NCBI RefSeq assembly: GCF_001194135.2
Contig: NC_068986.1
Location: forward strand, 6,360,358-6,393,786
Source: Octopus bimaculoides
Taxonomy: Eukaryota
DNA: 33,429 nt
Direction: 5' to 3'
How positions within the stretch are numbered: position 1 is the first letter of the stretch; every line of letters begins with the position of its first letter. Position numbers and translations under genes: made by a program. This document shows, in pieces, positions 1-33,429 of this stretch. Under the pieces are notes generated by a model. The model searched no databases. It had not been told where the DNA came from and was given only the letters and a program-made list of their open reading frames with translations.

Positions 1-40
1 TATATATATTTATATATGTATATGTATGTGTATACATATA

Positions 41-85
<45 letters not shown>

Positions 86-209
86 GTGTATATGTATGTA
101 CATATGTCTATTTACGTATGTATGTGTGTATGTATATTTCAATGTACATGCATATATATATGTATATACACCCACACACATATACATATGTTGTCATCAT
201 TGTCATTGT

Positions 210-264
<55 letters not shown>

Positions 265-312
265 GCACATACATGCATACACACAGTCTCATATACATAC
301 ATATACACATAT
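1..312. repeat. Compound (TA)n/(TATG)n/(CA)n microsatellite
   Basis: Low-complexity TA/TATG tract read directly; accounts for the Y/I/M/V-rich ORFs. Confidence 0.95.
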
Positions 313-1031
313 GAATATTAATTGTTTACATATAGTCTTTTGTTTTTCATGTATTCATATTCCTTCTGATATTGTTATTTTATTTTGTTATTTATGTTAT
401 TCTTTATGTATATTTATTTATCTATTTAGCCATACATTAATTCTTGTTTTTCTTTTCACTTTATTTTATTTCATTCTGTTACACTCACTGGAGCCAGTAT
501 TTAGATCTCTGATATTAAACTATTCTACGAAAATTCCTAAGGGATATCATTCCATTTTTTTCTTTTTTGTCCCTTGAAATAAAACATTTTCCACTTCCTT
601 TTAATTTTTGTTTTTTAAATGCTTAACAAATATATTCATAACATTCTTCATTCTATCATTATTTTCATGATAAATTCTGCTAAAATAACAATAAGACAAA
701 ACAAAAAGGCATAAATAAAAATGGAAATGTATAGAAATTCTTATTTTGTTTGCTTCTTTTATGTTTCTTCTTTTTATTTGCCACATTCAACCCCCTCATC
801 ACCCCACCACACACACACACATACAGGAAGTACTATTGTGTATAGGAGATGAGTACATACTAGTTTTGAAAGCATTAAATGTTTCAAGCAACATCTCTCT
901 CCAGGATAGAGTGTCAGTCTATCATAGATCTAGTCTACTGGACAACTGGAATTGGTTAGATGAGAGACAGTCAACATCTCTCACGTGCAGTTTCATTGTC
1001 AGCATTTATGTCATCGTCGTCGACGTCGTTG

Positions 1032-1032
<1 letters not shown>

Positions 1033-1065
<33 letters not shown>

Positions 1066-1250
1066 TATCATCATTTTTATGTTGTCTTTCCATTATGGTA
1101 TGGGCTGGAGATGAGTCATTATGGCTTGAATCAGTTTTTGTTTGGATTACTGCTCTCTCGGATGTGGTCAGGAACCAGATGGCATCAATTTTACTACTAG
1201 ATATCCTTCCAAACTCCAAACACTTTGCAGAGGGCACTGGTACTTTCATT
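1033..1250 (-). mobile_element. Degenerate 3' tail of an RTE-type LINE/SINE ending in (GAT)n
   Basis: (CAT)n tract followed by ttccattatggtatgggctgg...gatatccttccaaactccaaacactttgcagag. This resembles ctccatgc..gggttg..ggatgcctctcctgtcaccaacc at ~2850-2930. RTE assignment is recalled, not searched. Confidence 0.55.
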
Positions 1251-1520
1251 TGAGTTAAACAAATTTGTCCTTTACATAATGGCACCTAATTGCATTTTCT
1301 TTTCTTTTTTTGCAATTGTTTTGTCAGAAGGAAAAGAACAATAGCTCTGACAATTTTCAAGGTTACTAGGAATGGTGAGAGGAAGTCATCCTTACACCAC
1401 ACACATGGCTCAAATGCTTGCAATAGTGAACTCCACTGAAGGCTCCCACCTCTCAGGATCTGTTGGTGGTGTTAAACCAGACTATAATTTAATTCTACAC
1501 CCAAGAATAGGTATAGCCTT

Positions 1521-1665
1521 TTCGATGGGCTTCCACATATTTTTCACCTACCAAATCCCACTCACAAGGTATTCATTATCCAAAGGCTATTACAGAAGAC
1601 CCTTGTCCAAGGAGCAGTGCAGTGGGATTGAGTATAAAAGCTATGAATTGAAATTCTTAACAGAA
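1521..1665 (-). mobile_element. Degenerate SINE body (same family as 14183-14789 and 25600-25850)
   Basis: Minus strand ccttggacaagggtcttctgtaatagcc...ccttgtgagtgggatttggtagg...gaagccc matches the central domain of the other copies in the window. Confidence 0.65.
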
Positions 1666-1770
1666 TCATTCCTTCACATCCACATTAAAGAATGTTCTGG
1701 AGAAGAAATAATGAATGTTATGACTAGGAAACAGTATAGTGATGTCAAGGTTACCATTTTACAGTGATAA

Positions 1771-2247
1771 TGTCGATTGAATGACACTATAATTTAATGA
1801 GTATGAGAAAAAGAGGGATCGCTATCTTGTACGTAACAACAAGAAAATAGAAATTTGTGAGATGTTCGTAATAAGTCATAACATATTTATTACTAGAGGT
1901 AATGTGCTAATATATCAGGTTAATTGAAGGAAAGCTTGTAACATTAAATGAATATATTCTGTTTGCAATCACATGTCTCCAAGTAAGTGAGGCAAATGTG
2001 CGTATGAGCCGGTGTGTAAATGCGGCAGCGTGACCCAATGCATGTCGAAGAATCAACAGGCACTGAATGGCATGAATTTAGAAATTCCTTTCTTTATATA
2101 AGGGATGAACCGGAAGTCCCCAACTTCCACGTAAACTGGAAGCTTCCAGAATGTTTGAGAACTTTCTACAAGCTTGAGGGAGATTACTCTAGTTAAATCC
2201 CTCTTCTGTTTTTCTTCCTAACGTGACCGCCAGGGTTCACTACAACA
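1771..2247 (-). mobile_element. Putative solo-LTR-like element
   Basis: CpG-enriched block. The minus strand starts TGTTGTAG (2247), has TATATAAAG (2100-2092) and AATAAA (1891-1886), and could end in CA at 1771. No TSD found; boundaries uncertain. Confidence 0.3.
2092..2176 (-). promoter_or_regulatory. Heat-shock-element-like nGAAn/nTTCn array with adjacent TATA box
   Basis: GAAgcTTCcaGAAtgTTTgaGAActTTCtaCAAgcTTG at 2139-2176: 8 alternating pentamers in exact phase, 5 perfect. TATATAAAG on minus at 2100-2092. Confidence 0.45.
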
Positions 2248-2829
2248 TTTTCAAGTTCAAAGACACAGTCATTGATAAAGCTACAGTATTTATAATAATG
2301 ATTTGAAGACAGGCGTACTAAAACAGCTATCGGTTCACAATACTTTCACTGTTTACTGAGAATAGTATATATACTTCAAATCTTCAGCTGATTGGACAAT
2401 ATTTTATGGATTTAATTTGCTGGAACATGAACCAATATGAGAACCTTGGTGTAGTTGTACAACTTAATAGAGATAATTTCCAAATCTGCTAATGCACATC
2501 TTACTGTCTTATATGTAAATGAATATGCATGAGACAATGAGGGAGACTACTATATTGTCATATTCTTTTTAAAGGCTTAAAGGAAGGATTGCACCTATGA
2601 CATCTTGCAGGCTTCCAGCATTAGTAGGAGGAAGTTATTCTCAGATGGGAGACTTCTTCTGAATGCTTGTAGCACAGTGGGCTCTACTAAAGGTAACTAA
2701 GGTGCTTAGTGGTGGTGATAAACCAAATGAAAGATAAGTCTATCGATAATTAATTCTATCACTAGATAATTAAGTTTACCATCCAAGATTACTCAAGTCT
2801 ATCGCCCAATAATTAAGTCTACTGCCCAT

Positions 2830-3238
2830 CAATCGTTTTCAACAAACACTTCTCCATGCTTACAAGGGTTGCATGGAATTTGTTGAAATAAATTTTTCTT
2901 CAGCTGGATGCCTCTCCTGTCACCAACCTCCACCTGTTTCCAAGTTATGTAATCTCTTCCCATGACCAAACATGTTTCCTTGGAAGATGGCATGTTAAGG
3001 ACACCGCTTGCATCATAGTAACACTTGTTTACATCTATGACACGATGTCAAGGCAAAGCAATAATTATATACATGTATACAACAAGCTTTTTTCAGTTTC
3101 TGCCTACTAAATCTATTCACAAGGCTTTGATTGACCCTGGGCTTGAGTAGAAGACATTTTCCCAAGGTGCCATGCAGTAAGACTGAACCCTAAACCATGT
3201 GGTTGAGAAAGAAACATTTTACCACATAGCTGTATCTA
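2830..3238 (-). mobile_element. tRNA-derived SINE with RTE-like 3' tail
   Basis: Minus strand reads ggtaaaatgtttc...ccacatggtttagggttcagtc...gcaccttgggaaaatgtcttctac (B-box-like head and central domain), followed by the tail. Confidence 0.7.
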
Positions 3239-3515
3239 CTCTTATAATTTAATAAGCACACCACGTTTAGAATTTATTATAACATGAAGTTAGTTAAAAC
3301 AGGAAATGGATATTTCGTTTTGATGGAGAATATTCTATTTGCATGATCAATGAAACTGAATTAAAGGGTAAGTAGCTAAGTATTCCATAGACATTGGTTC
3401 CCTTTTTTAATAACTCTTAGGAAAAATCAATGAAACACAATATGTGATAAAGGTTAAGGGTGTTTTCCTTTCAATTACAGGTACCAACCAACCAACCAAC
3501 CAACCAACTAGTTGA

Positions 3516-3745
3516 GGAATGTGGCTCAGTGGTTAGGGTGTTGGACTCATGATTGTAAGATTGTGGTTTTGATTCCTGGATCAGGTGACACATTGTGTTC
3601 TTAAGCAAAGCACTTCATTTCATGTTGCATCAGTCCATTCAGCAGGCAAAAAGGAGTAATCCTGTCCAGGTGGAGAATTTATACACCATGGAAATTGGGA
3701 AACCAGCCCTAATGAATGAGTTGGCATGACTTGAGAAGATAACTT
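3516..3745 (+). mobile_element. tRNA-derived SINE
   Basis: A box tggctcagtggttagg, B-box-like ggttttgattcc, then tgtgttcttaagcaaagcacttcatttc. Related copies at 32295 (+) and 31690-31898 (-). Confidence 0.75.
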
Positions 3746-4371
3746 TACAGGCCAACTAACAACCTTCTGCACAGCTTATAACCCAAAAGACTTGGGTTGA
3801 TCTGAGTTGATGGTAAAATACACCTGCCAAAGCTGCCAGTGGTGGGACCAGAATTGGGGCATCATCATTGTAAACAGAACAAACATTGCTATACTGAGAC
3901 TAAAACAACAACAGAAATAAAAAAAAACAGCAACCAGTAATATACTGAAGTCAATCTAATGAGATAATAATTCTTTCACTAAAATGTTGGCTATGTACTC
4001 AATGAGAAGAAAGCAATACTACCATTTTCCATGATGGGGGTGAGAGCTGAACAGAAATGATAAGCACCCAGCCAGCAAATTTAGTCAAGACTCTAGATTT
4101 TATTCCTACTTGCAGTTATTTCATATTATTTAAGTCATTAATGCCTCTGAACAAATGATGTAAATGTAATATAATTTTGTTTCTGTTGCACTAAAAAATA
4201 AAAAATCTAATGCGCACATGAAGCTAATAGCATCATATCCCTGACTAGCCACACACACAGTGTTGAAACCAGTTTCATATTTCATATGATCTGAATTGCA
4301 ATACGTCTTGCATATTTATATGTGGACATAGATGTGTGTGTGCATTTGTATTTACACACATATTTATATGC

Positions 4372-4438
4372 ATGTATGTATGTATGTATGTATGTATGTA
4401 TGTATGTATGTATGTATGTATGTATGTATGTATGTATG
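4372..4438. repeat. (ATGT)n microsatellite
   Basis: Direct tandem tetranucleotide tract. Confidence 0.95.
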
Positions 4439-5100
4439 ATATTATTCAGTTTTATATCAAGATTTCTTGTCGATAGAGAAAGAGTCAGCCTCTAACCTAA
4501 ATCTAAGGCTCCTTCAATAGAATTTCAACCTCAACAGGGTATTTTTGCATGTTTGTGTGTATGGGTGCTGTGTTTGGAGTCAGTGCATGTGCAGATTTGT
4601 ATGTTTTGTTTTATGCAGACATTCTCATGCATATAGTTGCATATCTAAACATGCACATATATATATTTAAGTACTAAACTTCCGGAAAGTTTTTACTGTT
4701 CAATTGATGACTTAAATCTGTAATCTTCTAATTGACTTTTTTCTTTCTGGTTTTGAGAAGCTGAATTCCTCAAGATCGGTGCTTTAGTACAAAGTCAAGG
4801 ATATGCAACTAAAACACCCTGAAGATGGAGGTCAGATCCATCTAATGTTTAAATGATTTTACTTCTGGTTGCATATCCTTGACCTTGTGTGAACTACATC
4901 TGCTAACATTATGAGGTAATTTCAAACCTCCAGAAATAGCTGTCAGACCTGAAACACCAAACCTTCTCTCTTTAATTTTCTGTCTTTATGCTCTGTTTAA
5001 TTTGTTTTCTTAATATATAAATATCTATATATTTATAAATGAATATTCACCATCCGAATATTTCCAGTCTTTGTTTTCTCTCTATTTATATATTTACATG

Positions 5101-5270
5101 TATATATATATGCATATTTTGTATATCTTGCTCAAGTGGTTTTATTTGTTTATTTGCATCATTATCTCCATGTAGATGAGTATGTATAAGTATGAATGTG
5201 TGTATATATATATGCATATTTTGTATATCTTGCTCAAGTGGTTTTATTTGTTTATTTGCATCATTATCTC
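5101..5270. repeat. 68-bp direct duplication (period 102) abutting an assembly gap
   Basis: 5101-5168 is identical to 5203-5270; the N-run starts at 5271. Confidence 0.85.
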
Positions 5271-5591
5271 NNNNNNNNNNNNNNNNNNNNNNNNNNNNNN
5301 NNNNNNNNNNNNNNNNNNNNNNNNNNNNNNNNNNNNNNNNNNNNNNNNNNNNNNNNNNNNNNNNNNNNNNNNNNNNNNNNNNNNNNNNNNNNNNNNNNNN
5401 NNNNNNNNNNNNNNNNNNNNNNNNNNNNNNNNNNNNNNNNNNNNNNNNNNNNNNNNNNNNNNNNNNNNNNNNNNNNNNNNNNNNNNNNNNNNNNNNNNNN
5501 NNNNNNNNNNNNNNNNNNNNNNNNNNNNNNNNNNNNNNNNNNNNNNNNNNNNNNNNNNNNNNNNNNNNNNNNNNNNNNNNNNNNNNNNNNN

Positions 5592-5757
5592 GAAGCAGAC
5601 AGAAATTACGCACAATCAAACACATAAAAACTAGTGCACATTTACTTATCTTTACATATGAATATATATATATATATATATATATATTCATATGTAAAGA
5701 TAAGTAAATGTGCACTAGTTTTTATGTGTTTGATTGTGCGTAATTTCTGTCTGCTTC
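5592..5757. repeat. Perfect 166-bp palindrome centred on (TA)n, starting at a gap edge
   Basis: gaagcagacagaaatt...ttcatatg...aatttctgtctgcttc; arms are exact reverse complements about 5674/5675. Confidence 0.9.
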
Positions 5758-6414
5758 ACTGTTATATAACAGTGCACAATGAGCCACAATCTAAAATGCC
5801 TGTCTGACTATGAAGGTCACCATACCACAGACTATATAAACATATGTAGCACCAGCAATAGCTTATGAAGACTTACAAATACTCAAGATGGTGGATCAGT
5901 GCACTGTAAGTCCATTGAGAGAGAGGTAGACTTGGTGGCACAACCTGGTTTCTGTGCAAATGATATTTGTAAGGAAGGTAAAGCTAGCTTTTCAACTTCT
6001 ATTATCAGTCAGCAAGGTAAATCTCACTGAACTAAAATTCACTCACTAGATGTCAATAAGAACCAGAGCAGAATGGAAATATCTGAATTGATTTTGAAAA
6101 TGAGCAAGGGTTCATTCAAAAACATTCATTAAACAACTTGGGTTACAATATTTAGCCCAACAATTGTCAATGAGAAACAAAGTTCCAGATTATAAGCCCA
6201 TTCCTACAATGATTTTTGCTAGAACAAACTTGTGTAAATGTAGTTTTTGTTCAAAATTACACCAATATTCAATTACATATCCAGCAATATCTGGTTATTG
6301 TTTAAATTGTATGTGGCTTAACACAAATAAATAAATAACCAACTTTGGGTTTTTTTGTTTTTTACATTATTTCATAAACATTATATTAGCCCAATGTGAT
6401 GATGCATCATAACC

Positions 6415-6570
6415 AAATAGTTAAGAAGTTTGCTTTGCAATCAAGAAGTGATGGATTTGATTCCATTGTTTGATACTTTGGATAAGTGTCTTAACCATAG
6501 CTCCATAATCTCGAATTTATCAATACCTTATAAGTGAAATTAAATAGATGGAAACTACTAGGAAGCACTT
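6415..6570 (+). mobile_element. Degenerate tRNA-derived SINE
   Basis: gttaagaagtttgctttgcaatc...gatttgattcc...ttggataagtgtctt...gtgaaattaaatagatggaaact, same family as 14183. Confidence 0.55.
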
Positions 6571-8288
6571 CCAATATATTGCACTTGTAACTTTAAGATC
6601 CAGCCATGTAACACACTAGATACACTGATTCTGAATGAGAATTTCACCAAAGATTTCAGTTGATCAAACAACAGAAGAATACTCTTTGATGAAATTGGCA
6701 GAAATCTATTAGTATTATGCCAGTACTTCTCTCAACTTATTCTTGTAAAGTATATTTGATCAGTCTAAAATTAAAACATTTCATACTCTGGGCATTGTTT
6801 TTAAAGCTATAGACCCCTCAACCATAAAGTGTAAGTGCAATTTGTGTTCCATCAGTAAAGTAAAATGAAGCAAGGAAACGTAAATTATCAAAAGTATCTT
6901 AAATAATTACTATGCAAAGAAATATAATTGTCTGTCCGAAGTTTAGATTGTGGATGTGCCTAAAAGCAATAAACAGCTGTAGCCTATCTTTTTATTATTT
7001 AGGGTGGTGAACTGTCAGGCATCAATGTCTTACACTATCCAGTTTTGTTTTCTCTATGCTCTGAAAGCAGCTCCTGCTAAAGAATACTTTACCTTTCATC
7101 CTTCTATGCATGTTTTTACACAAAACTGAGTTTAAATGTTGAGGAGATTTATTAGCTTAATTTTTTCCCTTCTGTTCACATAATTAAAATGACACTAAAA
7201 AGTTAGATATGACCTGGTTCACTGAAAGCCATAATTCTGAGGTTTCTGAAGTGTAAGTTTTCTGGACGTAACCTGCTTTTATTGTATCCTAGCATCCCAA
7301 GGAGAACACACTGAAATAGTTTCTCCATTGCTTTCTCCATGAAGATAACAAGATGGCAGGAAGACAGAAGATGGCCAAGAATTGTCTGAGACAGTTGTTC
7401 ATCAGAATTGTTCGCCAGAATTGTTCGTCATCTGGAAATCACCCCATGATTGCCTTTCTTTAATCATGATTAAAACCAGGATGTAGGATAGTGCTGCCAT
7501 TGCTATAGAGAAATTTAGAATGCTGAGATGGAATGGAATATGCAACATATTCATCATCATAACCAATGTAAATATAAGCTGTAGTAAATAGATGAGGAAG
7601 TAGAGGGAGAAGCATAAATTAAGGCATTCATGATTTCCCAAAATATATTAGCGATGTACTATAAAAATTCATATATAATCTATCCTTCTTCACCAAAATC
7701 AAGATTAAATTTAGTGTATGTATAATACATGATATTAGGCTATAAATTTGCATTTTACTCCTTCCATGTGTTTTGCAAGTAATAAAGATAAAATAATGTA
7801 ATTTAGTTTTATTATATTTTTAGATTATTTTATAATATATATCAGTGTATTTTATATAAAACAAAATATTAAAAGCTACTGTATTTGATGGCATAAAAGA
7901 CACATGGGCATATTAGACAAACTTCAATTTCAGCAGTGAATATTCAGGAAAAATAAGTTTTTATGTATCAAAGCAGGCAATATTTAAAGCAAATTTGCAT
8001 ATTGGATCCAGGGTGATTTTTGAAACATGTCTTTTGGAAGAAAGCGAATTTTGTATGCCATCTAATACTGTAATCTATTGGATTATGATAGATTGTCAAT
8101 TCTTGTAGGAGTTGTGTAACACTGTGTGTTATAAATAGTATTATAATGTTTGGGTTTTTTTGTTTAGGACTCTGAATTGAGCTGTGTAATATATGTGATG
8201 GTGTGTTATACATGATGAAGTTTTATACATAGTAGCATATTATACACGATAGCATATATTACATGGTAATATATTATGAAAGGACAAG

Positions 8289-8476
8289 ATGGCAAGCTGG
8301 CAGAATCGTTAGCATGCTGGGCAGAATCCTTAGCAGCATTTTGTCTTTCTTTACATTCTGAGTTCAAATTCCACTGAGTTCCACTTTGCCTTTCATCCAT
8401 TCAGGGTTGATAAAATAAGTACCAGTTGATAAGTGCCTTCCCCAAACTTACTGGCCTTGTTCCAAAATTCAAAACC
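8289..8476 (+). mobile_element. SINE (ctggcagaatcgttagc family)
   Basis: gctggcagaatcgttagcatgctgggc...ctgagttcaaattcc...ctttgcctttcatcc...gataaaataagtaccag. Copies at 14791-15003 (-), 15068-15214 and 31103-31270. Confidence 0.8.
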
Positions 8477-9269
8477 AATATATTATGCAAGGACATTTAT
8501 GTTAGGTGAAATTAGACAAACATAGTTGCTAATAAAACCTGGCCCATGATACTTATTCTCTGGGATCTTGTCCTCCTTTTAGACTCCATCTACCAGCTTT
8601 ACTAAAATATAGACGACTTTATACGAGAACCTCTATGTGATTACTGGACCTACACAAAATAATGACTTGATCTCCTTGTATCACAGTCTGTCATTGTCAG
8701 AAAAGTGCACACTAGATAGGGCAACCTGGGTTGTACTTTAATAAAGATAGGACGTCTATGGCTGGAGTACCATTAAGTTTGCCTTGGAACCAAACAACAA
8801 CAGGAACAACAAAAGTATTGATAGACTTTCTGAAGGCACGATATAAACATTTATAAATTGGGGTGAGTGTATATATTCAACTGAATCAATCCTAATTTAT
8901 TCAGTATATAGATAATTGTTTTAATGACTGTAGAGGATGTATATTGAAATGAATAATATAATTAAAATATTATAATTAGTATAGTGTAATTATGAGAGTT
9001 GTACTGAAAGTCATGCAAATGTAGGTATAGCTTTTTTTATTAACTGACATAGGTTGTTCCAGCTGCACATGTTAACAGTGTAACGCTTCCTTTATAGTAA
9101 CACATCTTTCCTGTTCTTCATTGCAGGGTTTATGTGGAAATAACATATTGTAATTGAGTTTTTAATGAAGCAGAAGAGTGGGTTGTCCAACATTCAAAGA
9201 AAGCAATGGATTATTTACAGAGATGATATTCTTGACAAGAGCAATGTACACAACTCATCTCCTGAAACT

Positions 9270-9481
9270 ACAAAAAGAACTAATAGGGGAACCTCTATGC
9301 ACCAGAAGTAACAGCTAAACCTTCCTCGACTTTCACTGTTGACTTAAAAAAACAAAGAGCACATTGGATAATTTAATCCTAGATACACTATATTTAAAAA
9401 GAAAAATAGATGGAATAGTCATGGCTGTAAGGTTTTTAATCATAGGTCTATTTGGTCAAGGTTGCCCTAAGGTTAAACAGC

Positions 9482-9521
<40 letters not shown>

Positions 9522-9534
9522 GCAACAACAACAA
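9270..9534 (+). mobile_element. Retroposon 3' end with (CAA)n tail
   Basis: gatacactata...gatggaatagtcatggctg...gttaaacagcaacaacaac. The same module recurs in tandem at 23080-23446. Confidence 0.6.
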
Positions 9535-12086
9535 TAATATGAACTAAAATAGAACCTATAGTTGAATCACAGTGTATTATCTGTAGACACATCCACAAAC
9601 TGAACTTCTGACTAGTAATTATATACTTTCTTAGCCTTGAGTTATTATCTAAAATACTTTAGACAAGATCCATCTTTCCCATTGTGTCAGCTCCAGTAAT
9701 GTCAGATAAAAGAAACAAATAACAAAAAAAAACCTTCCCTAGAGGTAATCTCTATTCTCTGGTTTCATCACTCAAAAATCTGACATCTGTCATCACAAAT
9801 GCCTCTTCCCTGAAACAGGATAGAGAAAGCACTGGAAGGAAATGAAAAAAGAAAAAAAAAGAATATAATATTACTGAGAAATAGAATCTTTTATTTCACA
9901 AATGGGTAGGGTACAAACTCTGGTATATGCAAATAAATGTTCAATTACTAATGAAATATTTTCATTGCATACCAAACATAGCACATTTTCAGGTTCAACT
10001 TCAGGAAAAGCAAACCAAATGTTAGTCTTTCTGCCTGACTCTAAGTGTATTTATTTATGCATATATATATACAAATTTTGCTTTTATTTATAACCAATTT
10101 TCTAAGCTAACTGTGAGTGGTACAGCCTTATAAATTAATGCAATTCTGTATCATAATGTTGACACAGTCACTTTCAACAGTTAACTATTCAGCTATAAAG
10201 TCTGACAGACTATGGCAAGAGTATTTGATACCAATGGCTATATTAAATTTGTACTACCATATTTGATGTAGTGGGAAAACATTAGCTTAATGAATAATTT
10301 TGGTAAGCAGAAGAGGCAACCCCAGACATGTTCCAATCTTATTATACCTCTTCAGTGAAGCACAGACTAGGCAAATGTACCTTTGTCTCAGAATACAAGG
10401 CTTAGTGTTTAGTGTGTTTGGCTCTTTGTCATAAGGTTATGAATTCAATTCCTAGACTGGGTGATACCTTATGTCCTTGATAAATGCATGCTGTTTTTAC
10501 CCTGCTTCGGCCTACTTAGCCATTATGAGTACCAGTCAGATATTGGTGAAGCTCTCAATGTTCCACTTGGTCAAAAGAGGAAAGGCTGGAAGGGTTTGTA
10601 TGACCACTTGTAACGATGCAGGCACTGAAAACAATTAGGTCAAGTGTTAACATGTTACAGATTCATACTCATGAATGATAGCTGGCTGTACTGTAATTTC
10701 ATTCCACAACCATTGATACTTGTGGGGGAAACTTTAATGATGTTCTTTTTTTAATCAATAAGGAAATAAATTAATAGATGTCATAAATATAAGAATTATA
10801 AGACTAATGATTTAAAAATGTATTGAATTATTTATACCTTTGTTTGCTCTGATTCTTGCAATATTTTGATTATGATATTTGATGGTATATAAGATGCACT
10901 TTCTTCCCAAAATAGGCCTAAAAAATCACTCAAGGACCTATATGAGAAGTTAGGTCTCCTGTAAGTTTTAATGACCTAAAAACTTTTTTTTCCAGAATAT
11001 GCACTGCTGCAATTAAGATGCATCTAATATTCCTGTCATCGTTTATTCCATCAAATACAATAGTTCATTCTTAAATATGCATCCTACCACCATATCAGTT
11101 ACTAAGCATATAAATGATTGCTTGAAATGATAGAAATTGTTGTCAAATCGTTCTCACACCTAATTCTACCACCTAAATGTTGGCACTCTGCCGCTTACAA
11201 CATCGAGGGTTCCAGTTGATCCGATCAACGGAACAGCCTGCTCNNNNNNNNNNNNNNNNNNNNNNNNNNNNNNNNNNNNNNNNNNNNNNNNNNNNNNNNN
11301 NNNNNNNNNNNNNNNNNNNNNNNNNNNNNNNNNNNNNNNNNNNNNNNNNNNNNNNNNNNNNNNNNNNNNNNNNNNNNNNNNNNNNNNNNNNNNNNNNNNN
11401 NNNNNNNNNNNNNNNNNNNNNNNNNNNNNNNNNNNNNNNNNNNNNNNNNNNNNNNNNNNNNNNNNNNNNNNNNNNNNNNNNNNNNNNNNNNNNNNNNNNN
11501 NNNNNNNNNNNNNNNNNNNNNNNNNNNNNNNNNNNNNNNNNNNNNNNNNNNNNNNNNNNNNNNNNNNNNNNNNNNNNNNNNNNNNNNNNNNNNNNNNNNN
11601 NNNNNNNNNNNNNNNNNNNNNNNNNNNNNNNNNNNNNNNNNNNNNNNNNNNNNNNNNNNNNNNNNNNNNNNNNNNNNNNNNNNNNNNNNNNNNNNNNNNN
11701 NNNNNNNNNNNNNNNNNNNNNNNNNNNNNNNNNNNNNNNNNNNNNNNNNNNNNNNNNNNNNNNNNNNNNNNNNNNNNNNNNNNNNNNNNNNNNNNNNNNN
11801 NNNNNNNNNNNNNNNNNNNNNNNNNNNNNNNNNNNNNNNNNNNNNNNNNNNNNNNNNNNNNNNNNNNNNNNNNNNNNNNNNNNNNNNNNNNNNNNNNNNN
11901 NNNNNNNNNNNNNNNNNNNNNNNNNNNNNNNNNNNNNNNNNNNNNNNNNNNNNNNNNNNNNNNNNNNNNNNNNNNNNNNNNNNNNNNNNNNNNNNNNNNN
12001 NNNNNNNNNNNNNNNNNNNNNNNNNNNNNNNNNNNCCTAATACAAGCATATCTACGCTATATAAATATTTGTGCAACATGACCCAG

Positions 12087-12747
12087 ATTAGACCCATCGT
12101 CTCCAGCGTAGAAGGACCTCTATTTAAAATATCCTGGTTACTTTCTCACATCCTGAACCCATACTCTCCACCTTTCCGGGACACGTCAAGAACTCCGATG
12201 AAGTCATTAAAAGACTACACCAATTACCCCTAGACCAACTCAGGCAAAACAGATACGCGTTTAGTCTTGACGTTGTCTCAATGTACACAACGGTACCAGC
12301 ACACTCAGCGGTCAACCTATTGACTGACTGCATAATAACGTGCAACACCCAATGCTTCGGACTTACCGCAACTGATATCCACCAACTTTTGTCCATCATC
12401 GTGGACAACACCTACTTCGCTTTCCAAGACCACATATACAAACAGACAACAGGTCTCCCCATGGGATCCAGTCTCTCGGGCCTACTAGCCATCACATATA
12501 TGAACCATCTGGAACGTCGAGCACTCAACATCTGCCGCTCATGCGCCTTCTTCACCAGGTACGTAGATGACATCCTCATAATCACATCCTCCTGTGAAGA
12601 GGCTGATACAATATTCACGACGTTCAATAACATGGACATGAACATAAAGTTCACTATAGAATATCCTGACATCACTGGATCACTATCATTACTTGATTTC
12701 AAATTGAATATAACAGAAGAAGGGGAGATCCACACCGAGTTCTACAG
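12087..12747 (+). pseudogene. Penelope-like reverse transcriptase (one frameshift at ~12162)
   Basis: IRPIVS...SLDVVSMYTTVP...YKQTTGLPMGSSLSGLLA...RYVDDI...IKFTIE...LSLLDF; all PLE RT motifs in order. Confidence 0.9.
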
Positions 12748-12759
12748 NNNNNNNNNNAA

Positions 12760-13230
12760 ATACCCCATTTTAGCGAGAGGATAACTACAGCCATCCAAAG
12801 AGCCATACGAAGAGAAGGGCTAGATATACAACTAGCCCACTCTGGCCCCTCTCTGAGAGGACACATCGCAAAGAAACTAATAAGGGACAACAATCAATGC
12901 ACATTAACAAATTGTCCCATCCGTGACACAGATTTATGCCAACGGGTAAATGTTGTGTATAAAATACAATGTAACAAATGCAATAAGTTCTATGTGGGTA
13001 GCACAACAAGACCGTTACACGTCCGCATCAAAGAACATATGAACACGAGAGCCTCCTCCTTCAGAAAACATCTAGATAGATGCCGGAACGCTGATAAAAG
13101 CATAACAGTCATAATTGAGGCCAATGAAAGAAATTTGGGTAATTTAAAAATCAAGGAAGCTTTACTCATACACAGACTAGGACCCCAAATTAACAACAGG
13201 ATGGAAGTTGGTAATCAATATATTATTTAG
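12760..13230 (+). CDS. Penelope-like linker + GIY-YIG endonuclease (C-terminal part of the ORF)
   Basis: Open frame from the gap to the stop: IPHFSERIT...CTLTNCPIRDTDLCQRVNVVYKIQCNKCNKFYVGSTTRPLHVRIKEH...EALLIHRLGPQINNR. Confidence 0.88.
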   Translation: MPHFSERITTAIQRAIRREGLDIQLAHSGPSLRGHIAKKLIRDNNQCTLTNCPIRDTDLCQRVNVVYKIQCNKCNKFYVGSTTRPLHVRIKEHMNTRASSFRKHLDRCRNADKSITVIIEANERNLGNLKIKEALLIHRLGPQINNRMEVGNQYII

Positions 13231-13614
13231 CTACATCTGGATGTGTGTAGTTTAATTCTTAATAACATGCTCATATATTGTNNNNNNNNNNNNNNNNNNN
13301 NNNNNNNNNNNNNNNNNNNNNNNNNNNNNNNNNNNNNNNNNNNNNNNNNNNNNNNNNNNNNNNNNNNNNNNNNNNNNNNNNNNNNNNNNNNNNNNNNNNN
13401 NNNNNNNNNNNNNNNNNNNNNNNNNNNNNNTATAACACAATTTAGAAGCAGCGCCACAGATGTTTCAACACAACACGCACGAGATTGAAACAGCCGACCT
13501 CACGCACTTCTCATGAGGAATTTCAGAAGAAGCTTCGTGAGACCACTCCTGAGACACTTCAGAAAAAAGAAAAACCGTTGGAAAACAGTTTATAGCAGAG
13601 ACTCCAGCAAATAA

Positions 13615-13650
13615 GATCTGAAGATGGAATTCTAATTCCGAAATATCATC
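13615..13650 (+). ncRNA. Minimal type I hammerhead ribozyme motif in the PLE 3' region
   Basis: gat-CTGAAGA-t-GGAAT tcta ATTCC-GAAA-taTC-atc. Intact core, 5-bp helix II, palindromic ATAT in place of helix III, only 3-bp helix I. Confidence 0.65.
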
Positions 13651-14182
13651 GGACTACAGTTTACCAAGTTACAACAGGTATACAGTCCATTTTTTGTTCT
13701 ATATTGCATTGTTATACCTTCCTAAACTTTTTATTCTTTACAAGCAATACACAATGCTTCAAGCGAACTACAATACTCTCCTATTAAATAGGGTTATAAT
13801 GGGAAGCCTTTGATAAAAGTTTGCCTGATCAGAGTTGACCTGGATTTAAACAACAACAATATTGACAACCAAAGTACATATCACTTTCCAGTTAGTTTGA
13901 TCAATCTCTGAGACATTCCCCATCTATTTTCAGGAAAATTTGACAGAAGTGGTTTGGGGACAAACCAGGTAACCAGCATGTCTTTTGTGCCAAATTATCA
14001 AGTCCCTACTTTTAGCTATTTTTCTTTCTAAACAACTCCATTGGTCAACATTGACAAGTGTAAATCCTGGATGTTCACTCTGTAATTGTACCTTCGCTAC
14101 ATTGGCAAGCTTGATAAAGTCTATACTTTGCTGATGAGGCCATAATAAGACTGGAACATATCCAGAATTATCTCAAGTTTGC

Positions 14183-14531
14183 AGTTTGCTTCCCAATCAC
14201 ATGGTTCTGAGTTCTTCCCCACTTAGATAGGTATCTTCTACTATTGCTTTGGGCTGATCAAAGCCTTGTGTGTGGATTTAATAAGCACAGACTTAAAGAA
14301 GTCTATCATAAGTATGTGTGTGTAGGCAAAACTGTTGATTATGAAACTGATTAACAGTATTGACAAAGTTCATGGTGGTTACTTGGTGTTTGCTGGTGTT
14401 GGTGAAAGGACACATGAGGGTAATACTTTTTGTCATGAAATCATTATGTCTGGTGTCATCAGCTTGAAGAATATGTGTGTGCGTGTGTATGCACGCGCAT
14501 GCTCACATGTTGTGTGTGTGTGTGTGTGTGT

Positions 14532-14562
<31 letters not shown>

Positions 14563-14789
14563 CATGCATGCGTGTGTATCTGTTTTTGTCCCCACCATCA
14601 CTTGTTAACTGGTGCTAGTGTGCTTACATCTTTGTAACTTAGTGGCGCAGCAAAAGAGCCTGATAGAATTAATATGAGGCTTAGAAAGAAAATAAGTACT
14701 GGGGTTGATTAGTTTGACTAAAATTCCTCAATGCAGTGTCTCAGCATGGTCACATCCTAATGACTGAAACAAGTGTAATATAAAAGATA
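14183..14789 (+). mobile_element. tRNA-derived SINE with internal (TG)n tract, interrupted by a gene fragment
   Basis: Head tttgcttcccaatcacatggttctgagttc, central domain, (TG)n, then gtccccaccatcacttg...cagcatggtcacatcctaatgactgaaacaag tail. Confidence 0.8.
14322..14472 (+). pseudogene. ATP5F1B: Fragment of F1-ATP synthase beta subunit gene (end of Walker A + GVGERT motif), degenerate
   Basis: VGKT-(2-bp deletion)[46 protein letters not shown] versus the conserved [51 protein letters not shown]. Confidence 0.9.
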
Positions 14790-14790
14790 T

Positions 14791-15003
14791 TCTTTTCTAG
14801 TCTAGGCACAATGCTTGAAATTTTGGGGGCAGGGGCCAGTCAATTACATCGATTCCAGTACGCAACTGGTACCTAATTTATCAACCTTGAAAGGATGAAA
14901 GACAAAGTCAACTTCAGCAGAATTTGAAATCAGAACGTAAAGAGAGACGAAATACCGCCAAGCGTTTCGCCCGGCGTGCTAACGTTTCTGCCAGCTTACC
15001 GTC
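14791..15003 (-). mobile_element. SINE (ctggcagaatcgttagc family)
   Basis: Reverse complement of the 8289 copy: ggtaagctggcagaaacgttagcacgccgggcgaaacgcttggcggtatttc...; retains many CpGs. Confidence 0.85.
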
Positions 15004-15222
15004 TTATAATATAAAAGGTATTAGTGATTGGTTAATATTGTTTGATTCTCATCAGTTATTGGCACACAAGGTGGTGAACAAGCAGTGTCATTAGAGCATC
15101 AGATAAAATAACTTGTGCAGCATTTATCTGGTACCTTGCATTCTGAGTTCAAATCCTACCAAAGTCAAGTTTGCTATTCATCTTTCTGTAGTTGATAAAT
15201 AAAGTATCAGATCAGTCTAGAG

Positions 15223-15537
15223 CAGGGGTCAGCAAACCAGGGTAAATTACTCCAAATGGGGGTAAAAATGAAATTCTTGTGGGTAATGAGGACTCATTAG
15301 ACATAAGTAAAAATATATAAAAAAACGCGTTCCTTGTTATGACAGAAATTTTTCTTCTGGCAACACTGCATTTGTTCAATATAATGGACGTGTCTAGGAG
15401 ACATCACACCAAATAGATTCAATAGACCTTTTGAATTCAAGGAATCTATGATTTTCTTCCTTTCAAATCAAGGGTGTAATGTTGGTATAAATAAATATAT
15501 TTTGGGGTAATTGATTAAAAAAGTTCTTTGACCCCTG
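15223..15537. mobile_element. Non-autonomous hAT (Charlie/Buster-type) MITE
   Basis: TIRs CAGGGGTC...GACCCCTG; 8-bp TSD gtctagag/ctctagag matching NTCTAGAN; subterminal gggtaa repeats. Confidence 0.85.
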
Positions 15538-16596
15538 CTCTAGAGCATTTGATTGGCAGAAATATTGGAGTGTTGGAAGACAGACCTCAGCATATTTGTT
15601 CTAGCTTTGAGTGAGTGTTCAAATCCTACCATGACCTAGTTGGGCTGGTAGACTTTAATTTGTCATCTGCTTTAACATTGCTATCTTACTCTTGGGTATC
15701 TTTTGTGGAGCTCACTCTGTTGTAAGCATTTGAGCTGGGTTTTCAGAAGGAGGTTACCTTCTCTCTCTCCCCTCTCCCTTCTCCCCTCTCCTCCCATTAG
15801 TCTCAGAGGCCCTATAAAAGGTCATGGATACTGCTCTTCCTTCTTGACTAAAAGATTAAAAAACAACAACAAAAAAGAAACAGAATTATTATTTCTGGTT
15901 AGCCTTTTACTGCACCCTCTGTTAAATATATTAATACTAACTTCACTACATGAGGAAGATAGCATCATAATTCCCCAGCAATTGTGACTCAGTGAATATT
16001 GTATGTATAAAAGCAAACAGAACTTTCAATGATATAAATATTTATCACAAAAACTACATTCTGAATAGGTTTTACAATATCGATAATATCAATACATACA
16101 TATGTAATATGTCAGGCTGTTTTATATCAAGTCCATTAAAACCCATTGCATTCAAGCACAAGCATATCAGAGTTCACATTATTGAATGTATGCGATCTCT
16201 GTTTTCTCCTGTATGCTTAGCTACAACTTCAATAATGAAATAGAATCTGATGAGCATAATAATGAAGGTAAACATTGAATATATATATAAATATATAGAT
16301 ATATATATAATATTTTAAAATAAATATAGTGAGTTTATGTAATAGTATATGAGTTCCATTAGTGAATTGTTATAAGGGATATACTACACCAAAACTCCAT
16401 CTATATGATGTATATCTTGGGTAAACCCTTTTCTCTCAGTGTTCACAGTTGAGCCAACAAAGGATTATTTACACGATTGCGTGATCAGATAGAGATAGCA
16501 ATCAAATATACCTCAAAGTACATGTTTACTTGAGAAAGGAGGAATACATTGGGTAATGTGATCCTGGATAGGTTATGCACCACCACCACCACCACT

Positions 16597-16629
<33 letters not shown>

Positions 16630-16631
<2 letters not shown>

Positions 16632-17895
16632 GGGGTTGGACAAAATAATGGAAACACCTTAAAATTTCAAACAAATTTATTTTAATATGGGGTAGGACTG
16701 CCTTTGGTAGTAATTACTGCTTGAATTCTGTGAGGTATGGACTCATACAAAGTTTGAATTGTTTCCAAAGGAATTTTTGTGCATTCTTCAGCTAAAACAG
16801 TCTCCAGTTCTTGTAGTGATGATGGTGGAGGATATCGACTCCTTATTTGTTTTTCTAAAATGCACCATAAATGTTCAATAATATTGAGATCTGGGGACTG
16901 TGGTATCCAGATAAGATGTTTAACTTCAGTAAAATGTTCCTCATGCCATTCAATAACAACTTTAGCTGTGTGAATTGGTGTATTATCATCCTAAAAGATT
17001 GCGTTTCCCTCCAGAAACAGTTCCGCAACCATAGGATGAATTTGATCAGATAAAATGCTTAAATAGTCTTGACTATTAATTCTGCCATGAACGGAAACCA
17101 TTGGGCTGGCAGATTTCTAAGATATATTTCCCCCCAGATCAGCACAGATCCTTCTCTATGTTTAACAGTTGGAAGAAGGCAGTCTGGGTCAAATGCTGTC
17201 TCTACACGTATACTCGATTGGTGATCAGAAATAAGGTAAAGGATGACTCGTCCAAGAAAATAACATTCTTCCACTGCTCTAGGTACCAATTCTGTATGTT
17301 TTTACTCCACTCTAAACACTCTGCAATGTTTGTTTTTAAAAGTAATGGCTTTCTGATTGCAGCCCTCCCGTGAAATCCGGCTTTGTGCAGCTCCCAGTAA
17401 ACAGTTTTTGCGGTAACTGGGTCCTCGAGGTGGTCATTAAGCTCTGCAGTAATTTTGGGAGCTGTACTTTTGTGATCCTTTCTAGCAATTTGTGTAAGAG
17501 TCCGAAGGTCCCTATCTGAAAGTTTTGGTTTTCTTCTGGAGTTTTGTTTTGATGAGGAGGGTATTCCCTCTTTCTCAAAGGTTGTCATTGTTTTCGAGAC
17601 AGAACTTCTTGATACACCAAACATTTCAATTGTTTTTGTTATGTTAGTGCCTGCCATACGAGCACAAAACAATTTGACCTCTTTGAAAGTCTGATAGTTC
17701 TGTCATTTTAATGAATTTTAATTACCTTTTTCTGATGATATCTGAAAAGAAAAAGCAATTTTATCAAAACATATTAAGCAACACTAATAGTAATTCAAAA
17801 AGCATAAAAATAAACAAGTGTTTGACAGTTTTATAGATATTTCAAAATTATGATGCTTTGATGCTAGGTGTTTCCATTATTTTGTCCAAGCCCTG
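16630..17895 (-). mobile_element. Full-length Tc1-type DNA transposon (1266 bp, DD36E spacing)
   Basis: 29-bp TIRs (2 mismatches) at 16630-16658 and 17867-17895; TA TSDs at 16628-29 and 17896-97. Confidence 0.95.
16682..17706 (-). pseudogene. Tc1-family transposase with stops and frameshifts
   Basis: MTELSDFQRGQIV...GRAAIRKPLL...VIFLDESSF...PTVKH...F*DDNTPIH...SPDLNIIEHLW...SIPHRIQAVITTKGSPTPY*. Confidence 0.93.
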
Positions 17896-17905
17896 TACAT
17901 ATATG

Positions 17906-18233
17906 TGTGAGACGACACTGCATAGTGCCAAAGATCCCAGCAATGCCATCGCGCTTCAGGACCAGTTACTGCAACAGCTAAGGATTCAGGGGCCCACAGC
18001 TTTTTAATATTCTCCCAAAGAGCCTGAGGAATCTGCACAAAGTAGATGTAGGAGTTTTTAAATCAAAGTTGGGCCTCTTCCTATCGAGAGTCCCAGATGA
18101 ACCTACCTCGCGGCAGGAGGTGCAAATGAGGGTTGCTAAATCAAACTCCATTCTTCACCAAGTGCCACATATTGTAAGAGGCTCCCTGTAATAACAGTGT
18201 AGCAACACGGTGGTGCATCAGCATGGCCGCAGC
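17906..18233 (+). mobile_element. 3' end of a CR1/L2-group LINE
   Basis: RHCIVPKIP...RGPQLFNILPKSLRNLH...FKSKLGLFLSRVPDEPT...SNSILHQ then a short 3' UTR ggtggtgcatcagcatggccgcagc; cut by a gap. Confidence 0.75.
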
Positions 18234-18518
18234 NNNNNNNNNNNNNNNNNNNNNNNNNNNNNNNNNNNNNNNNNNNNNNNNNNNNNNNNNNNNNNNNNNN
18301 NNNNNNNNNNNNNNNNNNNNNNNNNNNNNNNNNNNNNNNNNNNNNNNNNNNNNNNNNNNNNNNNNNNNNNNNNNNNNNNNNNNNNNNNNNNNNNNNNNNN
18401 NNNNNNNNNNNNNNNNNNNTATATTTATATAGATATGGGTGATAATTGAATACTAATTCAATTTAAAACCAAGTGGCCTAGCATATAAAAAATCTGAAAA
18501 TTCAGAAAAAATTGTATT

Positions 18519-18656
18519 ACATGTGCATAAGAGATGACCACTAGGTGGACATTGAATATGCTAAAAAGAGGTCATCAACGACCCAACCTTGGCTTGTTGA
18601 TGACCTCTTTCTAGCATATTGGATGTCTACCTAGTGGTCATCCCTTATACACATGT
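18519..18656. repeat. Fold-back inverted repeat (62-bp arms, 14-nt loop)
   Basis: 18519-18580 versus the reverse complement of 18595-18656: 55/62 identical by manual comparison. Confidence 0.9.
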
Positions 18657-19065
18657 ATATATATATATGTATGTATATATATATATATATATATATAAGA
18701 TATGGCTAAGTAAATCATGTTGCCTTGCAGAATACAAATCCTATATATTCATTGTATCCTACGTTTCCATGAAGGAGACTTATCATTAAACCTGATTGTG
18801 ACTGTGAGTCAGTCCTACAAGGTACACCTACTTGTTTTTCTATCCACCATATTACACAGTGCTGGAATTTGTCAAATGATTATTTTTTTTACTTCTAGGT
18901 CAACAGTGCTTCTTTGCTTTTGAGGTACATATCTTCAAACTATTCCATTGCTATTAGTAATCTTATGAAGTCATAATCTTTCAGCTCATACTTACAGCTA
19001 GCTAAGCTACATTGTATGTCAGGAATTAATAACAAATGACATATATACATACATACATACATATA

Positions 19066-19099
<34 letters not shown>

Positions 19100-19672
19100 C
19101 ATACATATATACATACATATATACATATATACATACATATATACATANNNNNNNNNNNNNNNNNNNNNNNNNNNNNNNNNNNNNNNNNNNNNNNNNNNNN
19201 NNNNNNNNNNNNNNNNNNNNNNNNNNNNNNNNNNNNNNNNNNNNNNNNNNNNNNNNNNNNNNNNNNNNNNNNNNNNNNNNNNNNNNNNNNNNNNNNNNNN
19301 NNNNNNNNNNNNNNNNNNNNNNNNNNNNNNNNNNNNNNNNNNNNNNNNNNNNNNNNNNNNNNNNNNNNNNNNNNNNNNNNNNNNNNNNNNNNNNNNNNNN
19401 NNNNNNNNNNNNNNNNNNNNNNNNNNNNNNNNNNNNNNNNNNNNNNNNNNNNNNNNNNNNNNNNNNNNNNNNNNNNNNNNNNNNNNNNNNNNNNNNNNNN
19501 NNNNNNNNNNNNNNNNNNNNNNNNNNNNNNNNNNNNNNNNNNNNNNNNNNNNNNNNNNNNNNNNNNNNNNNNNNNNNNNNNNNNNNNNNNNNNNNNNNNN
19601 NNNNNNNNNNNNNNNNNNNNNNNNNNNNNNNNNNNNNNNNNNNNNNNNNNNNNNNNNNNNNNNNNNNNNNNN

Positions 19673-20397
19673 CAGAGGATTCAGAAAGAGTTGGATGAGT
19701 CTAATGGTGATTATAAAGGTACGGCAGCTTAGAAAACTCACTCTGATCGTTCTGATAAAGAAAGAACCCCTGAATGTGTTGGTGAGATCCCGGCCACGGT
19801 TGACAACAATCCTTCCAAGTCAATCAGGTTTGAGTTTCTTATCAGGCAGGTAGAGCATGAAGTCATTCGGTATTCCTCATACAAGATGAGAAAGGGCCAA
19901 TTTTTATCCCAAGCTATCAAGGACAAGAGGAAAGACCATGCTATGAAGCTTTTTAAACTCAAGCATCCTCACCGACCGAACATGCTTTGGTTTTTCTCAG
20001 ACAAGAAAAATTTCTGCCAGGATCAAATGGTGAACATATACAACACCTGTTGGCTTGCCATGCCTCCAAAACATGTACTGAGAGTGATAAAAATCAAACA
20101 TCCAGTCAACATCATGGTGTTTGGAGTAGTCACTAATGATGGCGACATTGTGCCTCCATTCATCTTCCCACACAGCTTCAGACTCAACACGAAGGCATAC
20201 ATCAAGTGCTTGGAAGAGGTAGTGCTGCCTTGGGTCAAGAGAGTGGCTGCTGGAAGACCCTATGTCTGGCAACATGACTGTGCACCATGCTACACAAGCA
20301 AGAGAACCCAGTCATGGCTGCGACACAATTTCTGTGACCACATCACCCCTAACATCTGGCCACCTCACTCCCCAGACTGTAGCTTGCTTGATTATAT
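19673..20397 (+). pseudogene. DD37D (maT-type) Tc1/mariner transposase fragment
   Basis: WFFSDKKNF...MVFGVVTNDG...WQHDCAPCYTS...IWPPHSPDCSLLDY; 37 residues between the 2nd and 3rd D. Truncated after DY; 5' part in the gap. Confidence 0.9.
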
Positions 20398-22573
20398 ATA
20401 TAACCAAGAGAAATAGCCCATTCATGTTCATAAATTATTTCGTATAAATCAAACTGAGTATGCTTATTTCTTAGTATTTGAACTATTTGAGTTATTTTTT
20501 CAATTTATCCAGTACAACGCTTAAACAAGTAAATAGTATTTTCCTAAACAATAAATCCACTTATTTCAGTCGGTGACTTATTCATGAATATACCAATACT
20601 AGCGCCGCTGAGGGTAATATTCTCTGAGAATGCACAAAAGATTTTTTCAGAGTTATTTACTTTGAATTGTTATTATCTCATATCTGATTAGCCTGTTATT
20701 ACATAACATGCTTCACGGTTTTAGTATACATATCTTATTAGTATTTCCTCCTATGTTCTATATACTCTGAGAATGCATTAAAGCCCTTTCTGGGGCTACT
20801 TTATTTGAATTCTTACTATCAGGTAATTAATTTCCTGTTANNNNNNNNNNNNNNNNNNNNNNNNNNNNNNNNNNNNNNNNNNNNNNNNNNNNNNNNNNNN
20901 NNNNNNNNNNNNNNNNNNNNNNNNNNNNNNNNNNNNNNNNNNNNNNNNNNNNNNNNNNNNNNNNNNNNNNNNNNNNNNNNNNNNNNNNNNNNNNNNNNNN
21001 NNNNNNNNNNNNNNNNNNNNNNNNNNNNNNNNNNNNNNNNNNNNNNNNNNNNNNNNNNNNNNNNNNNNNNNNNNNNNNNNNNNNNNNNNNNNNNNNNNNN
21101 NNNNNNNNNNNNNNNNNNNNNNNNNNNNNNNNNNNNNNNNNNNNNNNNNNNNNNNNNNNNNNNNNNNNNNNNNNNNNNNNNNNNNNNNNNNNNNNNNNNN
21201 NNNNNTATATATATATATATGTATGTATATACCTTACCACTATATCATATACAAATATTGAAAGTTTGTGCTTATACTTACACACACAAACATATATACA
21301 TAGAAATTTATGTCAAACTGCAAATGAAATTAACTTGTCAGTTGTACCCGCTCAACTATAGAGATTGGGCTATTGTTAAACATATTCAACCCAGTATTAA
21401 TGTTGTGATATTGTGATCCAAATCCACTTAGTACTGATGTAGTTTTTCATTTTATAAAAATTAGTAGGTGAGGAGGAGGAAAGGTTTTTTTCTTTATTTT
21501 TTAAATGACTTTGTTGGAGAAGGAAGGGCAGTGCCCACCACCACCTCCAATGTTTTACAGGCATCCAAGAGTGATACAAAGGAGGGAGGGAGATATTTAT
21601 CCTTAGAGCAGTGACCTGACCTAAATGCTAAATGCTTACAACAGAGTCAACATTTCGAAAGGTATTCAATGACCTGGTGGTGATAGTGTTAGATTTAAAC
21701 CATACACTGGATTAAATTGTTGTCATTGTTCAGATTCAGACCAGGTTCAATTGTGTAGAAATATGATCAAAAGCATTCCAACCATGACCATCCTGTCTTT
21801 TTATTTTTTACTAAGTGTACTGTATCACAAAAAGAATTGGTCTCAGTGACCTGACCTAAATGCTAAATGCTAAATGCTAAATGCAGGATACCATCATCAT
21901 AAGATAGCAGAAGATGCTTAGCCATGTACTATGTATGCCCATGAAAAAAACAGTGAGAGCTGCTTTTTTTGAGTAGCAACCAAAGGAGGTGTAGGAGGAG
22001 AAGCAGACCTGTCAGGACCTGACAAATATGGGCCTTAATTAGAAGCAGGCACATGACAGGGCTTGTAATTGTACAAAATGGAGATTTTTTTATCATTCAA
22101 CGTTCCATAGTAGTGGGAGAAATTAAGACTTGAAACACATTTTTCGATGTGTCTTTCCTTTTCTAAGACAGTATAGTATGTTATAATGAAGGTTTGACTG
22201 CCACTTCAAGTCAGTTGAGTAACTACATAACTCTAGTTGGCTCACCCAGGTATCATTAAACTTGAGCTAACATGAAAGCATTTGGACTGTTTCTTGTCAT
22301 ACTAGAAATAGTATGTCAACCACTCCATATATCTAAGTGTTCTACTTTAAAATTTTTTTCATGTAACTCCAATTGTTGCCTTATGTGAAGAGAGTTGATA
22401 GTAGTTGGTAAGCTGAATATTATCTTGTTAGTGTCCTTTATAATCCACCAAAAAGAAAAAAAATAACACAATACAACAGAATTTTAGATGCACTACATTT
22501 GAAACCACCCACTGCAAAAATTCCAAAAAAACTCCAGATGGGAGGGCTATAACTGGCATGCCTTTGATTATAG

Positions 22574-22619
<46 letters not shown>

Positions 22620-22986
22620 CTATCTCTTTCATTCTGTCTCTATTTCTATTTCTGTCTGTCTGTCTGTCTCTGNNNNNNNNNNNNNNNNNNNNNNNNNNNN
22701 NNNNNNNNNNNNNNNNNNNNNNNNNNNNNNNNNNNNNNNNNNNNNNNNNNNNNNNNNNNNNNNNNNNNNNNNNNNNNNNNNNNNNNNNNNNNNNNNNNNN
22801 NNNNNNNNNNNNNNNNNNNNNNNNNNNNNNNNNNNNNNNNNNNNNNNNNNNNNNNNNNNNNNNNNNNNNNNNNNNNNNNNNNNNNNNNNNNNNNNNNNNN
22901 NNNNNNNNNNNNNNNNNNNNNNNNNNNNNNNNNNNNNNNNNNNNNNNNNNNNNNNNNNNNNNNNNNNNNNNNNNNNNNNNNNNNNN

Positions 22987-23039
<53 letters not shown>

Positions 23040-23040
23040 C
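22574..23040. repeat. (TC)n/(TCTA)n/(TCTG)n microsatellite spanning a gap
   Basis: Tandem tracts on both sides of the N-run 22673-22986. Confidence 0.9.
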
Positions 23041-23079
23041 CTTACTGTTTTAAAAAAAACAGGACAGAATATAATGGAG

Positions 23080-23446
23080 GTTTAGATACACTATCTTTGA
23101 ACATAGGTCTGTCCTCTCCACTGCTTTAAAAGATGAAAATACACACGTTTTTTTAGACACTACATCTAAAGACAAAAATGAGATAGTCATAACTGATATT
23201 CCTTTGAATATAGCTGTCATTGTCTCTGGTTATAGAAACACTATTTTTGTAGGAATGGTCATGTTTGGAATGCTTTTGATCATAGGTCTGCTATCCTACT
23301 GATTTAAAAGATACTGGACACAAGATAATGGGATTTTAGATACACTATATAAAAAAAAAAGACAGATGGGATGGTCATGGCTGGAACATCTTTGATTATG
23401 GTTCTGCATGATTAAGGTTGATCTGGGGCTTAAACAACAACAACAA
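23080..23446 (+). mobile_element. Tandem partial copies of the (CAA)n-tailed retroposon 3' end
   Basis: Repeated tttagatacacta...gtcat(g/a)...ctttga..cataggtct modules ending ttaaacaacaacaac. Confidence 0.55.
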
Positions 23447-24368
23447 TATCAGCAACTGGAAACCGAAAGAGAAAGAACTAAGATAATGTAAACATGATCA
23501 AATGTTTCTGCTAACTCCACTGTCCACCCTGTACAACATATAAACAGGATAGAATGATAGATTTGTGCTTGATTATACTGGATAATCAATCAATAATCAA
23601 TGAAGAAATTGTTCAGCAGTTTACAGCGTTATGTTACAATCCTGACATGGTTGACTGGAAACTTTGTTTTCTCAAAGATCAATATACTAAATATATAACA
23701 CAATGTAAGTATACTTAGTTGAGAGGTCAGTGCTAATGTACTTAGTGTAGTGAACCAAGAAATTTTTAATTAATTCAAATTAATGAAAAGATAGAATATG
23801 GTGACCATTCAAGTGCAAAGTAAGCCTGATCTTGATAGCATGGTGATAATTCTGGATATGGTTGCCTTATTGACCATGTAAGGAAAATATTTTACAAGTA
23901 TATTAATAGTCACATGGCCAAAAAGAGGAGAGCTTCTTGATGCTGAGAAAGATGGTTCTACAATTTCTTGCTGAACAACCTGCATAGATGATTTGTTTAC
24001 AGTAATCAAATGTCTTTGCTGCATATTAGCTCAATCCTAATCCAGGAATTGAACCATGTTCTTGTGATTAAGAATGCAGTATTCAAACCATGAGACCACA
24101 AGCTGAAAATGAGTACCAGCCTGGTACAGGAATAACCTTCTCTTTCACTAGCTGTCACATCATGAATATTCCACTGAGTCAAGGAATGAGAAGGTCAAGA
24201 GGATGTCCATGTCAGCTTGTAATGACTTAGACACCCAAAACACTTAGTGAAAACATGGTACATACTACCAAGCCAATCTCACTTGTGAGTAAAGACTATG
24301 GTTTTTAGGTTTGGTGATGCAAACAGGAAAATAGAACTAAACCATAAGTATATCTTTATTATTATTAT

Positions 24369-25076
24369 AGAAGACGTTGCTAGGTTTCTAATATTGTGAT
24401 GCTGTAGATTGAAGATGTGTGTACCAGAGATTTTTAGTTTCTGCCAATTCACAAGAAGGACCTCAGACAGACTGTACTTTATGCAGTATGTGTGCAGTTC
24501 CAAGTAAAGCTGATTTTTGCAATACATGAAGATTGTAGGGTATTTCTAAAGTGTCCAGATGTCTCTTCAGTTTGGGTGGTATTGAACCCAATGCTCTGAT
24601 GACAACAAGAACAACCTTTATATTTGACTCTTGTAGCTGTCACAGCTTGGCAATCTCAATTTTCAGGTCACCGCATTCGCCAACTTTTTCTTTTTCTTTC
24701 ATGATAATATATTGATCTCCTGGCTCTGCTGCATCAATTATTAGGCATTCTTGCTTGTCCTTCCTAAACACTATTATATTCGGCCTTTAGTGCTCTAACA
24801 CTTTGTCTCTCTGTAAGTCAAAGTCATAAAGGATCTCTGCCTTCCCGTTTTCGTCCATTGCCTTTTCTGGTGTATGTTGCTATCAAGAACCCATTACCTT
24901 GTATCTGTACTTCTGGTATTGTAGCCAATGAAGGTTTTGAGCTACCTTGTCATGTCTGTGCTTGTGCCCTTTCTGTGCAAGACTTTCACAAGCACTAAAA
25001 ATGTAAGTCACACTTTTGACCTTCTTCCTACACATTCTGCAGAGTTTCATTGCACTTGTATGGTACATATCCCAGT
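24369..25076 (-). mobile_element. 5'-truncated RLE-type non-LTR retrotransposon (R4/Dong/HERO-like): CCHC knuckle + restriction-like endonuclease
   Basis: CRMCRKKVKSVTYIFSACESLAQKGHKHRHDKVAQNLHW...RPNIIV...CLIIDAAEPGD...LQKSALLGTAHIL; flanked on both sides by (TAA)n. Confidence 0.85.
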
Positions 25077-25154
25077 TTATTATTATTGTTCTAATTATTA
25101 TTGTCACCACCACCAGCCTCCTCTTCTTCCTCCTCCTCCTCCTCCTCCTCCTCC

Positions 25155-25224
<70 letters not shown>

Positions 25225-25225
25225 C
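25077..25225. repeat. Compound trinucleotide microsatellite (TTA/CTC/CAT/TAT)
   Basis: Read directly. Confidence 0.95.
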
Positions 25226-25599
25226 GCTACTGCTACTCATCAGACTATAGCCTTTATTCATTTTGTGAATACATAACAGAGTGCTATATAAGCAATACAC
25301 TGAGAAAGTATAACTTGATGGCATAACATTCTGAAAGCAGCGCCAATCCATCATTTTATATCTACTAAGGATACTTTCAACCAGCTTGGTCTTGGCTGAA
25401 TAAACACTCATGAATAAAAAAAAAAAATCTGCTCAGAGTAAAGTAGGGTGTGTTCTGAAGGTTAATTTCATTGATTTCTATTATATACTAAGAGTGCTTT
25501 TCAGCCTATTAAAGATAAAGACAAACCTTTAGGTCACTGAAAAGGGTATGCTTAATAAATACTTGTCATTTTTATATATAGAAATTAAACGTGGCTGTG

Positions 25600-25782
25600 T
25601 AGGTGTAGACATGGTTGTGCAGATAGTGTAACAGCTCACTTCACAACCATATGGTTTTGGATTCAGGTCCACTTTGTAACACCTTGGGCAAGTGCCTTTT
25701 AATACAGCTCTTGGCCAACTGATGCCTTGAAAGTAAATTTGGTAAATAGAAATTGTGTGGAAGCTCACTGCATATGAGTGTG

Positions 25783-25823
<41 letters not shown>

Positions 25824-25850
25824 CCTTGTGTTGTGTCTGTCTCCCCATCC
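25600..25850 (+). mobile_element. tRNA-derived SINE with internal (TG)n
   Basis: caaccatatggttttggattcaggtcc...caccttgggcaagtgcc...ggaagctcactgcat(tg)n; same family as 14183. Confidence 0.75.
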
Positions 25851-25924
25851 AACTAAGGATAGACTTTTGTAAAAACAATGCAGGCTATGTACATAGGTGC
25901 TATTAGTTAGGTAAGAATTAGCCA

Positions 25925-26062
25925 TGACTACCATGATGGATTTAGTGTACAGGTAGGTGTTCACCAAGGTTTGGTTTTCAGCTCCCTCCAATTCATCATC
26001 ATCCTCCAGGCCATAACAGAGGGATTTAAGACTGGATGCTCATGTGAACTACTATAGAGAGC
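25925..26062 (+). mobile_element. RTE-clade LINE reverse transcriptase fragment
   Basis: FSVQVGVHQGLVFSSLQFIIILQAITEGFKTGCSCELL* matches the RTE motif F.V.VG.HQGS.LSP.LF...ELLYADD. Confidence 0.75.
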
Positions 26063-26259
26063 TATTTTGGTTCACAATTGTGAATTTTTTCAATGTTTAC
26101 TTGAAAAGACTACTGTTATATGAAATTTCATATTGACAATGTTTCTGGGTTACATGGAAGTTACTCTTTCCAAAAGCATAAAATTGTGGCGAAAGCAAAA
26201 TTAACTAAGTTAGATATAAACAGAGAGAATATTGATTTCCATAAGATTAAAAAACAAAA

Positions 26260-26414
26260 ATAGAAGGAAAGAAAAAGTGTGTAGAATGTACTTATTGCCA
26301 AAGAGAAAGTCTGCTGAAGGGTATCGAGTTGAGACCTTTTTAATATGTTTGTTTTGTAAAGTGCCATTGTGTTAATGGTGCTATGGACAATTTCATGACA
26401 AGAATGTAGCATGA
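26260..26414 (+). pseudogene. piggyBac-type transposase C-terminal cysteine-rich domain remnant
   Basis: IEGKKKCVECTYCQKRKSAEGYRVET-(frameshift)-ICLFCKVPLC*WCYGQFH; Cys/His pattern of the piggyBac CRD. Confidence 0.65.
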
Positions 26415-27084
26415 AAATATTTAATTAACTCTGTAATTTGACTAAAATGTAATTATTATATGCCCGTTGTATTTGAGCATGAATAATGTTCAAAAATGGG
26501 AAATGTATATTAATTTTCAATATATGTACACCTGTAATCATCTGTTAATGAACTTTTTTATTGGATATATTCTGTCATGTAATTCTACTTAGGAAATTGA
26601 GTAAGAATACATTGCCAATAGTATATTGACTAGTAAAAGTGTTTTAAACTTTTTTTTCAATGAAAATGTTTTAATGAAATACAGAAGAAGAATAAAACCA
26701 TCTACTGATTATAATTGCCTTTTAATTAATTCAAATTAATTCACCTGCTCTTGAAAAGTGGCAAAATTGTTGGAGGTCAATTCCTGCATCATTATTGGAT
26801 AATTTTAGAAACAGAACAAACAGGTAAAGTTTGTTTTGTTACTATCTGTAAAGTTATTGCTTTTACACCTATTAATTAATTCCACTTGTCCATAGAAGTT
26901 AAATTTCACAAAATCAGTTAAACCTACATAATTATAGATCAATGGAATTTTCACATAAAAAATTAACAAAGTTATAAACTCTTGATCATGATTAGTTTAA
27001 GAAAATATGAATAAATAAGCATTACATGTAACAGAGTAAACGATAGGTATACTTTTTTTCCCCATCATATTTTGATATATGCAT

Positions 27085-27260
27085 TAGAGATGAGGAATTA
27101 TGTACATTATTTATATTATTTACATTTGATGGATATTTGTCCTCATCTTGTTTGTTGTTAACACAATGTTTTGGCTGATATACCCTCCAGCCTTCATCAG
27201 GTGTCTTGGGTAAATTTCGAACCTTAATTCTCATTCCTAAGTTATTTTTCGATGTTGTTG

Positions 27261-27341
<81 letters not shown>

Positions 27342-27415
27342 GGGTCACTGCCTGGCATAGAACTTGGAATCTTGAGGTTAATAGCCCACGCTCTTAACTA
27401 CTGTGCCATATGCCC
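27085..27415 (-). mobile_element. tRNA-headed SINE with (AAT)n and hammerhead motif (left arm, core mutated)
   Basis: Minus: gggcatatggcacagtagttaagagc...aagttctatgccagg-(aat)n-...gacacCTGATGAaggctg..cagccAAAAcattgtgtt. Confidence 0.8.
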
Positions 27416-27417
27416 GT

Positions 27418-27651
27418 GGGTGTATGGCGTTGTGGTTAAGATTCTGAGGTTGATTCCAGGCATTGACCTGAAAAGAATAATAATAATAATAACAACATTG
27501 AAAAATAACTTAGGAATGAGAACACAGGTTCAAAATTTACCCAAGACACCTGATGAAGGCTGGAGGGTATATCAGCCGAAACGTTGTGTTAAGAACAAAC
27601 AAGATGAGGACAAATATCTGTCAAATGTAAATTATGTAAATAATGTATATA
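27418..27651 (+). mobile_element. tRNA-headed SINE with (AAT)n and hammerhead motif (right arm)
   Basis: A box tggcgttgtggttaag, B-box-like gaggttgattcc; ~22-nt deletion in the tRNA part relative to the left arm; otherwise its mirror image. Confidence 0.8.
27545..27590 (+). ncRNA. Minimal type I hammerhead ribozyme (intact core)
   Basis: GACAC-CTGATGA-a-GGCTG gagggtatat CAGCC-GAAA-C-GTT-GTGTT. Helix I GACAC/GTGTT, 5-bp helix II, palindromic ACGT replacing helix III, predicted cut after 27585. Confidence 0.75.
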
Positions 27652-28229
27652 TGACTATTTCATCAACTTTTGTATGTCGTAGTCACAACTGATCATCACC
27701 CTTATTTTGAAAAATGAATTCATTATCACTAACTCACAGTATTTTCTCATGTAGCTTATTCCAATTGCTCTTCATTTTGGTTTAGGTGGGAACTACTAAA
27801 GTTATGAAATTGTAATTTCCCCCATTTACATACATTCACAAAATTGCTTCTTCTTTTCTCTCTCTCTCCTTTTCCTGTTCTTTTTATTTATTGCTCCAGC
27901 ATGACTACTGTTTAATTGACTAAAACAAGTAAAAAAGGATGTGAGAAGCAAATTTTCTCCTTTTGGAATCAGGAAAGTTCTGTGATATTGAACCACAGTC
28001 TTATTTTTTATTTATTTTAATACAGAGGTTATTTTTATTCATTTTAATACTTTTTAGTTTGAGATTATCTCATCAAATTGATATTATCTTTTTCCATGCA
28101 TATTAGATGTGCATTAGCTGTTCCTTGCTGTTCAACAAACCATGTATCTACACCAATGCTATTAAATTTTTATGCAACAATTTTATTCTCAGAGTGTGAT
28201 TCATCTCAATAAAATGATCCACTTGTAGA

Positions 28230-29310
28230 ATGTTAGCAGTGGCTGATAGCTGGGAGATGTTAGTGGATGAAAGAGGGTAGCAGACAATGTCTACAGAAGA
28301 GGTGAGCATGATCTTGAGACCTGATCAGTGTTTCTTGAGTCAAGGGTAGCACATCATGTTATCAATATAGAGTTGATTGTGTTGTGTGAGATGTGGAGGG
28401 AAGAGGTGAACGAGAAGTCAGAGAAGTATGTGGAGATGATAGAAGAATGCCAGAAAAATGAATAGAGAACAAAGCTGTGGGCAATGGGATTGTGTGAACA
28501 GTCTTTGCAGGGTTTTCACTTAGAAAATGAAGTTGAACTCTGGGTATGGTTAGACTTGAGATAAGAAGGGTGGGTAAGACAGCGTTGTTCACCAGCAGAG
28601 GTTGGTTCATGTTGGATGGCACATAAGTTGACAAGCAGCACTGGAGGAGGTACACAGTATGGCACCATAATGCAGTACTAATCAGCCAAACATCAATGAA
28701 ATTTGGTGTACAGTTGATGATCCTCCAGTGTTGGTAATGAGGAACTTCACAGTTGATATTTTATTTTTTATAGGTGTTATAATTACCAAATCACACACAC
28801 ATGCACTTGTTTTAAGATCAGTGATATAATTAAGCAAAGGTTCATTTTCTCGGAGTGAAATAAACTGAGACATTCTCCTCTTTATATAAGTGATTGTTTT
28901 TCTCGGGTGGGGGCGTTCAGTAAATTTGTTACATTTACATGAAGTACTTCTTCAAAGTGTAGAGCATGATAAATTTTGTGAAGGTTTTTCCTTCCAACAT
29001 ATAATGGCATCACTCTTTTATTGTTGCTATGTGCTGTAGCTAGTTCAAGATACAATTCTAATATATTGAGCCAATTCTTCATAGCTTGTGCCATTCTATC
29101 TGGCAGAGCTGAATATCGAGAATGATAGAATATATTTTGTCCCCCATATAATATGTCCAATAATGTTCTTATTGAATGTCTAACTCTGTACCTCCACCAT
29201 AGAGTGCTAATCCCAAATCAAGATGTAGTTACAAGCAGTTCATCATCTTTAGAAGCTTCCTTCAACTCAATGACTAAACTTCCTTCATCAAACTGGTAAC
29301 CATCTTAAAT
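28230..29310 (-). mobile_element. Possible highly degenerate Gypsy/Ty3 pol remnant
   Basis: Scattered motifs across frames (YST; IKE*CHYMLEGKTFT; HPR...MSQF) resemble the RNase H-region sequence YSTF...IKHFRHFLEGR.FT...SPR...ISQF. Weak. Confidence 0.3.
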
Positions 29311-29723
29311 GGTAAAACTACTTGACAATTAAGGATGAGCTACATGGTATAATAAGCATAGAAATCTTATAAGACATATGACACTTCCATATAAATGTTA
29401 TACATTCTGCTAGATTTGGTAACTTTTAAGAAGAAGTAAGCATATGCTGATAAGCTGTAAAGATGGCAAAATTTGTCAATTCAATTCTCATTTCAAAATG
29501 CTGGAAAAATATAACCCTGTGGTGTTATGACAAAGACCAGTTCACAGTGAAACTAAATATATGTATATATATATGAGAGAGAGAGAAAGAGTGAGAGAGA
29601 GTGAGAGAGAGACAGACTGACAGACAGATAGACAAACATATGCTACCATTATTCCAGCGGTGCATATCACCAAATAAACTTCTAACTGAATATTACCTGA
29701 AGATGTGGCAACATTACATAATA

Positions 29724-30335
29724 TAAGTAGTATCAAAAAGTTCTGGACTAGTACTGTAGTGTGCCAACAGATGGCAGCACGTGGTTATGTGTGCAGTGAG
29801 AAGTAGCAATGACCTTCATGAAACAGTATGTCTAGTGATATTACTGTGTTTACTTCATAATTTTTGAAATTTGTGTTTTTGTGATCATGTTTATGCTGCA
29901 GTCTGAGAATTTTGTCATAGACAGGAAGTTGGAACAAAGTGCCAATGTGAAATTTTGCATTAAATTTGGGAAGTCTGGTACAGAGACATTGAGCATGCTT
30001 TGACAAGCTTATGGTGATGAGGCATTGGGTTATATACAATTTTATGAGTGGTATGGGCACTTCAAACTGTATGACAGAGCCACAGCTCAATCAAGAGCAT
30101 GCTCATTGTCTTTTTCAACATTCATGGTATTGTGCATCGATAATTCATCCACCAGATCCAGAACATCGATTGAGAATTCTACTGCAACGCTTTGAAGCAT
30201 TTAAGGGAGGACATTTGGCAAAAGGGACCAGATCTGTTGGGGGCACATAATTGGATTCTTCATGATGACAATTCACCCTGTCACTGAGGTCATCACTCAT
30301 GAGTTTCTCACCAGAAAAAACATCCAGTGTTTGGG
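29724..30335 (+). mobile_element. Internally deleted mariner-type transposon fragment
   Basis: TIR-like gtatcaaaaagttctggact; EQSANVKFCIKFGKSGTETLSML*QAYGDEAL...EWYGHFK joined to KSMLIVFFNIHGIVH...WILHDDNSPCH. Confidence 0.85.
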
Positions 30336-31102
30336 TTTACACGCTTTTTGATAAATTTTTTTTTGAATTCCAGTCCAGTAGCGGTAAGGAGTGCTCAATC
30401 CAAAACATTGGTGGTTCAAATTCAAATGATTCTGACCTTCCTGACAAGTTTCAAAGCAGCAATTTCAAATTTACAATTAAAATAACAACCTTACATAGAT
30501 ACCAATATGTAATAAAATTGCTTTATTTCATCACAAAACTGTTTTCTTTTTTCTTTTTCTACAAGATTGAAATTGTTCATGTGCTGGAGAAATTATTTAA
30601 TTTTTTTCTTTGAAGCTTTAGAAGTTAAAAAATTAGGGCAAGCAATCTGTTACATAGACAACAACAGCAAAGTGCAAATATATTCCAGATATTACTATAT
30701 TAAATAAATATAGTTAATGTGTAATACATTTAAAACCAGTGATGAAACAAAATATCTAAATAAACAACATAGTTGAATAAATTGGTCAGTATAGAGAATA
30801 AGAGAGATCAGAATAAATTTTTTAGAACTGAAATCTCATGCCTCATAAGAAAGGAAAATATATTTTTCTTCCTTTTATTTCTATATTCCATACAATGGAA
30901 ATTACAATACTGAAAAAAGTCGTTTTTCATTTTTAATCAAAGTTCTAATTTTTTCAACACTTTTGCTCAACATTTCTAAAACTATTTCTATTCCCATGGA
31001 GTATGGAATTCTGAAGAACTGTTCCAAAACTCTGCCATTTTTTTTTTTTTTTTTTACTAATGATGCATTTTAGAGCAGATAAAAAATATTATTGTACTTT
31101 GT

Positions 31103-31270
31103 GAAGGTGGAAAGCTGGCAGATTCGTTAGTGCATCAGACAAAATTCTTAGTGGTATTTTTTATAGCATTACGTTTTGAGGTCAAATTCCATCAAGGTTG
31201 ACTTTGCCTTTCATCTTTTTGGGGTCAATACAATAAGTACCAATTGAGCCCTGGGGTCAATGTAATCAGT
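31103..31270 (+). mobile_element. SINE (ctggcagaatcgttagc family)
   Basis: ggtggaaagctggcagattcgttagt...gtcaaattcc...ctttgcctttcatc...ggggtcaatgtaatc. Confidence 0.8.
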
Positions 31271-31689
31271 GCCTATTGTAAAAAGGATTATTGTACTTTG
31301 TGCACAATGACAAATTTTGTATTTAAAAATGTATGTGTATAAAAATAAAGAATATATAATTTAAACAACAAAAAGAAGAAAAAATATATTGATTACTGTG
31401 TTATTCAGTAAATGATAAATAGTTATCAAGATGCTATATTTAAAATTACGGATTGTTTGTACCAAAACAGGTCACAGATTGTACTTCTCAAAAGAAGGCT
31501 GACTTACTACTTGCCACAGATACACACACACACATACATACGCAAGCATTCACACACACAAACACACACACACGAATCAATATATTTGGTTGTATTTCTC
31601 TAAATATCATTGTATCACTGTATCAACCAGACTATCAGATGTAGTTATTCACTACGGGTTACAATGCACTCTCCTACATAGCTTTCAAA

Positions 31690-31898
31690 TAATGCCATTC
31701 CACTGGCTTAGTATGTAGGCCAACATTTTCCTTGAACAGGATACCAGTCCATCACAAGGTCACCCATTAACAGCTGAGCTGACTGGAACAATGTGAAATA
31801 AAGTGTTTTGCTCAAGAACACAATGTACTGCTGATCTGGAGATTGAACCTATGATCTTGCAATTGTGAATGCAACACCCAAACCTCTAGGCCACACAT
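31690..31898 (-). mobile_element. tRNA-derived SINE
   Basis: Minus: gtgtggcctagaggtttggg...aggttcaatctcc...cattgtgttcttgagcaaaacactttatttcac. Confidence 0.75.
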
Positions 31899-32294
31899 CT
31901 TCACATTTTTCTAAATGTAGGTATAAAAAAGTGATGAAAGTCACTTAAGAAAGTAAAATAAAGAGTGGTGGGTGGGGGGCAAAAATAAGTTTGTAATATT
32001 TCAGTTTTGACATTAAATAAGCACTGACTATAAACTCTGAAAAAAGTAATGTTTGGTGAAATAATTATAGTGGTTTTCGTAATTTTGGCATAGAATCTAA
32101 TTTTTACTTTGTTTTTGACTCTCCCTAGACGCAACAAAATCTAATTTATATGTGTAGTTTTAATGATTAATCAATGAAGAAGTTGATCCATCTCTCCATC
32201 TTTCCATCCATCCTAAACCCATCCAGCTGCCTACCTACTTACCTATCTGTGTGTGTGTGTGTGTGTGTGTGTGTGCATGTATATGTATGTGAGA

Positions 32295-32575
32295 AGGCAT
32301 GTGGCTTAGTGGTTATGTTAGGTAGCTCACAATCATAAGATTGCAAATTCAATTCCAAGCAGTGCATTGTGTCCTTATTTCATGTTGCTCCAGTCCACGT
32401 CCACTCAGCTGGCAAAAATGAGTAGTATCTGTATTTCATTATGTGTAATGCTGAATCTCTGAGAATTACATTAAGGATATTCATGTCTGTGGAGTGCTCA
32501 GCTACTTGCACATAATTTCACAACCAGGCAGTTCCATTGATTGGATCAACTGATCAACTGGAACCCTCATAAGCA
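32295..32575 (+). mobile_element. tRNA-derived SINE
   Basis: gcatgtggcttagtggtt...aattcaattcc...ctccagtccac...tggatcaactg..gaaccctc. The tail is the reverse complement of 11177-11243. Confidence 0.75.
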
Positions 32576-32982
32576 GTGAAATGCCCTCGTTCCTCCTCTT
32601 TACTACTACGTATCTCGCTTTACCCCTTTCGTTCTTCCTCTGTTACTACTACGTATCTTTTTTTCCCCCTCATACTTCCTCTCTTTCTCTTTTCCTCTCG
32701 TTGCTCACCTATTCTTCTACTTCCTCCCTTTGTTTCTCCCTCTACCACTTTCTCTCTTTCCCTTACACCGGCGTGGTCACATGCTTCTGGTCAATAATCC
32801 TTTTCTTCCTTGGCTATCGCTGAGCAAACACGCGAACTTACTTCGTCCCTACTTTCAAGTTCATGCCTCACAGCGTTCATACACACATAATTTTTCCCGT
32901 CTGGCCGTAAAGCCTTTTCTGTTTGTTTTCCTGTCTTGTTTTTTTGTCCGCCACTACATTCTATGCATATACTCATTTACTG

Positions 32983-33024
<42 letters not shown>

Positions 33025-33139
33025 ATTTATGGAGATTATTCTATCTTCACTGGTGATTACCACCTCCTTGTGCCTCTTTATTGCCAATGGCATTTCTGAC
33101 TTTCTGTCCATCATCATTTCTCAGATTACAGATTACTGT

Positions 33140-33322
33140 CCGTCATATGTGTGTGTGTGTGTCCATAACTTAGTGGTTTGGTAAAAGAGACCAATACAAT
33201 AAGCACCAAGCTTTAAAAAAAAAATTTAGTACTGCAACTGATTCATTCAAATAAACATTCTTCAAGGTGGTGCTCCAGCATGGTCACAATCTAATGACTG
33301 AAACAAGCAAAAGATAAAGATG
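33140..33322 (+). mobile_element. SINE 3' half after (TG)n
   Basis: ataacttagtggtttggtaaaagagacc...ggtggtgctccagcatggtcacaatctaatgactgaaacaagcaaaagataaa; same tail as 14640-14789. Confidence 0.8.
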
Positions 33323-33429
33323 ATCCTGTTGCAGATCTGGGTGGTTTGAAGCATAGATAGATATCCAACAAAAGTTGAAATTTCCACTGGATTGATTGGT
33401 TCATTCCATTGGAACAAGGAGCCCCTCCC

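What the first reader, a model, noticed from the sequence alone, without database searches (positions are those of the whole stretch)
14322..14472. ATP synthase beta gene fragment captured inside a SINE (TG)n tract
Seen: ~150 bp encoding [34 protein letters not shown]...GVISLKN, embedded in the microsatellite between the two halves of one SINE. At the left junction the repeat gtgtgt runs into GTA GGC AAA ACT, where the source gene would read GGN GTN GGC (G-V-G), which suggests microhomology. No poly(A) or TSD is visible. Inference: a templated insertion (break repair or RT template switch) of a housekeeping sequence into a repeat. Alternatively the SINE subfamily carries this fragment.
Basis: partly seen in the sequence, partly recalled or inferred. 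Interest (0 to 1): 0.7.

Follow-up and report, generated by a model that had tools for sequence, protein, structure and literature searches.

The report
Dead ATP synthase fragment inside SINE
A decayed 151-base piece of the nuclear gene for mitochondrial ATP synthase beta sits inside the internal TG repeat of one octopus-type SINE copy; it is most likely an old repair patch or reverse-transcription accident with no function, so it is a curiosity rather than a discovery.

Summary
Window 14322-14472 (+) encodes 51 codons of mitochondrial F1-ATPase beta (ATP5F1B), from VGKT of the P-loop to GVISLK(D/N). The match to solved mitochondrial beta subunits has E=5e-19. It is the only ATP5B piece in the window.

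The fragment is a pseudogene. It has a 2-nt deletion at 14336/14337 and at least 13 replacement changes in 113 sites (about 12%).

It lies between the colinear, same-strand 5' half (about 14183-14317) and 3' half (14572-14787) of one SINE copy, inside the (TA/TG)n tract. The same repeat family occurs in Octopus bimaculoides. Another in-window copy joins the halves through (TG)n with no insert.

In 7 other animal genomes the homologous stretch lies wholly inside one 185-nt exon, so RNA and DNA origin cannot be told apart.

A 10-nt direct repeat (TATGTGTGTG) flanks the insert. It is made of the microsatellite motif, so it is not a provable target-site duplication. There is no poly(A).

The best reading is an old templated patch at a break in the microsatellite. 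The main rival is a double template switch by a LINE reverse transcriptase.

I could not reach the octopus parent gene, other copies or orthologous sites. The mechanism stays inferred. Interest is low.

The parts
14183..14311 (+). 5' half of one copy of an octopus-type SINE. The aligned part is given; the true 5' end is probably near 14150-14160. It contains a pol III B-box-like GGTTCTGAGTTC.
   Evidence: A probe recalled from memory (positions 27-172) aligns to 14183-14317 at 70%. Non-CpG divergence is 0.19. The same probe matches bona fide O. bimaculoides DNA (L012) at 80-93%. tRNA origin is not confirmed by ARAGORN or Rfam.
14312..14321 (+). Short left remnant of the SINE's internal (TA/TG)n tract (GTATGTGTGT). 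Copy 1 of the 10-nt direct repeat TATGTGTGTG is at 14313-14322.
14322..14472 (+). ATP synthase F1 beta (ATP5F1B) pseudogene fragment. It holds 51 codons, about residues 210-260 of the mammalian precursor, from VGKT of the Walker A loop to GVISLK(D>N). There is a 2-nt deletion at 14336/14337. It has the same orientation as the SINE.
   Evidence: At least 13 replacement changes in 113 sites (0.115 +/- 0.03). The changes include E>K in IMELIN, R>H in GERTREGN and S>L in GGYS.
14472..14481 (+). Copy 2 of the 10-nt direct repeat TATGTGTGTG, immediately right of the insert.
   Evidence: It looks like a target-site duplication but is made of the microsatellite motif, so it is ambiguous.
14473..14571 (+). 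Right, long part of the compound TG-rich microsatellite, including (TG)26 at 14511-14562.
14572..14787 (+). 3' half and tail of the same SINE copy.
   Evidence: Probe positions 3-210 align at 73.5%. Non-CpG divergence is 0.17. It is 71% identical to the in-window copy at 33166-33318.

Best explanation
A 151-bp internal stretch of the host's nuclear ATP5F1B coding sequence was copied into the internal (TA/TG)n tract of an already resident SINE copy. It served as a templated 'patch' during end-joining repair of a break in that repeat.

The template was a fragment of the abundant ATP5B transcript (as cDNA) or of the gene itself; this cannot be resolved. The left join probably used GTGT microhomology between the TG tract and the G-V codons (GGT GTA).

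The piece never had a function. It has since decayed neutrally: a frameshift and about 12% replacement-site divergence.

Shown: the identity of the fragment, its decay, its position between colinear SINE halves, and the absence of poly(A).
Inferred: the break, the kind of template, and the use of microhomology.
For: - The fragment is truncated at both ends, internal to the CDS and lacks poly(A).
- Its size of 151 bp falls in the 73-414 bp range (median 191) of experimentally recovered templated insertions. Class 2 insertions of that kind lack target-site duplication and poly(A) and show microhomology (PMC5110952).
- The SINE halves are colinear with nothing but repeat between them. Another in-window copy shows the uninterrupted 5' half-(TG)n-3' half join.
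- 6 of 7 animal genomes read GGT GTN at the left boundary, so GTGT overlap with the TG tract is plausible.
- The fragment's decay (0.115 +/- 0.03, a minimum) is no greater than that of the SINE (0.17-0.19 +/- 0.03), which allows insertion after the SINE.
Against: - No parent sequence was obtained, so microhomology is unverified.
- The insert has the same orientation as the SINE. A break-repair patch predicts this only half the time, whereas template switching requires it.
- The 10-nt flanking direct repeat could be a real duplication. That would fit a staggered cut or an RT-mediated event better than simple blunt end joining.
- The ages of insert and SINE are statistically indistinguishable, so co-insertion is not excluded.
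Confidence: 0.5

Rival explanations
1. Double template switch during SINE retrotransposition. The LINE reverse transcriptase copied the SINE RNA 3' half and its (UG)n tract. It then jumped to an ATP5B mRNA and copied about 150 nt. It jumped back onto the (UG)n of a SINE RNA through ACAC/GUGU microhomology and finished the 5' half. On this reading the copy was born as a tripartite chimera.
For: - All three parts have the same transcriptional orientation, as required.
- Bi- and tripartite chimeras made by LINE RT template jumps are documented, including SINE-containing ones (PMC2104539).
- Returning to the repeat slightly 3' of the departure point would explain the duplicated TATGTGTGTG.
- The ages of insert and SINE overlap.
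Against: - In described chimeras the newly engaged template is usually copied to its 5' end (PMC2104539). Here the middle piece starts and stops inside a CDS.
- The model needs two jumps that both land in the same short tract.
- No direct repeat of 7 nt or more was found flanking the whole SINE. At about 18% divergence such a repeat could have been erased.
Confidence: 0.25
2. The insert belongs to a SINE subfamily or was propagated from a chimeric master copy, so many copies in the genome carry it.
For: Not excluded, because no genome-wide search was possible. The fragment is as old as the SINE copy.
Against: - Other copies in the window (25633-25860, 33149-33318, 3066-3230) and in O. bimaculoides locus L012 have no ATP5B sequence.
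- A search of 5.8 billion proteins with the fragment found no ORF closer than 77% identity. All hits were genuine ATP5B exons of other animals.
Confidence: 0.06
3. Assembly chimera. The short-read assembler walked through TG repeats and stitched an ATP5B-pseudogene-bearing segment into a SINE.
For: - The scaffold is full of N gaps, many of them at microsatellites.
- The pure (TG)26 at 14511-14562 could hide a false join to a generic '(TG)n + SINE 3' half'.
Against: - The left junction has only about 10 nt of repeat, and the right junction is followed by about 38 nt of complex, non-periodic sequence. Both are anchored by unique sequence inside one gap-free contig.
- The fragment is a decayed pseudogene, so it is not contamination from the live gene or from cDNA.
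- Even if the (TG)26 join were false, the junction between the SINE 5' half and ATP5B would stand.
Confidence: 0.04
4. This is the relic of a larger ATP5B pseudogene or duplicate gene that was later flanked by two different SINE insertions, each truncated at its microsatellite.
For: None specific.
Against: - No other ATP5B-like segment exists anywhere in the 33-kb window.
- The flanks are complementary halves of one element in the correct order and orientation.
- The fragment ends 20 nt and 12 nt inside the conserved exon and has no intron-like flanks.
Confidence: 0.02

Closest known systems
Class 2 templated sequence insertions (TSI/TSIP; Onozawa and Aplan, PMC5110952)
   Same: A short internal copy of a transcribed sequence (hundreds of bp or less) inserted at a distant site. 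There is no poly(A) and no clear target-site duplication, and junction microhomology is possible. The size of 151 bp is within the reported 73-414 bp.
   Different: Those were described in human cells and populations; this one is an ancient, fixed-looking, decayed example in a cephalopod. RNA origin and microhomology are not demonstrable here. The target is the internal microsatellite of a SINE.
Bi- and tripartite chimeric retrogenes made by LINE RT template switching (Buzdin, Gogvadze; PMC2104539)
   Same: Different RNAs are joined head to tail in one orientation, with a SINE or LINE 3' end as the 3' part. Double jumps are documented.
   Different: In the described chimeras the 5' parts are full-length RNAs and the whole chimera is flanked by 10-20 bp direct repeats. 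Here the foreign piece is a doubly truncated CDS fragment, both outer parts are the same SINE, and no duplication around the whole element is detectable.
Processed (retro)pseudogene
   Same: A dead copy of a housekeeping coding sequence, with no intron sequence.
   Different: It lacks the mRNA 3' end, the poly(A) tail and a clear target-site duplication. It covers only 51 of about 525 codons.
Filler DNA or organelle DNA capture at double-strand breaks (NUMT-type patches; cited in PMC5110952)
   Same: Unrelated DNA is used as a patch in end joining.
   Different: The source here is a nuclear gene for a mitochondrial protein, not mitochondrial DNA.
Gene-fragment capture by transposons (Pack-MULEs, Helitrons; from general knowledge)
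   Same: A host gene fragment is embedded inside a mobile element.
   Different: Those are DNA transposons that amplify the captured piece. Here there is one non-autonomous retroposon copy and no evidence of amplification.

Membership tests
F1-ATPase beta subunit gene (ATP5F1B; Pfam PF00006) | Significant sequence homology to the nucleotide-binding domain of beta subunits | tested here: met
   PDB phmmer gives 4.9e-19 to mitochondrial beta. tblastn gives 1e-15. The Pfam PF00006 match is below Pfam's cut-off (E=4.7e-5, 23.6 bits against 29.5).
F1-ATPase beta subunit gene (ATP5F1B; Pfam PF00006) | Complete, uninterrupted coding sequence with an intact Walker A GGAGVGKT | tested here: not met
   Only 51 codons are present. 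The loop starts at VGKT. There is a 2-nt deletion at 14336/14337, and conserved residues are changed. It is a fragment, not a gene.
Processed pseudogene (LINE-mediated retrocopy) | 3' end of the mRNA with a poly(A) tail | tested here: not met
   The fragment ends at ..TTG AAG AAT and is followed by TG repeat.
Processed pseudogene (LINE-mediated retrocopy) | Spans exon-exon junctions without introns | not testable with these tools
   The homologous stretch is nt 21-173 of a single 185-nt exon in 7 animal genomes, and in 53-58 of 60 exon ORFs. The octopus gene was not retrieved.
Processed pseudogene (LINE-mediated retrocopy) | Target-site duplication flanking the insert | tested here: inconclusive
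   A 10-nt direct repeat TATGTGTGTG lies at 14313-14322 and 14472-14481. It is microsatellite motif and could pre-exist.
Class 2 templated sequence insertion | Short insert (tens to hundreds of bp) copied from a distant locus, without poly(A) | tested here: met
   The insert is 151 bp with no poly(A). The reported range is 73-414 bp.
Class 2 templated sequence insertion | Microhomology or non-templated bases at the junctions, judged against the donor | not testable with these tools
   The donor (octopus ATP5B) was not obtained in 3 protein searches, 10 contig look-ups and 1 metagenome scan. Indirect support: GGT GTN in 6 of 7 other genomes.
Class 2 templated sequence insertion | Donor locus retained intact elsewhere in the genome | not tested
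   No access to the source genome. ATP5B is essential, so retention is expected.
LINE RT template-switch chimera | All parts joined in the same transcriptional orientation, with the 3' part a LINE or SINE 3' end | tested here: met
   SINE 5' half, ATP5B sense strand and SINE 3' half are all on the + strand.
LINE RT template-switch chimera | Whole chimera flanked by a 10-20 bp target-site duplication | tested here: inconclusive
   No shared word of 7 nt or more between 14090-14190 and 14765-14870. The copy is about 18% diverged, so a duplication could be erased.
Octopus SINE family with internal (TA/TG)n | Both halves present, colinear, separated by the microsatellite; family present in Octopus | tested here: met
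   The same probe hits O. bimaculoides GCA_001194135.2 locus L012 at up to 92.7%. The probe itself came from memory, not from a database.
Octopus SINE family with internal (TA/TG)n | tRNA-derived head | tested here: not met
   ARAGORN found 0 genes. Rfam found no tRNA hit even at E<=1. Only a B-box-like motif is visible by eye.

The most novel reading that the evidence does not exclude
The internal (TG)n tract of this very abundant octopus SINE is a recurrent entry point for host mRNA fragments. This could work through reverse-transcriptase template jumping on the repeat or through break-prone Z-DNA. Many SINE copies genome-wide would then carry different captured coding pieces. They would form a dispersed archive of germline transcripts that might even preserve A-to-I edited bases as A>G differences from the parent genes.
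Probability: 0.08. Interest if true: 0.5.

Novelty: new member of a known kind. Interest (0 to 1): 0.2.

Why it matters
On its own this matters little. It is one dead, non-functional gene fragment.

It is a clean example, in a cephalopod, of a short templated insertion landing in a SINE-internal microsatellite. It also warns annotators that such pieces give strong but spurious ATP synthase hits.

It would gain interest only if a genome-wide survey showed that these microsatellites capture host sequences repeatedly. In that case the orthologous-site pattern could separate repair patches from reverse-transcriptase template switching.

Tried and rejected
1. Parent gene, via short exon ORFs. The first protein search with the repaired fragment returned 60 short exon ORFs from other animals. 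I fetched DNA for ten of them (L001-L011, L014-L016). Nucleotide identity to the fragment was 69-83% and none carried the octopus SINE. The highest values (83%, TARA coral-type scaffolds) reflect similar T-rich codon use: by my own hand count from the alignment, about 34 of 51 third positions match. That is not kinship.

2. Parent gene, via a full-length search. A search with a metazoan consensus, spiked with the pseudogene's S, I and M residues, listed 120 of 8000 candidates and no cephalopod. The lophotrochozoan-looking P0157 mRNA is only 74% identical.

3. Exact look-up of the window ORF 14335-14637: not in the collection.

4. Metagenome scan with 27 nt of the fragment: one hit, a bacterial atpD.

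5. A real target-site duplication around the insert: rejected as unprovable. The apparent similarity of 14493-14520 to the SINE segment before the repeat (MAFFT) is low-complexity noise.

6. Relative dating of insert against SINE: the estimates overlap and do not discriminate.

7. tRNA origin of the SINE head: no support from ARAGORN or Rfam.

8. A bacterial or organellar source: rejected. Mitochondrial-type beta subunits score best, and the GVISLK motif is of the eukaryotic type.

Full report
**What is there.** The window is AT-rich eukaryotic DNA with many N gaps and many short interspersed repeats. At 14322-14472 on the + strand the sequence reads GTA GGC AAA ACT GTT (VGKTV). A Leu codon then has lost two bases. 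One frame over, it reads [46 protein letters not shown].

**Identity of the fragment.** This is the nucleotide-binding core of the ATP synthase F1 beta subunit.
- phmmer against all PDB chains gives 4.9e-19 to a mitochondrial beta subunit and about 1e-18 to bovine F1 beta, residues 209-259 of the precursor.
- Most bacterial and chloroplast beta subunits score 1e-12 to 1e-14; one (5cdf_E) reaches 4e-17.
- Pfam's PF00006 match is below its cut-off (E=4.7e-5, 23.6 bits against 29.5).

**It is dead.** I compared the fragment with the nearly invariant animal sequence [51 protein letters not shown].
- At least 13 nucleotide changes fall at replacement sites: 13/113 = 0.115 +/- 0.03.
- The changes include E>K, R>H in GERTREGN and S>L.
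- The 2-nt deletion breaks the frame.
- Third codon positions are T-rich (26 of 50) and GC is 37%, in keeping with the surrounding genome.

**The host element.**
- A probe for an octopus SINE that I recalled from memory aligns colinearly and on the same strand. Its 5' half (27-172) aligns to 14183-14317 and its 3' half (3-210) to 14572-14787.
- The probe is validated by matches of 80-93% in a bona fide Octopus bimaculoides locus, L012 from GCA_001194135.2.
- A mariner ORF in the window is 83% identical in DNA to that same locus.
- The genome is therefore octopod-like, although the exact species is not established.
- Between the SINE halves lie 10 nt of TA/TG repeat, the 151-nt fragment, and 99 nt of TG-rich repeat that includes (TG)26.
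- Another copy in the window (25633-25860) shows 5' half-(TG)n-start of 3' half with no insert. A third copy (33149-33318) shows (TG)n-3' half.
- The fragment is therefore an insertion into the element's own internal microsatellite, not part of the family consensus.
- The tRNA origin of the head is not confirmed.

**Exon context.**
- The first protein search returned 60 short ORFs. They are single ATP5B exons from many animal genomes, read into the flanking introns.
- 53 of 60 lose homology just before GLFGG, and all 58 that reach SKV lose it just after.
- At the DNA level, seven distinct genomes show ag|GT CTG TTY ... TCN AAG|gt, an exon of 185 nt.
- The fragment corresponds to nt 21-173 of that exon.
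- If octopus shares this ancient exon, which I infer but could not check, the exon-junction test cannot separate an RNA template from a DNA template.

**Junctions.**
- There is no poly(A).
- A 10-nt direct repeat TATGTGTGTG lies at 14313-14322 and 14472-14481. It could be a target-site duplication or the trace of a polymerase re-copying the repeat. A compound TA/TG microsatellite can also contain such a tandem by itself, so it proves nothing.
- On the left, ATP5B homology may begin at 14320 if the parent reads GGT GTA. 6 of 7 other genomes have GGT GTN there.
- No direct repeat flanks the whole SINE.

**Timing.** SINE non-CpG divergence from the probe is 0.17-0.19 +/- 0.03, probably an overestimate. 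The fragment's minimum is 0.115 +/- 0.03. The two overlap, so both events are old and their order is open.

**Mechanism.** I favour a templated patch in end-joining repair of a break in the TG tract (0.5).
- Size, double truncation, lack of poly(A) and possible microhomology match class 2 templated sequence insertions (PMC5110952).
- The main rival (0.25) is a double template jump of a LINE reverse transcriptase during retrotransposition of the SINE, as in tripartite chimeric retrogenes (PMC2104539). That model needs the shared orientation seen here. It does not usually give a middle piece cut at both ends inside a CDS.
- A subfamily-borne insert (0.06), an assembly chimera (0.04) and a relic of a larger pseudogene (0.02) are unlikely, for the reasons given under rivals.

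**What failed.** I could not obtain the octopus ATP5B gene, other genomic copies, or orthologous sites. The attempts were three protein searches, ten contig look-ups, an exact look-up and a metagenome scan. The tools hold no searchable octopus genome.

**Verdict.** The feature is real, correctly described and ordinary in kind: a decayed templated insertion or pseudogene fragment. Its mechanism is inferred rather than shown. Interest is low.

Noticed in passing
window 12281-13230 (+): Remnant of a Penelope-like retroelement: a reverse transcriptase ORF (PF00078, E=1.5e-10) followed by a GIY-YIG endonuclease ORF (PF01541). It is interrupted by N runs.
   Followed up: partly
window 17202-17672 (-) and 19886-20416 (+): Tc1/mariner-type transposase remnants (HTH_Tnp_Tc3_2; a weak DDE_3 match, E=0.0026, below Pfam's cut-off). 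The second is 83% identical in DNA to a copy in O. bimaculoides chromosome CM046625.1, and 74% identical to an ENA contig of an unidentified animal (L013).
   Followed up: partly
window 14863-15005 (-) and 8286-8428 (+); also 8322-8429, 15107-15214, 31140-31247: Copies of at least one other SINE-like family lie directly downstream of the chimeric element (81% inverted match). The region is a cluster of short retroposons.
   Followed up: no
window 5099-5270 and 5592-5757: A perfect 70-nt direct repeat abuts the N gap 5271-5591, and a perfect 83-nt-arm palindrome follows it directly (D9 and I13). These are probably gap-closing or assembly artefacts.
   Followed up: no
window 27099-27277 and 27473-27651: A 179-nt inverted repeat, 91% complementary, 195 nt apart, next to long (ATT)n tracts. 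It could be a MITE-like element or an inverted duplication (I2).
   Followed up: no
L012 18580-18700 and window N runs: In the O. bimaculoides assembly, and in this window, assembly gaps often start inside SINE-internal microsatellites. Structures that depend on long pure repeats, such as (TG)26 at 14511-14562, deserve long-read confirmation.
   Followed up: partly
L001 1014-1200 (GCA_029782515.1 contig JARPSL010077602.1): An intron-containing ATP5B exon of an unidentified animal reads GEQTREGN instead of the otherwise invariant GERTREGN. It shares the rare IMSGV motif with the octopus fragment. Its upstream intron ends in a (CA)n-rich tract.
   Followed up: no
window-wide: With the permissive threshold, Rfam reports dozens of 'miRNA' matches (mir-297, mir-3149, mir-466 and others). 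All lie on TA/TG microsatellites and far below gathering scores, so they are false positives.
   Followed up: yes
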